From contig JBKPLP010000155.1 of assembly GCA_046731735.1 (NCBI GenBank), forward strand, positions 14,199 to 78,198: DNA of 64,000 bases. The letters are read 5' to 3'. Below, one piece after another: positions 1-64,000 of the stretch. Under the pieces are notes generated by a model, which made no database searches, had not been told where the DNA came from, and saw nothing but the letters and a program-made list of their open reading frames with translations. Position 1 is the stretch's first letter, and each line of letters starts with the position of its first letter. The translations under genes were made by a program, and so were the position numbers. Source of the stretch: Acidobacteriota bacterium (GTDB lineage Bacteria; Acidobacteriota; Vicinamibacteria; Vicinamibacterales; 2-12-FULL-66-21).

Positions 1-897
1 GAGCTCGCTCGCGAGCCGGTTGTTCAACGGTGCCGCGATGTCCAGCAGACGTCGGCGGCGTGACTGTTCTGCGTCTGCCGCCTGCTCCGGCGTCAAGGCG
101 TCGATCGCCTCCCACGGTTCAGTGGAGGCGACGAGAGTTACCGGCTGCCCGGCATACAGGTCGGCGCGGAAGTATCCAGGGCTGCAGAGCGATCCGACTG
201 ACTCGTACCCGCGCAGCTTCTCCATGACGTACGGCACCTGGGCACTGCCGATTTCGTCAAGGGTCAGTGCCGCGCCACGGCCGTGTAAACGCAGCCGTAA
301 GGGAGGCAACTCCGATCCGCCGGATACTTCATAGCGGTTCTTCGTTCCGGTGACGACATACGAGAGCGAAGAGCCCGTATTGACCGGAGATTCGTAACTG
401 CGGAAATGAACCGACGGCCTGAGCGTCAGACGCACCGGTCCCTCGCCTGCGACCAATCGATAGATCAGATGCGTCGTGTTCTGGCCGTGCGGCATGAGCA
501 CGCGCTTTTCGATCGTGAGGCCGTCGATCTCATAAGTCCACACCGGCAGCCCGAGCTCCAGGCGGAACTCCTTCAGGTGCTCCGTCCGGTCCGCGGCGTT
601 CACGCCGGCGACTTCGTCTTCGTCGCCCAGCCAGACGACCCGCCGATCCTTGAGCCGGACACGCTCGAGCAGGTGATTGAGCATCACCATCCTGCCAAGC
701 GGCGCCGGCAGCGACGCGATCAGAACGCCGTGGTACCGCCGCGTCACGACGCCGGCAACCGTCCCCGACGCGTAGCCCCCAAGACCATTCGTTACGAGCC
801 ACTCCCGCCGTGGCATGGGGGCGTCGATGTCGCGGTCGCGCGGGCGTTCGATGATTCGCGTGACATCGGTCCCGCCGCCGACCGCCGCAGGCTCCAT
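1..897 (-). CDS. glycogen debranching enzyme / amylo-alpha-1,6-glucosidase family protein, N-terminal part (3' end outside window)
   Basis: Absent from the ORF track because it has no stop in the window. My minus-strand translation reads ...MPRREWLVTNGLGGYASGTVAGVVTRRYHGVLIASLPAPLGRMVMLNHLLE..., a typical N-terminus of bacterial/archaeal-type debranching enzymes. In-frame ATGs at 897 and 816. Adjacent to treZ. Confidence 0.7.
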   Translation of the reverse strand, partial: MEPAAVGGGTDVTRIIERPRDRDIDAPMPRREWLVTNGLGGYASGTVAGVVTRRYHGVLIASLPAPLGRMVMLNHLLERVRLKDRRVVWLGDEDEVAGVNAADRTEHLKEFRLELGLPVWTYEIDGLTIEKRVLMPHGQNTTHLIYRLVAGEGPVRLTLRPSVHFRSYESPVNTGSSLSYVVTGTKNRYEVSGGSELPPLRLRLHGRGAALTLDEIGSAQVPYVMEKLRGYESVGSLCSPGYFRADLYAGQPVTLVASTEPWEAIDALTPEQAADAEQSRRRRLLDIAAPLNNRLASEL

Positions 898-904
898 CAC
901 ACGA

Positions 905-2776
905 TCAGTCGTCATCGTCGTCAGCCACCGGTACCGGGCCGAGGAGCAACGCCGCTTCTCCGGGCAGGCGCCACAACGCATTCGGGTGTACGGGGGCGGT
1001 CCCGTGTCCGCCGTACTTCACCGACTCGCTGCTCCATAGCACGCGCCACTTCGCTCGTTCCGGAGGTCCGAGCAGCGGCTCCGGCGTCGGGCTCAAGTCG
1101 AGGTCGCAGCCAAGGTTCAACACCAAGAGGCGGTCTCCGTCGGGCGAGAAAAAGCGGAGCGCCATGGTTTCCGGCGCGAGCACCGCGCCATCGACCCGGA
1201 CCGGGTGGGTGATCGCCCTGCTGCTTCGGCGAATCTGCAGAAGATCACGGTGCAGCGCGTAGCTATGCGTGTGGGTCTTGCGCTCGTCGAGATTCAGCTT
1301 ACAGCGCTCGAACGTCTCCTCCGCATCAGGGGGTGCCAGCAGCGGGGCCACTTCCGGATCGAGGACGCTCGAAAACTGCGCCAGGAATTCGAAGCGTCCC
1401 TTGCGGATGCCCTCACGCAGCTCCCCCTTGTGATCCGCGAAATACAGGAAAGGCGCTGACGATGAGAACTCCTGGCCCTGGAACAGTAACGGGGTCCCTG
1501 GGCCGAGCAGCGTCAGCGCCGTCAGTGCGCGGAAGCGGGCGGGCGACGACATTTGATGCACGCGGCGCCCCAGCGCCGAGTTCGCGACCTGATCGTGATT
1601 CTCGATGTACGAGACGAACGAGTGCGGCGGCAGGTCGAGCGACGACGTGCCGCGGCGCTTTTTCTGCCAGGTGTACCACTGGCCCTGATACAGATAGCCG
1701 TACTTCGCAGAGGAGATCAGCTCCTGAACGCTCCCTTTGTAATCGCTGTAGTACGCTTCGCGCCAGCCGGTCAGCGCGACGATGGCGCTGTGATGAAAGT
1801 CGTCGTTCCAGAGCGAATCGAGCCCATGACCGCCCTGCGACACAGGCCGCACGAGGGTGCTTTCCTGCGGTTCGTTCTCGGCGATGAGATACAGCCGCTT
1901 CGATCCGCCGGCCGCGCGCGCGCGCCGGACGATCGACGCGATGACATGCTCCTTCGAGGTGTGGTCCTGGATGTCCTGCGTCGCGTCGAGCCGAAGGCCA
2001 TCGAAATGGAACTCGTCGATCCAGTAACCGGCATTCTCGACGAAGAAGGCCCGCGCCGGCCCGGACGTCTCGAAATTGATCGCGCGGCCCCAGTCGTTCT
2101 TGTATCGATCGGTGAAGTAATCGTTCGAGAACTCGCCCAGATAGTTGCCGTCGGGGCCGAGATGGTTGTAGACGACGTCGAGGATGACGCCGATGCCGAG
2201 CGCATGCGCGCGGTCGATGAAGGCACGAAGATCGTCGGGCGTGCCGTAAAGCCGCGTCGGCGCGTACAGGTCGACGCCGTCGTAACCCCAGCCGAAGCGG
2301 CCGGGAAACTCGGCGATCGGCATCAGCTCGACGACGGTGATCCCGAGAGACTGCAACTCCTCGAGCTGCGTCTTCGCCGCATTCCACGTTCCTTCGGGCG
2401 TGAACGTGCCGGCGTGGAGCTCATAGATCACCTGTCCGAGGGGATCGACGCCTTGCCACGATTGATCCGTCCACGGAAACGGCTCCGGATCGACGATCAT
2501 CGAGGGTCCGTGTGGTCCGTCCGGTTGGAAGCGGGAGACGGGATCGGGGCGCAGACGATCCCCGTCGAGCCGGAACCAGTAGCGCGTACCCGCGGCGGCC
2601 TTGGGAATTCTCGCCTCGAAATAGCCGTCCTCCACGCGCTCGAGCGCGTGGGCGGTTCCGCCATCGATCACGAAGTCGACGCGGCCGCACGCCGGAGCCC
2701 AGACTCGTGCGTGCGCGCCGCCGTCCTTGAGTAATTCGACGCCTGCTGACAGGCGCCGCGATATCGAAACCGGCAT
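905..2776 (-). CDS. treZ: malto-oligosyltrehalose trehalohydrolase (GH13)
   Basis: 623-aa ORF. N-terminal E-set region followed by GH13 motifs (GVILDVVYNH, GLRLDA, IAENE, NHD). Confidence 0.88.
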   Translation of the reverse strand: MPVSISRRLSAGVELLKDGGAHARVWAPACGRVDFVIDGGTAHALERVEDGYFEARIPKAAAGTRYWFRLDGDRLRPDPVSRFQPDGPHGPSMIVDPEPFPWTDQSWQGVDPLGQVIYELHAGTFTPEGTWNAAKTQLEELQSLGITVVELMPIAEFPGRFGWGYDGVDLYAPTRLYGTPDDLRAFIDRAHALGIGVILDVVYNHLGPDGNYLGEFSNDYFTDRYKNDWGRAINFETSGPARAFFVENAGYWIDEFHFDGLRLDATQDIQDHTSKEHVIASIVRRARAAGGSKRLYLIAENEPQESTLVRPVSQGGHGLDSLWNDDFHHSAIVALTGWREAYYSDYKGSVQELISSAKYGYLYQGQWYTWQKKRRGTSSLDLPPHSFVSYIENHDQVANSALGRRVHQMSSPARFRALTALTLLGPGTPLLFQGQEFSSSAPFLYFADHKGELREGIRKGRFEFLAQFSSVLDPEVAPLLAPPDAEETFERCKLNLDERKTHTHSYALHRDLLQIRRSSRAITHPVRVDGAVLAPETMALRFFSPDGDRLLVLNLGCDLDLSPTPEPLLGPPERAKWRVLWSSESVKYGGHGTAPVHPNALWRLPGEAALLLGPVPVADDDDD

Positions 2777-2785
2777 CCGAAAACT

Positions 2786-4348
2786 CTACGTCAATCTCGC
2801 AACGCGTCTGCGTTCGCGACCGGTCAGCCGCGCAATCTCCGCCGTCAGCACCGAGGGCTCGATGGGTTTCGGCACGTGGCGCTGCACCTCCGCAATCATC
2901 TGTCCCAGGCGGGTATCGCTGCGGGCAAATGTCGTCAACGCGAGTGCCGGGATGCGGCCGCCGCGCTCGGAGTCGAGCGAATGCACTTTTCCGACCAGCG
3001 CATAGGAATCGTGCGCCGGCGACGCCGCGTCGCTGATCAGCACGTCCGGACTCCAGCGCTCCAGCCATTCGAGCGCGTCGGCGACCGAGCCCACCGTCTG
3101 CACGTTGGCGCCGCGCTGCCACAGCACCGTCCGGACCAGCTCACGCCCGTCCAGATCTTGATCGAGGACCAGCACGCGCAACCCCTCGAGCGGCGCTTGC
3201 GACGACATGCGAACGGCGGGCGTCGCCTCCTCCGGGACCTTCGACGGCAGCAGTTCGGGTGACTGAAGCGGCAACCGCACGGTGAACATCGCCCCGGGAG
3301 CGTCCGTCCGGTTCTGCGCCGCGATTTCGCCGCCCTGCAGCGTCACCAGCTCGCGCACGAGGGCCAGCCCGACGCCGAGACCACCGAACGCGCGCGTGCT
3401 CGAGGAATCCTGCTGAGTGAAGCGATCGAATATGCGAGGCAGAAACGCGGGATCGATGCCGGAGCCGCTGTCGGCCACGGTGACTGTCGCCTCAGCGCCG
3501 TGCGACTCCACGACGAGCTGCACGGTACCGCCGCGCGGTGAGAATTTGATCCCGTTCGACAACAGATGCCAGACAACCTGGCGCAAGCGTGACGCGTCGC
3601 CGAGAACGACGACCGGCGTGGCCGGCAGCGAGACCTGGATATCGACCCCTTTGGCGCGCGCCGCAGATTCCACCGACAGAACGGCCTGCTGCGCCGCGTC
3701 ATTCAGCGTCGTCGGCTGACTCTCGAGGTGCAGTTCACCCGTCAGCGCTCGTGAGACGTCGAGCAGATCGCCCGTGAGCTGCGCCTGGAGCTTGGCGTTG
3801 CGCTCGATCGATTCGAGTCCGCGCGCCGACGTGTCCCCATCGAGCTTCCCGCTGCGCATCAAGTGCACCCATCCGAGCACCGCGTTGAGTGGCGTCCGCA
3901 GCTCGTGCGAGACGGTCGCCAGGAACTGATCTTTTGTCCGGTTCGCCGCTTCGCTCTCGCGCCGTGCGACCTGCGCGACGCGCGCCTGTTGATCGGATGT
4001 ACGTCGCGCGGCCCTCAGCTCGGAGATCACCGCAACGAGCATCAGCGCCTGAACGACGAACATCGCGAGATGGGTCGCCACCGAGACGTCGATCGGTGCG
4101 AGTCTCCCGGCTTCCTCCGCCCCCAGAACGGCCCCCAGGACCGTCGCCGCCAGCGCCGGCCCGGTGCCGGCGAACCAGGCGCTCGCCATCACCGCGATAC
4201 CCAGAAGAATGAACTTCGCCGGCTCATCAACGGGCCAGCCCGACAGGTGATCGACGACGAATACAACAGCGACAGCGGCGAGGGCGATCGTGAAGCGCAA
4301 AGGGGCAGGAAATGTCGGAAACGGATAAGCGTCGGGTGTGCCTCTCAT
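2786..4348 (-). CDS. hybrid sensor histidine kinase/response regulator
   Basis: N-terminal membrane segments, HisKA H-box (SHELRTPLNAV), HATPase_c (G-x-G motifs) and a C-terminal REC domain (VLVLDQD...DVLISD). Confidence 0.85.
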   Translation of the reverse strand: MRGTPDAYPFPTFPAPLRFTIALAAVAVVFVVDHLSGWPVDEPAKFILLGIAVMASAWFAGTGPALAATVLGAVLGAEEAGRLAPIDVSVATHLAMFVVQALMLVAVISELRAARRTSDQQARVAQVARRESEAANRTKDQFLATVSHELRTPLNAVLGWVHLMRSGKLDGDTSARGLESIERNAKLQAQLTGDLLDVSRALTGELHLESQPTTLNDAAQQAVLSVESAARAKGVDIQVSLPATPVVVLGDASRLRQVVWHLLSNGIKFSPRGGTVQLVVESHGAEATVTVADSGSGIDPAFLPRIFDRFTQQDSSSTRAFGGLGVGLALVRELVTLQGGEIAAQNRTDAPGAMFTVRLPLQSPELLPSKVPEEATPAVRMSSQAPLEGLRVLVLDQDLDGRELVRTVLWQRGANVQTVGSVADALEWLERWSPDVLISDAASPAHDSYALVGKVHSLDSERGGRIPALALTTFARSDTRLGQMIAEVQRHVPKPIEPSVLTAEIARLTGRERRRVARLT

Positions 4349-4428
4349 CGCCAGGGACCGTTTCCGCGCCGGGGTGCACGCGCGTTACCTCTCGGAAACG
4401 CTTTCGCAACGCCCATGCCACGCACGGT

Positions 4429-5142
4429 TCAGTCAGCGGAAGTTCTTGAAGGATGCTCGGAGGCCGCGATATCGGGCGCATCGACGGTTTCCGGCGGTTC
4501 CGCACCGACCGCGCTGGTGCGGTCCACCTGCTCTGGAGTTGCCGACTCCGCCGGCCCGAGAACCTCGTCGATCAATCCGTAGTCGCGGGCGCGAACGGCG
4601 TCGAGATAGAAGTCGGTCCGCTTGGTGTCGCGGATGATCTGGCGCAGCGGCTTGCCCGAGCGCTCAGCGAGAATGCGGTAGATCTGGCTTTGCATCTGCT
4701 TCAGACGATCCAGATGCTGCGCTGCCGCGGTCGTGGACTGCCAGCCGGCCCACTTGGCTGGTTCGTGGATCATGATCCAGGAATGCGGGAATGCGAGGCG
4801 CCGTCCCGGGCTCGCTGCCTGCAGCACGACCGAGCCCATCGAGTAGGCCATTCCCTGCACCACAATCGTGATTTGGACGCCCTTTGAGACGAGATAGCGG
4901 ATCGAGTCGTGGATGGCCAGACCGTCCGTGACATTGCCACCCGCGCTGTTGATATAGACGGTGATGGGGTTATCGCCTTCGTTGGCCAGCTCGCGCAGCC
5001 GCTCAATGGCCGAGCGCGCCGTATCTTTTTCGATATCTCCAATGATGTAGATGTCGCGCAGCTGATCAGCTTGTTCCTTGCGGACGATCTCCTTGACTGC
5101 CTCGATCAGCTCGTTGAGCAGACGGTCGTTCATTTCGCCCAT
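4429..5142 (-). CDS. ClpP-family serine protease (stand-alone, with N- and C-terminal extensions)
   Basis: ClpP-like motifs are present: INSAGGNV, GMAYSMGSVVL (Ser), IMIHEP (His). I trimmed the listed 305-aa ORF to MGEMNDRLL because its upstream part overlaps the next gene. Confidence 0.7.
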   Translation of the reverse strand: MGEMNDRLLNELIEAVKEIVRKEQADQLRDIYIIGDIEKDTARSAIERLRELANEGDNPITVYINSAGGNVTDGLAIHDSIRYLVSKGVQITIVVQGMAYSMGSVVLQAASPGRRLAFPHSWIMIHEPAKWAGWQSTTAAAQHLDRLKQMQSQIYRILAERSGKPLRQIIRDTKRTDFYLDAVRARDYGLIDEVLGPAESATPEQVDRTSAVGAEPPETVDAPDIAASEHPSRTSAD

Positions 5143-5195
5143 ACTGTGGCAGCTCTTCGCATGCCGCGTGCCGGATTCGCGCAGCTCAGCCGTAT

Positions 5196-5801
5196 TCAGC
5201 GCGCGGCCCTGGGAATAACGAATTTTTCGGCGGTGTGGGTGTCGGAGAAACTCACGACCTTTACATCTACCAGACCGGCGTGTTTCCCCGCTGACATCAC
5301 CTCGGCTTCCGTGATGGCTTTCGAACCCTTGGGACGGATTACCCACAACGCACCGGCAGCTTTCAGTGCGCCTCTCAGATCCGTCAGCCGTGCCAGGGCG
5401 GCGCGGGATTCGGCGCCATAGAAAATCAAATCCACGGAGCCGCCTGCGCGGGTGGTCACCCTCAGGCCGAGGGTGTTCAATTCCTCAACGAGATCCGCGT
5501 GCCGCGCTCCGGCAATGAGGACCGACATCCCCGCCTTCGCACCGAGCTTGTCGATACGCGAGGGCGGGTTCATGATGCGCTGCGCCCACCGGGCAGCAAC
5601 GGGCCCGAGCTCCAGGACGGCAGTCTTTCGCCCGAACTGAATCGTCAGCGAGCCGTCCTTCGCTGTCGCAGACGTGACATCCCTGATGGGGATTACCACC
5701 CGGTCGGCTCCTCGCACGATCAACTCGTGCTGCTCCAGGACGGCTTTCCCTTTGACGCTGCGTCCGTCGAGCCGCAGCGTGCACGCGGCGTCATACCCCA
5801 T
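5196..5801 (-). CDS. DUF3052-like domain protein
   Basis: Trimmed to MGYDAACTLRLDG. The C-terminal half resembles DUF3052 (KLGAKAGMSVLIAG...DLIFYGAES...). Its start overlaps the stop of the upstream gene. Confidence 0.5.
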   Translation of the reverse strand: MGYDAACTLRLDGRSVKGKAVLEQHELIVRGADRVVIPIRDVTSATAKDGSLTIQFGRKTAVLELGPVAARWAQRIMNPPSRIDKLGAKAGMSVLIAGARHADLVEELNTLGLRVTTRAGGSVDLIFYGAESRAALARLTDLRGALKAAGALWVIRPKGSKAITEAEVMSAGKHAGLVDVKVVSFSDTHTAEKFVIPRAAR

Positions 5802-6294
5802 GGAATTTGGCCTCCAATGCCGCCAGATATGCGTTGATGGTGGCCTCGTACCCGAAGACGAAGCGCGCCATGAATCGAAACAACGGGTTGTAGATCTCGC
5901 CGTCCTCCGAAATGCGCAACCGGCTGCCATGCGGCGCCGGCGCGATCTCGAAGGTCCAGGTGCCGCCGAACGGCAGATTCGGATCGGCGATGCGGCTGAC
6001 CAGGACCTTCGGCGCGTCCATGCGCTCGAACGCGAACGTCATCCTCCCCGACTTGCCGTCTTCTATCCACATCGGTTTGCCGTCACGATCGGTGAGGCGG
6101 GTGATCCGCTTCACGTCGCGGCGCCATGAGGGAAACGCCTCGACGTCGGTGAGTGTGCGCCAGAGCGGTTCCGGCGGGACGGGAAGCATTCGCTCGGCGG
6201 ACGCGTGGTGCGAACGCGGCAGGCGCGAACCAATCAAAACGGCGATGCCCGCAATAGCGCCGACGACGATTAACCCAAGTGCGACCCACTTCAT
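5791..6294 (-). CDS. SRPBCC (START/polyketide-cyclase-like) family protein with N-terminal membrane anchor
   Basis: 167-aa ORF with a TM helix followed by an SRPBCC-like pattern (LWRTLTDVEAFPSWRRDV...). Confidence 0.6.
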   Translation of the reverse strand: MKWVALGLIVVGAIAGIAVLIGSRLPRSHHASAERMLPVPPEPLWRTLTDVEAFPSWRRDVKRITRLTDRDGKPMWIEDGKSGRMTFAFERMDAPKVLVSRIADPNLPFGGTWTFEIAPAPHGSRLRISEDGEIYNPLFRFMARFVFGYEATINAYLAALEAKFHGV

Positions 6295-6773
6295 GGCGTA
6301 CTCCGTTGTTCCGCGCCGGTTTCGTTCGACGTGGTCACGCGCGAGGCTGCCTCCGCCAGCAGCGCGAGCCCGCGCACGGCAAGCGCGCGTTCCTCTTCCG
6401 TCAGCGCCGCCACCAGCGCTTCCACTCGCGGCGCATCGAGCACGGACGCCGAGTCGCGGACGCGGACGCCTGCTGATGTCAGGCGCACGTGGACGCGCCG
6501 TCGATCCGCCGCATCACGCGCGCGTACCGCGTAGCCTTGACGTTCCAAGCGATCGATTGCGATCGACATCGTTGCCGCCGTGACGCCCATGTGACGCGCG
6601 AGATCGTTCACAGTGGTCGGATCGATCTCGTCGAGGTGGTCGAGGATGCTGGCTTGATGGCGGCTGAGGAGGCGGTGTGATTCCGCGTCGCGGACGTGGC
6701 GCGTGTGACAGGCGAAGTAGATGCGGGGATAGAGCGCCATCACCTGGCGTGCCGCATCGCGGCTGGATTTCAC
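6291..6773 (-). CDS. MarR family transcriptional regulator
   Basis: 160-aa ORF with a winged-HTH MarR pattern (VNDLARHMGVTAATMSIAIDRLERQGYAVR). GTG start. 4-bp overlap with the downstream SRPBCC gene. Confidence 0.85.
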   Translation of the reverse strand: MKSSRDAARQVMALYPRIYFACHTRHVRDAESHRLLSRHQASILDHLDEIDPTTVNDLARHMGVTAATMSIAIDRLERQGYAVRARDAADRRRVHVRLTSAGVRVRDSASVLDAPRVEALVAALTEEERALAVRGLALLAEAASRVTTSNETGAEQRSTP

Positions 6774-6779
6774 GGCGGT

Positions 6780-6808
6780 ATTAAACCAATTTTATTTTGT
6801 TTTGTCAA
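6780..6808 (-). promoter_or_regulatory. candidate sigma-70 promoter of marR (TTGACA-N17-TTTAAT), predicting a leaderless transcript
   Basis: Minus strand reads TTGACAaaacaaaataaaattggTTTAATaccgccGTG. The -10 element ends 6 nt before the GTG start. It lies in the only AT-rich stretch of this spacer. An imperfect palindrome AAATTACCGTAAATT is nearby. Confidence 0.4.
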
Positions 6809-7010
6809 AGCAATATAAATTACCGTAAATTGTTCTAAACCTGCGGCATCGCTCTTCCGTCCAATTGCACGGCCGCTGAAAAATTGGTGGAGAGAACTGA
6901 CCGGATCCGGGACGGCCCGTGTCCGAAGGCGGTCAATCCACGGGGCGTCCAACCGTCGCGGTGGCCCCATAACTATAAGCTGCAGCGGTAATTAGAAGTA
7001 CTCTCAGCGC

Positions 7011-7026
7011 TGGCACTCGAATTGGA
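7011..7026 (+). promoter_or_regulatory. candidate sigma-54 (-24/-12) promoter
   Basis: TGGCACtcgaaTTGGA compared with the consensus TGGCAC-N5-TTGCW. It lies 53 nt upstream of the adaptor gene start. The operon itself encodes a sigma-54-dependent activator. Confidence 0.55.
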
Positions 7027-7078
7027 CTATCTGGCTGGTGCCGGAGTCTCCCTCTCCGGACTCAGTACAGAGGCAACA

Positions 7079-8356
7079 ATGGTCGACATCGCACGTCCGT
7101 CGCAAGCAAAGAAGAAACGCATTCGCCGCATCCTTTACGGAAGCGGTGCGCTCCTCGTCATCATCCTCATTACCGTTGGCGTCTCGCGGCTGAAACCCGC
7201 GGCGCCATCGATCGAGCGCGCCACCGTCTGGATGGACGCGGTCAAGCGTGGGTCGATGCTCCGCCAGGTCCGCGGATCCGGCACGCTCGTGCCCGAAGAC
7301 ATCCGCTGGGTCACGTCGACAACGCAAGGGAAGGTCGAGCGCATCGTACTGCGTCCCGGCGCGACGGTGACGCCGGCCACGGTCATCCTCGAGTTGACCA
7401 ACCCCGAACTCGAGCAGTCGGTCCGAGACGCCCAGCTCGGCTATCAATCCGCACAGGCCGCCTTCGTCAACCGCAAGCAGGAGCTCGAGAGCCAGCTCCT
7501 CAACCAGCAGGCGGATGTCGCGGGAATCAAGGCGTCCTACAACAACGCGGCACTTCAACTCGAAGCGCAAGAGAAGCTCTTCAAGGATGGGCTGGTTTCG
7601 GAGATTCAGCTCAAGCAGTCGCGCACGGCAGCGGCGGAACTCGATAATCGTCTGAAAATCGCCCAGCAGCGTCTCGACATGCAAACGGCCGGGATCAAAT
7701 CGCAACTGGCGCCGCAGGAAGCGGACGTGGATCAGCGTCGCGCCAATTACGAGCTTCGCCGCCGGCAGCTCGAGGACCTCAAGGTCAAAGCCGGCATGTC
7801 GGGCGTGCTCCAGGAGATTCCAGTCGAGCGCGGTGCGCAGGTTGCACCGGGCGCCAACCTCGCGCGCGTTGCAGATCCGACGAACCTCAAGGCAGAACTG
7901 CGCATCGCGGAAACACAGACGAAGGACATCCGCATCGGACAGACGGCCGAAGTGGACACGCGGCAGGGCACCGTGAAGGGACACGTGGCGCGCATCGATC
8001 CGAAATCAACCGGCGGCACCGTCGGGGTCGACATCATCCTCGAAGGCGCTCTCCCCTCGGGATCCCGCCCTGATCTCAGCGTCGATGGCACAATCCAGCT
8101 CGAGAAGCTGGACAGCGTCATCTACGTCGGCCGTCCGGCCTTCGGCCAGGAGAACAGCACGGTCTCGCTCTTCAAAGGGCTCCCCAGCGGCTGCCTGCCC
8201 TCGACTTGCACCGAGGCGGTTCGCACGACCGTCAAGCTGGGACGCAGCTCGGTGAGCCAGATCGAGATCGTCGACGGGCTCCAGCCCGGCGACGTGGTGA
8301 TTCTGTCGGACATGTCCGCACAGGACTCGTTCGATCGCATTCGGATTGGTGGATAA
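7079..8356 (+). CDS. efflux transporter periplasmic adaptor subunit (HlyD/MacA family)
   Basis: N-terminal TM anchor, long coiled-coil region and a beta-barrel C-terminus. Start chosen at MVDIARPSQAKKKR (ORF track lists 7022). Confidence 0.8.
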   Translation: MVDIARPSQAKKKRIRRILYGSGALLVIILITVGVSRLKPAAPSIERATVWMDAVKRGSMLRQVRGSGTLVPEDIRWVTSTTQGKVERIVLRPGATVTPATVILELTNPELEQSVRDAQLGYQSAQAAFVNRKQELESQLLNQQADVAGIKASYNNAALQLEAQEKLFKDGLVSEIQLKQSRTAAAELDNRLKIAQQRLDMQTAGIKSQLAPQEADVDQRRANYELRRRQLEDLKVKAGMSGVLQEIPVERGAQVAPGANLARVADPTNLKAELRIAETQTKDIRIGQTAEVDTRQGTVKGHVARIDPKSTGGTVGVDIILEGALPSGSRPDLSVDGTIQLEKLDSVIYVGRPAFGQENSTVSLFKGLPSGCLPSTCTEAVRTTVKLGRSSVSQIEIVDGLQPGDVVILSDMSAQDSFDRIRIGG

Positions 8357-8401
8357 GACATGAGGCGGTCCATACAGGGCTGCCCTACATAAGGAGCCAC
8401 G

Positions 8402-9154
8402 ATGAACACGTCCGCGCCCACGCTGATCCATCTCGACGGCGTCACCAAGGTCTTCTTCACCGACGAAGTCGAGACGCACGCGCTTGCCGGGATTCACCTC
8501 GACATCAAGACCGGCGAGTACATCGCGATTGCCGGGCCATCGGGCTGCGGCAAGTCGACGCTGCTCTCGATCCTCGGCCTGCTCGACTCGCCGACCGAGG
8601 GCAAGTACACGCTCAACGGCAAGTCGGTGGCGGACCTGCCGCTCTCCGAACGGGCGCGCGTGCGCAACCGCGAGATCGGGTTCATCTTTCAGAGCTTCAA
8701 CCTGATCGGCGACCTGAACGTGTACGAGAACGTCGAGCTTCCGCTCACCTACCGCGGCATGAAGTCGGCGGAACGCAAGGAGCGCGTCATGGCGGCGCTC
8801 GAGAAGGTCGGCATGGCGCACCGGGCCAAGCACCTCCCGAGCCAGCTGTCCGGCGGTCAGCAGCAGCGTGTCGCAGTCGCGCGCGCGGTCGCGGGAGCCC
8901 CCTCAATCCTGCTGGCGGACGAGCCCACCGGAAACCTCGACTCCAAAAACGGCGAGGCGGTCATGGAGCTGCTGCGGGAGCTGCACCGCGAGGGGGCGAC
9001 GATCTGCATGGTGACGCACGATCCGCGCTACGCCCGGCACGCCGATCGCTCCATCCACCTGTTCGACGGCCGCGTCGTCGAGGAAGACGAAGCGGTGAAG
9101 CAGCGGGCGGAGAAAGACCAGCTCGAGGAAAGCGGCTTCGACATGTCACACTGA
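8402..9154 (+). CDS. ABC transporter ATP-binding protein (MacB/LolD-type ATPase)
   Basis: Walker [10 protein letters not shown], signature LSGGQQQRV, Walker B ILLADEPT and an H-loop. Confidence 0.9.
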
Positions 9155-9224
9155 GCGCCAGCAGCCAGCTCCACGCTTCCACGACCGGAGACCGTGACCC
9201 CTGGAAGCCGGAAGCTGGACGCTG

Positions 9225-10661
9225 GTGACTGACTCCATGCTCATCACCGATCACCTGCGCAACGGGCGAAGCGAGGCGCCGGAGACCGTCCGGCACCCCG
9301 TGCGCCAGAGCGAACCACGCGTGCTCATCGCGGACGATCAATCGGACGTCCTCGAAGCGCTGCGGCTGCTGCTCAAGGCGGAAGGCTTTCAGCTCGAAAC
9401 CGCCTCGTCGCCGGCCGGCGTGCTGGCCGCGATTGAGGCGCGCGAATTCGACGTGGCGCTGATCGACCTGAACTACGCGCGCGACACGACGTCGGGCGAA
9501 GAAGGACTCAACCTGCTCTCCCGGATCCAGGGAATCGATCCCACCCTGCCGGTTGTCGTGATGACCGCGTGGGGCAGCGTCGAAGTCGCCGTCGAGGCGA
9601 TGCGGCGCGGCGCGCGCGATTTCGTGCAGAAGCCGTGGGACAACGCCCGGCTCCTCGCGATCATTCGCACGCAGATCGAACTGAGCCAGGCGCTCCGCAA
9701 AGGCCAGCGGCTCGAGGCCGAGAACTCGTTGCTTCGCGGCGAGGGGATGCCGAAGCTGATCGCGGAATCGGCCGCGATGCAGAACGTGCTGCAGGTCGTC
9801 TCGCGCGTCGGGCCGTCGGACGCGAACGTGCTGATCCTCGGCGAAAACGGTACCGGCAAGGGCGTCGTCTCGCGGGCGCTGCACGCGGTTTCGAGCCGGG
9901 CCTCGCGGCCGATGGTGGTGGTCAACTCGGGTGGCGTCTCCGAAGGCGTCTTCGAGAGTGAGCTGTTCGGGCACGTCCGCGGCGCGTTCACCGACGCGAA
10001 AACCGACCGCGTCGGCCGGTTCGAGCTCGCCGACCAGGGCACGCTGTTCCTCGACGAAATCGCCAACGTTCCCATGAGCCAGCAGCAGAAGCTGCTGCGG
10101 GTCATCGAGACCGGTGAGTTCGAGCGCCTCGGATCGTCACGGACCCGGCGCGTCGACGTTCGCATCATTTCGGCGACGAATGCCAACCTGGCGGACGAAG
10201 TCGCGGCGGGACGGTTCCGTCAGGATCTCCTCTTCCGGCTGAATACGATCGAAATCCGTGTGCCGTCGCTTCGTGACCGCCGCGAGGATCTGCCGCTGCT
10301 CGCGCAGCACTTCCTCCGGCAGCACGCGCAGCGCTATCGCAAGCGCCTCACTGGCTTCGAGAGCGGAGCGATGCAGATCCTGCTCGAGCACCCCTGGCCC
10401 GGCAACGTACGCGAGCTGGATCACGCGATCGAGCGCGCGGTGCTGATGGCGCCGGGGCCGCTCATAAAGGCAACCGATCTCGGGCTGCGCAGCGGAAGCG
10501 CAGCGGCCGGCCGGCTGGAAGACATGAGCCTCGAGGACGTCGAGTGCTTCCTCATCAAGAAGGCGATGACCCGCTTCGATGGCAATGTCAGCCAGGCGGC
10601 AAAGGCGTTGGGCTTGAGCCGTAGCGCTTTGTACCGACGGCTGCAGCGCTACGGTTTATGA
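9225..10661 (+). CDS. sigma-54-dependent Fis-family response regulator (NtrC type)
   Basis: REC domain, AAA+ domain (GENGTGKG, GAFTDA, ESELFGH) and a C-terminal Fis HTH. Start is either GTG 9225 or ATG 9237. Confidence 0.9.
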   Translation: MTDSMLITDHLRNGRSEAPETVRHPVRQSEPRVLIADDQSDVLEALRLLLKAEGFQLETASSPAGVLAAIEAREFDVALIDLNYARDTTSGEEGLNLLSRIQGIDPTLPVVVMTAWGSVEVAVEAMRRGARDFVQKPWDNARLLAIIRTQIELSQALRKGQRLEAENSLLRGEGMPKLIAESAAMQNVLQVVSRVGPSDANVLILGENGTGKGVVSRALHAVSSRASRPMVVVNSGGVSEGVFESELFGHVRGAFTDAKTDRVGRFELADQGTLFLDEIANVPMSQQQKLLRVIETGEFERLGSSRTRRVDVRIISATNANLADEVAAGRFRQDLLFRLNTIEIRVPSLRDRREDLPLLAQHFLRQHAQRYRKRLTGFESGAMQILLEHPWPGNVRELDHAIERAVLMAPGPLIKATDLGLRSGSAAAGRLEDMSLEDVECFLIKKAMTRFDGNVSQAAKALGLSRSALYRRLQRYGL

Positions 10662-10670
10662 GGGGTGCCA

Positions 10671-10730
10671 AGGTAAAAGGTAGAAGGTAAAAGGTAAAAG
10701 GTAAAAGGTAAAAGAGAGCTACCTTCTTCC
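10671..10730. repeat. heptamer tandem repeat AGGTAAA x6 (one AGGTAGA variant) followed by inverted CTACCTTCTTCC
   Basis: Read directly in the 69-bp spacer between the regulator and the kinase genes. Confidence 0.9.
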
Positions 10731-10736
10731 TTGACC

Positions 10737-12134
10737 ATGCAGCGCCCCAAACCCGAGCCGCGATTAAGCCACGATCGCCGAATCCTCCTGATGGCGTTCG
10801 CCTCGGGTCTTCCGGGCGCGGCCATCTCCCTCATCTTCCTGTGGACCGGCGATTTCACGCCGAAAGTCCAGTGGACGCTCACCGTCCTCATCATCACATT
10901 CTGCCTGGGCTTCGCCTTCGCGCTGCGCGAGCGCGTCGTGCTTCCGCTGCAGACGCTGTCGAACCTCCTCGCCGCGCTCGGCGAAGGGGACTTCTCGATT
11001 CGCGCGCGCGGTGCGCACGGCGGCGACCCGCTCGGCGAGGTCATGATCGAGGTCAACGCGCTCGTGGAGACGCTGCGCCACCAGCGCCTGGACGCGCTCG
11101 AGGCCACGACGCTGCTGCGAAAAGTCATGGCAGAGATCGAGGTGGCGGTCTTCACGTTCGACGAGACCCAGGAGCTCAAATTCGTGAATCGCGCCGGCGC
11201 GCAGCTCCTCAGCCAGCCGGCCGAGCGGCTGTTGGGACGCCGTGCCGACGAGATCGATCTGGCGGAGTGCCTTACGGGCGACGCGCCGCGCGTCATCAAC
11301 ACCGTGTTCCCGGGAGGCGTCGGCCGCTGGGAGATTCGGCGCAGCCAGTTCCGCCAGGGCGGACGGCCGCACGAACTGCTCGTGCTTTCGGATCTCAGTC
11401 AGCCGCTCCGCGAAGAGGAACGCCAGGCCTGGCAGCGGCTGATTCGCGTCATCGGGCACGAGATGAACAACTCGCTGGCGCCGATCAAATCGATCGCGGG
11501 CAGCCTGGCCACCATCGTCGATCGCGATCCGCCGCCGCGCGACTGGCGCGACGACGTCCAGCGTGGGCTGGGTGTCATTGCCTCGCGATCCGAGTCGCTC
11601 AGCCGATTCATGAGCGCGTACGCGCGGCTCGCCAAACTGCCGCCGCCCAAGCTGGCGCCGCTCGACGTTGCGGCATTCGTCGATCGCGTCGTGACGCTCG
11701 AGAAGGCGCACCACATTGGCGTCGCGCCCGGCCCGCGGCTGACGATTCAGGGTGACGGCGATCAGCTGGAGCAGCTCTTGATCAACCTCATTCGCAACGC
11801 CGTTGACGCGGTGAAGGAAACCGGAGGCGGGGTGACCGTGGGTTGGCAACGTCTGCCCGGGTCGGTGCCGCTGACGATGGAACTGTGGGTCGAGGATGAG
11901 GGCCCCGGCCTCTCGAATACCGGTAACCTCTTCGTTCCGTTCTTTACGACCAAGCCCGGAGGATCGGGTATCGGCCTCGTGCTGAGTCGGCAGATTGCCG
12001 AAGCACACGGCGGCAGCCTCGTGCTCGAGAACCGGAGCGATCGTCAGGGCTGCCGCGCCAGCCTTCGGCTCCCCGTCCACGCCCTGGCGCAGTTGCGCGC
12101 CGACGCCGCGGAATCCCAAATAGTCAGCCGTTAG
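10737..12134 (+). CDS. sensor histidine kinase (TM-HAMP-PAS-HisKA-HATPase)
   Basis: H-box GHEMNNSLAPI. N and G boxes (NLIRNAVDA, DEGPGL, GGSGIGL). Confidence 0.85.
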   Translation: MQRPKPEPRLSHDRRILLMAFASGLPGAAISLIFLWTGDFTPKVQWTLTVLIITFCLGFAFALRERVVLPLQTLSNLLAALGEGDFSIRARGAHGGDPLGEVMIEVNALVETLRHQRLDALEATTLLRKVMAEIEVAVFTFDETQELKFVNRAGAQLLSQPAERLLGRRADEIDLAECLTGDAPRVINTVFPGGVGRWEIRRSQFRQGGRPHELLVLSDLSQPLREEERQAWQRLIRVIGHEMNNSLAPIKSIAGSLATIVDRDPPPRDWRDDVQRGLGVIASRSESLSRFMSAYARLAKLPPPKLAPLDVAAFVDRVVTLEKAHHIGVAPGPRLTIQGDGDQLEQLLINLIRNAVDAVKETGGGVTVGWQRLPGSVPLTMELWVEDEGPGLSNTGNLFVPFFTTKPGGSGIGLVLSRQIAEAHGGSLVLENRSDRQGCRASLRLPVHALAQLRADAAESQIVSR

Positions 12135-12170
12135 GCGCGCGCTGCGATCTCCGCTACGATCTCCTCCTCG

Positions 12171-13288
12171 ATGTTGCGACGGATTTTTGACGGCCCTATT
12201 GATCTGTGGGCGTTCGGCTTGGCGCTTGCCGCCACGCTTGCCGCCGCGTGGCTGGCAGCTCGCATCGCCCGCCGCGTTACTGTCGTAGCCCTTACCGCGC
12301 TCGTCCGGGACACGGTTTCGTCGGCGAGCCCGCAGGTCAAACGGTTGCTGCGTCTGGTCGCCGCCGCGGCGTTCGTGTTAGCGGTCAGCGTCGTCCTGGT
12401 CCCGGCGCTCGATCTCGCCGGCCTGCGCCCGCGCCGCGGTGTCCATCTCGGTACCCTGGTGGACTGGGGCCTCACGTCAGGGCGCAGGCTCCTGCTGATC
12501 GCGATCCTTGCCTACGCGCTCATCCGTATGACGACGCTGGCAGTGCGGCGATTCGAGCACGAGGTCGGTCTCGGCAGCGGTCTTGACGCGCTCGAACGGG
12601 CGAAGCGCGCCCGGACTCTGGGCTCGGTCATTGAGCGCGTGGTGACCGTACTGGTGACCGGCGTCGCGGTCGTCATGGCCCTGGATTTGTTCGGCGTCAA
12701 CATCGGCCCTGTCCTGACCGGTGCCGGCATCGCCGGACTTGCGGTTGGTTTCGGCGCACAGACGCTGGTGCGCGACGTCATCAGCGGATTCTTCCTGATC
12801 CTGGAGAATCAAGTCCGCGTCGGTGACATCGCGACGATCAACGGAACGGAAGGTCTGGTGGAGGCGATCAACCTGCGGACGATCGTGCTGCGCGACCTCG
12901 AAGGCACCGTCCACGTCTTCCCGAACGGCGCCATCAACACGCTCGGCAATCGCAGCAAGGACTTCTCGTACTACGTGGTCGATCTCGCGGTGTCGTATTA
13001 CGACGATCCGGACCAGGTTGCCGAGGCGGTGCGCGAAGTCGGCGCCGGGCTGCAGGCCGACCCGGTGTTCGGGCCGTCAATCCTCGAGCCCATCGAGATT
13101 CTGGGAGTCGACGCGTTCGGCGAGTGGTCGGTGAAGATGAAGGTGCGGATACGCACGGTGCCGCTGAAACAGTGGGAGGTCGGGCGCGAGTTGCGGCGGC
13201 GGATCATCAAGACATTCGAGCAGCGCGGCTTCGCGATTCCGTTTCCGGTGCCCGCGACCGCGGTGAGGCCGCAGCCGCCGGCCGGCGC

Positions 13289-13295
<7 letters not shown>
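12171..13295 (+). CDS. mechanosensitive ion channel family protein (MscS-like)
   Basis: Several TM helices followed by an MscS beta-domain pattern ([17 protein letters not shown]...). Confidence 0.85.
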
Positions 13296-14173
<878 letters not shown>

Positions 14174-14180
14174 GGCCGCG

Positions 14181-14831
14181 TCAGTCCTTGTCGAAGTTCT
14201 GCTCGAGTCGCCGAATCTTCAGCAGACGCCGAACATATCGCGCTTCTTTCATGGCGGTCCCCATCCACGCGTCGACGATCTGGATCGCCGCGGCGGGGCC
14301 ATCGAGCAGGGCGGATCCAAGAGTGACGACGTTGGCGCCGTTATGCTCGCGCGAGTAGCGCGCGATCGTTTCGTTGAGGCACATCGCCGCGCGCACCCCG
14401 CGCACCTTGTTGGCGGCCATCGCGGAACCGATCCCGGCGCCGTCGATTACGATCCCGGCATCCGCCTCGCCGCGCGCCACGCTCCGCGCGACAGCGCCGG
14501 CGATATCCGGGTAATCGACGGGATCCGTTGTGTTCGTGCCGATATCGAGCACTGCCACGGCACGGCCGCGCAGGTGCGCGACGAGCGCGCTCTTCATGGC
14601 GAGGCCGGTATGATCGCTGCCGATCGTCACGCGTCTGATCTGAGCCGCCGGCGCCAGGTCGGGCGGCAGCGACGCATCGGAGGATCCCGCGAGGATCACC
14701 GTCACGCGGCGCGCGGCAAGGGTATCCTTCGCCAGCGGTGTCACATGGCCGCCGTTTGCGAGCTCCACCGTCGCGCCGATATCCAGCGTGCGCGCGTCGG
14801 CTTCGGTGATGATGTCGAATCGTTTCAGCAT
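14181..14831 (-). CDS. rpiB: ribose-5-phosphate isomerase B (RpiB/LacAB family) with ~65-aa N-terminal extension
   Basis: RpiB core ([32 protein letters not shown]). The extension is [45 protein letters not shown]. Confidence 0.85.
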
Positions 14832-14913
14832 GCTGCTGACTACCAGCGTTTCAAAACGGCGATCTCAATCAAGGATGTCCGCCGTCACGCTGCATTCCTG
14901 TCTTAAGAGCAGT

Positions 14914-15014
14914 ACAGGAGAAAGGGAGAACAGGAGAAATCGACGGACTCGTCGCTGATTCCCGCGGATTTCATTGCGGCCTCTCCTCTCCTCCCTTTCT
15001 CCCTTTCTCCTGTG
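14914..15014. repeat. inverted-repeat element, arms ACAGGAGAAAGGGAGAACAGGAGAAA / rc of CACAGGAGAAAGGGAGAAAGGGAGGAG
   Basis: Arms at 14914-14939 and 14980-15014 are complementary around a ~40-nt core. A related copy lies at 40153-40256. Confidence 0.85.
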
Positions 15015-15042
15015 TGATCTTGGGGCGGCTGTCAGTCGAATC

Positions 15043-15558
15043 TCACTGTCCATCGAGCACCGCAATGTACGATAGATTCCGGTACTTCTCGGCGTAATCC
15101 AATCCGTACCCCACGACGAACCGATCCTCGATGGTGAAACCGATGTACTCGACGGTGACATCCACCTGACGTCGCGACGGTTTGCTCAGGAGGCATGCGG
15201 TGCGGAGCGACTTGGGGGAGCGCGCGCGCAGAATGTCCTGCAGATACGTCAGCGTCAACCCGGTATCGACGATGTCCTCGACGATGATGACGTGGCGGCC
15301 CTCGAGTCCCGAATCGAGATCCTTCAGCAGCCGTACCTCGCCGGATGACTTGGTGCTCTTGGCATAGCTCGAGACGGCGATAAAGTCGACCGTGACCCGC
15401 GGTGTCATCGCCCGAATCAGGTCCGACATGAACACGAATCCCCCTTTGAGCACGCACACGAGATGAATCTCTTCACCCTCGGGGTAATCCCGCTCGATCT
15501 CTGCGGCAAGTTCCGTCACCCGCGACTGGATCGCGTCGTCGCGCAGCAGTACGTTCAT
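15043..15558 (-). CDS. hpt: hypoxanthine phosphoribosyltransferase
   Basis: 171 aa with the PRPP-binding motif VIIVEDIVDTGLT and typical Hpt N- and C-termini. Confidence 0.9.
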   Translation of the reverse strand: MNVLLRDDAIQSRVTELAAEIERDYPEGEEIHLVCVLKGGFVFMSDLIRAMTPRVTVDFIAVSSYAKSTKSSGEVRLLKDLDSGLEGRHVIIVEDIVDTGLTLTYLQDILRARSPKSLRTACLLSKPSRRQVDVTVEYIGFTIEDRFVVGYGLDYAEKYRNLSYIAVLDGQ

Positions 15559-16964
15559 CGAACCGCAGCCCTCACCTTCTCCGCGTATGCGCGCGCCTCG
15601 CTCAGCACGGCCGCCTCGTCGAGCGTCAGCACGCGGCGATCGCGCATCAGCACACGGCCATTCACGATGGTGTTCCTGACGTCGTCGCCGCGCGTGGTAT
15701 AGACGAGGTGCGACATGACGTCGTAAAGCGGCGTCTGCCGCGCCGCCCCCATCGACACGGTGATGACGTCGGCGCGCTTCCCGGGCTCGAGCGAGCCGAT
15801 CCGCTGTTCCAGGCCCAGCGCACGCGCGCCTTCGATCGTCCCCATTTCGAGCGCGGTTCGCGCCGGCACCGCGCGCGGATCGCCGGTCTGCAGCTTCGCC
15901 AGCAGGGCTGCCTGGCGGACGGCTTCGAACATATCGAGATCGTTATTGCTCGCGGCGCCGTCGGTGCCAATCCCGACGGCGATCCCGCTGCCGCGCATCG
16001 CGACGACCTTTGCCGCGCCGCTCGCCAGCTTCATGTTGCTCTCCGGATTGTGCGACACGCCGACGTGATGCCGCGCGAGGATCTGCATGTCGCCCGGCGT
16101 CAACCACACACCGTGGGCGGCCAGCGTGCGCGGGCCCGGTCCCGCTCCGGCCGCAGGACCCCAGAATCCAATCGTCTGCAGGTATGCGGCCGGCGTCGCC
16201 TTGTGCTTCTGCTGCGACGTCTTCATCTCGTCGCGGGTTTCCGAGAGGTGGATCAGCACCGGCGCGGCGGTGCGGATCGCCAGCGCACGCACCGACTTCA
16301 GCGTCGCGCTGTCCAGCGTGTACATCGAATGGGGCGCAATCGCCGGGACGATCAACTCGTCGCCGGCAAACTGCCGCAGAAACGCTTCGGTCCGCGCGAG
16401 TTCTTCGGCCGGCGTTTTCGCGTCGGCGACCGGGAACTGAATGATCGTCTGTCCGAGCACGCCGCGCAGACCGGCGGCCTTCGTGACCGCGGCGATCTCC
16501 TCCTCGAAGTAATACATGTCGGTGTAGGTCGTCGTCCCCGACTGGATCATTTCGAGCGCCGCCAGCCGCGTGCCGGCGCGGACGAAGTCCCGGCTGACGG
16601 TCTTCGCCTCGGCAGGAAAGATGTACTTCTGCAGCCACTCCATCAGCGCCAGATCGTCGGCCAGCCCGCGGTACAACACCATCGGCGCGTGGGTGTGGGT
16701 GTTGATGAGGCCCGGCATCACAACCTGGCCGGTTGCGTCGATCGTCTCCCGGGCGGTGAAGCGCGCCGCCACCGCGTCAGCCGTGTCGACGGCGACGACG
16801 TCCTGGCCGTCAATGGCAACAGCGCCGGGCGAGAGCACGCGTCCCGCGGCGTCCATGGTAACCACGGTGCCTCCCGTGATCAGGAGCGCAACCGGGCGCC
16901 GCGCCGGCTGCACGGCGACGGCAATCACCGCGCCGATCAGGAGCGCACTGATCCGCATGAACAT
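15555..16964 (-). CDS. amidohydrolase family protein (MTA/SAH-deaminase / chlorohydrolase-like), signal peptide
   Basis: HTHAPM metal-binding motif, and HLSET and DGAASNN motifs. N-terminal MFMRISALLIGAVIAVAV. Confidence 0.8.
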   Translation of the reverse strand: MFMRISALLIGAVIAVAVQPARRPVALLITGGTVVTMDAAGRVLSPGAVAIDGQDVVAVDTADAVAARFTARETIDATGQVVMPGLINTHTHAPMVLYRGLADDLALMEWLQKYIFPAEAKTVSRDFVRAGTRLAALEMIQSGTTTYTDMYYFEEEIAAVTKAAGLRGVLGQTIIQFPVADAKTPAEELARTEAFLRQFAGDELIVPAIAPHSMYTLDSATLKSVRALAIRTAAPVLIHLSETRDEMKTSQQKHKATPAAYLQTIGFWGPAAGAGPGPRTLAAHGVWLTPGDMQILARHHVGVSHNPESNMKLASGAAKVVAMRGSGIAVGIGTDGAASNNDLDMFEAVRQAALLAKLQTGDPRAVPARTALEMGTIEGARALGLEQRIGSLEPGKRADVITVSMGAARQTPLYDVMSHLVYTTRGDDVRNTIVNGRVLMRDRRVLTLDEAAVLSEARAYAEKVRAAVR

Positions 16965-17000
16965 GAAGCTGAAATTCTACCTCCGACCTGGATGGCGCTT

Positions 17001-17028
17001 TACCTTTTACCTTTTACCTCTTACCTTT
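17001..17028. repeat. heptamer tandem repeat TACCTTT x4 (reverse complement of the 10671 family)
   Basis: Fills most of the 69-bp divergent spacer between the amidohydrolase and upp genes. Confidence 0.9.
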
Positions 17029-17033
17029 AACGC

Positions 17034-17657
17034 GTGCCGGTCCACATCGTTTCCCATCCGCTGGTGCATGACGCGCTGGCCACCCTGCGCGATTCCTCGA
17101 CGCCTCCCGAACTGTTCCGGCGGATGGCCGTGCGGATCAGCCTGTTGCTGGCCGCTGAAGCCACGCGCGATGTACCGGGCACCGACGTCACGGTACAGAC
17201 GCCGCTCGGTCCAGCTTCAGGCCGCACCATTACCCATGATGTCGTCGTGGTCCCGGTGCTCAGGGCCGGCCTCGGCATGCTCGACGCGATCCTCGAGTTG
17301 ATCCCGACGGCGCGAGTCGGGCACATCGGGCTGCAGCGCGACGAGATCACCGCGGTCGCTTCGCAGTATTATTCGAAGCTGCCGGCGGATTTGAGCCGCA
17401 GCTTCGTGCTCATGATCGATCCCATGCTGGCCACCGGCGGCAGCGCGGTCGCGGCGCTCGACCTGCTGCGGCTGGCAGGGGCGAACGCCGTCCGCATGAT
17501 CTGCATCGTCGCCGCGCCGGAAGGAATCGCGCTGGTCGAGCAGCATCATCCCGACGTCGCGATCTATACCCCGGTCGTTGACCGGGGGTTGAACAGCCAC
17601 AAGTTCATCGTCCCGGGTCTGGGCGATTTCGGCGACCGGTTATACGGCACGACGTAG
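17034..17657 (+). CDS. upp: uracil phosphoribosyltransferase
   Basis: 207 aa, GTG start. Upp motifs (VPVLRAGLGM, IDPMLATGGS, GLGDFGDR). Confidence 0.9.
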   Translation: MPVHIVSHPLVHDALATLRDSSTPPELFRRMAVRISLLLAAEATRDVPGTDVTVQTPLGPASGRTITHDVVVVPVLRAGLGMLDAILELIPTARVGHIGLQRDEITAVASQYYSKLPADLSRSFVLMIDPMLATGGSAVAALDLLRLAGANAVRMICIVAAPEGIALVEQHHPDVAIYTPVVDRGLNSHKFIVPGLGDFGDRLYGTT

Positions 17658-17696
17658 GCGGGAACCGCGGTCGGCAGCGTCCACGAGGGTACGAGC

Positions 17697-18545
17697 ATGA
17701 AGAAGACAGGCGGCACGGCGACGGTCGAACGACGCGCGCAACAGCGCGTCTCGGATGAGAAGTGGCGCACCGCGCTGACCAGCATCCAGCCGAACAAAAT
17801 TCTCCTGCGCGGCTACCCGCTCGACGAGATCATGGGGCGGCTGTCGTTCGGCGAAGCGATCTACCTGCTGCTCATCGGGGAGTGCCCGACCCCTGCCATC
17901 GGACGCCTCATGGAAGCGCTGCTCGTGTCGTTCATCGATCACGGGGCGACGCCTCCCTCCACGCTCGCGGCGCGCAACACCGCGACCACCGGCGCCCCGC
18001 TCCGCGCGTGCGTGGCGGCAGGCGTCCTCGGATTCGGCCGCTATCACGGCGGCGACATCGAGAGCTGCATGCAGTTTCTCGATGCCGGACTCGAGCTCGT
18101 GCGAAAAGGCAAGTCGTATAGCGATGCCGCGACAGAGATCGTCGAGCGATGGGAACCGACCGGCGAAGCCCTGCCTGGCTTCGGCCACCGCTTTCACACG
18201 CGCGATCCACGCGCGACGCGGCTGTTCCAGATGGCGCTCGAGCTCGAAGTCGAAGGCACGCACATTCAGATGATTCGTGCGGTCGAGATGTTCCTCCACA
18301 CGCGGCATGGGCAGGATGAGGCGCCGATGCCGATCAACATCGACGGCGCCATCGCGGCGGTGTGCAGCGACCTCGGCATGCCGCCGGCCATCGCCAATGC
18401 GCTCTTCATCATCTCGCGTGTGCCGGGAATCGCCGCGCAGGCGCAGGAGGAGCGGGATCGCCAGCATCCGATGCGCCAAATCGACCCGAAGGACCATATC
18501 TACGACGGCCCTTCGGAGCGCCGGCTGCCGGAGCGGAGAAAGTAA
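17697..18545 (+). CDS. citryl-CoA lyase / citrate-synthase-like family protein
   Basis: Short citrate-synthase fold: LRGYPLDEIMG, HGGD..., PGFGHRFH, NIDGA. Confidence 0.7.
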   Translation: MKKTGGTATVERRAQQRVSDEKWRTALTSIQPNKILLRGYPLDEIMGRLSFGEAIYLLLIGECPTPAIGRLMEALLVSFIDHGATPPSTLAARNTATTGAPLRACVAAGVLGFGRYHGGDIESCMQFLDAGLELVRKGKSYSDAATEIVERWEPTGEALPGFGHRFHTRDPRATRLFQMALELEVEGTHIQMIRAVEMFLHTRHGQDEAPMPINIDGAIAAVCSDLGMPPAIANALFIISRVPGIAAQAQEERDRQHPMRQIDPKDHIYDGPSERRLPERRK

Positions 18546-18550
18546 CCGAA

Positions 18551-18578
18551 TCGCGACCCGCGAGCCGCGAACCGCGTC
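18551..18578. repeat. heptamer tandem repeat (T/C)CGCGAN x4
   Basis: TCGCGAC CCGCGAG CCGCGAA CCGCGTC fills the 33-bp convergent spacer. Confidence 0.8.
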
Positions 18579-20024
18579 TTAATACTTCGACTGAGACGGG
18601 TCGATCCGGTCGATCCACTCCAGGATGCCACCCTTGAGATTGTGGATCCGCGTGAAGCCGCGCTCCTGAAGCAGCGCCACCGCCTTCGCGCTGCGCGCAC
18701 CCACTTTGCAGTGCACGACGAGATCGCGCGTCGCGTCGAGCTCCGCCGTGCGCCGGGGCAGCTCACCAAGGGGGATCAGCCTCGATCCCGCGATCCGGCA
18801 GATCTGAAACTCGTTCGGCTCCCGCACGTCGAGGAGGTCGAAGTCCTCGCCGCGGTCGATCTTCGCCTTCAAGTCTTCGACGGTGATCTCGGGAACGCCG
18901 CTGCCCGCCGGCTGCGCGTGTGCAGCGGGCACAATGCCGCAGAACTGATCGTAGTCGATGAGCGCCTTGATCGTCGGGTGATCGCCGCAGATCGGGCATT
19001 CGGGATCGCGTCGCAGCCGCAGCTCGCGGAACCGCATCTGCAGCGCGTCGTAGAGCAGCAGCCGTCCGACCAAGGGTTGGCCGGCGCCGAGGACCAACTT
19101 GATCGCTTCGGTGGCCTGAATGACGCCGATGACGCCCGGCAGCACGCCGAGCACCCCGCCTTCCGCGCAGCTCGGGACGAGACCCGGAGGAGGTGGTTCA
19201 GGATAGAGGCAGCGATAGCAGGGCCCGCCTTTCACCGCGAAGACGGACGCCTGGCCATCGAACCGGAAGATGCTGCCGTACGCGTTCGGCTTGCCCAGGA
19301 GCACGCACGCGTCGTTCACGAGGTAGCGCGTCTGGAAGTTGTCGGTTCCGTCGAGGATGACGTCGTAGTCCTTCAGCACGTCGAGCGCGTTCTTGGAGGT
19401 CAGCGTGACTTCGTGAAGGACGACGTTGACGCCCGCGTTCATCGCCATGATGCGCTCGCGCGCCGCCACGAGCTTCCGCCGTCCGACATCCGGGGTGCCG
19501 TAGATGATCTGCCGCTGCAAATTGCTCGAGTCGACGACATCGAAGTCCACAATCCCCAACGTGCCGATGCCGGCTGCCGCGAGATACATCGCCGCTGGCG
19601 CACCGAGCCCGCCGGCGCCTATGCACAGCACACTGGCCGCCTTCAGCTTGCGCTGTCCCTCGACGCCGACCTCCGGCATGATCAAATGACGGCTGTAGCG
19701 CTGCACTTCTTCACGCGTCAGTTCCGGAGCGGCGCGAACCGCCGCCCCCGACCCGCCCGCGACCGACGGCACGATGCTGATGGTGTCACCGGCCTTCAAG
19801 GTCGTCTTCTCGCGATCGAGGTGACGGATGTCTTCGTCGTTGACGTAGATGTTGACGAAGCTTCGCAGCCGTCCGTCCTCGGTGTAGAGGTGTCGGCGAA
19901 GATCGCCGTACTGGCCGATGAGCCCCTGCAGGGCATCGCCGACGGTTGTGCCTTCAACTTCGACGACGTCGCGCTTGCCGACAAACGGGCGGAGCGGCGT
20001 CGGGATCAGAATCCGATGGGCCAT
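18579..20024 (-). CDS. fusion protein: CysO/MoaD/ThiS-like sulfur-carrier domain (ends ...SVAGG) + MoeB/MoeZ-type E1 adenylyltransferase + C-terminal rhodanese
   Basis: Residues 1-91 resemble CysO-type carriers (FVNIYVNDEDIR...IVPSVAGG). These are followed by a RYSRHL / GAGGLG Rossmann fold, CxxC...CxxC, and a rhodanese domain with active-site CKVGARS. Confidence 0.85.
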   Translation of the reverse strand: MAHRILIPTPLRPFVGKRDVVEVEGTTVGDALQGLIGQYGDLRRHLYTEDGRLRSFVNIYVNDEDIRHLDREKTTLKAGDTISIVPSVAGGSGAAVRAAPELTREEVQRYSRHLIMPEVGVEGQRKLKAASVLCIGAGGLGAPAAMYLAAAGIGTLGIVDFDVVDSSNLQRQIIYGTPDVGRRKLVAARERIMAMNAGVNVVLHEVTLTSKNALDVLKDYDVILDGTDNFQTRYLVNDACVLLGKPNAYGSIFRFDGQASVFAVKGGPCYRCLYPEPPPPGLVPSCAEGGVLGVLPGVIGVIQATEAIKLVLGAGQPLVGRLLLYDALQMRFRELRLRRDPECPICGDHPTIKALIDYDQFCGIVPAAHAQPAGSGVPEITVEDLKAKIDRGEDFDLLDVREPNEFQICRIAGSRLIPLGELPRRTAELDATRDLVVHCKVGARSAKAVALLQERGFTRIHNLKGGILEWIDRIDPSQSKY

Positions 20025-20079
20025 GTCATGTCCTCAGTCGAGACGAAGAATCGCAGGCGATCGCCGGCGGGCACGGCGA

Positions 20080-21345
20080 TCAATGCCCCGCCGGCAGCAC
20101 CACCGCCGCTTCTCCCGACGAGCGAAGATACGCTTCGAAGTCCTGGAGCGATCGGCTGATTTGCACGGGCGGCGCGACGCGCGATCCGATGGTTTCCGCC
20201 GCTGTCTTGTACCCGTTGCCGGTAATGCAGATGACCACCGATTCGTCGGGCGCGATGGCGCCCGATTGCACCAGCTGAATGGTGCCGGCGAGCGTCGCGC
20301 CGCCGGCCGGCTCGGTGAAAATGCCTTCGGTTTCGGCGAGCAGCTCCATCGCCTGGAGAATCTGCTCGTCGGTCGACGCGACGCCGGTGCCACCGGTCGA
20401 CGTCACGGTCCGCACGACCTGGAACCCGTCCGCCGGGTTGCCGATCGCGATCGACTTCGCGATCGTCGACGGCTTGACCGGTTCGGGGTACTCGAGACCC
20501 TGCTCCAGCGCACGCACGACCGGCGCACAGCCCGCCGCCTGTGCCGCGTGGATCTTCGGCAGATCACCGGTGACCAGACCCACTTCGCGAAGCTCGCGGA
20601 ACGCTCTGAAGATTCGCGGCAGCAACGTACCACCGGCGACCGGAGACACCAGATGTTTCGGGAAACGCCACCCGAGCTGTTCGACGACTTCGAATCCGAG
20701 GGTTTTGGCCCCTTCCGCGTAGTAGCTGCGCAGATTGATGTTCGCGAAGCCCCATCCGAGCTTGTCGGCAACCTGCGTGCACAGCCGGTTGACGTCGTCG
20801 TAGTTGCCGCGAACCCCGATCACATGCGGCCGGAACACCGCCGACCCGAGCACCTTCCCGAGCTCGAGATCGTCCGGGATGAAGACGTAGCATTCCAGTC
20901 CGAGCCGCGCCGCGTGCGCCGACACGCTGTTCGCAAGATTTCCGGTGGACGCGCAGCCGAACACCGTGAAACCCAGTTCGACCGCGCGGGTTGCCGCGAT
21001 CGAGACCACTCGATCCTTGTACGAGAGCGTCGGATGATTGACCGAATCGTCCTTGATGAAGAGCTCCTGCAGGCCGAGCGTCCTGGCCAGGCGATCGGCC
21101 CGGACGAGCGGCGTACACCCCGAATGGAATCCGGTGCGCGGCTCACCGGTGATCGGCAGCAGCTCACGGAACCTCCACACGTTTCGAGGTCGCCGCTCCA
21201 CCACGTCGCGCGTGAGCGCGCCGCGTACGCCGTCGTAGTCGTAGACCACCTCGAGCGGACCCAGGCATTGATCGCAGACCCACAGCGCCTCGGCAGGAAA
21301 CTTCGCCCCGCACAGATGGCACTGGAGTCCCGTCATGAACGTCAT
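20080..21345 (-). CDS. threonine-synthase-family PLP enzyme (second ThrC paralog; candidate O-phosphohomoserine sulfhydrylase, MetM-like)
   Basis: N-terminal CxxC...CxxC ribbon and a PLP lysine context (PTLSYKDR). Sits between thrB and the sulfur-carrier/E1 gene. Confidence 0.8.
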   Translation of the reverse strand: MTFMTGLQCHLCGAKFPAEALWVCDQCLGPLEVVYDYDGVRGALTRDVVERRPRNVWRFRELLPITGEPRTGFHSGCTPLVRADRLARTLGLQELFIKDDSVNHPTLSYKDRVVSIAATRAVELGFTVFGCASTGNLANSVSAHAARLGLECYVFIPDDLELGKVLGSAVFRPHVIGVRGNYDDVNRLCTQVADKLGWGFANINLRSYYAEGAKTLGFEVVEQLGWRFPKHLVSPVAGGTLLPRIFRAFRELREVGLVTGDLPKIHAAQAAGCAPVVRALEQGLEYPEPVKPSTIAKSIAIGNPADGFQVVRTVTSTGGTGVASTDEQILQAMELLAETEGIFTEPAGGATLAGTIQLVQSGAIAPDESVVICITGNGYKTAAETIGSRVAPPVQISRSLQDFEAYLRSSGEAAVVLPAGH

Positions 21346-22289
21346 GCTTTACCTTTCCCTTTACCTTTCCGTCGCGCGACTGAGCTCGAGACCGCCCCGA
21401 GTCTGGTCGAAGCGCGATGCACCGGCACCGCCCTGATCGTGCAGGCGACCCGCTCCTGCCGGTACGCCTGTTTCAAAATCCGTTCTGCCGCGGCCGTCGG
21501 TCCGTTCGTGAACGCGGCGATGGATGGGCCGGCTCCGCTCAGGCAGAACCCGATCACATCAGGATGCCGCACCGAGAGCAGCCGGCGCAACCCCGGCACC
21601 AGCCGCTCCCGATACGGCTGGTGAACGCGATCGCGGAGCGCCTCCCGAAAATCGTCCGCATCAGCCGACTGGAGCGCGCCGAGGAGGAGTGCCAGCCGCT
21701 GCAGGTTGAACACCGCGTCGCCGACCGGCAGCCGACTCGGGATCGCCCGCCGCGAAAGCGGGGTCGGCAGCTCCAGTGCTGGTGTCGCGACGACGATGCG
21801 CCATGCGCGCGGCCACGGCCACCGGGCAACCCGGATCGTTCCGTCTGCCATGGCGCAGCAGCTCGTCACACCGCCAAACAAGGAAGGCGCGACGTTGTCC
21901 GGGTGCCCTTCGATCTTGGACGCTGCCGAGAGAATTTCGGCCCCGGGCCGCCTGCCGTCCACGAGTTCACGCAGCCGCAGGCCGGCCACGGTGGCGGCGG
22001 CACTGCTTCCCAGCCCGGAGCGCAGTGGAATCTCGCTATGCACTTCGACCTCGAGCGACGGAGCCCGCTTGACACGGCCGAGCGCGCGAAATCCGTCCGC
22101 GATCCGATTCGGCCCCCCGATGGGTCCGTCCACGAAATGCCACGTCAGCCTGCCGCGGCCGTCGTGCTCGATATTCCTGACGCGTAGCCGCAGATACAAC
22201 CCCACTGCAAGGCCCAGCGTGTCGAACCCGGGGCCGAGATTCGCGATGGATCCGGGCACGACAATCTCGCGTGGCCTCACGCGCTGCAT
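21342..22289 (-). CDS. thrB: homoserine kinase
   Basis: Trimmed to MQRVRPREIVVPGSIANLGPGFDTLG. GHMP kinase motif PLRSGLGSSAA. The start overlaps the sulfite reductase stop, and the stop overlaps the next ATG. Confidence 0.85.
   Translation of the reverse strand: MQRVRPREIVVPGSIANLGPGFDTLGLAVGLYLRLRVRNIEHDGRGRLTWHFVDGPIGGPNRIADGFRALGRVKRAPSLEVEVHSEIPLRSGLGSSAAATVAGLRLRELVDGRRPGAEILSAASKIEGHPDNVAPSLFGGVTSCCAMADGTIRVARWPWPRAWRIVVATPALELPTPLSRRAIPSRLPVGDAVFNLQRLALLLGALQSADADDFREALRDRVHQPYRERLVPGLRRLLSVRHPDVIGFCLSGAGPSIAAFTNGPTAAAERILKQAYRQERVACTIRAVPVHRASTRLGAVSSSVARRKGKGKGKA
21347..21370. repeat. CTTTACCTTTCC x2 (TACCTTT family)
   Basis: Lies inside the last 10 codons of the thrB ORF, where it is translated as KGKGKGKA, directly upstream of the next gene's ATG. 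Confidence 0.8.
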
Positions 22290-24127
22290 TCGCCGTCCAT
22301 GACCTCCGGATTGAACGCGTGATCTTCGCCTGGATCGATGAAGTCCTGCGGCCGGACGTCGTCGGCCGTCAGCTGCTCGAGATCCGCCACCGCGGCTCGC
22401 GCCCGCGCGGTGTCGACCCGGTGGAAGAACGTGCCGGCACTCTCGCCGTGTGCCCGTTCCACTTCGTACAGTTTCAATAAACGCTCGACCGCTTCCGGAA
22501 TGCGACGCGCGGGAATCTTCGCGGTCAGGCGGCCGAACTGTGCGCCGTCCTGTCCCTGTCCACCGCCAAGCATCAGAAAGTACTGCGGTACCGCGCGGTC
22601 GCCGAGCTTTCTCACGCTTCCCTGGAATCCGATGCTCGCCACGTGATGCTGCCCGCAGCCGTTCGGGCAGCCACTGATCTTGATCCGCGCGTCCGACGCA
22701 ATCCGCAGCAGTGCGGGCGATTGCTGCTCCAGGTTCTCTTCGATCAGTTTCGCGAGGCCTCGCGACTGCGTGACCGCGAGACGGCACGACTCGGCGCCGG
22801 GACAGCTGGTGACGTCGGTGATCGTGCCCGCGCCGGCGCGCGCGAGACCCGCGGCGGCAAGCCGTCGATACAGCCCAGGCACCTGCCCGCTGCGTACCCA
22901 CCGCAGCAGCAGGTTCTGATCCACTGTGGTGCGCACCAGGCCGTCCGCGTACGCTTTCGACAGCGCGGCGATCGCGCGCATCTGACCCGACGTGATGTCG
23001 CCGAGCTCCAGCGAAACGGTCACCTGGGAGTACTCGCTCTGTTTCTGAGGCCGCAGATTCGTCCGCAGCCACTCGCTGCGCTCACGGCCAGGGCCGCCAT
23101 CTCCTGTCTCCCGCAGCGGGACAATCCCCGGCCCCTTCACCGCGGTCGCACCGACGAGCGCGGCAATGTCGGCGATCGCCGGCGGCTCCGCGCGCTCCGA
23201 CTCAGGCGCCTGTTCAACCGGCGGATTCTCCGGATCGAAGGGCAGGCGTGCGGCGGCGGATGCGCGAAGATCCTCGAGTTCGCGCTGAAACTCGGCGTGC
23301 CACGCCTCCCAACCCATCTTCTTCACGAGGAATTTCAGCCGGTTCCGCTGCTTATGTTCGTAATCGCCATGCCGTTGGAAGACGCGCAGCACCGCTTCCG
23401 CCACCATCAGGATCTCGGATGCCGGCAGGAACTCGTACAGCGATGCGCCCGAACGGCACATGATCGACGTGCCGCCGGCGACCTGCACCCTGAAACCGCG
23501 AGCGCCGGAGCCATCCGGCGCCAGCATCGCGCGATACCCCAGGTCGTTGATTGAGGTTGCCGTATGGTCCTCGGACGCGCATCCCTCGAACGCGATCTTG
23601 AACTTGCGCGGAAGCGCGGAACTGAGCGGATGGCGCAGCAGATAGCGCGTCATCGCCTCCGCATACGGCGTGACGTCGAAGATCTCGTCGCGCGCGACTC
23701 CGGCGTGCGGGCACGCGGTGATATTGCGCACGGAGTTGCCGCACGCTTCACGCGTCGTCAATCCGCTGTCCGCGAGACGCCGCAGGGCGGGCTCTGCGTC
23801 GTGCAACTTCACGAAGTGAAACTGCACGTTCTGCCTGGTCGAAATGTGGCCGAACCCGCGTGAGTAGCGGTCGGCGACGTCGGCGAGCGCCTCCAGCTGC
23901 GCCGCATCCAGAATGCCTTGCGGGATCTTCACGCGCAGCATCTGCGCGTCCGCGTCCTGCCGTTGCCCGTACGTGCCTCGCAGCAAACGGAACCGACGCC
24001 ACTCCTCGGGTGATATGTCGCCGCGCTCGAACTGATCGAGTGTGCGCACGAACTCGTCGATGTCGTTGGTATCGGCAAAGGACAGCCGGGTGCGGCCGTA
24101 AGTGCGAGGATCGTCCAAGACTGCCAT
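22277..24127 (-). CDS. ferredoxin-dependent sulfite reductase (NirA/Sir family, siroheme-[4Fe-4S])
   Basis: Trimmed to MAVLDDPRTYGRT. Two nitrite/sulfite reductase repeats and cluster cysteines (TSCPGAESC, SGCPNGC). Adjacent to siroheme synthesis genes. Confidence 0.85.
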   Translation of the reverse strand: MAVLDDPRTYGRTRLSFADTNDIDEFVRTLDQFERGDISPEEWRRFRLLRGTYGQRQDADAQMLRVKIPQGILDAAQLEALADVADRYSRGFGHISTRQNVQFHFVKLHDAEPALRRLADSGLTTREACGNSVRNITACPHAGVARDEIFDVTPYAEAMTRYLLRHPLSSALPRKFKIAFEGCASEDHTATSINDLGYRAMLAPDGSGARGFRVQVAGGTSIMCRSGASLYEFLPASEILMVAEAVLRVFQRHGDYEHKQRNRLKFLVKKMGWEAWHAEFQRELEDLRASAAARLPFDPENPPVEQAPESERAEPPAIADIAALVGATAVKGPGIVPLRETGDGGPGRERSEWLRTNLRPQKQSEYSQVTVSLELGDITSGQMRAIAALSKAYADGLVRTTVDQNLLLRWVRSGQVPGLYRRLAAAGLARAGAGTITDVTSCPGAESCRLAVTQSRGLAKLIEENLEQQSPALLRIASDARIKISGCPNGCGQHHVASIGFQGSVRKLGDRAVPQYFLMLGGGQGQDGAQFGRLTAKIPARRIPEAVERLLKLYEVERAHGESAGTFFHRVDTARARAAVADLEQLTADDVRPQDFIDPGEDHAFNPEVMDGECSA

Positions 24128-24132
24128 ATGAG

Positions 24133-24909
24133 TTATATCCCGCTCAGACTTCGGCGCTCGGCTTCGGCGTGCCGCACCGCGTCCTGCGTTGAAAGAAGGC
24201 CAGCCAGCGCCGCGACCGCCCCGACGACGATGACGCCCGGCAGGCCGCTGTCCTCGACGGCGTCCCGCACGGCGAGTAAATCGAGCGTGCCGTGCCACTC
24301 CTCCGCCCCGGGGTGCGAGGCGCCGAACAGCACGGCCGCCGGAGTCTGCGCAGCCCAGCCCGATGCGCGCAGCTGGTCGACGATCGCCGCACGATTCGCG
24401 ATGCCCATGAGTACGACGATCGTCGCGCTGCCCGGCGCCAGCGACCGCAGCACCGGCCCATACGCCGACTCGGCATGGCCCGAGAGGACGATGAACGCAG
24501 ATGCCAGACCGCGATGCGTGACGGGAATCCCCGCAAGCAGCGGCGCCGCGATGGCGCTGCTGATTCCCGGAACGACTTCACAGGGGATGCCTGCGGCAGC
24601 GAGGGCCAGCGCCTCTTCGCCGCCGCGGCCGAACACGAACGGGTCGCCGCACTTCAGGCGGACGACCTTGTGGCCGCGCCGCGCCTCGCGAACCATCAGC
24701 CGGTTGATCGCGTCCTGCCGGATCGCCGGGCGCCCCGCGCGCTTACCGACGAAGAAACGCCGCGCGCGCGCGGCATGGCGCAACGCGGCAGTATCCACGA
24801 GCGCATCGTAGAGCACCAGATCCGCTTCCTCGAGACGCCGCACGGCCTTGACGGTGAGCAGCTCCGGATCGCCCGGGCCGGCGCCGATGAGGGAGACAGA
24901 ACCAGTCAT
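24133..24909 (-). CDS. cobA: uroporphyrinogen-III C-methyltransferase
   Basis: 258 aa with LIGAGPGDPELLT and GDPFVFGRGGEE motifs. Confidence 0.9.
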   Translation of the reverse strand: MTGSVSLIGAGPGDPELLTVKAVRRLEEADLVLYDALVDTAALRHAARARRFFVGKRAGRPAIRQDAINRLMVREARRGHKVVRLKCGDPFVFGRGGEEALALAAAGIPCEVVPGISSAIAAPLLAGIPVTHRGLASAFIVLSGHAESAYGPVLRSLAPGSATIVVLMGIANRAAIVDQLRASGWAAQTPAAVLFGASHPGAEEWHGTLDLLAVRDAVEDSGLPGVIVVGAVAALAGLLSTQDAVRHAEAERRSLSGI

Positions 24910-25697
24910 TTTTTACTCTGCGCTGGGGCCCCACCCCCAGCGCCTGCCAGCACTCGCTCATCGCTCGTGCCGCTGTTTCGATCGACATCCCGCTTAGTCA
25001 ACATCGGGGCCCCACCCTCAACGCCTGCCAGCACTCGCTCATCGCTCGTGCCGCTGGTTCGATCGACATCCCGCTTAGTCAACATCGGGGCCCCACCCTC
25101 AACGCCTGCCAGCACTCGCTCATCGCTCGTGCCGCTGGTTCGATCGACATCCCGCTTAGTCGACATCGATCTCGATGTGTAGAGCGCATTCAGGGCTTCG
25201 AGCAGCTCCGGGCGGCGTGCCTCCATCGGCACTTCCCGCTCGCGCCATGAGCGGCGCAGCTCGTGTGCGCGCTCGCTCCAACTCTCGAGATCACTCGGGA
25301 GCAGGGCATCCAGCGCTTCGCGAAGCAGTCCCGCGAGCGCGGGCGCCGCTCCGTCGGTCGAGATCCCCAGCGTCACCCCGCCCCGACGGACGACGCCGCC
25401 GAGATACACGGTGGCGTTCGCGGGATCGTCGACGGCGTTCACGAAAACCTGCCGGCGCTCCGCTGCCTCCGCCACACGGCGATTGACCTCGGGGGGCGCG
25501 GCCGCAACAACGAACCAGGCCTCGTCGACATCCGACGGCTCGAAACCCCGGCGCTCGATTCGTACGCCGGCGGCCTCGACCTCTTGGCACACGTCGGGCG
25601 CGACGACCGTCACGTCAGCGCCAGCGGCCTTCAGTGCGGCCAGCTTCGACGCGGCGACAGGACCGGCGCCGACGACGAGCACCCGGCGGCGGTGCAA
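24906..25697 (-). CDS. sirC: precorrin-2 dehydrogenase / sirohydrochlorin ferrochelatase (SirC/CysG-N type) with repeat-derived C-terminal tail
   Basis: VLVVGAGPVAASKL Rossmann fold and a VNAVDDP motif. TTG 25697 or GTG 25682 start. The last ~85 aa are encoded by the 81-bp tandem repeat. Confidence 0.75.
   Translation of the reverse strand: MHRRRVLVVGAGPVAASKLAALKAAGADVTVVAPDVCQEVEAAGVRIERRGFEPSDVDEAWFVVAAAPPEVNRRVAEAAERRQVFVNAVDDPANATVYLGGVVRRGGVTLGISTDGAAPALAGLLREALDALLPSDLESWSERAHELRRSWREREVPMEARRPELLEALNALYTSRSMSTKRDVDRTSGTSDERVLAGVEGGAPMLTKRDVDRTSGTSDERVLAGVEGGAPMLTKRDVDRNSGTSDERVLAGAGGGAPAQSKK
24925..25167. repeat. 81-bp tandem repeat x3
   Basis: Copies start at 24925, 25006 and 25087 and differ by only a few substitutions. 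The unit is ~GGGGCCCCACCCTCAACGCCTGCCAGCACTCGCTCATCGCTCGTGCCGCTGGTTCGATCGACATCCCGCTTAGTCAACATC. Confidence 0.95.
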
Positions 25698-25743
25698 CTT
25701 CAGGAACGCTGGGAACAGGGCGATGACGGCAACTCCTTTCCAT

Positions 25744-25786
25744 GAAAAACAAAAAGCCCGGGAGGTGTCTGGCCTCCCGGGCTTCG
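25744..25786 (-). terminator. intrinsic terminator / attenuator hairpin upstream of sirC
   Basis: Minus strand reads AAGCCCGGGAGG-ccagaca-CCTCCCGGGCTT followed by TTTGTTTTT. The 12-bp GC stem lies 20 nt after the poly-Cys leader stop. Confidence 0.8.
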
Positions 25787-25809
25787 TTATGTCTCGTGCG
25801 TTGAATGCT

Positions 25810-25908
25810 TTAGAACATCACGCCTGGACCGAAGGCAGGGAAGCCCCGAATGCTGCACATACAGCAGCAGCAGCAACAATTACAGGCGCAGGGGTTCCCG
25901 TAGAGCAT
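25810..25908 (-). CDS. candidate polycysteine leader peptide (32 aa)
   Basis: ATG CTC TAC GGG AAC CCC TGC GCC TGT AAT TGT TGC TGC TGC TGC TGT ATG TGC AGC ATT CGG GGC TTC CCT GCC TTC GGT CCA GGC GTG ATG TTC TAA = MLYGNPCACNCCCCCCMCSIRGFPAFGPGVMF. Confidence 0.6.
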   Translation of the reverse strand: MLYGNPCACNCCCCCCMCSIRGFPAFGPGVMF

Positions 25909-25915
25909 TTTGCTG

Positions 25916-25945
25916 TTTATACCCCACCTCAGGCCGGAATCGCAA
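25916..25945 (-). promoter_or_regulatory. candidate promoter TTGCGA-N18-TATAAA for the poly-Cys leader (near-leaderless)
   Basis: Minus strand reads TTGCGAttccggcctgaggtggggTATAAAcagcaaaATG. The -35 element lies in the last codons of thrC. Confidence 0.35.
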
Positions 25946-27254
25946 GATCGAGGTGCCTCCGCACCTGGTCATAATCGTTGGGCAGCTCGATGGGGCGGTT
26001 CGCCCGCCGCGACACGATCCCCTCCAGGGTGCCCGCGTGGTAGCCCGCCTTGAAATCCGTGAATTTCAGGCCGCTCGCGGTCGAAATCACCACCACCCGG
26101 TCGCTTGCCTTGATCTCGCCTCGTCCTGCGAGCTTGATCAGTGCGGCCAGCGCAACGCCGGTGTGCGGACACGCGAACATGCCGGTCTTGTCGGCATGAG
26201 CGACCGCGTCCGCAAGCTCCTGCTCGTTGGCCTGTTCGACTGTCCCGCCGGAGCGCTTCAGGGCGGCAATCGCCTTCTGCACGGAAACCGGGTTCCCGAT
26301 TTGAATCGCCGACGCGAGCGTCGGACGCGCGGTGACCGGCTTGAATTGCCAGCGATTCAGCGACGCCAGGTAAAGCGGGTTGGCCGCTTCGGCCTGCGCC
26401 GCGATCAGTCGCGGCACGCGCGCAACCAGGCCAAGGTCCCGCATCATCTCAAAGCCGGCGGCGAACGCGCTGATGTTTCCCAGGTTGCCCGCCGGGACGA
26501 TGACGACGTCCGGCACCTGCCAGTCGAACTGCTGGGCAATCTCGATGGCGACCGTCTTCTGCCCTTCGAGCCGCAGACTGTTCATCGAGTTCGCCAGGTA
26601 CAGCCCTTCGTCGTCGGCCAGCCGCTGGATGATCGCCATGCACCCGTCAAAATCCGTGTCGAGTGCGAAGACGACCGCTCCGTTGGCCAGGGGCTGGACC
26701 AGTTGCGCGACGGTCACTTTCCCCCGCGGCAGCACGACAATGGCGGGAATCTCCGCGGCGGCGGCGTACGCGGCAAGCGATGCCGACGTATCGCCCGTGG
26801 ACGCGCAGCCGACTGCGCGGATCTGCTTCCCCTGGGCCATCATCTGGCGGACCATGGACACGAGCACCGTCATCCCGAGGTCCTTGAACGATCCCGTGTG
26901 CGAGTTGCCACACAACTTGACCCAGACGTCCTTCAAGCCGATCGATCGGCCGAACGCGTCGGCGAGAAACAGATTCGTGCCCCCCTCATCCATCGAGACT
27001 ACGTTCTCATCTTCGATTTCCGGGCAGACCCACTCCTTCTTGCCCCAGACGCTCGATCCGTACGGCCATGCGGTGCGCTTGTACCGTTCATCGAAGAGAC
27101 GCATCCACGCCGCCGCGCTCCGGTCGCGGAGCGCGTCCAGGTCGTGAACGACCTCGAGCAGACCGCCGCAGGTCGGACAGCGGTAGATGACCGTGTCCAG
27201 CGAATACGACCCGGGACAGCCGGCGACGCAGCGGAACTCGGCGCGATAGCTCAC
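25929..27254 (-). CDS. thrC: threonine synthase
   Basis: 441 aa. N-terminal Zn-ribbon-like CxxC...CxxC and a PLP lysine context (HTGSFKDLG). Confidence 0.9.
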
Positions 27255-28579
27255 GCCGCGCTCCCCGGGGTGGCCGATGACAGCACGGGAAGCACGACTG
27301 GCGGCTCACCGTGAAAATCGCACTGGGACATTTCCTGGATCGCCCGATCGATCGCGGACGCCGGGGCCGGATCGAGGCTGACCACGAAGGGCCGGCGGCC
27401 GGCGGGAAACCCGGGCTCCTGAAGAATTGCGTCGATGTTGATGTCGTGGCGCGCGAAGACGGTCGCGAGCGCTGCGATGATTCCCGGTCGGTCCGCGACG
27501 GTGAAGCGCACGTAGAACGCGCTGGTGAAATCCGGCGACACGTCTGCCCGGTTCGCAGCCGCACGGGAGCTGAAGGGCACGGCTTCGCGCGCGATCGCGA
27601 GCAGGTCCGACATGACAGCCACGGCCGTCGGCTCTCCGCCCGCGCCAAGGCCCCCAAACGTCGTTTCGCCACCATACTGGCCGCGCAGGGTCACCAGGTT
27701 CTCGCTGCCGCGCACGCGCGCGAGCGGCGAATCGAGCGGCACGAGCGCCGGCCCGACCGCCGCGGTCAACACACGGGGATCCGCTGTCCGTTCGGCCCAC
27801 GCGACCTGCCGGATGGTGCAACCCATCTGCTGCGCGTAGACGAAGTCGACCGCGTCGATGACGTCGATGCGCCGCGACTGGATTGCACCCGCGGGCACGT
27901 GCGTCCGCAGCGCGATGTGAGCCAGAATCGCGAGCTTCGCCTGGGCGTCGAACCCTTCGATGTCCTGAGACGGATCGGCTTCGGCAAGCCCCAGCGCCTG
28001 GGCCTCCGCGAGCGCTTCCCAGAATGGCACGCGCTGCCGCTCCATGCGGCTCAGGATGTAGTTGCACGTGCCGTTGAGAATCCCGGCGACGCGGGTCAGC
28101 TTGTCCCCGGCGAGCCCGTGCTCAATCGCGCGGATCACCGGGACGCCGCCAGCGACCGCAGCCTCGAAGCGCACGTGCCGTTTCGATCGTGCCGCCTCTT
28201 CCAGTAACTCAGGACCGGCGTGAGCTATCACCTGTTTGTTGGCGGTGACGACCGACTTCCCTGCTCTCAGCGCCCGTCGGATCCACTCCTCGGCCGGCAT
28301 CCGTCCACCGATCAGCTCGACGAGGACGTCCACGTCGTCGTTCAGCACGTCGTCGATCCTGTCGGTCCAGCGGATGGAGTCGTCGAGCCAGTCGACGCGC
28401 TTGCGTTCGATACCGCGATTCAGAATCGCCACGAGCTGAAGTTCGGGCGGCGCGAGATCCTGCAGCAGCCGGGCCACGGATCGACCGACGGTACCGAACC
28501 CGGCGATCGCCACGCGGGTCCTCTGCGTAACCGGCTTCGTCGCGGCGGACGGGACTGTGGCTGCGGCGGGCGCGCTCAT
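27251..28579 (-). CDS. hom: homoserine dehydrogenase (with C-terminal ACT domain)
   Basis: GFGTVG NAD-binding motif, catalytic domain and ACT-like tail. 4-bp overlaps with both neighbours. Confidence 0.9.
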
Positions 28580-29964
28580 GCCTGCACCATAGGCGTCTGC
28601 GCGGCGTCGCGGCGGCGCGCACCTCCGAAGAACCAGTCGTGCAGCCGCGACACGGCAGGTATCGCCTGAGTCGCGTCGACGACGAACGACAGCGTCCGCT
28701 TACCGTCCGGTTGGGCAACGAGATGAACCTGCAAATCGCGCAGGGCGCCGGCCACATCCGCTGCCAGATGCCGATTCGCACTCAACCCTTCGCCCACCAC
28801 CGTCACCGTCGCAAGATCGTCGGTCACCCGGACGTCGGCAAATTTTCCAAGCGATCGGCGTAGTAGATCAAGCGTCGGCGCTGCCTGAACCGTGAACACG
28901 AGCCGGTTTCCGCACAGATCAGCGAGGACGGCCTCGACGTCCGCGAGTTCGAGCTCACCAAACACCCGCGATACGAACTCGTCGACGTCGGCGCGTTCGT
29001 GGGCGAGGACTTCGAACAGGATCGCGCCGTCGCGGCAGGCGAGACCGGCCACCGGCCGCGCGTCCTCCGCGGTTCGCGCGGCGCTGACGACGGTTCCGGA
29101 CACGTGCGGCCGTTGCGAGTTGCGGACGACAACGGGAATCGCGCAATCGACGGCTGGCGCGATCGTACCGGGGTGCAGCACCTTCGCGCCAAACGACGCG
29201 AGGTCGTGTGCTTCACCGTACGAAAGATGCGGTACGAGACGCGCATGGGGTACCAGGCGCGGGTCGGCGGTCATGATGCCGTCGACGTCGGTCCAGATCT
29301 GAATCTCGTCCGCGCCGAGGCAGGCACCGAACACCGCGGCGGAGCAGTCCGACCCGCCGCGCCCGAGCGTCGTCGTCACGCCCTTCGCATCGGATCCGAT
29401 GAAGCCGCCGAGGACCACGATATCGCCGCGATCGAGCTCGGGGCGCACGAGACGGACACAGGCTTCGCGTGTCGCGATGAGATCGGGAGCGGCGCCGCCG
29501 TGGTGGCTGTTCGTGCGCAGGACGTCCCGGGCATCGAGCCACGTGGCCGGCACGCCGCCATCGCGCAGCACTGCCGCCAGCAGCCGGCTGCTCCAGAGCT
29601 CTCCCGCTGCCGCCACCTCATCGACCGAGCGCGCGGACAGGCGCCCCGGCGCCGCTTCGAGGGTCGCGGCGACCTGCGCGGCAATCGCATAGAACTCGTG
29701 CTGGAGTGCCACCCGTGCCGTGCGTTCGCGAATCATCTCGGCCGCCGCGAGGTGCCGGCGCAACAGCAGGTCGAGGTTGCGCGGCGGCGGATTCCCCGGA
29801 ATCGTCGCGCCCGCAGCCGCCACGTTCAGCAGCGCGTCGGTCACACCGGCGAGCGCCGACACCACCACTAGGCGCGACCGTCGTTCGGCCGCGATGATCC
29901 CGGCCACCCGCCGAATCGATTCCACCTCGCCGACTGAGGTGCCGCCGAATTTCAGGACTACCAC
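28576..29964 (-). CDS. ask: aspartate kinase
   Basis: GTG start giving MVVLKFGGTSV, with RBS GAGGAG upstream. Amino-acid kinase domain plus ACT domains. Confidence 0.9.
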   Translation of the reverse strand: MVVLKFGGTSVGEVESIRRVAGIIAAERRSRLVVVSALAGVTDALLNVAAAGATIPGNPPPRNLDLLLRRHLAAAEMIRERTARVALQHEFYAIAAQVAATLEAAPGRLSARSVDEVAAAGELWSSRLLAAVLRDGGVPATWLDARDVLRTNSHHGGAAPDLIATREACVRLVRPELDRGDIVVLGGFIGSDAKGVTTTLGRGGSDCSAAVFGACLGADEIQIWTDVDGIMTADPRLVPHARLVPHLSYGEAHDLASFGAKVLHPGTIAPAVDCAIPVVVRNSQRPHVSGTVVSAARTAEDARPVAGLACRDGAILFEVLAHERADVDEFVSRVFGELELADVEAVLADLCGNRLVFTVQAAPTLDLLRRSLGKFADVRVTDDLATVTVVGEGLSANRHLAADVAGALRDLQVHLVAQPDGKRTLSFVVDATQAIPAVSRLHDWFFGGARRRDAAQTPMVQA

Positions 29965-30025
29965 ACGATCTCTCCTCGTCTTACGCCTGACGCCGCGGCG
30001 ACCCTAAAAGGGTCGCCCTACACTC

Positions 30026-30058
30026 AAAAAAAAACCCGCCGGCTGAGAGCCGGCGGGT
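30026..30058 (-). terminator. intrinsic terminator inside the ask 5' leader (attenuator)
   Basis: Minus strand reads ACCCGCCGGC-tctca-GCCGGCGGGT followed by T9, 61 nt upstream of the ask GTG. Confidence 0.75.
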
Positions 30059-30092
30059 TGGGGTGCGCAATGCCTTTAATTGGGCTGTTTCG

Positions 30093-30194
30093 TCAGGAAG
30101 CGCGTGCGCAAAGACCGCCGGCGTGGCGAATTCGAATGGTTCGAATTCGCATACACGTGCAACACATCGCCGTAGCCTTGGACTGGAACCGCAT
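30093..30194 (-). CDS. candidate leader ORF (33 aa, or 24 aa from an internal ATG)
   Basis: MRFQSKATAMCCTCMRIRTIRIRHAGGLCARAS. It contains the segment GCCGGCGGT, which mimics the terminator 3' arm. Weak translation signals. Confidence 0.3.
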   Translation of the reverse strand: MRFQSKATAMCCTCMRIRTIRIRHAGGLCARAS

Positions 30195-30209
30195 CGCTTC
30201 TGGCTGTCG

Positions 30210-30239
30210 AGTATAGGCGGCACCCCTGGACAGCGTCAA
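30210..30239 (-). promoter_or_regulatory. candidate sigma-70 promoter of the ask-hom-thrC leader (TTGACG-N18-TATACT)
   Basis: Minus strand reads cTTGACGctgtccaggggtgccgccTATACTcgacagcc. Confidence 0.45.
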
Positions 30240-30327
30240 GCCCAGGCCGTCATCCCATTAACTGATCTTATGAAGTTGAAAACATTATAAATTTGACTTC
30301 ACGACGCCCGGCCGTCACCATAACCAT

Positions 30328-30417
30328 ATGCGTGGACCGGTCATTCCGGGGATCGTCGTTGTCGGGGTCATCGGCCGTCTTACCGGCCGAATCCTGGCCC
30401 GATGTCCACACGAGTGA
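30328..30417 (+). CDS. candidate branched-chain amino acid leader peptide (29 aa)
   Basis: MRGPVIPGIVVVGVIGRLTGRILARCPHE: 5 Val, 4 Ile and 2 Leu, with the core IVVVGVI. The stop codon is embedded in the antiterminator segment. Confidence 0.6.
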   Translation: MRGPVIPGIVVVGVIGRLTGRILARCPHE

Positions 30418-30442
30418 CGGCGCAAGAAATCAACAGGCAGAC

Positions 30443-30480
30443 AGGCCGTCACTCGAAACCGGGCGACGGCCTTTTTGTTT
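30443..30480 (+). terminator. intrinsic terminator / attenuator upstream of pheA-ilv genes
   Basis: AGGCCGTC-(14-nt loop)-GACGGCCT followed by TTTTTGTTT. Confidence 0.65.
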
Positions 30481-30489
30481 CTGGAGCTA

Positions 30490-30595
30490 TAGGGCGGCAC
30501 GTCCGCCGCCCTAAGGCGGGGCATAAAGCCCCGCCTTATGAGAGCCGGTGTTGTAGGCCGGGGCGTTAGTTGTAGGCCGGGGCTTTAGCCCCGGC
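30490..30595. repeat. cluster of GC-rich REP-like hairpins
   Basis: Three hairpins: TAGGGCGGC-acgtcc-GCCGCCCTA, AAGGCGGGGC-ataaa-GCCCCGCCTT, and a direct repeat GTTGTAGGCCGGGGC x2 with GCCGGGGC-ttta-GCCCCGGC. The related copy is at 57688-57752. Confidence 0.8.
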
Positions 30596-30609
30596 GCCGA
30601 GGAGAGCCA

Positions 30610-31476
30610 GTGCGAGTCGCGTATCAAGGTGAACCGGGCGCGTTCAGCGAAGCGGCCGTTCTGCGGTTGCTGCCGGAGGCTGAGCCGCGTCCCTGCCCCA
30701 CGTTCGATGACGTGTTCGACGCGGTCAGCACCGGGACGGTGAACCTCGGCGTCGTCCCGATCGAGAATTCCATCGGCGGATCCATCCACCGCAATTACGA
30801 CCTCCTGGTCGAGCGGGAGCTGTCCATCGTCGGCGAGGTGCAGGTGCCCGTGGTGCACAACCTCCTCGCGCTGCCGGGAGTCGAGCTCGACGATGTGCGT
30901 CGGGTGTTGTCGCACCCGCAGGCGCTCGCCCAGTGCGCCCGCTTCCTCCGCGGCCTCGAACACGTCGAGGCGATTGCCACGTACGACACGGCAGGCAGCG
31001 CGAAGATGGTGCGCGACGAACAGCGCCGCGACACCGCGGCGATCGCTTCCGAGCGCGCCGGTCAGCTGTTTGGCCTCGACGCCGTCAAGACCGGCATCCA
31101 GGACTTCGACGACAACATCACACGGTTCCTGGCCATCTCGCGTCAGCGCGTTCCGCTCGGGGCGCCCAACAAGACCAGTCTCGTGTTCACGCTGAAGAGT
31201 GCGCCGGGAGCGCTCTTCAAGGCGCTGAGCGTGTTCGCGCTGCGCGACATCGATCTGTCGAAGCTCGAATCGCGCCCGGTGCCCGGACGCCCGTGGGAAT
31301 ACCTGTTCTACCTCGACGTCGCGGCGGCACGAGAGGACCTGCAGTGTGCGCGCGCCATGGTGCACCTCGCTGAATTCGCACCGTCGCTCCGGACGCTCGG
31401 ATCGTACCCGCGATGGCGCGAGCCCGACGAAGCGACGGAAACCCCGCGATCGAACCACGGAGGCGCCCGTGGGTGA
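30610..31476 (+). CDS. pheA: prephenate dehydratase (PDT + ACT)
   Basis: GTG start after [34 protein letters not shown] and ESRP motifs. Confidence 0.9.
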
Positions 31477-33160
31477 TCAGACGCCGCGCCCGTTGAAATG
31501 GCAGAGCGGTGGCATCACCGAAGGCGCGAGCCGGGCGCCGGCGCGCGCGATGCTTCACGCTGCGGGGTTCACGCGCGATGACCTCGCGAAGCCGCTCGTC
31601 GGCGTGGCGAACACCTGGATCGAAATCGGCCCGTGCAACTATCACCTGCGGGATCTCGCCGTGCGTGTCAAGGAAGGGATTCGCGAGGCCGGCGGCACGC
31701 CGATGGAGTTCAACACGGTCTCGATCTCCGACGGCATCACGATGGGATCCGCGGGCATGCGCACGTCGCTCGTCAGCCGCGAAGTGATCGCGGACAGCAT
31801 CGAGCTCGTCGCGCGCGGCAACCTGTTCGACGCGCTCGTCGTGCTGGTCGGCTGTGACAAGACCATCCCCGGCGCGGCAATGGCGCTCGCGCGGCTCGAC
31901 ATTCCCGGCGTTCTCCTCTACGGCGGGTCGATCGCTCCGGGCCGTTTTGCCAACCGTGACGTCACCATCCAGGACGTCTTCGAAGCGGTCGGCGCGCATG
32001 CGGCGGGCCGGCTGACCGACGCGCAGCTGTGTGACATCGAAGACAACGCGTGTCCGGGCGCCGGAGCCTGCGGCGGCCAGTTCACCGCGAACACCATGGC
32101 CACGGCGTGCGAGTTCCTCGGCCTCGCGGCAATGGGCAGCGGCGACGTTCCCGCGACCGACGCGGCAAAAAACGACGTGGCGCACAAGACGGGCGCGCTG
32201 GTCATGGACGTGCTGAAACGCGGCGCTCGCCCGTCCACAATCGTCACGCGTGAGGCGCTGGAAAACGCCATCGCGGCGGTCGCCGGCACCGGCGGCTCGA
32301 CCAACGCCGTTCTGCACCTCATCGCGATCGCACGCGAAGCGGGCGTCACGCTGCGGCTCGAGGACTTCGACCGGATCAGCGCGCGCACGCCGCTGTTCGC
32401 GGATCTCAAGCCGGGCGGGCGCTTCGTGGCCGTCGATCTCCACAAAGCGGGAGGCACGCGGATCGTTGCGAGCCGGCTGAAAGCGGCTGGCGCGCTGCAC
32501 GCGAACGCCATCACCGTCAGCGGCCGGACGATCGGCGAAGAGGCGGACGCCGCCGTGGAAACACCCGGCCAGCAGGTCGTTCGGCCCGTGCATCAGCCGC
32601 TGAAGTCATCCGGCGGGCTCGTGATCCTCAGAGGCAACCTCGCGCCCGAGGGGTGCGTGGTGAAGGTCGCGGGACACGACTTCGCGACTCATCGCGGTCC
32701 GGCGCGTGTGTTCGACAGCGAGGAAGACGCGTTCGAAGCCGTTCAGGCCGGGCGCATCAAGGCGGGCGACGTGGTCGTCATCCGCCACGAAGGGCCGAAA
32801 GGAGGCCCAGGGATGCGCGAGATGCTCGGGGTCACCGCAGCGATCGTCGGAGCCGGACTCGGTGAAACAGTCGCCCTCGTCACCGACGGACGTTTTTCGG
32901 GGGCGACCCATGGCCTCATGGCCGGACACGTCGCGCCCGAAGCCGCCGCAGGTGGCCCGATCGCCGCCGTGCGCGACGGCGACACGATCGTGTTCGACAT
33001 TCCCCGGCGCACGTTGAAAGTAGACATCAGCGACGCTGAGATCGGGGCGCGGCTGAAGACCTGCAAACCGCTGCCGCCGCGGTTCACGACCGGTGTCATG
33101 GCGAAATACGCGCGGCTGGTATCGTCCGCGGCTGAAGGCGCGGTGACGTCGGCGGTGTAA
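31469..33160 (+). CDS. ilvD: dihydroxy-acid dehydratase
   Basis: Trimmed to GTG 31469 (GGAGG lies 6 nt upstream), overlapping the pheA stop. Motifs [20 protein letters not shown] and GRFSG. Confidence 0.9.
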
Positions 33161-33163
33161 GAC

Positions 33164-33203
33164 GGCTTCAGGGCTTCAAGGCTTCAGGGCTGAGGGCTCA
33201 AGG
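33164..33203. repeat. 7-8-nt tandem repeat GGCTTCAG/GGCTTCAA/GGCTGAG/GGCTCAA x5
   Basis: Fills the 50-bp ilvD-ilvB spacer and ends in the ilvB RBS (AAGGAAAAGATATG). Confidence 0.9.
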
Positions 33204-33210
33204 AAAAGAT

Positions 33211-34923
<1,713 letters not shown>

Positions 34924-34934
34924 GGAGACACATC

Positions 34935-35487
34935 ATGAAGGTGCATACGTTTACCGTCTACGTCGAAGATCGACCCGGCGTGCTGAACCGCGTGTCGTCG
35001 CTCTTCCGACGGCGCGGATTCAACATCGTCTCCCTCGCGGTCGGCCACAGCGAAACCCCCGGCGTGTCGCGCATGACGCTCGTCGTCGAAACCGACTCCG
35101 GCGGCGCGCAGCGGATTGCCGCGCATCTCTACAAGCTGATCCACGTCATCCGCGTCGAGGACATCACCAATCGGCCGGCGGTCATCCGCGATCTCGCGCT
35201 CATCAAGGTGAGCGCCGATCGCGAACACCGCCCGTCGCTCATGCAGCTCGCCGAGGTCTTCGGGGCGCGCGTCGTCGACGTCACGCCGGAGTCGATCGTC
35301 ATCGAGATGGCCGGGTCGGAAGCCAAGATCGACGGGCTGCTCGATGTGCTCCGGCCGTACGGTGTGCTCGAGATGGTGCGCACGGGCCGCGTCGCGATGG
35401 CGCGAGGCGTCGGCAGCTCGCCCGCGAACGGCCGCGGCCCCACGGCCGCGCTGCCGGAAGAGGAATCGGGCGTGTCGTATTCGGTTT

Positions 35488-35489
<2 letters not shown>
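34935..35489 (+). CDS. ilvN: acetolactate synthase small (regulatory) subunit
   Basis: ACT domain MKVHTFTVYVEDRPGVLNRVSSLFRRRGFNI. Confidence 0.9.
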
Positions 35490-35537
<48 letters not shown>

Positions 35538-35552
35538 AATAACAATAACCAT

Positions 35553-35650
35553 TGACGGACAGCGAAGCCACCAACGAACAGCGCAGCTCCTAACGGACAG
35601 CGCAGTCCCTAACGAACAGCGAAGACACCATTAACGGACAAGTCACAACG
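35553..35650. repeat. 19-22-nt tandem repeat AACGRACAGCGMAG... x~4.5
   Basis: ACGGACAGCGAAGCCACCA / ACGAACAGCGCAGCTCCTA / ACGGACAGCGCAGTCCCTA / ACGAACAGCGAAGACACCATTA / ACGGACAAGTCACA. Confidence 0.85.
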
Positions 35651-35667
35651 AATTGAGGAGTTTGACA

Positions 35668-36687
35668 GTGCCAAAAATCTATTACGACGCCGATGCGGAT
35701 CTCGCGCTCATTCGCGGGCGCAAGGTTGCAATCCTCGGCTACGGATCGCAGGGGCACGCGCACGCGCTGAATCTGCGCGACAGCGGCGTCGACGTGCGCG
35801 TCGGGCTGCAGGCGTCGAGCAAATCGCGCGGCAAGGCGCAGGCCGACGGCCTGACCGTTACCGATCCGGCGTCGGCATCGGAGTGGGCCGACGTCATCAT
35901 GGTGCTCGTGCCCGACACCATCCAGGCGACGCTCTACCGCGACGCCATCAAGCCGCATCTGAAAGCAGGCAACACGTTGATGTTCGCGCACGGGTTCAAC
36001 GTCCGCTTCGGCACGCTCGATATTCCCAAGGATGTCGACGTCTCGATGATTGCGCCGAAGTCGCCGGGGCACCGCGTCCGCGAACTCTACCAGGAGGGTG
36101 CGGGCACGCCTGCGCTGCTGGCCGTCCACCAGGATGCCAGCGGGCAGGCCAAGCAGGTCGCGCTCGCCTACGCGAAAGGGATCGGCGTGACGCGGGCGGG
36201 CGTCATTGAGACGACGTTCGCCGAAGAAACGGAAACGGACCTGTTCGGCGAACAGGCTGTCCTGTGCGGCGGCGTCAGCGCCCTCGTCAAGGCCGGATTC
36301 GAAACGCTCGTCGAAGCGGGGTACCAGCCCGAGATCGCGTACTTCGAATGCCTTCACGAGCTGAAGCTGATCGTCGATCTGATGTACCAGGGGGGCCTGA
36401 ATTACATGCGTTACTCGGTCAGCGACACCGCGGAGCACGGAGACTATACCGGCGGCCCGCGCCTGATCAACGAGGAGACGAGGAACGAGATGCGCCGCAT
36501 GCTCAAGGAGATCCAGGACGGCACCTATGCGGCGAAGTGGATCGAGGAGGATCGCAAGGGACGGCCGTGGTTCAACGCCCAGCGGGAGCGCGAGCAGGGC
36601 CAACAGCTCGAAGAGGTCGGCGCCCGGCTGCGCGCGCTGATGCCCTTCCTGAAGCCCGTGAAGCACCGGCAGCCCGCGGGGGTTTAG
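35668..36687 (+). CDS. ilvC: ketol-acid reductoisomerase
   Basis: GTG 35668 is preferred (GAGGAG lies 7 nt upstream; ORF track lists TTG 35653). [15 protein letters not shown] motif. Confidence 0.92.
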
Positions 36688-36690
36688 AAT

Positions 36691-36781
36691 TCATCCCTAA
36701 TCCCTAATCCCTGATCGTGAATCCCTCATCGGGAACCGACGAGGATCAGATGCATGATTGACGATTGGGGATTAGGGATTG
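36691..36781. repeat. inverted pair of heptamer arrays (ATCCCTA)n ... (TAGGGAT)n forming a long hairpin
   Basis: TCATCCCTAATCCCTAATCCC (36691-36711) is complementary to GGGGATTAGGGATTGA (36767-36782). The inner part also pairs: CTGATC...GATCAG. Confidence 0.85.
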
Positions 36782-36797
36782 AAGCGACTTTGAAGTA

Positions 36798-37751
36798 ATG
36801 GACCTGAGACAGCTCGAGATTCTGCGCGCGATCGCCGAAACCGGTTCCTTCACCGCGGCCGGCGCGCGCCTGCACGTCTCGCAGTCCGCAATCAGCCGTC
36901 AGGTTCTGCTCCTCGAGGAAGAATTCAAGGAACCGCTCTTTATCCGCTTCGGGCGGCGCATCCAGATCACGCCGACCGGAGAAACGCTGCTGCAGCTCAG
37001 CCACCGCGTGTTCGCCGACATCCGCGACACGTCGGAAAGCATCCTCGACACGAAGAAGAAACTCACCGGCACACTGCGCCTGGTTGGCGGCATGACGGTG
37101 TGTCTCTACGTGTTTCCGAGCCTGCTGAAGGAGTTCCGCCGCCAGCACCCCGACGTCGACATCAAGGTGATCACGGGTGGGACACCGCGGCTCATTCGCC
37201 AGCTCCGATCCGGGACCGCTGATCTGGGACTCCTGACGCTGCCGGTCGACGACAACGCACTGGTCGCCGAGCCGGTGATTCGTGAGGAGCTCCTGCTGGT
37301 CACTCCAGGGGGCCACCGCCTCGCGGGCAGCAAGGTCGTCTCCCCGAGCGCGCTCGTCCGGCAGCCGTTCATCTTGTTCGAAAGCGGGTCGAACACGCGG
37401 CGCGTCATCGACGAGTTCTTCGTCCGTGCAGACATCAAGCCACGCGTGGTCGCCGAGACCGAGAACGTAGAAATCATCAAGTCGATGGTTGCCTCGGGCC
37501 TCGGCATCAGCATCGTCCCCTTCCAGTCGGTTGCGCGCGAGACGCGCGGCGGGAGCCTGTCGGTCGCGCGTATCCAGGGAGAGACGATGGTGCGCGAGAC
37601 CGGCTGGGTCCACCTGCGCTCCGAACGAACGCCACGAATGGTGCGAGAGATGATGGATACGCTGACTCGCATCATGCCGCGCCTGAAGCTGTCGCAGCAG
37701 CCCGCCCACAAGCGCGCCTCCGTGCAGCACGCGATCGCGTCCGGCGAGTAG
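36798..37751 (+). CDS. LysR family transcriptional regulator
   Basis: N-terminal [39 protein letters not shown] plus a LysR substrate-binding domain. Confidence 0.88.
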
Positions 37752-37759
37752 CATCTTTT

Positions 37760-38062
37760 ATGCGCCTCACCGAGCGGGAGATCGATAAACTCCTCATTTT
37801 CACGGCGGCGGACGTCGCGCGGCGGCGGCGCGCCCGCGGCCTGAAGCTGAACCACCCAGAAGCTGTCGCCCTCATCACCGCCGAAGTGCTCGAAGGCATC
37901 CGCGACGGGAAGAGCGTGGCCGATCTGATGGTGATGGGCGCGCAGGTGTTGACGCGCGACGACGTGATGGAGGGGATCGCGGAGATGATTCCGGAAATCC
38001 AGGTGGAAGGCACCTTTCCGGACGGCACCAAGCTCGTCACCGTCCACGACCCGATTCGATGA
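37760..38062 (+). CDS. ureA: urease subunit gamma
   Basis: [23 protein letters not shown]..., 100 aa. Confidence 0.95.
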
Positions 38063-38427
38063 TTCCGGGCGAGCTGTTCCTGCGCGACGAGCCCGTCGAA
38101 CTGAATGCCGGACGCGAGCCGATCCGCATCCGCGTCGACAACGCCGGCGATCGGCCGATCCAGATCGGATCGCACACGCACTTTTTCGAAGTCAACAAAC
38201 ATCTTCGGTTCGATCGTGGTCGCGCGTACGGCTGTCATCTGAACATCCCGGCCGGGACCGCGCTTCGGTTCGAACCCGGCGAAGGACGGGAGATCGATCT
38301 CGTGCCGTTTGGCGGGACGCGCCGCGTGTTCGGCATGAGCGGACTGGTCAATGGCTCGCTCGACGATCAGCGCGATCAGGCAGTTAGCCGTGCGAGCGAG
38401 CGCGGCTTCACCGGGGATCGACGGTGA
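38059..38427 (+). CDS. ureB: urease subunit beta
   Basis: MIPGELF...[16 protein letters not shown]. Confidence 0.93.
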
Positions 38428-40130
38428 AGATTCCGCGGCGGACGTACGTCGATCTTTACGGCCCCACCACCGGAGATCGCGTTCGCCTCGGGGACACGTC
38501 TCTCGTGCTCGAGATCGACCGCGACCATGCGCGGTATGGTGACGAGGTCGTGTTCGGTGGCGGCAAGGTCATCCGCGATGGACAAGGGCAATCCCAGGCA
38601 ACCCGCGCGGCGGGCGCGCCGGACCTCGTGATCACGAACGCCATCGTCGTGGATCACTGGGGCGTCGTAAAGGCCGACGTGGGCGTCCGCGACGGCCGCA
38701 TCAGTGCGATCGGAAAGGCCGGCAATCCCGACATTCAGGACGGGGTCACGCCCGGTCTCGAGATCGGTCCGTCGACTGAAATCCTCGCGGGCGAGCATCG
38801 AATCCTGACCGCGGGCGGAATCGATTCCCACATCCACTTCATCAGCCCGCAGCAGGCGTGGGAAGCGCTCTACAGCGGCATCACCACCATGATCGGCGGC
38901 GGCACCGGGCCGGCGGAAGGCACGCGGGCGACGACCTGCACGCCCGGTGAGTGGAACATTCGACGGATGCTGGAAGCAGCCGAAGGACTGCCGCTGAATT
39001 TCGGGTTCCTGGGAAAAGGCAACGCGTCCCTGCCGGACCCGCTGGTCGAGCAGATCGTCGCCGGAGCGATTGGCCTGAAGCTGCACGAAGATTGGGGCAC
39101 GACGCCGCAGGCAATCGACACCGCGCTCGGCGTCGCGGACGAGTACGACGTGCAGGTCGCGATTCATACCGACACGCTGAACGAATCAGGATTCGTCGAG
39201 GACACGCTCGCCGCCTTCAAGGGCCGGACGATTCACACCTACCACAGCGAAGGTGCCGGCGGCGGGCACGCCCCCGACATCATGAAGGTCTGCGGTCAGC
39301 CAAACGTGCTGCCGTCGAGCACGAACCCGACGATGCCGTACACGGTGAACACGCTCGACGAGCACCTGGACATGCTGATGGTCTGCCATCACCTCAACCC
39401 GCAGGTACCCGAAGACGTCGCGTTCGCCGAGTCGCGAATACGGCCGGAGACGATGGCCGCGGAGGACGTCCTGCACGATCTCGGCGCGATCAGCATGATG
39501 TCATCCGACTCGCAGGCGATGGGCCGCGTCGGCGAAGTCATCACACGCACGTGGCAGACGGCGCACGTGATGAAAGAGACGCGAGGCGCGCTCCGCGGCG
39601 ATCGGGCGGAGAACGACAACCTGCGCATACGCCGTTACGTCGCGAAGTACACGATCAATCCCGCACGCACGCACGGGATCGCCGATTACGTCGGGTCGAT
39701 CGAGGTCGGCAAGTGGGCTGACCTCGTGTTATGGTCGCCGGCCTTTTTCGGCGTCAAACCCGACCTCATCGTCAAGGGCGGGATGATCGTCGCGGCACTG
39801 ATGGGAGACCCCAACGCGTCCATCCCGACGCCTGAGCCGGTGCGGTATCGGCCGATGTTCGGCGCGCTGGGCAAAGCGCCCGACGGGCTCGCGGCGACGT
39901 TCGTCTCGCGCGCCGCGCTCGACTCGAGGTCGCTGCCGGCATCGCTCCGGCGGACCCTGCTGCCGGTGCGGAACACGCGGACGCTCGGCAAACGGGATAT
40001 GGCCATGAACGATGCGCTGCCGTCGATCGAGATCGATGCGGAGCGCTATACCGTCACCATCGATGGAGAGAGAATAGAGCCGAAGGCCGCGGCGCGGCTG
40101 CCGCTGGCACAGCGGTATTTTTTGTTCTGA
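38424..40130 (+). CDS. ureC: urease subunit alpha
   Basis: 568 aa with [16 protein letters not shown] and MVCHHL motifs. Confidence 0.95.
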
Positions 40131-40152
40131 GCGACAGCCACACTGAAGATCA

Positions 40153-40256
40153 AAACAGGAGGAAGGGAGAAAGGGAGAAGCTGCGACCTCCAAGAGCGCA
40201 AACGCGAATACGGGACTCGCGGTGTTCAGGATTCTCCCCTTCTCTCCTGCTTCTGT
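40153..40256. repeat. inverted-repeat element (second copy of the 14914 family) between ureC and ureE
   Basis: Left arm AACAGGAGGAAGGGAGAAAGGGAGAAG. The right arm GATTCTCCCCTTCTCTCCTGCTTCTGTT is its imperfect complement. Confidence 0.85.
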
Positions 40257-40318
40257 TGCCTTTGGCAGCCAAGCCAGCGCGACAGTGACTGTCGTCGATT
40301 AGATCGTAGGGGCCCCAG

Positions 40319-40771
40319 ATGAAACCCGAACCCGCAATCCCGATCCGTATTCTCCGCCGCGACGCTGAGCCGCCAGCAGGACTCCCCGTCGTCGAGCTGC
40401 CGATGAGCGCGCACGACAGACGACGCGTTCGGAGGCTGGTGGAAGCGCCTGATGGCGTCGTCCTCGCGCTGGAGCTGCCGACGGGCACGATTCTCCATCC
40501 GGGGCAGCTGCTGCACCACGACGCTGAAGCGGCATACATCGTGTCCGCCGCCGACGAGGACGTGCTGGTGGTGCGGCCGCGCGACATCGCCGAGGCGGCG
40601 CGCGTCGCGCATCTGATCGGGAATATGCATCGCGACATCCACATCGAAGACCGGGAGGTCGTCACGCTGGCAGATGAGGGGTTGCTGGAGCGGATCCGCA
40701 AGCTGGGCGTCGACGTCGAACGGGTGCGCCGCCCGTTCCATGGACGCGCCCCAGGGGAGCACGCGCATTGA
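40319..40771 (+). CDS. ureE: urease accessory protein UreE
   Basis: 150 aa with HLIGNMH and a His-containing C-terminus. Confidence 0.85.
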   Translation: MKPEPAIPIRILRRDAEPPAGLPVVELPMSAHDRRRVRRLVEAPDGVVLALELPTGTILHPGQLLHHDAEAAYIVSAADEDVLVVRPRDIAEAARVAHLIGNMHRDIHIEDREVVTLADEGLLERIRKLGVDVERVRRPFHGRAPGEHAH

Positions 40772-41436
40772 TGCGCAGCGCGCAGCTGCTGCGGCTGTTC
40801 CAGCTGTTCGATTCGCAGTTCCCGGTCGGCGCCTTTGCACACTCCGGCGGCCTGGAAACATACGCGCAGGCCGGCGCCGGACTCCCAGCGCTGCGCGTGC
40901 TGCTGACCAATCAGGTCGCCCTCGGATGGGGGCGCGGCGAGCTCGCGGCCGCATGCCTGGCATGGAGCGCCGCCGGCGCACCATCCGCGCCGCGTGAACT
41001 GGATCGGCTCGCGTCCCGCGCCGGCGCGTTCAAGGTGGTTCCGGCGGTACGCGACGCCAGCGTCCGTCTCGGCACGAGAACGCTGACGCTGCTCCGCCGG
41101 CTGTATCCTGACGAGATCGCTGCTCTCGATCCGCAGCCGGCTCACCACGCGGTGATCGTCGGCGCGGCCGCGCGGCTGCTGGAGCTGCCGCAGCGCGAGC
41201 TGTTGCTCGCGTACGGGCAGAGTCTGCTCGCGGGAACGCTGGCCGCCGCGACCCGGTGCATGCCGGTCAGTCCGGCGCAGACGCAAGCGTTGATCGTCGA
41301 ACTACAGCCGCAGCTCGCCGACGCCGTCGAATGCGTCATCGCGGCTCCGGAAGACGCGATGTTCACCTGCACACCGGCGCTCGACATCAGGTGTGACCAG
41401 CAGGGACGTTTACATACACGGCTCTTTCAGTCGTGA
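40768..41436 (+). CDS. ureF: urease accessory protein UreF
   Basis: LLRLFQLFDSQFPVGAFAHSGGLE. Confidence 0.88.
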   Translation: MMRSAQLLRLFQLFDSQFPVGAFAHSGGLETYAQAGAGLPALRVLLTNQVALGWGRGELAAACLAWSAAGAPSAPRELDRLASRAGAFKVVPAVRDASVRLGTRTLTLLRRLYPDEIAALDPQPAHHAVIVGAAARLLELPQRELLLAYGQSLLAGTLAAATRCMPVSPAQTQALIVELQPQLADAVECVIAAPEDAMFTCTPALDIRCDQQGRLHTRLFQS

Positions 41437-41443
41437 GCGCCGC

Positions 41444-41501
41444 GATTCGCGATTCGCGGATTTCTTGATTAGGGATTCGCGATTAGGGATTAGGGATTCG
41501 G
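41444..41501. repeat. mixed heptamer array GATTCGC / GATTAGG x8
   Basis: Fills the ureF-ureG spacer up to 3 nt before the ureG ATG. Confidence 0.9.
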
Positions 41502-41504
41502 TTC

Positions 41505-42110
41505 ATGAGCGTCACCATAGGTGTAGGCGGCCCGGTCGGGTCTGGCAAGACGGCGCTGCTCGACAGCTTGTGCAAGCGGCTGCGGGATCGCTACAGTCTG
41601 GTGGTCATCACCAACGACATCTACACCCATGAGGATGCCGAATTCCTGATGCGCTCCGGCGCGCTGCCGATCGAGCGGATTCGCGGTGTGCAGACCGGCG
41701 GCTGCCCGCATACCGCCATCCGCGAAGACACCTCGATCAACCATGAGGCGCTCGACGCGATGCGGGCGCGGTTCCCGGACGCCGAGATCCTGTTTCTCGA
41801 ATCCGGCGGCGACAATCTCGCCGCGTCCTTCAGCCCCGAGCTCGTCGACGTCAGCATCTACGTCGTCGACGTGGCCGGCGGCGACAAAGTACCGCGCAAG
41901 GGTGGTCCGGGAGTGACGCGCAGCGATCTTCTGGTCATCAACAAGACCGATCTCGCGCCGCTGGTCGGGGCCGACCTCGGGGTGATGCAGCGCGACGCCG
42001 AGAAGATTCGCAACGGCAAGCCAATCGTGTTCACCAACCTGAAACGCGGCGACGGACTGGACGAGGTCATCGAGTGGATACGGCGTCAGGTGCTGTTCGA
42101 GAAGTCGTAG
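41505..42110 (+). CDS. ureG: urease accessory GTPase UreG
   Basis: P-loop GGPVGSGKT, and ESGGDNL and NKTDL motifs. Confidence 0.95.
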
Positions 42111-42904
42111 GTCGCCTCGATCTCACGTTCGCCGCGGGTCGCGCGGGCACCGTACTCGCTCAGGCGCACGTGCGCGCGCCGCTGAAAATCGTCCGCCCGT
42201 TCGCGCTCGAGGACGGGCGCGTCCTGGTCCAGATTCTCCACCTCGGACCGGGATTGTGTGCCGGAGACGAGTACGCGATCGACATCACCGTCCAGGCAGG
42301 CGCACGCGTCGTGATCATCATGCAGTCCGCCTCGCGCGTACTCGGCATGCCGGCGCGAACGGAGGCGTCGCAATCCGTCACCCTCGAGGTCGAGGGAGAC
42401 GGCCATCTGGAGTACTACCCGGGCCTCACGATCCCGTTCGCCGACAGCAGCTTCGTGCAACGCGTGCGCGTAAACGCCGCGCGCCAGTCACGAGTGGGAA
42501 TCCTTGAAACCTGGGGCACCGGCCGCAGCGTTCGCGGCGAGCACCTGGCGTTCCGCAAGATTTCGAGCCGAACAGCCGTGTGCATTGATGGCGAGGTCGT
42601 TTACGCGGACGCGACGGAACTCGAACCCACGCGGTGCAATGTCTCTGGCACCGGTGTTTTGGACGGGCATCGCTACCTGGCGTCAGGCTTCTGGTATGGC
42701 GCGACGCTGGGTCAGCCGGCGAGCCCGCCCGCACGAGACGCGGTACTCTGCGCATTTGGTCAGAGCACGCCACAGTCTGTCTACCTGAGAGCGCTGGCAG
42801 TCGACGGCGACGCGATCGCGCAGGTCGGCAGCGACGCCGTTCAGATCGTCAATGCCGCCTGGGGACTACAGTCAATCCCGCTGCGACGATTTACTTCGTC
42901 GTAG
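42074..42904 (+). CDS. ureD: urease accessory protein UreD/UreH
   Basis: 276 aa, GTG start overlapping the ureG 3' end. Assigned by position and size within the ure cluster. Confidence 0.8.
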
Positions 42905-42959
42905 CTATCAGCTATCAGCTATCAGCTACTAGCCACCAGCCACCCAGCCGCCAGCCGCC
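42904..42959. repeat. degenerating heptamer array GCTATCA x3 -> GCTACTA -> GCCACCA -> GCCGCCA
   Basis: Fills the convergent spacer between ureD and the DUF1080 gene. Confidence 0.9.
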
Positions 42960-43874
42960 TCATTTCTCCGGCTGATCGTATCCCGCCAGCCTGCGAATCC
43001 ACACATTGCGATAGCGAACCGGGTGGTTGTGATCCTGCAGCGTCAGCGGCAGCTCCGGATCGTGCGGCGCGTACTGATGGACCGTCGCGGTCGCCGACGT
43101 GGGGCCCATGATCGGACGCCGATGGTGCACGAGCACGCCGTTCCAGAGCACCGTGACGTACGCAGGCGCGACGGTCATGGTGCCGTTGAACTTCGGCGCC
43201 TCGAAGATGATGTCGTAGGTCTGCCACTCACCCGGCTTCTTCGCCACGTTCACGAGCGGCGGGTACTCGCCGTAAATCGCGGCCGCCTGGCCGTCCGCGT
43301 AGGTCACGTTCTCGTACGAATCGAGCACCTGAACCTCGTACTTGCCCATGAAGCTCACGCCGCTATTGCCGCGGTCCTGGCTGGCGCCCTTGGCGGGCGA
43401 CGGCGTCGCCCACTCGAGGTGCAGCTGCACGTCGCCGAACTTCTCGCGGGTGACGATCGACCCGGTTCCGGCGCCGGTTTCGAAGTAACCGTCCCGCACC
43501 GGCCACTTTGCGTCCGCTGCGTTCCGCGCCGACATCCATTTCGACAGATCCTTGCCGTCGAAAAGCACGATCGCGTCGGCCGGCGCCGCACCCGGGGTCG
43601 CGCCCGGCGTCACCATGCGCGGGTGCGGACGCGAGGCGTCATGAATGCGCCACGGCGTGCCAGGAATCTCCGCGAGTTTGGTGAACCCGATGATCGCATT
43701 GCGATCGTCGCGCACTGGACCGGTATCAGTCTGATTGCCGCGTCCTGCAGGTTGCGGCGTGGGCTGCGCCTGACGCGCGTCGACCAGCGCGCCGAGCGCG
43801 AGCAGTGCGATTGCGACGGCGACACCAACTGAAATGCGAGTCAACGAAATCGATCGAGACGAATCGGACATCAT
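42960..43874 (-). CDS. DUF1080 (3-keto-disaccharide hydrolase-like) domain protein, secreted
   Basis: Signal/TM segment, then a typical DUF1080 pattern (LFDGKDLSKW...GNSGV...YEVQVLD...IRYRNVWIR-like). Confidence 0.75.
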   Translation of the reverse strand: MMSDSSRSISLTRISVGVAVAIALLALGALVDARQAQPTPQPAGRGNQTDTGPVRDDRNAIIGFTKLAEIPGTPWRIHDASRPHPRMVTPGATPGAAPADAIVLFDGKDLSKWMSARNAADAKWPVRDGYFETGAGTGSIVTREKFGDVQLHLEWATPSPAKGASQDRGNSGVSFMGKYEVQVLDSYENVTYADGQAAAIYGEYPPLVNVAKKPGEWQTYDIIFEAPKFNGTMTVAPAYVTVLWNGVLVHHRRPIMGPTSATATVHQYAPHDPELPLTLQDHNHPVRYRNVWIRRLAGYDQPEK

Positions 43875-44079
43875 GAGAACTCCTGCGGGTAGTGGTCAAT
43901 TCCCAGATCATGCGAACTATGCATCAGTTATGTGGAATGAGGTTTGGTTCGTCGATCGTCAGCGGGCACTGCGGTGTTGAAGGTAACGACCTCGGTTGTA
44001 AACCATCTCCTCGCGCCTGCGTATATACCCGAGAATCCACGGTTGCGGCACACTCCGTCAGCTTGCGGGATCTTAGCCC

Positions 44080-45042
44080 ATGAGAACACTCGCCGGTGTC
44101 TTGCTTCCCGCATTGCTTGGCGGATTCGTGCACGCCGAGGGGCACGATCGCGCGCAGGTCCCGACCGCGGCAGCGATCGTCGCGCAGTCGCCGTGTCAAT
44201 TCAGTACGTTCGAGGAACAGACGCCCTTTACCAGACGCTTCTACTCGAAGGCTGATTACGACAGGGCAAAGAGCAACGCGTCGATCGACTGTCTCAGGAT
44301 TCAGTACTTGAGCGATGGCCTGAAGGTGGTCGGCTTCCTGGTCAAGCCTCGCGATCCGGAGGGAAGGCGCTATCCCGTCATTATCTACAACCGTGGCGGT
44401 CTGCTGGACGTCGGGAAGATCGATGCGCCGAACATTCTCGATTTCTACGAGCTCTCCGCCAACGGTTTCGTGGTGTTGGCGTCGCAGTATCGTGGCAACG
44501 ACGGTGGGGAAGGCATGGAGGAGTTCGGCGGGGCCGACGTCGGCGATGTCGTCACGCTCGTCTCTCTCGCGGCCTCGCTGCCCTACGCGGATCCGAAGAA
44601 CATTTTCTTGTACGGCCATTCACGCGGCGGGATGATGGCGTTCCTGGCCCTTGCGCGCGGGGTGCCGGTGAATGCCGCAGCCGTGGTCGGCGGCATCTAC
44701 GACCTGGAAGGTCTGATGGAGGCGATGAAGCAACGCATGGCCGGCGTTGCCACCCGCGTGATGAAGCTGATTCCCGATTATCCGAGTCGGGGCGCCGCCG
44801 CACTCGCCGAACGCTCGGTCATGCAGTGGCCGGAGAAGGTCGCCGTTCCACTGCTGATGATTCATGGTGCGGATGACGAGGAAGTACCGGTGTCGCAGGC
44901 GCTGGCGTTTGCGGCGAAGTTAAGCGGCCTGCGGAAGGAGTACGAGTTGATCGTATACGCGAAGGAGATCCACGAGGCGCTCAATAATCGCCGCGATCGG
45001 GATGCGCGGATCGTCGCGTGGTTCCGGCGCTACATGCGGTAG
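44080..45042 (+). CDS. alpha/beta hydrolase, S9 prolyl-oligopeptidase / dienelactone hydrolase family, secreted
   Basis: Signal peptide, nucleophile elbow GHSRGG, and later D and H residues (HGADDEEV, EIHEA). Confidence 0.75.
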   Translation: MRTLAGVLLPALLGGFVHAEGHDRAQVPTAAAIVAQSPCQFSTFEEQTPFTRRFYSKADYDRAKSNASIDCLRIQYLSDGLKVVGFLVKPRDPEGRRYPVIIYNRGGLLDVGKIDAPNILDFYELSANGFVVLASQYRGNDGGEGMEEFGGADVGDVVTLVSLAASLPYADPKNIFLYGHSRGGMMAFLALARGVPVNAAAVVGGIYDLEGLMEAMKQRMAGVATRVMKLIPDYPSRGAAALAERSVMQWPEKVAVPLLMIHGADDEEVPVSQALAFAAKLSGLRKEYELIVYAKEIHEALNNRRDRDARIVAWFRRYMR

Positions 45043-45112
45043 AGCAGCCACCTCCTGCACGGCGCGTTGCCCGGCCGCGCGATGTTGGGCTACACTTGGT
45101 GCTTCCCATTAC

Positions 45113-45184
45113 GGGCGCTTGGCTCAGCGGTAGAGCATCGCCTTCACACGGCGGGGGTCAGTGGTTCGAATCCACTAGCGCCCA
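45113..45184 (+). tRNA. tRNA-Val (anticodon CAC)
   Basis: Folded by hand into a cloverleaf: acceptor GGGCGCT/AGCGCCC, D arm GCTC-AGCGGTA-GAGC, anticodon arm TCGCC-TTCACAC-GGCGG, T arm AGTGG-TTCGAAT-CCACT. CCA is not encoded. Confidence 0.9.
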
Positions 45185-45231
45185 CTAGATTTTATCCGGG
45201 TCGCTTGCAACGAAACTGCAATGGACGCAAG

Positions 45232-45270
45232 AAAGGGGGCGCCTCAACCGAGGCGCCCCTTTCGCTTTTG
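45232..45270. terminator. bidirectional intrinsic terminator
   Basis: aaaGGGGGCGCCTC-aacc-GAGGCGCCCCttt, flanked by an A-rich 5' side and a T-rich 3' side. It lies downstream of tRNA-Val (+) and of the islet genes (-). Confidence 0.7.
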
Positions 45271-45378
45271 CCGTGAAAGACCCCAACCCGCGTTTAACTT
45301 GCCGATACACGGTTCGGCGAACATGTACCACCGGTGTGGCGGCGGAGGCGTGGGGGACGCCGACTGCTGCTTCTGCGT

Positions 45379-45822
45379 TTAATTATCACCGAGCTTCAGC
45401 CCCAGCATGGACGCCAAACGGTTCACTTCCTGACGCGGCGCGGGTCTTGACCAAAAGCCTGCCGTCGGAGGATCTGACGTCAGGTACCCGGGGCCGATAC
45501 CGTACCCACCCAGGCCACGGCTCCCAGCGTAGAAGTGAAGGACGAAATCCGGTGGGACGGGTCCTCGAAGGGGATCTTGCCACCCCGAACGATAGGCTTG
45601 GATGAAGCGCGCAGCCGCACTCACCTGCGCGGCATCATTCGTCGTCTTGACGATATCACCGGAGCGCGTGAGCACAACGAGTCGATTCGCCCGCTCCAGT
45701 GGCGAGAAGTCGATCTTGTGTCGTATGCCAAACAACGCACAGCCCGCGATCAGCACAGTTGCCGGCATAACGGTAAGCAGAGCGACTGCCTTCATCGTCA
45801 TCGAAGGACTGGGTTGGAGCAT
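45379..45822 (-). CDS. hypothetical lipoprotein
   Basis: Signal peptide with a lipobox-like LIAGC. No family recognised. Visibly lower GC than the surroundings. Confidence 0.5.
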   Translation of the reverse strand: MLQPSPSMTMKAVALLTVMPATVLIAGCALFGIRHKIDFSPLERANRLVVLTRSGDIVKTTNDAAQVSAAARFIQAYRSGWQDPLRGPVPPDFVLHFYAGSRGLGGYGIGPGYLTSDPPTAGFWSRPAPRQEVNRLASMLGLKLGDN

Positions 45823-46298
45823 TACGTGGCGTCCTTGGAAATCTGCGGATACACCGAGACCTCAATGCCTACGCCCAGTTCGCCGGCAAGCGCGAGAAGC
45901 TTCGGGGGCAAGAACACGCTTTGGTAGATTGGAGGCTCTGCCGAAGCAGGGGAAGCAAACGGAAAATCCAAATACACCTGTTCGACGTCAGAGCTTGCAG
46001 CGAGCGCGGACAGATCGCGCCGAAACGTTTCTAGAAATTCCAGCGCATCGGCAATCTGACCTTGGAGATCCGTCCACTCCTTGCCGCTCACGTTGACTTT
46101 GAAGCCACCCTCATCGTGCGTGCGGCCGTAGAACTTGGCGCCTAAGCGCCGAGGCTCGCCTTTGCACCATGACTCGTATGCGGGCAGACTTGAATGCTCG
46201 AGGAATTTCTGTGGATCGAAGTGTTCGCCGTACACGCGCAGGACGCACATGATTCGTGAGGTGAGAACGGTCTCACTAATGATAGCCCGACGATCCAT
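45822..46298 (-). CDS. hypothetical protein, DUF4279-like
   Basis: The pattern LRVYGEHFDPQKFLEHSSLPAYESWCKGEPR resembles DUF4279 N-termini. Its stop overlaps the start of the lipoprotein gene. Confidence 0.45.
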   Translation of the reverse strand: MDRRAIISETVLTSRIMCVLRVYGEHFDPQKFLEHSSLPAYESWCKGEPRRLGAKFYGRTHDEGGFKVNVSGKEWTDLQGQIADALEFLETFRRDLSALAASSDVEQVYLDFPFASPASAEPPIYQSVFLPPKLLALAGELGVGIEVSVYPQISKDAT

Positions 46299-46441
46299 CT
46301 CGCGGTCGGTCTACGGGGCCCTCCTCGGTTCGAATGCGGAATGCTTCACGCAACAGGCGGGCAAACGGGCCACGGCCCGGAGGGAAAGTTCCTGCAAAGC
46401 CACGGTGGGGCGCGAGTCGGTGATTATGTAACGGCGGTTCA

Positions 46442-46458
46442 CAGTGGTTCGATCCACT
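46442..46458 (+). repeat. degenerate direct repeat of the tRNA-Val T-arm/3' end (att-like remnant)
   Basis: CAGTGGTTCGA-TCCACT here compared with CAGTGGTTCGAATCCACT at 45159-45176. Confidence 0.55.
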
Positions 46459-46469
46459 CGCAGGGAACC

Positions 46470-46498
46470 AAAAAAAACGGCCGCCGTAACGCGGCCGT
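46470..46498 (-). terminator. intrinsic terminator of the 46579-47145 gene
   Basis: Minus strand reads ACGGCCGC-gttacg-GCGGCCGT followed by T8. Confidence 0.75.
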
Positions 46499-46508
46499 TT
46501 TCATTCCC

Positions 46509-46577
46509 ATCGTCAATCGACATTCAATCGTCAATCTGCAACCGGCATTGCACTCGCCAATCGGCAACCGGCAATCG
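46509..46577. repeat. degenerate heptamer array (TCGTCAA/TCAATCG/GCAACCG/GCAATCG...)
   Basis: Period-7 pattern read directly, immediately 3' of the 46579 gene stop. Confidence 0.7.
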
Positions 46578-46578
46578 T

Positions 46579-47145
46579 TCACGATCCAGCCTTCTTCCCC
46601 TTGACCTGCGCGGTCAGCGTCGACAGCATCTTCGCGTATCGCTCGTCGGCGTCCGAGTACGCCTTCGTGTAATCCGCGTCGCTCATCTTGGCCTTCTTGG
46701 CGTCCCCGTCGAAGAGGACGGTCTTGTCCGACTGTTCGTAGGTGTCGGCCGCCTGATCGCCGTCCGGCTTGGACCTCAGGCCATCCGCGCCTGCGTCCTG
46801 AACGAATACCTTGCTGCCGCGGACCGATGCGGATTGCAGATCGACGTACACACCCATGTAGTCGTTGGTTTTGATTCGCTCCGTGAGCAGCGGCGGCGCG
46901 GCGTATTTCGCGGAGACGACGAGCAGTTGCGTGCCGGGAATGTAGAGCGCGGCGATGAAGGCGTTGGGATCGGACGGATCGGCGGCGGCGATGTTTTCGA
47001 GCTTGGCGGCGTCGAGCGCCTGGATCAGCTCTTTTGCAGCCTGGGCGGACTTGGACTCCTGCGTCGCGGCGGCCGCAATGGGCAGCGTCGCCGCGGACAG
47101 CAGAAGGGCGGCGGCTCCCAGGCAATGCCGGTGGAACTGTGGCAT
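46579..47145 (-). CDS. secreted hypothetical protein
   Basis: 188-aa ORF with a signal peptide (LGAAALLLSAATLPIAAAAT). Codon usage looks coding. No family recognised. Confidence 0.5.
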   Translation of the reverse strand: MPQFHRHCLGAAALLLSAATLPIAAAATQESKSAQAAKELIQALDAAKLENIAAADPSDPNAFIAALYIPGTQLLVVSAKYAAPPLLTERIKTNDYMGVYVDLQSASVRGSKVFVQDAGADGLRSKPDGDQAADTYEQSDKTVLFDGDAKKAKMSDADYTKAYSDADERYAKMLSTLTAQVKGKKAGS

Positions 47146-47216
47146 GTGGACCTACCTTGTAAATGAGTCTGAGGCCCTCCTTTTAACACGCCTGGGCTGG
47201 CTCGTAAAGCCGGTTG

Positions 47217-47648
47217 TCACCCGATGAAGAGCGGATCCTCCTCCTCGGAGGTTCGCCGGGCGCCGGGGTCGGCCTCGCGCAGGGTGCGGAGGGCCCCCAG
47301 ACTGGCACGGATCGCCGCCACGATCGCCAGTCCTTCCCGCGCCGGCGTGACAATCGCGTCTTGCACGATCGCCGCCGTCTGCTCGACGCGCACCGACAAA
47401 TCCGTCACCAGACGATCGACTTTCTGCGCCTGCGCAGTCGCAAGCGCAACGGTCCGCGAGGCTTCCTCCGCGATGGCGTTCGCGCGCGCGATGAGCGGCT
47501 TCACGTCCTGGTGGACGGACGCGATCAGCTGCTGCGCCTGCTTCGCCAGCCGCAGCGCCGCGATGATCGCGCCGACCTGGATGAGCGCCATCAGCAGCGT
47601 GGCGATCGCGATGACCGCGAGGAAGACGTTGGACCAGTCGTTGGTCAC
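47217..47648 (-). CDS. DUF948-like membrane protein
   Basis: N-terminal TM helix followed by long Ala/Gln-rich helices. 4-bp overlap with the upstream YtxH gene, a pairing I recognise as common. Confidence 0.55.
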   Translation of the reverse strand: MTNDWSNVFLAVIAIATLLMALIQVGAIIAALRLAKQAQQLIASVHQDVKPLIARANAIAEEASRTVALATAQAQKVDRLVTDLSVRVEQTAAIVQDAIVTPAREGLAIVAAIRASLGALRTLREADPGARRTSEEEDPLFIG

Positions 47649-47953
47649 AGAGCCTCTCCGCCGCCGGTGGCCGGACCCGGGCCGGCCGTGCCGCTTCGCG
47701 CCTGCTGGTACGCCTCGCGGCCGCGATCGATCGCGGACGAGATCGTGTCGCGCTGCCGCGTCGCGAACTCGCGTGCCTGACGCGCGGCTTCGCTCGCGCG
47801 CTCACGGCCTTCCCGCGCGCGATCGGCGAGCATGCGGCGGGTCTCCTCACCCGAGGTCGGCGCCATCAGCAGCGCGACCGCCGCGCCGGTGACCGCCCCA
47901 AGGACAAACGCAATTACCACCGTTCCCGCCGCGCCGCCGTCGTCTCTCGCCAT
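47645..47953 (-). CDS. YtxH domain protein
   Basis: GAVTGAAVALLMAPTSGEETRRML is the typical YtxH N-terminus. Confidence 0.65.
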   Translation of the reverse strand: MARDDGGAAGTVVIAFVLGAVTGAAVALLMAPTSGEETRRMLADRAREGRERASEAARQAREFATRQRDTISSAIDRGREAYQQARSGTAGPGPATGGGEAL

Positions 47954-47967
47954 GGCCTCTCTCCCAC

Positions 47968-49008
47968 TCAGAAAATGCTGACCCTGACATTCAGGTACTT
48001 CTTCGGATCCTTGCGTATGTCACCGATGAGGCTCCGAAGCTCATTCGCCGCGCCGTTCATGTTCTCATATAACTGCTTGTCGTGGAGCAACTGGCCGGCG
48101 CTGCCCTGTCCCTGCTCGAGGTCGGTCGTCAGCTTGTCAATGCGCGACGCAATCGAATTGAACCGATCGTAGAGCTGCTGATCCGTCAGCAGCTTGCCCG
48201 CCGTTCCTTCACCCCGCGACAGCCGTCCCGTCACCTGATCGAGGTTGGCGGTTGCCGAGGTCAGCGACTTCGCCAGCTGCTCGTCGCGCAGCAGGCGCCC
48301 GATGCTGCCTTCGCCCGCGTTGATCCGGCGGGTCAACTCCTGCAGATTCGCGAGCGCGGCGTTGGCGCGGTCGTAGGCGACGGGATCGCGAATCAGTCTG
48401 CCGAGTGTGCCGTTGCCTCGATTGATGGATTCGGCGACCGCCTGGGTCGACGCGACCAGCTCGTTCAGCTCGCGATACATCTGATCATCAGTGAAGAGTT
48501 TTCCCACCGTTCCCTGCCCCGCCCTGATCTGCTTGATCAGCCCGGTCGCCTGCTCGAGCGTCTGCGTCGCGTTCTCCGCCACGTCCGCGATCTGTCCCGG
48601 TGTGCGCGCGCTCTGGATGAAATCGCCGTCCTTCAGCGGTTTCCCCGCCGACGACGGGCTGATCTCGATGATCGGCTCCCCCAGCAGGCTCAGCGAGCCG
48701 ATCGACGCGCGTGACTGTTCGGTGATGCGGCTCTGGTTCTCGTCGTTCACCTTCATGGTGACCTGAACTTCGGCGCCGACGAAATCGACCGAGGTGACCT
48801 TGCCGACATCCACGCCCGCGACACGCACCACGGCGCCCGACTTGATGCCCTGGACATTCTTGAAGGTCGTCCGCAGTTTGTAGGTCCCGGCGAAGAACCC
48901 ACCCTGCCCTCCGACGGCGATGATCACCATGATCGCGAGAACCAGCGCGACCACCGCGACGATGCCGATTTTCAGTTCCGCCCAGGCAAGCGATCGTGTG
49001 CGTGGCAT
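47968..49008 (-). CDS. mlaD: MlaD/MCE family protein with five ~33-aa C-terminal repeats
   Basis: Trimmed to MPRTRSLAWAELKIG. MCE domain, then five repeats of G-x-G-[TS]-x-G-[KRQ]-L-[FIL]-x-D-x-x-x-Y. Confidence 0.8.
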   Translation of the reverse strand: MPRTRSLAWAELKIGIVAVVALVLAIMVIIAVGGQGGFFAGTYKLRTTFKNVQGIKSGAVVRVAGVDVGKVTSVDFVGAEVQVTMKVNDENQSRITEQSRASIGSLSLLGEPIIEISPSSAGKPLKDGDFIQSARTPGQIADVAENATQTLEQATGLIKQIRAGQGTVGKLFTDDQMYRELNELVASTQAVAESINRGNGTLGRLIRDPVAYDRANAALANLQELTRRINAGEGSIGRLLRDEQLAKSLTSATANLDQVTGRLSRGEGTAGKLLTDQQLYDRFNSIASRIDKLTTDLEQGQGSAGQLLHDKQLYENMNGAANELRSLIGDIRKDPKKYLNVRVSIF

Positions 49009-49015
49009 AAAAGTC

Positions 49016-49870
49016 CTAGGACAGAAACGCGTGAATATACGGATCGCGCGCCGCCATCTCGCGCAGCTCGCTGGCATTGCCCTCGAACCCGATGCGGCCG
49101 TCTTTCAGCATGATGAACTCCGCTTCGTCCGCCTTGCGCGGCGGTGCTTTCTCGATGTGCAATTCCTCGCTCGCCCGCACCGCCATGTGCTCGGCGACGA
49201 AGAACGCATCGCGGAGCTGATGCGTCACGACAATGGAGCTGACCCCCTCGAGGTCGCGCAGCTTGATGATCTCCTCGTCGATAGTCAGCGACGTAATCGG
49301 ATCGAGCCCCGTCGTCGGCTCGTCGTAGAGCAGAATTCGGGGCTTGGCGGTCATCGCCCGCGCGATGGCGACGCGGCGCCGCTGGCCGCCTGACAGCTCC
49401 GACGGCATCCGGTCGATGAACTCCGAGAGGCGCACGAACCCGAGGACCTCCTTGACGCGTTGGTCGACGGCGTCGAGGGGCACATCCGACTCTTCGAACA
49501 GCTTGTAGCCGACATTCTCGCGCACGGTGAGCGAATCGAACAGCGCCCCTTCCTGGAAGACCATGCCCAGATCGGCCCGCACCTTCATCAGGTCGTCTTC
49601 CTTCATGTTGTCGACGCGCTCGCCATTGACGAAAATCGCCCCGGCATCGGGCCGCAGCAACCCCAGAATCAGCCGCAGGATCGTCGATTTTCCCGCACCG
49701 CTGGCGCCGAGAAAAATCTTCGTATGCCCCGTCTTCAACGTGAACGACACGTCGCGAAGGATCTCCTTGTCGTCGAACGCGAGGCTGACGCGGTCGAATA
49801 CGACGATCGGTCCGCCAGGGCCAAGCGCGTCCTCGAGCAGCGGCGATCGGGGGGCCTGCTGAATCGGCAT
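49016..49870 (-). CDS. mlaF: ABC transporter ATP-binding protein (MlaF-like)
   Basis: Trimmed to MPIQQAPRSP. Walker A GASGAGKST, signature LSGGQRRRV, Walker B LLYDEPT. Confidence 0.9.
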   Translation of the reverse strand: MPIQQAPRSPLLEDALGPGGPIVVFDRVSLAFDDKEILRDVSFTLKTGHTKIFLGASGAGKSTILRLILGLLRPDAGAIFVNGERVDNMKEDDLMKVRADLGMVFQEGALFDSLTVRENVGYKLFEESDVPLDAVDQRVKEVLGFVRLSEFIDRMPSELSGGQRRRVAIARAMTAKPRILLYDEPTTGLDPITSLTIDEEIIKLRDLEGVSSIVVTHQLRDAFFVAEHMAVRASEELHIEKAPPRKADEAEFIMLKDGRIGFEGNASELREMAARDPYIHAFLS

Positions 49871-50643
49871 CAGTACATCAATGCGATGAGGAGCTTGGTC
49901 ACGAAAAAGTCGACCGCGATGACCGCGACCGATGCGGCGACGACCGCGTTCGTCGTTGCCCGCCCCACCCCCTGCGTGCCGCCGTGCGTGCGCATGCCGA
50001 CGTGACAGCCGATACTCGTGATCGTGAAGCCGATGAAAAATGGTTTGATCAGTCCCATCCAGACGTCCTGAATGTAGAGCCCGTTGACGACGCTGTTCCA
50101 GTACACGCTGGACGCGACCTTCAGCTGCGTCACGGTGACGATCCACCCGCCGACCATCCCGATGCCGCCCGAGACGACGGTGAGCAGCGGCACCATGATC
50201 AGTCCGGCGAGGATGCGCGGCAGGACGAGCTTCCGCATCGGATCGCTGCCCAGCGCACGCAGCGCGGCAATCTGCTCGGTCACCATCATCGACCCCAGCT
50301 CCGCGGCGATCCCCGAGCCGACGCGCCCCGCGACCATCAATCCGGTCAGCACCGGCCCGAGCTCCTTGACCATCGAGGCGCTCACCAGCCGTCCCACCAT
50401 CGACCGGGCGCCGAACTGATCGAGCGTAAACCCGGACTGCAGCGCGAGCACCATGCCGGTGAACATCCCGGTCAGCAATACGACGGTCAGCGACCCGACG
50501 CCAATGGTTTCGAATTGCTCCACGATGTCGCGGAAGTAGAACGGCCGGGTGACGCAGGCGCGCGCCACCTTGCCGACCATCAGCACGTATTCCTGGACTT
50601 CGAGCAGGGCCGATTTGGCCCAGGTCTGGACGAGCGCGACCAT
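49870..50643 (-). CDS. mlaE: ABC transporter permease (MlaE-like)
   Basis: 257 aa, multi-TM, with the conserved MVTEQIAALRALG motif. Confidence 0.88.
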   Translation of the reverse strand: MVALVQTWAKSALLEVQEYVLMVGKVARACVTRPFYFRDIVEQFETIGVGSLTVVLLTGMFTGMVLALQSGFTLDQFGARSMVGRLVSASMVKELGPVLTGLMVAGRVGSGIAAELGSMMVTEQIAALRALGSDPMRKLVLPRILAGLIMVPLLTVVSGGIGMVGGWIVTVTQLKVASSVYWNSVVNGLYIQDVWMGLIKPFFIGFTITSIGCHVGMRTHGGTQGVGRATTNAVVAASVAVIAVDFFVTKLLIALMY

Positions 50644-52656
<2,013 letters not shown>

Positions 52657-52680
52657 CGTGATCTGAACAGCGTACCACAG

Positions 52681-53622
52681 CTACTTCCCGTCTTTTTGTG
52701 ACTTCAGGAGCGGCGCGTAGTAGCCCCGGCGCGTACGCAGCTTGACGTCTTTGAGATCGGGTCGCTTGAGCCGGATGTCCACGGTGCGCCACGCGCCATT
52801 GGTGCGCGGGTCGGTCGAGGTGTAGCCCAGGCTGTATCGCGCCGCAATCTCGCGCTCGATCTTGTCGTACATCTTCTCGACTTCTTTGACGCTGGTCGGG
52901 AAGAGGGCAAGGCCACCGGTCGTCTGTGAAAACTGCGACAGTTCCATCTGCAGTTGCATGCGCGACGAGCTGCGCTGATGTTCGAGATAGCCGACCACGT
53001 AGACGGTGACATCCGCGGCCTTCAGCAGATCGAGCACTTCGTTGAGCGTGAGCGTGCTGCGCGTGTCGCCGCCGTCGGTGTACATGATCAGGACCTTCTG
53101 GCCGTCCTGTTCCGCCGTGCCGCCGATGTACTGGCCGAGCGCGTCATACAGGGCGGTGTAGCCGTCGGTCTTGCGCCCGCGGATCCGCTCGATCAGGTGG
53201 TCGTAGCGGCTCTGCTCGTAGCGCGCCACGCGGATTTCGGTATCGAAATCGACGAGCGTGATGTCCTGCGCGCGGTCCATCTTGTTGAGGAACTTGATCG
53301 CCGCGGTGCGCACATCCTTGATGTCCTCTTCCATGCTGCCGCTGGCGTCGAGGAGGAACCCGATGTGGAGCGGCGGCGCCTTCTCAGGGTCGCCCGCCGC
53401 GAAGAACTTGATCGTCTGCGGCTTCCCTTCCTCCCGGACTTCGAAGTCGTCCGCGGTGAGCCCGGTCACCGGTATGCCGTGCTTGTCCGTGACGACGATC
53501 GCGAAGTTGACGAGATCGGCCTGGGAGCGGAACGTCGGCACCTGTTGCGCGAGAACAAACGTCGACGCGAGCACAACGCTCGCGCACGACACGCCAAGGC
53601 CGTTCATGGGGTACCTCAACAC
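52681..53622 (-). CDS. VWA domain-containing protein (Acidobacteria-type VWFA-related domain)
   Basis: Signal peptide, then ...FRSQADLVNFAIVVTDKHGIPVTGLTADDFEVREEGKPQ and the MIDAS motif DASGSM. Confidence 0.8.
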   Translation of the reverse strand: MLRYPMNGLGVSCASVVLASTFVLAQQVPTFRSQADLVNFAIVVTDKHGIPVTGLTADDFEVREEGKPQTIKFFAAGDPEKAPPLHIGFLLDASGSMEEDIKDVRTAAIKFLNKMDRAQDITLVDFDTEIRVARYEQSRYDHLIERIRGRKTDGYTALYDALGQYIGGTAEQDGQKVLIMYTDGGDTRSTLTLNEVLDLLKAADVTVYVVGYLEHQRSSSRMQLQMELSQFSQTTGGLALFPTSVKEVEKMYDKIEREIAARYSLGYTSTDPRTNGAWRTVDIRLKRPDLKDVKLRTRRGYYAPLLKSQKDGK

Positions 53623-53669
53623 TACGAGACCACGGAAGCCACGTAGCCGTCGCCTTCATGGCCTCTCAG

Positions 53670-56231
53670 TTAGAACACTTTGACCGCGCTGATTCTGTAC
53701 ACCTGCGTGCCGAGCGAGCCGTTGGTGTTGACGCCGCGGAATCCGTAGCCCCATTCGAGCGCGAGCAGCGTCCCGAACGGCGCGGGAGCTTCGACTGCGC
53801 CTCCGACACCCGTGTAGTTGCGCAGCCCCCGGCCGAATCCGGGATCGTGCGCCCACGCCGAATCGAAGAACCCATCGACGCGCACCAGTTTCGACACGCC
53901 CCACGCCAGAGCGGTTCGCACGACCGCTCCTCGATCGTACCGGATCAGCGCCGAGGGATAGCCGCGCAGGCGGTTGTCGAATGTGCCGAACGAATACCGG
54001 CTGAAGCGATCGAGGTCCTTGCCGGCCATCCAGGCAGCCTCGGCACGCGCGACGAGATGCGGCGTGACGACGGCTGAGCGCGCGAGCGTCGCGCCGTAAC
54101 GCTGAAAGTCGCGTTGCGCGGGGTCGTACTCGCCCGGCCGGTCGCGCCCCCACGCGCGCCAGCCCGTGCGCCGCGCACCGTTCCACCAGATCGAGCCGTT
54201 CCAGCCGGCGCGCTGCACGTCCAGCCCCAGCCGCACCCCGTGCACGACCTGATCGGCCGGGACGCTGAAGTCGATCGCCGTTTGATCGCCGCGTGCGAGG
54301 TGAGTGTAATCCAGGTCGTAGCCCGCGCGTATCGAGATGCGCGGGGTCAACGGTCGCAGCAGCCACACCGATGCCGCCGCGGGGCGCTGCCGGATGTCTT
54401 CTACGTAAATCTCGCGCCCATTCACGAACGCGCGATCGTTGTACGAGGACGCGATACCGAACGCGCGGCCGGCGAGCTGCCAGCGGCTTCCGCCCAGCGA
54501 GGGAATGGAGAACGCGAGCTGCCCGTACGTGCCGCCGAAGAACCCATTGAACTGGGTGCCGGTGTTGAACAGGTTGAAATCGACGTAACTGATGCCGGCA
54601 AACGGCAGCGGCACCGAGATGTTCGGATCGATGATCACGCCGCCAATCAGCGTACGGACGCGATTGGCCCGGCCGGCAATCTCCGGTGCATCCTTGCCGG
54701 GCTCGGTTTCCTTTTTGAGATAGCGAAAGCCCTGCGGCGTGTCGCGGAGCATCAGCGCCGCTTCACCATAGGCGCGGGTCCGTCGCTCGTTCAGGTCCGG
54801 CGGATTCACCTCGGTGCGGCTGATTGCCAGCACGCGGTGGATCGGGGTCCGATGCGCCGCGCCTTCGTACATCTGGCGTACGTCGGAACGTGCGAGCAGC
54901 CAGATGCCGGGCTGCACCTGGCTGAATTCGTCCGTCTGCTCGGACGCCACGATGGCGCCGCGAAGGCCCGTTTGCGCCGCGGCCACCTTCAGCATCGCGA
55001 AGGAATCCATCGCAATCCATGCCTGGCCGCGGAAAAGGGGCCGGCTGTTCTCCCGAGGATTGGGATCCGGCTCGAACGCCACGACGTAACACGGCGTTCC
55101 CGCGACCGTATCGCGGCCCGCCAAGCGATACTGATAGCGGTTCGTCAGCTCGATGGCCAGCGGCGGCGAAGCGACCCGTTCGGGCTCGATAATTGGCAGG
55201 CGCGGGATCGCCTTGCCGCTGAACGCAATCCCGTTGACTCGAATCGCGCGCTGCTCGATCTCCGTCCTGTCCCGCCCGGTGTAAATCGTCGTGTCAGAAC
55301 TGATCGAGACGGGCGCGGGGAAGCCGGGCGCCTCGAACGTCAGCGTCAGCGTGCCGATCGCGATCAGTTCGTGGACGATCGCCGCCTGGCGCGCCGCGGC
55401 CGCCTGGTGCCGCGCGACGATTTCCTCGACGGTCAGCGCGCGCGATCCAACCACCTCGACATTCTCACCGACCCGCTCGCCGGCTGGCTGCGTCGGCTCG
55501 ACGCCGGCAGGGAGCGCCGCGACGCGCGCGAGCTCGGTCGCGAGCGGTGCGGCGGCCGCCGGATCGTCCGGCAGGCGCCACAGCCAATGGGTGACCCCAG
55601 GCGCGCTCTTCGTCAAGGCGAGCACGTCCGGCACCGACGCGGACGGTGAGGCAACCGCGCGCCAGATCTCCGTGCCCGGCGCGTCGAACGGGTCGCGGCC
55701 ATTGACCACGACGAAGTCGACATAGGAACCGAGTTCGCGCGCGAGCACGAACGTCATCGTCGGGACGTCCGCGGCCAGTCCGAGCATCAGCGTCGCCGGG
55801 GCCGCGGCGCGGATCGCGGTCAGCCGCGTCTTCAGCCCGAACACGTATTCGTCAGGGGCCTCGCCGGCGCGAGGACCCTCGATGCCTATCACCACGCGGC
55901 GCGCGGCAGCCACGAGCTCGGGGGCAGGGCTCGTTTGTGGGAGTGCCGTCACGAGGAGGCCCGGGCGCCCTCCACGCTTCTCAATCGACGCCAGGGCTTC
56001 AGCGGCGGTCGCCTCGGAGCCGGGGGCGACGCGGACGAGCACCTCCATCCCGTCGAGTTCCGCTGGAAGCAGCGAGACCTGCTCGGGGGACACGGAAAGC
56101 GCCACGCAAGCCGCGCAGGCGGCCCCTTGGGCTGCGGCGCCCGGCACGAAGGGTGACGCCAGCAGGACGGTCGCGGCGAGGAACAGCGAAACGGGTAACT
56201 CGGCCACGGCGTATAATGTCCGTTTGGTCAT
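53670..56231 (-). CDS. large secreted protein with C-terminal outer-membrane beta-barrel (Omp85/surface-antigen-like), function unknown
   Basis: 853 aa with a signal peptide, alternating beta-strand pattern in the C-terminal half, and a terminal ...YRISAVKVF (aromatic C-terminus). Confidence 0.5.
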   Translation of the reverse strand: MTKRTLYAVAELPVSLFLAATVLLASPFVPGAAAQGAACAACVALSVSPEQVSLLPAELDGMEVLVRVAPGSEATAAEALASIEKRGGRPGLLVTALPQTSPAPELVAAARRVVIGIEGPRAGEAPDEYVFGLKTRLTAIRAAAPATLMLGLAADVPTMTFVLARELGSYVDFVVVNGRDPFDAPGTEIWRAVASPSASVPDVLALTKSAPGVTHWLWRLPDDPAAAAPLATELARVAALPAGVEPTQPAGERVGENVEVVGSRALTVEEIVARHQAAAARQAAIVHELIAIGTLTLTFEAPGFPAPVSISSDTTIYTGRDRTEIEQRAIRVNGIAFSGKAIPRLPIIEPERVASPPLAIELTNRYQYRLAGRDTVAGTPCYVVAFEPDPNPRENSRPLFRGQAWIAMDSFAMLKVAAAQTGLRGAIVASEQTDEFSQVQPGIWLLARSDVRQMYEGAAHRTPIHRVLAISRTEVNPPDLNERRTRAYGEAALMLRDTPQGFRYLKKETEPGKDAPEIAGRANRVRTLIGGVIIDPNISVPLPFAGISYVDFNLFNTGTQFNGFFGGTYGQLAFSIPSLGGSRWQLAGRAFGIASSYNDRAFVNGREIYVEDIRQRPAAASVWLLRPLTPRISIRAGYDLDYTHLARGDQTAIDFSVPADQVVHGVRLGLDVQRAGWNGSIWWNGARRTGWRAWGRDRPGEYDPAQRDFQRYGATLARSAVVTPHLVARAEAAWMAGKDLDRFSRYSFGTFDNRLRGYPSALIRYDRGAVVRTALAWGVSKLVRVDGFFDSAWAHDPGFGRGLRNYTGVGGAVEAPAPFGTLLALEWGYGFRGVNTNGSLGTQVYRISAVKVF

Positions 56232-56251
56232 GGTCGTTCACCGTTCCTGAC

Positions 56252-57679
56252 ATGCGCGTCTTTGCAATCTGCCAGGACGAGCTCGTCATAAGGTCGCTCG
56301 ACACCGTTCTGCTGCCCAGCTTCGAGGTCGATTTCCTCGTCGAAAGCCGACCGCTCGCCCGCCGGCTCCACGACGCCGGGATTGAGGCAAGCGCCGGCGA
56401 CCCCCGGCGCATCGACACCTACCTGAAAGCGGACATCTCCCCCAACACCTGTTTCATCGTCGAGGACAACGGCCGCCGCAGCGTGAAAAAAGTGTTGTCG
56501 GCGATCCGCGATGCGGGCGGCACTCTCGTTTACGTTCTGCATACCTCCCCGGGTAAGACCGCGGATGCGATGCGCGCGGAGTTTCCCGACGTCACCCATC
56601 TGGATCTCCCTGAACTCATCCGGCCAACCCTGGTCACCGAGCTCAGCCGCTCGCTGACTCGGGCCCGCGTCCAGCAGTACCAGCGGTACTTCGCCGACGC
56701 CGACAAAGTCCTGATCCTCCTGCATAACGAGCCGGATCCCGACGCGCTGGCCAGCGGGCTGGCGCTGCGGAACCTGCTTCGCCGCACAAAGACTACTGCA
56801 ATCATCGGGGCAATCCAGGGAGTGACGCGGCCGGAAAACCTGCGTATGGCGAACATGCTCGACATCCATGTCGAGAAAGTCACGCCGGCTCACTTCGGCG
56901 AATTCGATCGCATCGCCACCGTGGACGTCCAGCCGCACTATTTCGGCGGAATGCTGGATCGGGTGGATCTCGTAGTCGACCACCACCCTGAACAGACCGG
57001 ATACAGCGCTGCCTACAAGGACATCCGCGCTGATTACGGGTCGACCTCGACCATCCTGACGGAGCATCTGCGCGCGGTCGACGTGAACATCTCGGAGCGC
57101 ACGGCGACCGCGATGCTGTATGCAATCAAGTCGGACACGTTGTTTTTTGCGCGTCATACGAATCGCGTCGACCTGGAAGCGTTCACCTTCCTCTATCCAT
57201 TGGCGGACGCCGCGCTCATCCGGAAGATGGAGGGAGCAGAAATCACGCTGGACCGCCTCGAATACGTCACCCGCGCAAGCCAGGGCGGGATCATGAAGGA
57301 GCAGGTGTTCAGCGCCTTCATCGGCGAGGCGCCGCGCGAGGATTTCATTCCCTACACCGCCGATTTCTTCCTGCAGCTGGAAGACGTCAAATGGACGATC
57401 ATTGCCGGCGTCGTCGCCGGCTCGATGATCATCAGCGTGCGCAACCTCGGCTACTCACGGAACGCCGGCGAGTTCGTGAAACGCTGGTTCTCGGATATCG
57501 GCAACGCGGGCGGTCATCGTGCCATGGCGAAGGCGGTCATCCCGATTGAGAAGTTCCGTGAAAAATTCGGCGAGCTGCACGGTCCGTCAATCACCGCCCG
57601 GATCGCCGAGATCGCCGAGCAGTTCCTGCACGAGCCGATGGCGGAAAAGAAGCCGAGAGAGCCGACCCCGACGCGTTGA
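56252..57679 (+). CDS. DHH/DHHA1 family phosphoesterase with N-terminal regulatory domain
   Basis: Trimmed to MRVFAICQDE. Motifs HNEPDPDALAS, DHH (VVDHHP) and GGHRAMA. Confidence 0.8.
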   Translation: MRVFAICQDELVIRSLDTVLLPSFEVDFLVESRPLARRLHDAGIEASAGDPRRIDTYLKADISPNTCFIVEDNGRRSVKKVLSAIRDAGGTLVYVLHTSPGKTADAMRAEFPDVTHLDLPELIRPTLVTELSRSLTRARVQQYQRYFADADKVLILLHNEPDPDALASGLALRNLLRRTKTTAIIGAIQGVTRPENLRMANMLDIHVEKVTPAHFGEFDRIATVDVQPHYFGGMLDRVDLVVDHHPEQTGYSAAYKDIRADYGSTSTILTEHLRAVDVNISERTATAMLYAIKSDTLFFARHTNRVDLEAFTFLYPLADAALIRKMEGAEITLDRLEYVTRASQGGIMKEQVFSAFIGEAPREDFIPYTADFFLQLEDVKWTIIAGVVAGSMIISVRNLGYSRNAGEFVKRWFSDIGNAGGHRAMAKAVIPIEKFREKFGELHGPSITARIAEIAEQFLHEPMAEKKPREPTPTR

Positions 57680-57687
57680 AGGAAGTT

Positions 57688-57752
57688 TAGCCCCGGCTTT
57701 TGGCGGCCCATAACGGCCGCCCCACGAGTAGGCCGGGGCTTTATGCCCCGGC
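57688..57752. repeat. GC-rich REP-like hairpin cluster
   Basis: TAGCCCCGGC...GGCGGCC-cataac-GGCCGCC...GCCGGGGC-tttat-GCCCCGGC. The last hairpin overlaps the stop codon of the 57741 gene. Same family as 30576-30595. Confidence 0.8.
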
Positions 57753-58913
57753 GACTCCGCCGAGCGCCTGATCGAGATCGGCGATCAGATCCTCAGGGTC
57801 TTCCAGCCCGACCGAAAGACGCGCCATGCTGTGCGTGACACCCGCACGCTCCAGCTCCTCCTCCGTGTGTCCCCACTGTGACGTCAAGACCGGCAGGCTG
57901 CACAGGCTCTCGACGCCGCCCAGGCTCGCGGCACGACGGAAGACGCTCAAGCGGTCGAAGAATTGCGCGGCGCGATCGTAGCCCCCTCCGACGTCGACGC
58001 AAAGCATTCCGCCGAATCCCCGCATCTGTTTCTTCGCAATCGCATGGTCCGGATGCTGTTCGAGGCCCGGGTAGTACACCGCGACGACACGCTTGTCGGA
58101 TGCCAGCCATCGCGCGACCGCCATCGCGTTGGCGTTGTGTCGTTCCATGCGCACGGCGAGCGTCTTGAGGCCGCGGCCGAGCGCGTATGCGGCGTAGGGG
58201 TCGAGGATGGTGCCGAGTTTCTTGCGCGCGTCGAGAATCGGCCCGATGAGCTGGGCCGGGCCGGCCAGCGCACCGGCGGTCACGTCGCTGTGCCCGTTGA
58301 GGTATTTGGTCGCGCTGTGCATCACCAAATCGACGCCGAGCGCGATTGGCTGCTGATTGATTGGGCTGGCGAACGTGTTGTCGATGACGGAGATCACGCC
58401 GCGCGCCGTGCACGCCCGTGCGACCGCGGCGATGTCGACGCATCGCAGGGTCGGGTTGATCGGCGACTCGAACCAGACAAGCTTCGTCGCCGGTGAGAAC
58501 AGCGATTCAGGCTGGGCGAGCTGTTGCAGCGAGACGAAGCGCGGTTTGACACCAAACTTCGTCAACAGGTCCGCCAGCAGGTGCAGCGTGCCGCCATAGA
58601 TCGCCGAACTGCACACGATTTCGTCGCCTGCTGCGGCAAGCCCCATCAACGCGGTGGTCGTCGCCGCCTGGCCGCTCGACAGCACCAGCGCTGCTTCCGT
58701 CCCTTCGAGCGCGGCGATCTTCTCCTCGACCGGCGTAATCGTCGGATTGGCGTACCGCGTGTAGAGGAACTTCGAAGACTTCCCCTCGTTGTACGCGCGT
58801 ACCTCGTCCGCGTTTTCGAAGATGAACGTCGTGGTTTCGTAGATCGGAGTGGTGAGGGGTTCGGCGCTGCGGTTGACGCCTTCCCCGCGGATCAATTGAG
58901 TGGCTGGTTTCAT
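57741..58913 (-). CDS. Cys/Met-metabolism PLP-dependent enzyme (cystathionine gamma-synthase/lyase or sulfhydrylase family)
   Basis: Trimmed to MKPATQLIRGEG. Motifs TPIYETTTF, YTRYANPT and SATKYLNGHSD (PLP lysine). Confidence 0.85.
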   Translation of the reverse strand: MKPATQLIRGEGVNRSAEPLTTPIYETTTFIFENADEVRAYNEGKSSKFLYTRYANPTITPVEEKIAALEGTEAALVLSSGQAATTTALMGLAAAGDEIVCSSAIYGGTLHLLADLLTKFGVKPRFVSLQQLAQPESLFSPATKLVWFESPINPTLRCVDIAAVARACTARGVISVIDNTFASPINQQPIALGVDLVMHSATKYLNGHSDVTAGALAGPAQLIGPILDARKKLGTILDPYAAYALGRGLKTLAVRMERHNANAMAVARWLASDKRVVAVYYPGLEQHPDHAIAKKQMRGFGGMLCVDVGGGYDRAAQFFDRLSVFRRAASLGGVESLCSLPVLTSQWGHTEEELERAGVTHSMARLSVGLEDPEDLIADLDQALGGVAGA

Positions 58914-58929
58914 GGCTTGCCGCGAAAGG

Positions 58930-60390
58930 TTACAACGCCGAAGGACCCGCCGCGCTGCCATTCACCGGTTGGACCTGCATGCGCTCTCCGCCGGCGCCGA
59001 CGACCGGTTCGATGAATTGCCGGTAGGCGTCCTCGTAGCCGCGATCAAGTAGCTCCGGGAGCGAATGCATCCGATCGGAGCGTTCGTCGTAGGCGCCGCG
59101 GAAGTCGAGTGGTCCGAGCGGGTTGTGCGCGGGACGAACGACGAACAGACCGGCGAAGCGGCCGGCAAAGAGCTCGAGCACATCGCGCAGGGCGGCCGCC
59201 TCGAATGCCGCGAGATGTTCGCCCACCCGGCCACGGAGATCGGCGCGGCCGCTGCTCAATTCGTGCGCCCGTGCCGCGGGGGGCGACGCGCTCACCAGGA
59301 TGACCTGCTCGGCGCCAGCGGCGGCGACTTCCTCGAGCAGACGCCCGAGCGCACCGGGTCGATCGCAGAGGCGGTGCGTCTCACCACGCCACGGCCCTTC
59401 GGCGGAAAAGGTGACCAGATGCGGCTCGGTCGCGATCGGGAGCGCGAGCGCCGCAGCCAGGGCGTCGAAGGCGTGCTCGCGCGAGGCGCCGGACAGATCG
59501 AATGCTTCCAGGTAGCGCCCCGCGCTCTCCGGAGCACCCGGGCGGCCGAAGAACCGCGGCCGGTGCTGCGGCGACAGCAGCGCGAACACGACGTCGCGCC
59601 GCGCGTCCATGTCGTGCATCCCGATCAGCAGCTCGCGAAACCCCGGCTGGCCGAGATTGTCCGACAGGAGCTCGATGTACCGCCGTGCGAGGTCGCTGGC
59701 CGGAGGCGCCGCAACGGCCGCCGCGCCGCGAATCAGGTTCCACAATTGCGCCAGTGTGCGATCGAAAGCGCCCCACGCCGACAGCGGCGATCCAAGCAGA
59801 CGCCACATCAATGTCGGGCGGGTGCGCCGTTTCGATCGATTCCGAATCCCCGATATGACGACCCCGATGGCGAGCGCCGCAACACCGACCAGGAGGGTAA
59901 ACAGCACGAGCCGTGGAATCGAGGTGGGAAGTGCCGCCGGCGCGAACAGCGCGTCGAGCCACCCGCGAAATGTTGTCCGCAGTGTAGTGCCCGCGTCGTC
60001 CAGGCCGACGAGGGTGAGCAGAAGCCCGGCGACGCCGACCAGAACGGCGAGCCCCAGCAGCGCCAGGGGAATCGCAAACAGAAGTGCCGCCGCAGCGAGA
60101 GACCAGCCGGCGATTCGCAGCGGAAGGCGCCAGCGGTAGAAGTCTGCGGCGGAGGACGCACGCCACAGGCCGTTGGCGTCCCACAGCCTCGCGCCGCCAT
60201 CGACCGCCGCGAAGACGGCGCCGATGACGCCGATGCCGCGGGCGCCGACGACATCGATCTTCACGCCCGCTTCATGCAACGCGCGGAGCACGCCCGCGTG
60301 ATAGGCCCCGGCGGTACCCGAACCGGTCAGCACGATCGCCGTGCGGAGCCGCGTCGAGTACTGCCGGTCCGGCGCGTCAGGAGTCATCAC
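58930..60390 (-). CDS. patatin-like phospholipase family protein with internal membrane segment
   Basis: N-terminus IVLTGSGTAGAYHAGVLRALHEAGVKIDVVGARGIGVIGA aligns to the patatin oxyanion and nucleophile motifs, followed by hydrophobic helices. Confidence 0.55.
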   Translation of the reverse strand: MMTPDAPDRQYSTRLRTAIVLTGSGTAGAYHAGVLRALHEAGVKIDVVGARGIGVIGAVFAAVDGGARLWDANGLWRASSAADFYRWRLPLRIAGWSLAAAALLFAIPLALLGLAVLVGVAGLLLTLVGLDDAGTTLRTTFRGWLDALFAPAALPTSIPRLVLFTLLVGVAALAIGVVISGIRNRSKRRTRPTLMWRLLGSPLSAWGAFDRTLAQLWNLIRGAAAVAAPPASDLARRYIELLSDNLGQPGFRELLIGMHDMDARRDVVFALLSPQHRPRFFGRPGAPESAGRYLEAFDLSGASREHAFDALAAALALPIATEPHLVTFSAEGPWRGETHRLCDRPGALGRLLEEVAAAGAEQVILVSASPPAARAHELSSGRADLRGRVGEHLAAFEAAALRDVLELFAGRFAGLFVVRPAHNPLGPLDFRGAYDERSDRMHSLPELLDRGYEDAYRQFIEPVVGAGGERMQVQPVNGSAAGPSAL

Positions 60391-60408
60391 GAATAGGGGC
60401 CGCGCAGG

Positions 60409-60873
60409 CTAGTCGTCGTGGATCGTGACCAGCTTCACGAGCTCGAAGCGCTTGCTGCCATTCGGCGCGGTGATTGTCACCTCGTCGCCTTCTTCCTTGC
60501 CGAGGAGGCCTCGGCCAATGGGCGAGGCAGTGGAGATCAACCCGCTTTCGACGTCGGCGTCCTCAGGCATGACGAGCTGATAGATCGTCACCTGGCCGCT
60601 CGGGTCCTTCAGATGCACGGTCGATCCGAATCCCACCTTGTCGTGCGGAATCTTGTCGAGGTTCATCAGCGAGATCTCGCTGACCCGCTTCTGCAGCATG
60701 CTGATGCGTGACTCGACGAGCCGCTGGCGTTCCTTCGCCGCCTGGTACTCCGCGTTCTCGCGGAGATCTCCCAGCTCGCGCGCACGTTTGATCTCTTTCG
60801 GCAGCTCGGTCTTCAGCTCCTTGTCCAGTGCCTGGATCTCGTCCTCGAACTTCTTGAGCAGACGGGCCTTCAT
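60409..60873 (-). CDS. greA: transcription elongation factor GreA
   Basis: 154 aa. Coiled-coil N-terminus (REN.EY.AAKE) and a C-terminal FKBP-like domain. Confidence 0.9.
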   Translation of the reverse strand: MKARLLKKFEDEIQALDKELKTELPKEIKRARELGDLRENAEYQAAKERQRLVESRISMLQKRVSEISLMNLDKIPHDKVGFGSTVHLKDPSGQVTIYQLVMPEDADVESGLISTASPIGRGLLGKEEGDEVTITAPNGSKRFELVKLVTIHDD

Positions 60874-60891
60874 GGCCGGAATGGTAACAGA

Positions 60892-60926
60892 AATTGCTGA
60901 TGTACGATTGCTGATTGCTGATTGTC
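60892..60926. repeat. heptamer array GATTGCT (x3 clear, x5 with variants)
   Basis: Lies in the divergent greA / methyltransferase spacer. Confidence 0.85.
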
Positions 60927-61033
60927 ACGGCCCGCTGAGTTCGTGAGTGGCGACGCTCCGCCGACACGGTTTTCGATCGGCGTTCGGCGCGAACCAGCAA
61001 TGAGACGACGCGACTACAATCGGAGCCACAGGC

Positions 61034-61864
61034 ATGAAGCGCATCTCGAGCCGGCAGAACGCGATCGTCAAACGATTTCGCGACGTGGCCCGAGGCGACC
61101 AGCCTCACCTGATGCTGCTTGACGGTGAACACCTGCTCCGTGAAGCAATCGCGTCGGGCATTCGGATCTCCGCGGTGGCTTTCGCCGATGGATCGGAGGT
61201 GGACGAGCTCATGCGTGGAGCACAACGGGAGGGCGCTGAGGTGTTCACCGTGACCGGCCAGGTGCTGGCGGCGATCAGTCCCGTGCGCGAGCCTTCCGGC
61301 GTCGTCGCGATCGCGGCGAAACCCCGGGCAACGCTGGACGACGTACTGGCGGCGCCAGCTCCGGCGAAACTGGAAAAGGCAGCGGGCAACGAGATCCGCC
61401 AGCCGCTGGTGGTGATGTTGAGCGACGTACAGGATCCGGGCAACATTGGCGCCGTCATTCGCGCGGCGGAGGGCTGCAGCGCGACCGGGGTGATCTGCAG
61501 CGAGGCCACGGCCGATCCGTTTGGTTGGAAGGCGCTCCGCGGTGCGATGGGCTCTGCCTTTCGCCTGCCGGTGGTCGCAAAACAGCCGCTCGCGGCTGCG
61601 ATCGCCAGCGCTCGCGCGTCCGGTCTGCGGGTGTTCGCGACAATCGCGCGCGGCGGCACACCGCTTCCCGAGTGCAACCTGCGGGAACCATCGGCGATCC
61701 TGTTTGGCAGTGAAGGCCGCGGGCTCGCCGACGAATTGATCGCCGCAGCCGACGAGCGCATGACCATTCCCATGCAGCACCCCGTCGAATCGTTGAACGT
61801 GGCGGTGGCGGCGGCGCTCGTCGTTTACGAGGCCGCGCGCCAGCGCCGGGCGCCGCACCGCTGA
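61034..61864 (+). CDS. TrmH/SpoU-family RNA 2'-O-methyltransferase
   Basis: SpoU motifs ([31 protein letters not shown]). Confidence 0.85.
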
Positions 61865-63198
61865 TGTCACTCTTCGACGACCCTTCGGCTCCCGCGCAAT
61901 CGAGCGGCCGCTCACGGCAGGCGGCGCCGGCGCCGCTCGCCGAGCGCATGCGGCCGCAGACGCTCGACGAATTCGTCGGGCAGGAGGCGCTGGTCGGGCC
62001 GGGACGCCCACTGCGCCGCGCAATCGATCAGGACCAGCTGCAGTCGATTATTCTCTGGGGTCCGCCGGGCACGGGAAAGACGACGCTCGCCCGACTCATC
62101 GCGACCGTCACCCGCGCGCACTTCATCTCGTTCAGCGCCGTGCTCTCCGGCATCAAGGAGATCCGCGCGGTCATGACGGAGGCGGAGGAAGCCCGCAGGC
62201 GCCTCGGACGCCGCACGATTCTCTTCATCGACGAAATCCACCGGTTCAACAAGGCGCAGCAGGACGCATTCCTGCCCCGTGTCGAAGCAGGCGACATCGT
62301 GCTCATCGGCGCGACGACGGAGAACCCGTCGTTCGAGGTGAATTCGGCGCTGCTGTCGCGCTCGAAGGTCTACGTGCTGAAGGCACTCGAGCCGAAGGAC
62401 ATCGTCGTGATTCTGCGCCGCGCGCTCGAGGATCCGGATCGCGGACTGGGTGCGCTCGAGATCCAGGCCGACGACGAGGCGCTCGCGGGCATCGCCCGCT
62501 ACGCCAACGGCGACGCGCGTGTGGCGCTGAACATGCTCGACACCGCGGCCGCCGCCGCCGGAAGCTCGAAACGCATCGACGTCCCGCTGGTGGCGGACCT
62601 CGCGCAGAACCGCGCGCTCCTCTACGACAAGAGCGGCGAAGAGCACTACAACCTGATCTCCGCGCTGCACAAATCGATGCGCAACAGCGATCCCGACGCG
62701 ACCGTGTACTGGCTCGCGCGGATGATCGAATCCGGCGAAGACCCGCTTTACATCGCGCGGCGGCTCGTCCGGTTCGCGTCGGAAGACATCGGCAATGCGG
62801 ATCCGCGTGCGCTCTCCATTGCCGTAGCGGCGAAGGATGCTGTCCACTTCATCGGCATGCCAGAGGGCAACACCGCACTCGCGCAGGCCGCCATCTACAT
62901 GGCGGTCGCCGCGAAGAGCAATGCCGTTTATCGCGCCTACCTCGAGGCTGCCGAGGCAGCGTCGCAGGAGATTGCTGAACCGGTGCCGCTGCACCTGCGC
63001 AATGCGCCCACCAAGCTGATGAAGGATCTGGAATACGGGAAAGGCTACCGCTACGCGCACGACGAGGAGGGCGGTATTGCGAGTGGCATGGAGTGTCTGC
63101 CGCCCGCTCACGCTGGACGGACGTTCTACGAGCCCACGGACCGCGGTCTCGAAGCGGAAATCAAAAAGAAGCTGGACGAGCTGCGGAAGAAACGCTGA
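61864..63198 (+). CDS. rarA: replication-associated recombination protein A (AAA+ ATPase)
   Basis: GPPGTGKTT and [10 protein letters not shown] motifs, and a MgsA C-terminal domain ([13 protein letters not shown]). Confidence 0.92.
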
Positions 63199-63201
63199 CG
63201 C

Positions 63202-64000
63202 TCAGTGGACCCGGCGCAGCATCTCGGCGCGCAGCGGCAGGATGAATGAAAACCGGAAATCTCCCTGCATCCGGCCGATCGGAATGCCCACGAGGTTGCC
63301 GTCGCGGTTCAGCACGCCGCCGCCCGAGACGCCCGGGTGCCCATCGGTGAGGCAGGTCACGAGATTGTTCTGCGTGCGCTGACCGACGTAGCCGGTGGCG
63401 AGAATAATCCCTTTGGAATAGTCGTTGCCCAGTCGGAAGATCGGATCCGCGAAATCAAAGCCGTACTCCAAATCCACGGTCAGCGGCGGCAGGTCGATCG
63501 GTTCGCGCACCTTGATGATGGCCCAGTCGCCTGGATCGACTTCCGCGCGCGCATCCCCGGCGTCGACCAGCTGAGCGATCAGCGCGCGACCTTTGTAGGT
63601 CACCTTGATCGACTGGATGCGGTGCGGATCGCTGACGCCCTCCTGCCCCAGCGCGACGACCGCGTGTTTGACGGTGATGAAATAGCCGTTGCCGAGATAT
63701 CCGGCGGTGCCGTAGTTGCTCGAGCCGTGATCGTCGTAGGTGTTCAGCTCGACGAAGCTGTTGCGCCGCTCGCGCAGGAGCGTCACCGGCAGCAGCCCCA
63801 TCTCCGCGCTCAGCTCGCGCTTCACGTCCGCGACGATCGCGGCACGGCTCTCGTCGTCCATCGGGACCGCGCCGGAAGCCGACCGGCGGCCGGCGGTGCC
63901 CGCCGTCGCCAGCTCGCGCTGGCGCAGCGAGTCGATCTCGGCACTCAGCGCCGCGAGGCGCTGCTCGCGGCTGGCGTTCTGGCGCGCGGCGAGGTAATTG
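63202..64000 (-). CDS. trypsin-like serine protease domain protein (5' end probably outside window)
   Basis: VKHAV (His) ... GHPGVSGGGVLN (Ser). The frame stays open upstream of the listed Met 63861 to the window edge, reading NYLAARQNASREQRLAALSAEIDSLRQRE... Confidence 0.65.
   Translation of the reverse strand, partial: NYLAARQNASREQRLAALSAEIDSLRQRELATAGTAGRRSASGAVPMDDESRAAIVADVKRELSAEMGLLPVTLLRERRNSFVELNTYDDHGSSNYGTAGYLGNGYFITVKHAVVALGQEGVSDPHRIQSIKVTYKGRALIAQLVDAGDARAEVDPGDWAIIKVREPIDLPPLTVDLEYGFDFADPIFRLGNDYSKGIILATGYVGQRTQNNLVTCLTDGHPGVSGGGVLNRDGNLVGIPIGRMQGDFRFSFILPLRAEMLRRVH

Follow-up and report, generated by a model that had tools for sequence, protein, structure and literature searches.

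A probable leader-peptide transcription attenuator with a conserved hairpin inside its reading frame precedes ask-hom-thrC in a Vicinamibacterales-like acidobacterium

The window is a 64,000-nucleotide stretch of DNA from an Acidobacteriota bacterium with a G+C content of 65.5%. Its UvrB is 89-92% identical to proteins from MAGs named Acidobacteriota or Vicinamibacterales, and the host, judged from sequence, is a Vicinamibacterales-like acidobacterium. Three genes of the aspartate pathway lie on the minus strand: ask (aspartate kinase, 462 aa, 28576..29964; TIGR00657, 334 bits), hom (homoserine dehydrogenase, 28579-27251) and thrC (threonine synthase, 27254-25929). The stop and start codons of neighbouring genes overlap. 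The first gene under the putative control of the leader is ask, which starts with GTG and has the ribosome-binding site GAGGAG at 29977-29972 on the minus strand; the T-run of an intrinsic terminator ends 61 nt upstream of this start codon. Gene order is kept in relatives, with ilvD and pheA running in one direction and ask-hom-thrC-(sirohaem genes) in the other. None of the contigs searched encodes an exact match to the window Ask protein.

The leader was analysed in a set of 13, consisting of the window and 12 orthologous leaders from metagenomes, with Ask identities from 92% down to 47%. L161-L169 (Ask identity 92-58%) were found by exact look-ups of Ask homologues, L105 and L117 (47-48%) came from a motif scan of fetched loci, and L170 and L171 were reached via ilvD homologues. 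In L170 and L171 the same leader stands ahead of hom-thrC and the ask gene is absent. Ask pattern scans of genome and metagenome contigs listed matches of 33-48% identity, most of which were the asd-linked Ask paralogue from members of this order; the motif carriers L105 and L117 came from these scans, which were otherwise nearly useless for finding orthologous leaders.

The promoter, the leader ORF, a hairpin within the ORF (H2), the antiterminator elements C1 and C2:D, and the terminator are all kept in the 12 orthologous leaders, and across ~460 nt the intergenic region is conserved beyond the Ask protein. An earlier reading made from the DNA alone (the sequence-only reading) had proposed RNA folding and a comparison of ask leaders as checks. 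The leader RNA folds better than 200 of 200 dinucleotide shuffles (z = -3.4), and the comparison found the uORF, H2 and the switch hairpins kept in the 12 relatives. Because the fold beats every shuffle and the features recur at 12 orthologous loci, the leader features are not products of chance. The helices AAGGCU:GGUCUU and CGGCG:CGCCG of the full-length MFE structure were rejected, as their 5' strands vary while their 3' strands are fixed and compensation is absent.

A promoter is located at 30210..30239 on the minus strand, with the -35 element TTGACG (30239-30234), an 18-nt spacer and the -10 element TATACT (30215-30210). It is the sole sigma-70-like match in 29900-30700 (10/12 positions, against 0.2 matches expected). 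The string CTTGAC...TATACTC is invariant across nine orthologous loci; the promoter that the sequence-only reading placed here is thus present and kept in orthologues. The leader ORF (uORF, 30093..30194, minus strand) starts with ATG, has 33 codons followed by TGA (30095-30093) and encodes MRFQSKATAMCCTCMRIRTIRIRHAGGLCARAS. It too had been noted before, and it is common to 13/13 leaders. Stop codons are almost absent from the two remaining frames of this GC-rich stretch too, and an open frame alone is therefore weak evidence. Its pattern of conservation is that of a reading frame of 30-33 codons in 13/13 leaders: the ATG is invariant, the indels are of 3, 6 or 9 nt and in frame, and the position of the stop codon is fixed while its identity is TGA, TAG or TAA. 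The ATG lies 6-15 nt past the -10 box across the 13 leaders (15 nt in the window), and no Shine-Dalgarno sequence precedes it in the window or the relatives. Transcription usually starts ~7 nt after the -10 box. If this spacing is assumed, an ATG 6-15 nt after the -10 box would make the leader mRNA leaderless or nearly so.

The intrinsic terminator occupies 30026..30059 on the minus strand and consists of a 5' arm (30059-30048), a loop (30047-30045) and a 3' arm (30044-30033) that form 12 pairs, followed by a T9 run ending at 30026. Its calculated dG in the window is -24.2 kcal/mol and the hairpin is 98% paired in the 13 leaders, in agreement with the strong terminator read from the window before. 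The terminator 5' arm has a second set of potential partners inside the uORF. C1, the outer 5' antiterminator strand (GCCGGCGG; 30115..30122, minus strand; codons 25-27), repeats the initial 8 nt of the terminator 3' arm exactly and pairs with 30056-30049. C2, the inner 5' strand (UGCGCA; 30105..30110, minus strand; codons 29-30), pairs with D (UGCGCA; 30064..30069, minus strand; read as 30069-30064). The calculated dG of the antiterminator in the window is -28.2 kcal/mol.

Covariation supports both of these mutually exclusive structures. A covariance model, R1, was built from H2, C2:D and the terminator only and aligned 13/13 leaders; the C1:T5' helix was left out of the model behind the alignment. 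On the R1 alignment of the 13 leaders the terminator state is 94.0% paired and the antiterminator state 94.2% paired, the latter with eight pairs changed on both sides. None of 500 shuffles attains the values observed for the antiterminator (0/500), and slid controls are 25-41% paired. The C1:T5' helix has two pairs changed on both sides (G-C to U-A twice, C-G to U-A once), and the C2:D helix has four such pairs; the closing pair of C2:D is A-U, G·U or G-C among the leaders. RNAalifold on an independent MAFFT alignment also predicted H2, C2:D and the terminator. To mimic the transcript as it stands before the 3' arm is synthesised, leaders were cut directly after the terminator 5' arm, and the two-helix antiterminator formed in 11/11 leaders folded in this way. 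The sequence-only reading had proposed that GCCGGCGGT pairs with the terminator 5' arm, and this pairing is borne out by 99% pairing over the 13 leaders, by the compensatory changes and by the cut folds. The conditional read-through it suggested at the terminator is likewise supported as a prediction by the covarying alternative structures.

The spacing of these elements varies within narrow limits. The gap between H2 and C1 is 0-3 nt, C1 ends 18 nt ahead of the stop codon in 9/13 leaders, and the stop-to-terminator distance is 24-36 nt; in the window the stop lies 18 nt past C1 and 9 nt past C2. The further hairpin that had been noticed ahead of the ask ribosome-binding site is present in the window (30017-29997, minus strand) but is not kept in the relatives, and a role for it is not supported.

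H2 (30126..30150, minus strand) lies inside the uORF at codons 15-23, has the arms GCGAAUUCGAA-cca-UUCGAAUUCGC and encodes R-I-R-T-I-R-I-R. Its DNA consists of two 11-nt arms in perfect inverted repetition around a 3-nt loop, GCGAATTCGAA-cca-TTCGAATTCGC, so the perfect palindrome encoding RIRTIRIR that was read from the window is present, and the hairpin is kept in the relatives. The dG of H2 in the window is -13.3 kcal/mol and it is 92% paired over the 13 leaders. It has no base in common with the antiterminator or the terminator, and it carries two invariant Ile codons. Two other local structures near H2 were set aside: a small upstream hairpin, AUGUG-UUG-CACGU, is not part of the core, since L166 and L168 have lost it by deletion and L105 and L117 lack it, and an extension of the H2 stem that overlaps C1 by 2 nt in some folds lacks conservation.

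The sequence changes within H2 follow its pairing. Pair 12-18 is A-U in four leaders, C-G in seven and U·G in one, and couples silent third-position changes in an Arg codon to a change between Ile and Met. GCGAATTCGC is self-reverse-complementary, and direct and inverted repeats of it look alike. In L171, pair 6-24 is changed from A-U to G-C and the arms GCGGAUUCGC and GCGAAUCCGU differ just as pairing demands, which identifies the repeat as inverted (pairing) and not direct. The other stem changes are mostly to G·U, with two in L169 and one each in L168 (Arg to Cys), L166 and L171; internal mismatches occur in L170 (two) and L165. Such a pattern suggests that selection acts on pairing in the RNA, and it speaks against a DNA operator. 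The codons of H2 are also constrained. Among the window genes AUU (ATT) makes up 20% of Ile codons and CGA 7% of Arg codons, which agrees with the earlier description of both as rare, and 13/13 leaders use CGA/CGG-AUU in H2. Pairing alone cannot explain this sequence, because the common codons of CGG-AUC-CG would pair equally well. An unrelated leader, L137, which precedes an asd-ask paralogue, has an 8-bp hairpin, ACCAUGCG-aa-CGCAUGGU, at the equivalent position of its ORF.

Codon content was measured in the leader ORFs pooled over the 13-member family against a baseline of 6,856 codons from the window's own genes. Met is enriched 4.6x, Thr 2.3x and Ile 1.8x, and Lys stands at 0.4x background; binomial p-values for these enrichments overstate significance because the 13 sequences are related. 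The sequence-only reading had pointed out that Lys, Thr, Met and Ile, all aspartate-family end products, have codons in the uORF; the enrichments support a signal for Thr, Met and Ile and do not support one for Lys. Cys (11x) and Arg (1.9x) are enriched too, although neither is a product of the aspartate pathway, and the Cys enrichment could still hold something new. Across the family all but two of the Thr, Ile and Met codons fall within codons 2-22, upstream of C1. In the window they are codons 8, 10, 13, 15, 17, 19, 20 and 22, a few scattered positions (3 Thr, 3 Ile and 2 internal Met) that form no run, as had been remarked. The Thr/Ile/Met signal is weak in the window and strong in L163 (MQFRTTTTATCCMCMRIRPIRIRHAGGLCAHAS), L117 (MPKRTTATRQTTTRIRIQRIRLSGGPCVPIP), L170 (MFATITMTGTMCMRIRMTRMLHAGGRLANAV) and L171 (MPSATLMTATSMCTRIRRTRIREAGGSCARSH). 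Relatives' leader peptides include MPKRTTATRQTTTRIRIQRIR..., MQFRTTTTAT... and MFATITMTGTMCMRIRMTRM..., and some of them, such as MPKRTTATRQTTTRIRIQRIR, resemble E. coli thrL.

Rfam 15 was used to compare the leader with known regulatory RNAs. At the gathering score the whole window gave no match in the leader, and at E <= 10 the region 29900-30400 gave only sub-threshold models on the terminator hairpin (sroD, anti-hemB, atoC and others). The Thr_leader (RF00506), Lysine, SAM and T-box models are absent from the E <= 10 list. With no match at either threshold, membership in a riboswitch, T-box or Thr_leader (RF00506) family was rejected; this bears on the ligand-binding RNA that the sequence-only reading had kept as an option.

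The leader is quite probably a ribosome-mediated (leader-peptide) transcription attenuator of the thr-operon type. Three options had been left side by side by the sequence-only reading: a leader peptide, a protein- or ligand-binding RNA, and a DNA operator. The leader peptide is favoured because the ORF is kept in frame with a variable stop and an excess of Thr, Ile and Met codons lies upstream of C1. In the proposed mechanism, transcription would start a few bases ahead of the uORF ATG (30194), giving a leaderless or nearly leaderless mRNA on which the 33 codons would be translated. Scarcity of charged Thr-, Ile- or Met-tRNA would stall the ribosome within codons 5-22 and leave C1 and C2 free. 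A ribosome covers ~13-15 nt of mRNA 3' of the P site, and with this footprint the leading edge of the stalled ribosome would sit upstream of C1. The nascent terminator 5' arm would then be captured by the pairing of C1 with 30056-30049 and of C2 with 30069-30064. This two-helix antiterminator (~-28 kcal/mol) would form ahead of synthesis of the terminator 3' arm, and RNA polymerase would read into ask-hom-thrC. With amino acids plentiful, the ribosome would traverse codons 25-33 to the TGA, unwinding or covering C1 and then C2; waiting at the TGA (30095-30093), it would cover C2 and hinder the long-range helix. Occlusion of C1 and C2 would let the terminator (-24 kcal/mol plus T9) form, and transcription would stop at ~30026. 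The model predicts that a change of C1 from GCCGGCGG to GCGCCCGG would give constitutive termination.

A ribosome at the stop codon would cover C2 and probably not C1. Because C1 ends 18 nt before the stop, the 'off' state would depend on timing or steric hindrance and not on direct masking. H2 most likely slows or synchronises the ribosome and the polymerase and stands outside the switch itself. Our best guess, reached by inference, is that H2 is a pause or synchronisation hairpin that also bears slowly decoded regulatory Ile codons. The role of H2 could still hold something new. It is unlikely that the invariant double-GCGAAUUCGC hairpin is a second sensor, either as the docking site of an RNA-binding regulator or as the template of an Arg-X-Arg arrest peptide. 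If so, the attenuator would integrate tRNA charging with another signal and would represent a composite type, undescribed, in the Vicinamibacterales.

Other readings of the leader give H2 the leading part. A trans-acting RNA-binding protein or small ligand might bind the two GCGAAUUCGC copies of H2, 2 nt from C1, and set the switch, with the ORF secondary. The stem sequence is far more conserved than pairing requires, with CGA/CGG-AUU in 13/13 leaders, and simple attenuation leaves the presence of a hairpin that shares no bases with the switch unexplained. Binding at H2 is nevertheless quite improbable as the main control. The loop varies freely (CCA, CGA, CCGAU, AUGAC, AUCCA), and with both its sequence and its length variable a conserved single-stranded recognition element is absent. 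H2 and C1 do not overlap, so a bound factor could act only via steric hindrance. No Rfam protein-binding or riboswitch family matches, the motif is not above chance elsewhere in the window, and the unrelated L137 leader carries a different hairpin at the same place in its ORF, which suggests a structural and not a sequence-specific role for H2. We consider it very improbable that the signal lies instead in the nascent chain, with (M)RIRxxRIR acting as an Arg-X-Arg arrest peptide whose stalling, caused by a metabolite or translation stress and not by tRNA charging, frees the antiterminator. In 11/13 leaders no part of the peptide is better conserved than R-I-R-x-x-R-I-R, and in the structural model any stall ahead of C1 gives read-through. 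Arg/Lys-X-Arg/Lys motifs in erm leader peptides slow peptide-bond formation, which also counts in favour of an arrest peptide. However, the pairing of H2 is kept while the peptide alters, from Arg to Cys via G·U in L168 and from Arg to His in L165. The synonymous sites in the RIRxxRIR codons are frozen, which indicates a constraint on nucleotides and not on the peptide, and an arrest peptide would leave the Thr/Ile/Met enrichment outside the core unexplained.

The palindrome could also work at the DNA level, as an operator that is bound by a dimeric repressor or activator of aspartate-family genes and acts as a roadblock ~45-70 bp past the transcription start, with the terminator constitutive or leaky. 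Its 25 bp form a perfect palindrome in which two self-complementary 10-mers stand at a spacing of 15 bp, fixed in all relatives, and the Watson-Crick covariation (A-T to C-G or G-C) suits a DNA inverted repeat equally well. The G·U-only pairs (two in L169, one each in L168, L166 and L171) do not fit, since H2 variants that pair only through G·U make the DNA half-sites unequal. One-mismatch matches to GCGAATTCGC number 9 against 10 expected, a count taken within the 64-kb window only. The covarying antiterminator and the conserved ORF around the palindrome would be left without an explanation. The G·U variants and the chance-level motif count weaken this last of the three original options, which we regard as extremely improbable, and the leader-peptide attenuator is the reading carried forward.

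The closest functional parallel to the proposed attenuator is thrL, the E. coli thr attenuator. Both control genes for aspartate kinase, homoserine dehydrogenase and threonine synthesis, and both combine a short ORF containing Thr and Ile codons with an intrinsic terminator and a mutually exclusive antiterminator. In both, the end of the ORF contains or precedes the antiterminator 5' strand, and the response is to more than one amino acid, a response that is predicted here. Relatives of the window leader encode thrL-like peptides such as ...TTATRQTTTRIRIQRIR. There is no sign of shared ancestry between the two attenuators, since RF00506 is unmatched even at E <= 10. Unlike thrL, the leader here has an ORF that lacks a Shine-Dalgarno sequence and is predicted to be leaderless or nearly so, scattered regulatory codons with Met and Cys enriched, and the extra conserved hairpin H2 within the ORF. 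It also has a two-helix antiterminator whose outer strand ends 18 nt before the stop, and its host is acidobacterial.

Classical attenuators place rare codons at regulatory positions, as the leu leader of E. coli does with its rare CUA codons, and AUU, at 20% of Ile codons, is the parallel here. H2 may act like the 1:2 pause hairpin of the trp system. Since H2 and the switch have no bases in common, the 1:2 / 2:3 competition of the trp type is missing here, and read-through, not superattenuation, is what the model predicts for a leader that goes untranslated. In trpL a ribosome at the stop masks the antiterminator directly, whereas C1 is probably left uncovered here. The choice between antiterminator and terminator by the position of the ribosome on the ORF, as proposed for ask-hom-thrC, is shared with the trp, his, leu and ilv attenuators of Proteobacteria and Actinobacteria (PMC1262725; PMC1183508).

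The ask-hom-thrC leader most likely represents a known mechanism in a phylum that has received little study; its conserved in-ORF hairpin is unusual. Acidobacteria are among the most abundant soil bacteria, and regulation in them is almost unstudied. In 2010, Naville and Gautheret found leader-peptide systems shown only in Proteobacteria, Actinobacteria and their own Firmicute case, and the attenuators predicted in Acidobacteria in that survey were almost without assigned functions (PMC2965389). A full-text literature search for leader-peptide attenuation in Acidobacteria surfaced only this 2010 survey (PMC2965389). For the threonine genes of Actinobacteria, a 2005 survey found no regulatory RNA structure upstream (PMC1262725). 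How attenuation is understood in general is unchanged by this leader. The locus provides a defined test case for a predicted leaderless ORF with an in-ORF hairpin shaping attenuation. The R1 covariance model can be used to annotate such leaders in metagenomes, and leader peptides would explain short 'hypothetical' ORFs reported by gene finders.

Two more candidate attenuators flank ask-hom-thrC. One is an Ile/Val-rich ORF at 30328-30417 (plus strand; leaderless by its appearance) that encodes MRGPVIPGIVVVGVIGRLTGRILARCPHE. An 11-nt segment over its stop codon (30411-30421) is the perfect complement of a terminator 5' arm (terminator at 30444-30480), and pheA-ilvD-ilvBNC is the operon that follows this Ile/Val leader. 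Downstream of thrC, a leaderless ORF with nine Cys codons (25908-25810) encodes MLYGNPCACNCCCCCCMCSIRGFPAFGPGVMF and is followed by a terminator at 25782-25745, ahead of sirohaem-synthase and sulfite/nitrite-reductase-like genes. This Cys leader is kept in six relatives. Three candidate leader-peptide attenuators (Ile/Val, Thr/Ile/Met and Cys) therefore lie within 5 kb, all leaderless or nearly so by sequence. The recurrence of one design so close by counts in favour of the leader-peptide reading for ask-hom-thrC. With the Ile/Val and Cys leaders flanking ask-hom-thrC, the lineage appears to use leader-peptide attenuation repeatedly, and Vicinamibacterales appear to employ classical ribosome-sensed attenuation widely. 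In mycobacteria, leaderless polycysteine short ORFs act as attenuators (bioRxiv 10.1101/834739; PMC4633059), and the Cys leader at 25908-25810 closely resembles them. The mycobacterial leaders share with the proposal made here a leaderless ORF and an amino-acid-responsive attenuator of a downstream operon. No terminator hairpin was found in the mycobacterial cys leaders (PMC1262725), whereas here a canonical intrinsic terminator follows each leader ORF, with a covarying antiterminator.

The ask-hom-thrC operon is flanked by a divergent leader on the plus strand (30328–30480), consisting of an ORF and a terminator, that precedes pheA-ilvD-ilvB. The ORF at 30328–30417 encodes MRGPVIPGIVVVGVIGRLTGRILARCPHE and is rich in Ile and Val. 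A segment at 30411–30421 overlaps the stop codon of this ORF and is 100% complementary to 30445–30455, which forms the 5' arm of the terminator (30444–30471, with a T-run to 30480). The placement of this predicted antiterminator segment over the stop codon is the classical attenuator geometry. In relatives L163 and L164, the ORF of the ilv leader carries an in-frame 9-nt deletion.

The two divergent promoters are separated by an AT-rich block, GTGAAGTCAAATTTATAATGTTTTCAACTTCATAAG (30265–30300), that the four closest relatives share almost unaltered. Inside this block sits TTGACT, the probable −35 box for the promoter of the ilv leader, and a similar GCGTCAAATTTATGCAAG is found in L137 upstream of the leader of the asd-linked Ask paralogue. 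The block may serve as an UP element or as the site of a shared regulator. GC-rich hairpin repeats occur in the interval from the ilv-leader terminator to the pheA start (30490–30595) and differ between relatives. In locus L156, four tandem copies of the hairpin unit cgtagcgtccggcttgagccggacc (60–180) lie immediately 5' of ask, and both sets of repeats may be REP-like elements.

A putative Cys leader with a terminator lies on the minus strand at 25745–25908, with thrC on one side and sirohaem-synthase and sulfite/nitrite-reductase-like genes on the other. Its ORF encodes MLYGNPCACNCCCCCCMCSIRGFPAFGPGVMF, which contains nine Cys residues, and starts 5 nt downstream of a TATAAA box. Its terminator, GCCCGGGAGG-ccagaca-CCTCCCGGGC with a T-run, lies downstream of the ORF. 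The leader is kept in relatives L163–L169 and is matched weakly by R1, the covariance model of the ask-hom-thrC leaders. It is a candidate cysteine leader-peptide attenuator. Further along the strand that carries ask-hom-thrC and this leader, the region 21342–24298 contains a NirA/sulfite-reductase-like gene with thrB (homoserine kinase) downstream; the homoserine kinase match covers residues 270–552 of ORF 21342–23072. With this arrangement, the threonine and sulfur-assimilation genes may share transcripts, and the Cys codons of the ask leader could be related to such shared transcription.

The RIR-type leader, whose ORF hairpin encodes Arg-Ile-Arg twice, also occurs without ask. In two relatives, L170 (1925–2642) and L171 (2135–2645), it lies directly 5' of hom-thrC with no intervening ask, and the divergent operon is pheA-ilvD-ilvB-ilvN-ilvC. 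Other loci from Vicinamibacterales and Acidobacteriota carry a second Ask paralogue after asd, and here R1 matches weakly upstream of asd or ask (L012, 1760–1935; L137, 1250–1410; L115, 2300–2460), with weak matches in many further loci about 1.1 kb upstream of ask. The leader peptides differ from one another (MLVRTITGAKTATMRTHGCRGGVCALDI in L137; MRTSSDMRKRAKRSKKIRTTAVGVCVLAR, rich in Lys and Arg, in L012; MFIAVLQTIARKRAKRAGRPVVWRRS in L115), and each is followed by a terminator.

Elsewhere in the window, the Rfam family 5_ureB_sRNA matches the minus strand at 38570–38865 with 92.6 bits. The match is antisense to a 568-aa plus-strand ORF (38424–40130) and may reflect conserved urease coding sequence and not a real sRNA.

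Follow-up and report, generated by a model that had tools for sequence, protein, structure and literature searches.

The leader region of pheA-ilvD-ilvBN-ilvC

The window, a 64,000-nt stretch of DNA from a soil acidobacterium of the Vicinamibacterales, carries pheA followed by ilvD, ilvB, ilvN, and ilvC, and upstream of pheA lies a short open reading frame (ORF) with a set of complementary segments. The features run as follows on the plus strand:

30262-30293 (+), AT-rich block upstream of the -35 hexamer, candidate UP element or regulator site
30294-30299 (+), predicted -35 hexamer TTGACT; T(T/G)GAC in 36 of 40 family members
30317-30322 (+), predicted -10-like hexamer CACCAT, 17 nt spacer from TTGACT
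30328-30417 (+), leader ORF MRGPVIPGIVVVGVIGRLTGRILARCPHE, 29 codons plus UGA (ATG 30328, TGA 30415-30417)
30352-30372 (+), putative regulatory codons Ile9-Val-Val-Val-Gly-Val-Ile15 (ATC GTC GTT GTC GGG GTC ATC)
30354-30404 (+), hairpin within the ORF, possible site of RNA polymerase pausing or synchronisation (-28.7 kcal/mol, z = -3.0)
30411-30421 (+), segment 2 (CGAGUGACGGC), 11 nt, 5' strand of the antiterminator, holding UGA 30415-30417
30443-30455 (+), segment 3, shared strand, pairing with segment 2 through 30445-30455 or with segment 4
30460-30472 (+), segment 4, 3' arm of the terminator, supported by covariation
30473-30480 (+), U-tract (TTTTGTTT), with the T-run kept in all 40 aligned sequences
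30610-31476 (+), pheA, prephenate dehydratase with ACT domain (PF00800, 1.3e-63), putatively the first regulated gene
31469-33160 (+), ilvD, dihydroxy-acid dehydratase, start GTG 31469 or TTG 31493
33211-35489 (+), ilvB (33211-34923) and ilvN (34935-35489), acetolactate synthase subunits
35653-36687 (+), ilvC, ketol-acid reductoisomerase, probably closing the unit

The gene order pheA-ilvD is kept in most relatives; in the window, ilvD overlaps the pheA stop if it starts at GTG 31469 and follows after a 16-nt gap if it starts at TTG 31493. A simple scan for internal promoters and terminators between pheA and ilvC yielded nothing convincing: on the plus strand from 30480 to 37000 it found no consensus promoter, and the sole terminator-like site was weak, with a 5-bp stem. 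The genes from pheA through ilvC thus appear to be co-transcribed. Hairpin-plus-T-run sites number nine in the 64 kb, two of which stand back to back in the single intergenic region that holds the leader.

Promoter, short ORF, stop codon within or adjoining segment 2, and terminator recurred together upstream of pheA at about 44 of 71 Vicinamibacteria loci. This family comprises 40 aligned relatives and five loci found with a covariance model (L033, L036, L040, L051, and L069), and as L069 keeps the RNA motif with no leader ORF, the full arrangement is counted at ~44 loci. A second match to the covariance model in the window, at 46469-46534 on the minus strand (22.5 bits), was set aside as an ordinary gene-end terminator. 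The close relatives L005 and L006, as well as L009, L015, and L017, keep the promoter with leader and terminator missing, indicating that the attenuator element is dispensable, and the Chloroflexota pheA loci L072-L080 showed no such element. Searches against Rfam returned no match for 30250-30500 of the window even at E <= 10 and, at the gathering score, only tRNA matches for 16 related loci, with no leader, riboswitch, or T-box among them; the element belongs to none of the curated Rfam leader families (Thr, Leu, His, Trp, and others).

The AT-rich block CTTATGAAGTTGAAAACATTATAAAT is kept in L001-L007 and L064, and more distant loci carry a related one, AAAGATTATCAAT. Across the family, T(T/G)GAC and the -10-like hexamer are separated by 17-18 nt; the pattern CAnnAT is common to the group of the window (L001-L004, L007, and L064), where CACCAT stands exactly 6 nt before the leader ATG (7 nt in L064), and among the 36 members whose promoter could be recognised, 34 have 6-12 nt between the -10 hexamer and the ATG. 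No Shine-Dalgarno core precedes the leader ORF of the window, and across the family such a core was found at 3 of 40 leaders versus 18 of 40 pheA starts. An ATG only 6 nt past the -10 hexamer, combined with the lack of a Shine-Dalgarno core, suggests that the transcript of the leader ORF is leaderless, and the spacing implies a predicted transcription start at or adjoining A30328.

A covarying terminator and antiterminator

An earlier note on this DNA had proposed a leader-peptide attenuator sensing branched-chain amino acids (BCAAs), with four alternating segments: GGCCGTC (30373-30379), TGACGGC (30415-30421), AGGCCGTCA (30443-30451), and GACGGCCT (30465-30472), followed by TTTTGTTT. All of these are present at those positions. 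Its antiterminator between segments 2 and 3 proved to be real and longer than described, as 30411-30421 pairs with 30445-30455 over 11 nt at 100% complementarity (-23.5 kcal/mol), while the alternative hairpin of segments 3 and 4 (30443-30472, -21.5 kcal/mol) is followed directly by the U-tract. Upon folding 30300-30490, which the note had put forward as a check, we found the region to be over-structured (z = -4.5 versus dinucleotide shuffles). In this fold, segment 2 paired with a copy of GGCCGTCAC at 30310-30318, which we rejected as a functional segment because its position falls within the promoter spacer, ahead of the inferred start, and because L001, L003, and L004 do not share it; the 9-mer GGCCGTCAC is also no more frequent than expected by chance.

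Both hairpins covary across the aligned family. For the terminator, 93.9% of cells were paired, with two-sided changes at six pairs and in 35 cells, compared to 24-60% paired in slid controls; for the antiterminator, 84.1% of cells were paired, with two-sided changes at seven pairs and in 35 cells, compared to 20-56% in slid controls. In neither case did any of 500 shuffles reach the score. Segments 2, 3, and 4 moreover changed in concert, for example at columns 14, 58, and 81.

The stop codon of the leader ORF is placed such that a terminating ribosome would sit on segment 2, as the earlier note had recognised: relative to the 5' end of segment 2, its first base falls at -2 to +13 nt in 40 of 40 aligned members. 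We modeled the ribosome as a mask on the folding RNA. Equilibrium folding of the full leader with such masks gave the terminator every time and thus failed to discriminate between states, so we instead folded nascent RNA truncated before segment 4 (up to 30456). Here, the 2:3 pairing formed in ribosome-free RNA and for A-site positions at codons 9-22, and it was lost once the A site was placed on codon 26 or on the stop codon.

The same hairpin could be read as a gene end, with the ORF as an independent gene for a small hydrophobic protein that has its own terminator, and with pheA-ilv transcribed from a promoter in 30481-30609. The 129 nt between the U-tract and the pheA start codon in the window, the several palindromes in this spacer, and the hydrophobicity of the leader peptide would fit such a gene. 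We nevertheless consider it extremely unlikely: many relatives have only 5-60 nt between the end of the terminator and the pheA start, too little for a promoter; a scan of 30481-30609 in the window found no consensus promoter; the peptide is kept in composition alone and not in sequence; and the antiterminator covaries, whereas an ordinary gene-end terminator has no need of one.

Segment 1 is at the level of chance

While the leader ORF and segments 2-4 stand out beyond chance, segment 1 does not. The earlier note had assigned GGCCGTC to a protector that pairs with segment 2 and has to be covered by the stalled ribosome, as in a classical four-segment attenuator, where untranslated RNA would super-attenuate. 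In the window, GCCGUC:GACGGC is indeed the best duplex between ORF and segment 2, GCCGUC also lies inside the Val runs of L001, L002, and L064, and the minimum free energy (MFE) structure of the full leader has both a formed terminator and a paired segment 2. In that structure, segment 2 pairs with 30337-30346 of the ORF, not with GGCCGTC. The 1:2 match spans 6 bp at -13.6 kcal/mol, which is no better than the mean of -13.0 kcal/mol for shuffled ORFs (z = -0.3), and forcing 30374-30379 to pair with 30416-30421 raised the energy of 30328-30425 from -48.1 to -31.2 kcal/mol, a cost of ~17 kcal/mol. Across the 40 loci, the best ORF:segment-2 duplex had a mean z of -0.26 (p = 0.15-0.2) and no consistent position (15 before the codon run, 12 overlapping it, and 13 after it), such that neither this protector nor any alternative segment 1 showed family-wide excess complementarity. 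RNAalifold on four sequences likewise gave almost no covariation signal (a term of -0.5 kcal/mol).

In the unconstrained fold, GGCCGTC instead forms the 5' arm of the apical part of the ORF-internal hairpin at 30354-30404, whose own 5' arm is the Val/Ile run and whose apex holds 30373-30379. The apical stem is kept in L001, L002, and L064, where the corresponding arm in L002 and L064 reads GGCCGG or GGCCGC and has no complementarity to segment 2. Family-wide, the equivalent region shows excess structure (mean z = -1.5, Wilcoxon p = 6e-6; this and the other p-values overstate independence, as the family loci are phylogenetically related). Furthermore, the 2:3 duplex is ~10 kcal/mol stronger than any 1:2 duplex, and the nascent folds formed it whenever segment 2 was not occluded, without any need for a ribosome on segment 1. 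We therefore regard the four-segment scheme as unlikely. The element has the features of the attenuator class, namely, a codon-enriched short ORF, an intrinsic terminator, a mutually exclusive antiterminator, and a blocking stop codon, whereas it shows no supported 1:2 protector/pause hairpin of the four-segment trp type and has the separate ORF-internal hairpin. Hence, comparative alignment bore out the BCAA codon run and the covariation of segments 2-4 that the note had anticipated, and did not do so for segment 1.

Sensor codons follow operon content

The note had described a 29-residue Val/Ile-rich ORF with the core IVVVGVI at 30328, and everything it said of that sequence was correct: the peptide MRGPVIPGIVVVGVIGRLTGRILARCPHE holds five Val, four Ile, and two Leu, 11 in total. 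The Val5-Ile6 codons at 30340-30345 may add to the regulatory run. An ORF was found at the homologous position in 40 aligned relatives, and the 9-nt and 3-nt indels that separate the ORF of the window from those of L001, L002, and L064 preserve the frame. Compared to a background of 1063 short ORFs from the same loci, Val made up 20% of residues in the family leaders versus 5.1% (Mann-Whitney p ~1e-18 to 1e-22), and the maximum count of Val, Ile, Thr, and Phe per eight-residue window was 6.05 versus 2.97 (p = 2e-22). Part of this Val richness could stem from a constraint on RNA structure instead of sensing, given that leader Val codons are biased to GTC/GTT (83% versus 47% in pheA) and that the run forms a hairpin arm.

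That pheA comes first behind a leader with no Phe codon had been noted as unusual; the lack of Phe is correct for the window, but it is the exception in the family, as 34 of 40 leaders contain Phe codons and only six (the window and five relatives) have none. At four loci where pheA stands without downstream ilv genes, the leaders hold three to five Phe within eight residues (FRFFFFAG in L047, FGRFGFFSG in L048, VRFVFPFPG in L050, and FRFYFFAFT in L071), while all 36 pheA-ilv loci hold at most two. L045 and L051, clade-mates of the pheA-only loci that have kept ilvD-ilvB, carry mixed Ile/Phe/Thr/Val runs. The Phe-rich leaders at pheA-only loci indicate that the sensor codons track operon content, an association that lies within a single clade of six loci. 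Thr codons are plentiful in one subgroup (FTVVVTVTG), with no obvious link to the operon.

These coding properties bear on whether a ribosome sets the switch at all. Open frames arise readily in high-GC sequence and the leader region is highly structured, so the ORF might be incidental and a protein, a small RNA, or a ligand might be the actual effector. Against this, the RNA upstream of segment 2 varies in both sequence and length, and only coding properties are kept: the constant spacing of -10 hexamer and ATG, the frame-preserving indels, the stop in segment 2, and a Val/Ile/Thr/Phe run whose amino acid content follows that of the operon. As no Rfam riboswitch or T-box was matched either, we judge control by such an effector to be very improbable.

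Proposed mechanism

The sequence and its comparison with relatives show the ORF, covarying segments 2-4, codon enrichment in the leaders, and a codon content linked to that of the operon. Taken together, these make it likely that pheA-ilvD-ilvBN-ilvC in this Vicinamibacterales acidobacterium is controlled by a ribosome-mediated leader-peptide transcription attenuator. The core of the earlier proposal, a BCAA-sensing attenuator, is supported: the terminator, the antiterminator, and the stop codon inside segment 2 are conserved and covary in ~40 relatives. A model with three segments probably describes it best. A sigma-70-like promoter (TTGACT, 17 nt, CACCAT) would start the transcript at the A of ATG 30328 or at an adjacent base, and the leader ORF would be translated with neither a 5' untranslated region nor a Shine-Dalgarno sequence. 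When Val-tRNA and Ile-tRNA are ample, the ribosome would reach UGA 30415 inside segment 2 (30411-30421) and, being over segment 2 as segment 3 emerges, would permit 3:4 pairing, upon which the terminator plus U-tract (30443-30480) would release the transcript. When Val or Ile is scarce, the ribosome would stall at codons 9-15 (30352-30372), ~40 nt upstream of segment 2. Segment 2 could then engage segment 3 in the 11-bp antiterminator, which would preclude the terminator and let RNA polymerase read into pheA-ilvD-ilvBN-ilvC.

Scarcity of valine or isoleucine hence most likely would raise expression of pheA-ilvD-ilvBN-ilvC. The hairpin at 30354-30404 may pause the polymerase while translation catches up. 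The start site, leaderless translation, pausing, and this physiological response are the parts of the attenuator model that we infer from the features above. Any 1:2 pairing is far weaker than the 2:3 duplex (-23.5 kcal/mol), so the default without translation would be antitermination, and regulation would depend on tight coupling of transcription and translation. To our knowledge, neither such tight coupling nor leaderless translation has been established for Acidobacteria.

Relation to known attenuators and implications

In E. coli, ilvL (upstream of ilvGMEDA) and ivbL (upstream of ilvBN) are short ORFs rich in BCAA codons that precede ilv genes. The earlier note had likened the present element to these leaders, and the logic is indeed shared, with a BCAA-rich ORF, a mutually exclusive terminator and antiterminator, and an outcome set by ribosome position. 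The Acidobacteriota element differs in that it has no sequence or Rfam relationship to them, lacks a Shine-Dalgarno sequence and probably has a leaderless start, shows no supported 1:2 protector, and has pheA as its first regulated gene.

Counterparts are also found in Actinobacteria. At Mycobacterium tuberculosis ilvB1NC, a ribosome at the stop codon masks ~26 nt and blocks the antiterminator, while a stalled ribosome permits it (PMC13236596), which is the same model as we propose here. Both elements have a BCAA-rich upstream ORF (LVVI versus IVVVGVI here) followed by a Rho-independent terminator (PMC13236596). They differ in phylum, with evidence for homology absent, and in the operon, which here opens with pheA and ilvD; the M. 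tuberculosis element is moreover backed by SEnd-seq, ribosome profiling, and reporter data (PMC13236596), whereas the present one is known from sequence alone. For Corynebacterium glutamicum ilvBNC, a three-hairpin model with a leaderless leader-peptide mRNA was described (PMC11857589), and actinobacterial ilvB leaders are a further case (PMC1262725). This type likewise combines an ORF-proximal hairpin, an antiterminator, and a terminator with BCAA control codons (PMC11857589; PMC1262725), and the apex of its first hairpin was proposed to pause RNA polymerase (PMC11857589). In C. glutamicum, this hairpin shares sequence with the antiterminator and serves as an anti-antiterminator (PMC11857589), whereas the hairpin at 30354-30404 is clear of segment 2 (30411-30421), and the operon content differs. 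With E. coli pheL, the element shares the position of a leader-peptide attenuator directly upstream of a prephenate dehydratase gene, and the Phe-rich members L047, L048, L050, and L071 are functional analogues of pheL. By contrast, the leader of the window has no Phe codon and a predicted Val/Ile sensor, its pheA is joined into an ilv operon, and there is no sequence relationship to pheL.

Acidobacteriota are among the most abundant soil bacteria, but their gene regulation is poorly characterised. Of the attenuators predicted in the phylum, almost none had been assigned a function according to a survey from 2010 (PMC2965389), and we found no description of a leader-peptide attenuator for this phylum in the literature. 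The mechanism is a known one, and the phylum and the operon context are new. The chances are about even that Vicinamibacteria harbor an undescribed lineage-wide family of leaderless three-segment attenuators whose sensor codons are rewritten along with operon content. Such a family would use Val/Ile/Thr where pheA is fused to ilvD-ilvBN and Phe where pheA stands alone, and it would include sister elements on the divergent ask-hom-thrC operon (with a Thr/Ile/Met-containing leader). Other Acidobacteriota would carry a relative of these elements on a tRNA-Asn-pheA unit, with the leader NFRxFNRGFN.

In the source organism, expression of prephenate dehydratase would be tied to the supply of Val and Ile and not to that of Phe. 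The ~44 natural variants, including relatives without the attenuator and relatives with re-programmed codons, offer a comparative test of how sensor codons and operons co-evolve. With a textbook mechanism, the value of the element lies in reach across phyla and evolvability, not in a new principle: if the family reading is true, classical attenuation would be a general and evolvable strategy in a phylum whose 5' regulatory RNAs are essentially uncharacterised.

Results

Leader arrangement and its relatives

Upstream of pheA-ilvD-ilvBN-ilvC, the earlier note had placed a 29-codon ORF starting at ATG 30328 and four complementary segments, all of which we found at the coordinates claimed. The leader region contains:

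30328-30417, + strand: leader ORF MRGPVIPGIVVVGVIGRLTGRILARCPHE, ATG 30328 to TGA 30415-30417, 29 codons, read from the sequence
30354-30404, + strand: ORF-internal hairpin, z = −3.0 in the window
30443-30472: terminator hairpin (segments 3 and 4), 30 nt, −21.5 kcal/mol, then TTTTGTTT

The complementarity of segments 2 and 3 (antiterminator) likewise exists, but its claimed length was too short, as a repeat finder gave 11 perfect nucleotides (30411-30421 with 30445-30455). The fold of 30300-30490, proposed there as a check, reached z = −4.5 against dinucleotide shuffles. Our own scan located nine hairpin-plus-T-run sites in the 64 kb, two of them back to back in this intergenic region, and an Rfam search of the leader returned no match even at E ≤ 10.

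Scanning the PheA protein against species-representative genomes yielded 80 loci (L001-L071 Acidobacteriota, mostly labelled Vicinamibacterales; L072-L080 Chloroflexota), which places the window in an acidobacterium of the Vicinamibacterales. A script identified 40 acidobacterial loci with three features upstream of pheA: a GGCC(A/G)TCA(T/C)CCG...TTTT-type terminator; 20-45 nt upstream of it, a segment complementary to its 5' arm; and an ORF of 17-50 codons with an ATG start, its stop codon beginning from 2 nt before to 13 nt after the 5' end of the complementary segment. When these 40 sequences were used to build a covariance model, it picked up five held-out loci (L033, L036, L040, L051 and L069), of which L069 kept the RNA motif and lacked the leader ORF; the full arrangement is therefore present in about 44 loci. 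In the window, the model matched strongly only at 30407-30481, and a weaker match at 46469-46534 was dismissed as an ordinary gene-end terminator.

Several loci carried variants. L069 (3844-3978) has two terminator-like hairpins 3' of the promoter without a leader ORF and may be a decayed element, and L007 carries the segment-2-to-terminator module duplicated in tandem (2017-2084, 2183-2251), giving two terminators in series. L005 (3540-3710), L006 (1040-1200), L009, L015 and L017 keep the conserved promoter block (TATAA..TTGAC/TGGAC..) and lack leader ORF and terminator, and are natural variants without an attenuator; in the last three (about 60 nt before pheA), the promoter abuts the pheA ATG.

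Two covarying helices on one strand

On a 40-sequence MAFFT alignment (A1), where, as throughout our statistics, related loci from metagenome-assembled genomes count as independent, the terminator helix was paired in 93.9% of cells (two-sided changes in 6 pairs and 35 cells) and the antiterminator helix in 84.1% (7 pairs and 35 cells). Either covariation score was reached by 0 of 500 shuffles, and slid controls paired only 24-60% and 20-56%, respectively. Some changes were three-way, such as column 58 (A/G) with column 81 (U/C, terminator) and column 14 (U/C, antiterminator). Both helices covary though they share one strand, and both are therefore under selection; we take two selected, mutually exclusive helices on one shared strand to be the signature of a switch. 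The comparative alignment that the earlier note had proposed thus upheld the 2:3 and 3:4 pairings.

As a functional element, the 1:2 protector is not supported by the evidence. Segment 1 (30373-30379) is able to form 6 bp with segment 2; forcing this pairing in a fold of 30328-30425 gave −31.2 kcal/mol versus −48.1 unconstrained, the partner of segment 2 in the unconstrained fold being 30337-30346 (probability above 0.8). The best ORF:segment-2 duplex in the window (−13.6 kcal/mol) resembled that of ORF dinucleotide shuffles (−13.0; z = −0.3), and the 40 loci showed no excess (mean z −0.26, p = 0.15-0.2). This duplex was always weaker than 2:3 and had no constant place with respect to the codon run, which it preceded in 15 loci, overlapped in 12 and followed in 13. 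What the loci do conserve is an excess of structure from the codon run to segment 2 (family mean z −1.49, Wilcoxon p = 6e-6). Segment 1, GGCCGTC, is the 5' arm of the apex of the 30354-30404 hairpin, whose apical stem GGCCG...CGGCC is common to the close relatives L001, L002 and L064. This hairpin shares no nucleotides with segment 2, which rules out a role as an anti-antiterminator; that it serves in pausing or synchronisation is a reasonable guess.

A proposed three-segment occlusion model

Folds of the nascent RNA were computed to 30456, a point at which segment 3 has emerged and segment 4 is still to be made, with the ribosome represented by a 30-nt mask centred on the A site. The 2:3 helix formed without a ribosome and with the A site at codon 9 to codon 22, and was absent at codon 26 or the stop codon. 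The full-length RNA favoured the terminator state (−75.0 kcal/mol) over the forced antiterminator (−67.6), and hence the decision must be kinetic. From these folds we infer how the attenuator would function, the best model combining three segments with occlusion by the ribosome: at the stop codon, a ribosome would cover segment 2 and the terminator would form, while one stalled at Val/Ile codons 9-15 would leave segment 2 free, such that the antiterminator would form first. The same occlusion model has recent experimental support for the M. tuberculosis ilvB1 uORF (PMC13236596). For the element described here, this and all other functional statements are deduced from sequence. Unlike the four-segment scheme of the earlier note, the three-segment model predicts read-through, not super-attenuation, when leader translation is abolished.

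Promoter geometry and probable start

A T[TG]GAC hexamer is present in 36 of 40 loci and is followed, at a distance of 17-18 nt, by a −10-like hexamer with AT or CT at its end (CACCAT, TGTAAT, CAGAAT, TCTAAT, TACAGT). The leader ATG follows 6-12 nt 3' of that hexamer in 34 of these 36 (6 nt in the window and closest relatives, 7 nt in L064), and a Shine-Dalgarno core precedes 3/40 leaders versus 18/40 pheA starts. Such spacing suggests that the leader mRNA is leaderless or nearly so, a start resembling that of the C. glutamicum ilvBNC leader mRNA, which is leaderless (PMC11857589). A GGCCGTCAC copy at 30310-30318 pairs with segment 2 when the fold starts at 30300; under the leaderless geometry it would lie in the promoter spacer, untranscribed, and it is not conserved in L001, L003 or L004, so that we rejected it as functional. 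The segment-3 sequence (C)AGGCCGTCA / CCGGCCGTCA has two further copies upstream of the inferred start, at 30243-30252, adjoining the divergent promoter's −35, and at 30308-30317, in the promoter spacer; relatives do not keep these copies, and the 9-mer is no more frequent than chance allows.

Coding signal and sensor codons

Leader peptides diverge greatly in sequence and share their composition. Val makes up 20.0% of leader residues versus 5.1% in 1063 background short ATG-ORFs (all frames, same loci), and V/I/T/F in the richest 8-residue window average 6.05 versus 2.97 (Mann-Whitney p = 2e-22). Between the window and L001, L002 and L064, the indels inside the ORF measure 9 nt and 3 nt, and the single-nucleotide indel of L002 is located 3' of the stop codon. 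Over 40 aligned loci, GTC/GTT account for 83% of Val codons in leaders versus 47% in pheA, and T-ending Ile, Phe and Leu codons are also enriched (TTT 54% vs 21%; ATT 41% vs 26%; CTT 17% vs 5%). This bias may reflect slow-codon or isoacceptor-specific sensing, or an RNA-structure constraint, which could equally explain it, the run being one arm of a hairpin.

In most loci the genes are arranged as pheA-ilvD-ilvB-ilvN. Four attenuator loci have pheA without downstream ilv genes, convergent or unrelated genes being next, and their leaders are Phe-rich (3-5 Phe in 8 residues):

L047: MRSRRFRFFFFAGATG...
L048: MFGRFGFFSG...
L050: ...VRFVFPFPG...
L071: MRRGFRFYFFAFTTG...

All 36 pheA-ilv leaders have at most 2 Phe in any 8 residues, and the related L045 and L051, which retain ilvD-ilvB, show the mixed runs IGFIFTGTTG and GFVFTSITG. 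The four loci seem to belong to a single clade, and the number of independent events behind the association may therefore be small. The window leader lacks Phe codons, as claimed, and is one of six such among 40; at least one Phe is present in 34/40, usually abutting the Val run (VFTVVV, SFVVTVVV, IVFVVG), and on this comparison the absence is thus a peculiarity of the window's lineage, not of the family. Transcription of pheA in the window would follow Val/Ile supply, and control by Phe is presumably exerted on the enzyme itself, via the ACT domain.

Downstream genes and neighbouring elements

The leader precedes pheA (PDT plus ACT), ilvD, ilvB, ilvN and ilvC, with pheA and ilvD overlapping or 16 nt apart; a simple scan gave no convincing internal promoter or terminator. 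A LysR-family regulator gene directly 3' of ilvC (36798-37751) may add a second control layer; at least 11 relatives have homologues near pheA(-ilv), though not always at the same position or in the same orientation (L012, L020, L034, L037, L039, L041, L042, L047, L054, L055, L071).

A second, divergent candidate attenuator (30033-30239, − strand) lies upstream of ask, hom and a PALP enzyme:

30239-30210, − strand: promoter TTGACG, 18 nt, TATACT
roughly 30190-30089, − strand: leader ORF MRFQSKATAMCCTCMRIRTIRIRHAGGLCARAS
30122-30115: GCCGGCGG (HAGG codons), complementary to the terminator's 5' arm
30059-30033, − strand: strong terminator plus a run of nine T
28576-29964: ask
27251-28579: hom
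25929-27254: PALP enzyme

The ORF is kept as ..TATCCMCMRIRTTRIRHAGGLCA.. in L001 and L064, more loosely in L003, L004 and L006, and its Thr/Ile/Met codons would fit an operon of the threonine pathway. Other Acidobacteriota have a different leader class upstream of pheA (L059:3500-3882, L061:3687-3945, L070:3621-3855), ordered as GTG ORF, GCCCGCCAG...CTGGCGGGC terminator, tRNA-Asn(GTT) gene, pheA. In L061 and L070, a −10-like hexamer precedes the ORF by 6-7 nt. The ORF codes for (V)TF..ARNFRxFNRGFNxPGGRxLAPA.. and has three Asn-Phe codon pairs, and the terminator arm is complementary to its PGGR codons; the arrangement may be an attenuator that controls the tRNA gene together with pheA. Short repeats fill window spacers 30490-30600, 35491-35537, 35540-35640, 36690-36780 and 57700-57750: palindromes with GTAGGCCGGGGC (30553, 30572, also 57728), (GGTTCGC) about 7 times between ilvN and ilvC, repeated ACGGACAGCG/ACGAACAGCG units, and CCCTAAT-type repeats 3' of ilvC. 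At the same places, the relatives L002, L018, L051 and L053 carry heptamer-like repeats that are specific to each species.

Discussion

We classify the element as a leader-peptide attenuator by function, since its testable defining features were found except for the 1:2 protector. Curated leader families in Rfam showed no sequence relationship to it, and actinobacterial ilvB leaders are its closest match in way of working. Full-text literature searches returned no description of leader-peptide attenuation in Acidobacteria: in one survey, almost none of the attenuators predicted there have an assigned function (PMC2965389), and another study reports for the phylum only leader-gene-to-structural-gene distance statistics (PMC4833913). 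We consider the finding moderately interesting, as it brings together a new phylum, a pheA-ilv fusion, a probable leaderless start, and natural variants in which the attenuator is re-programmed or lost.
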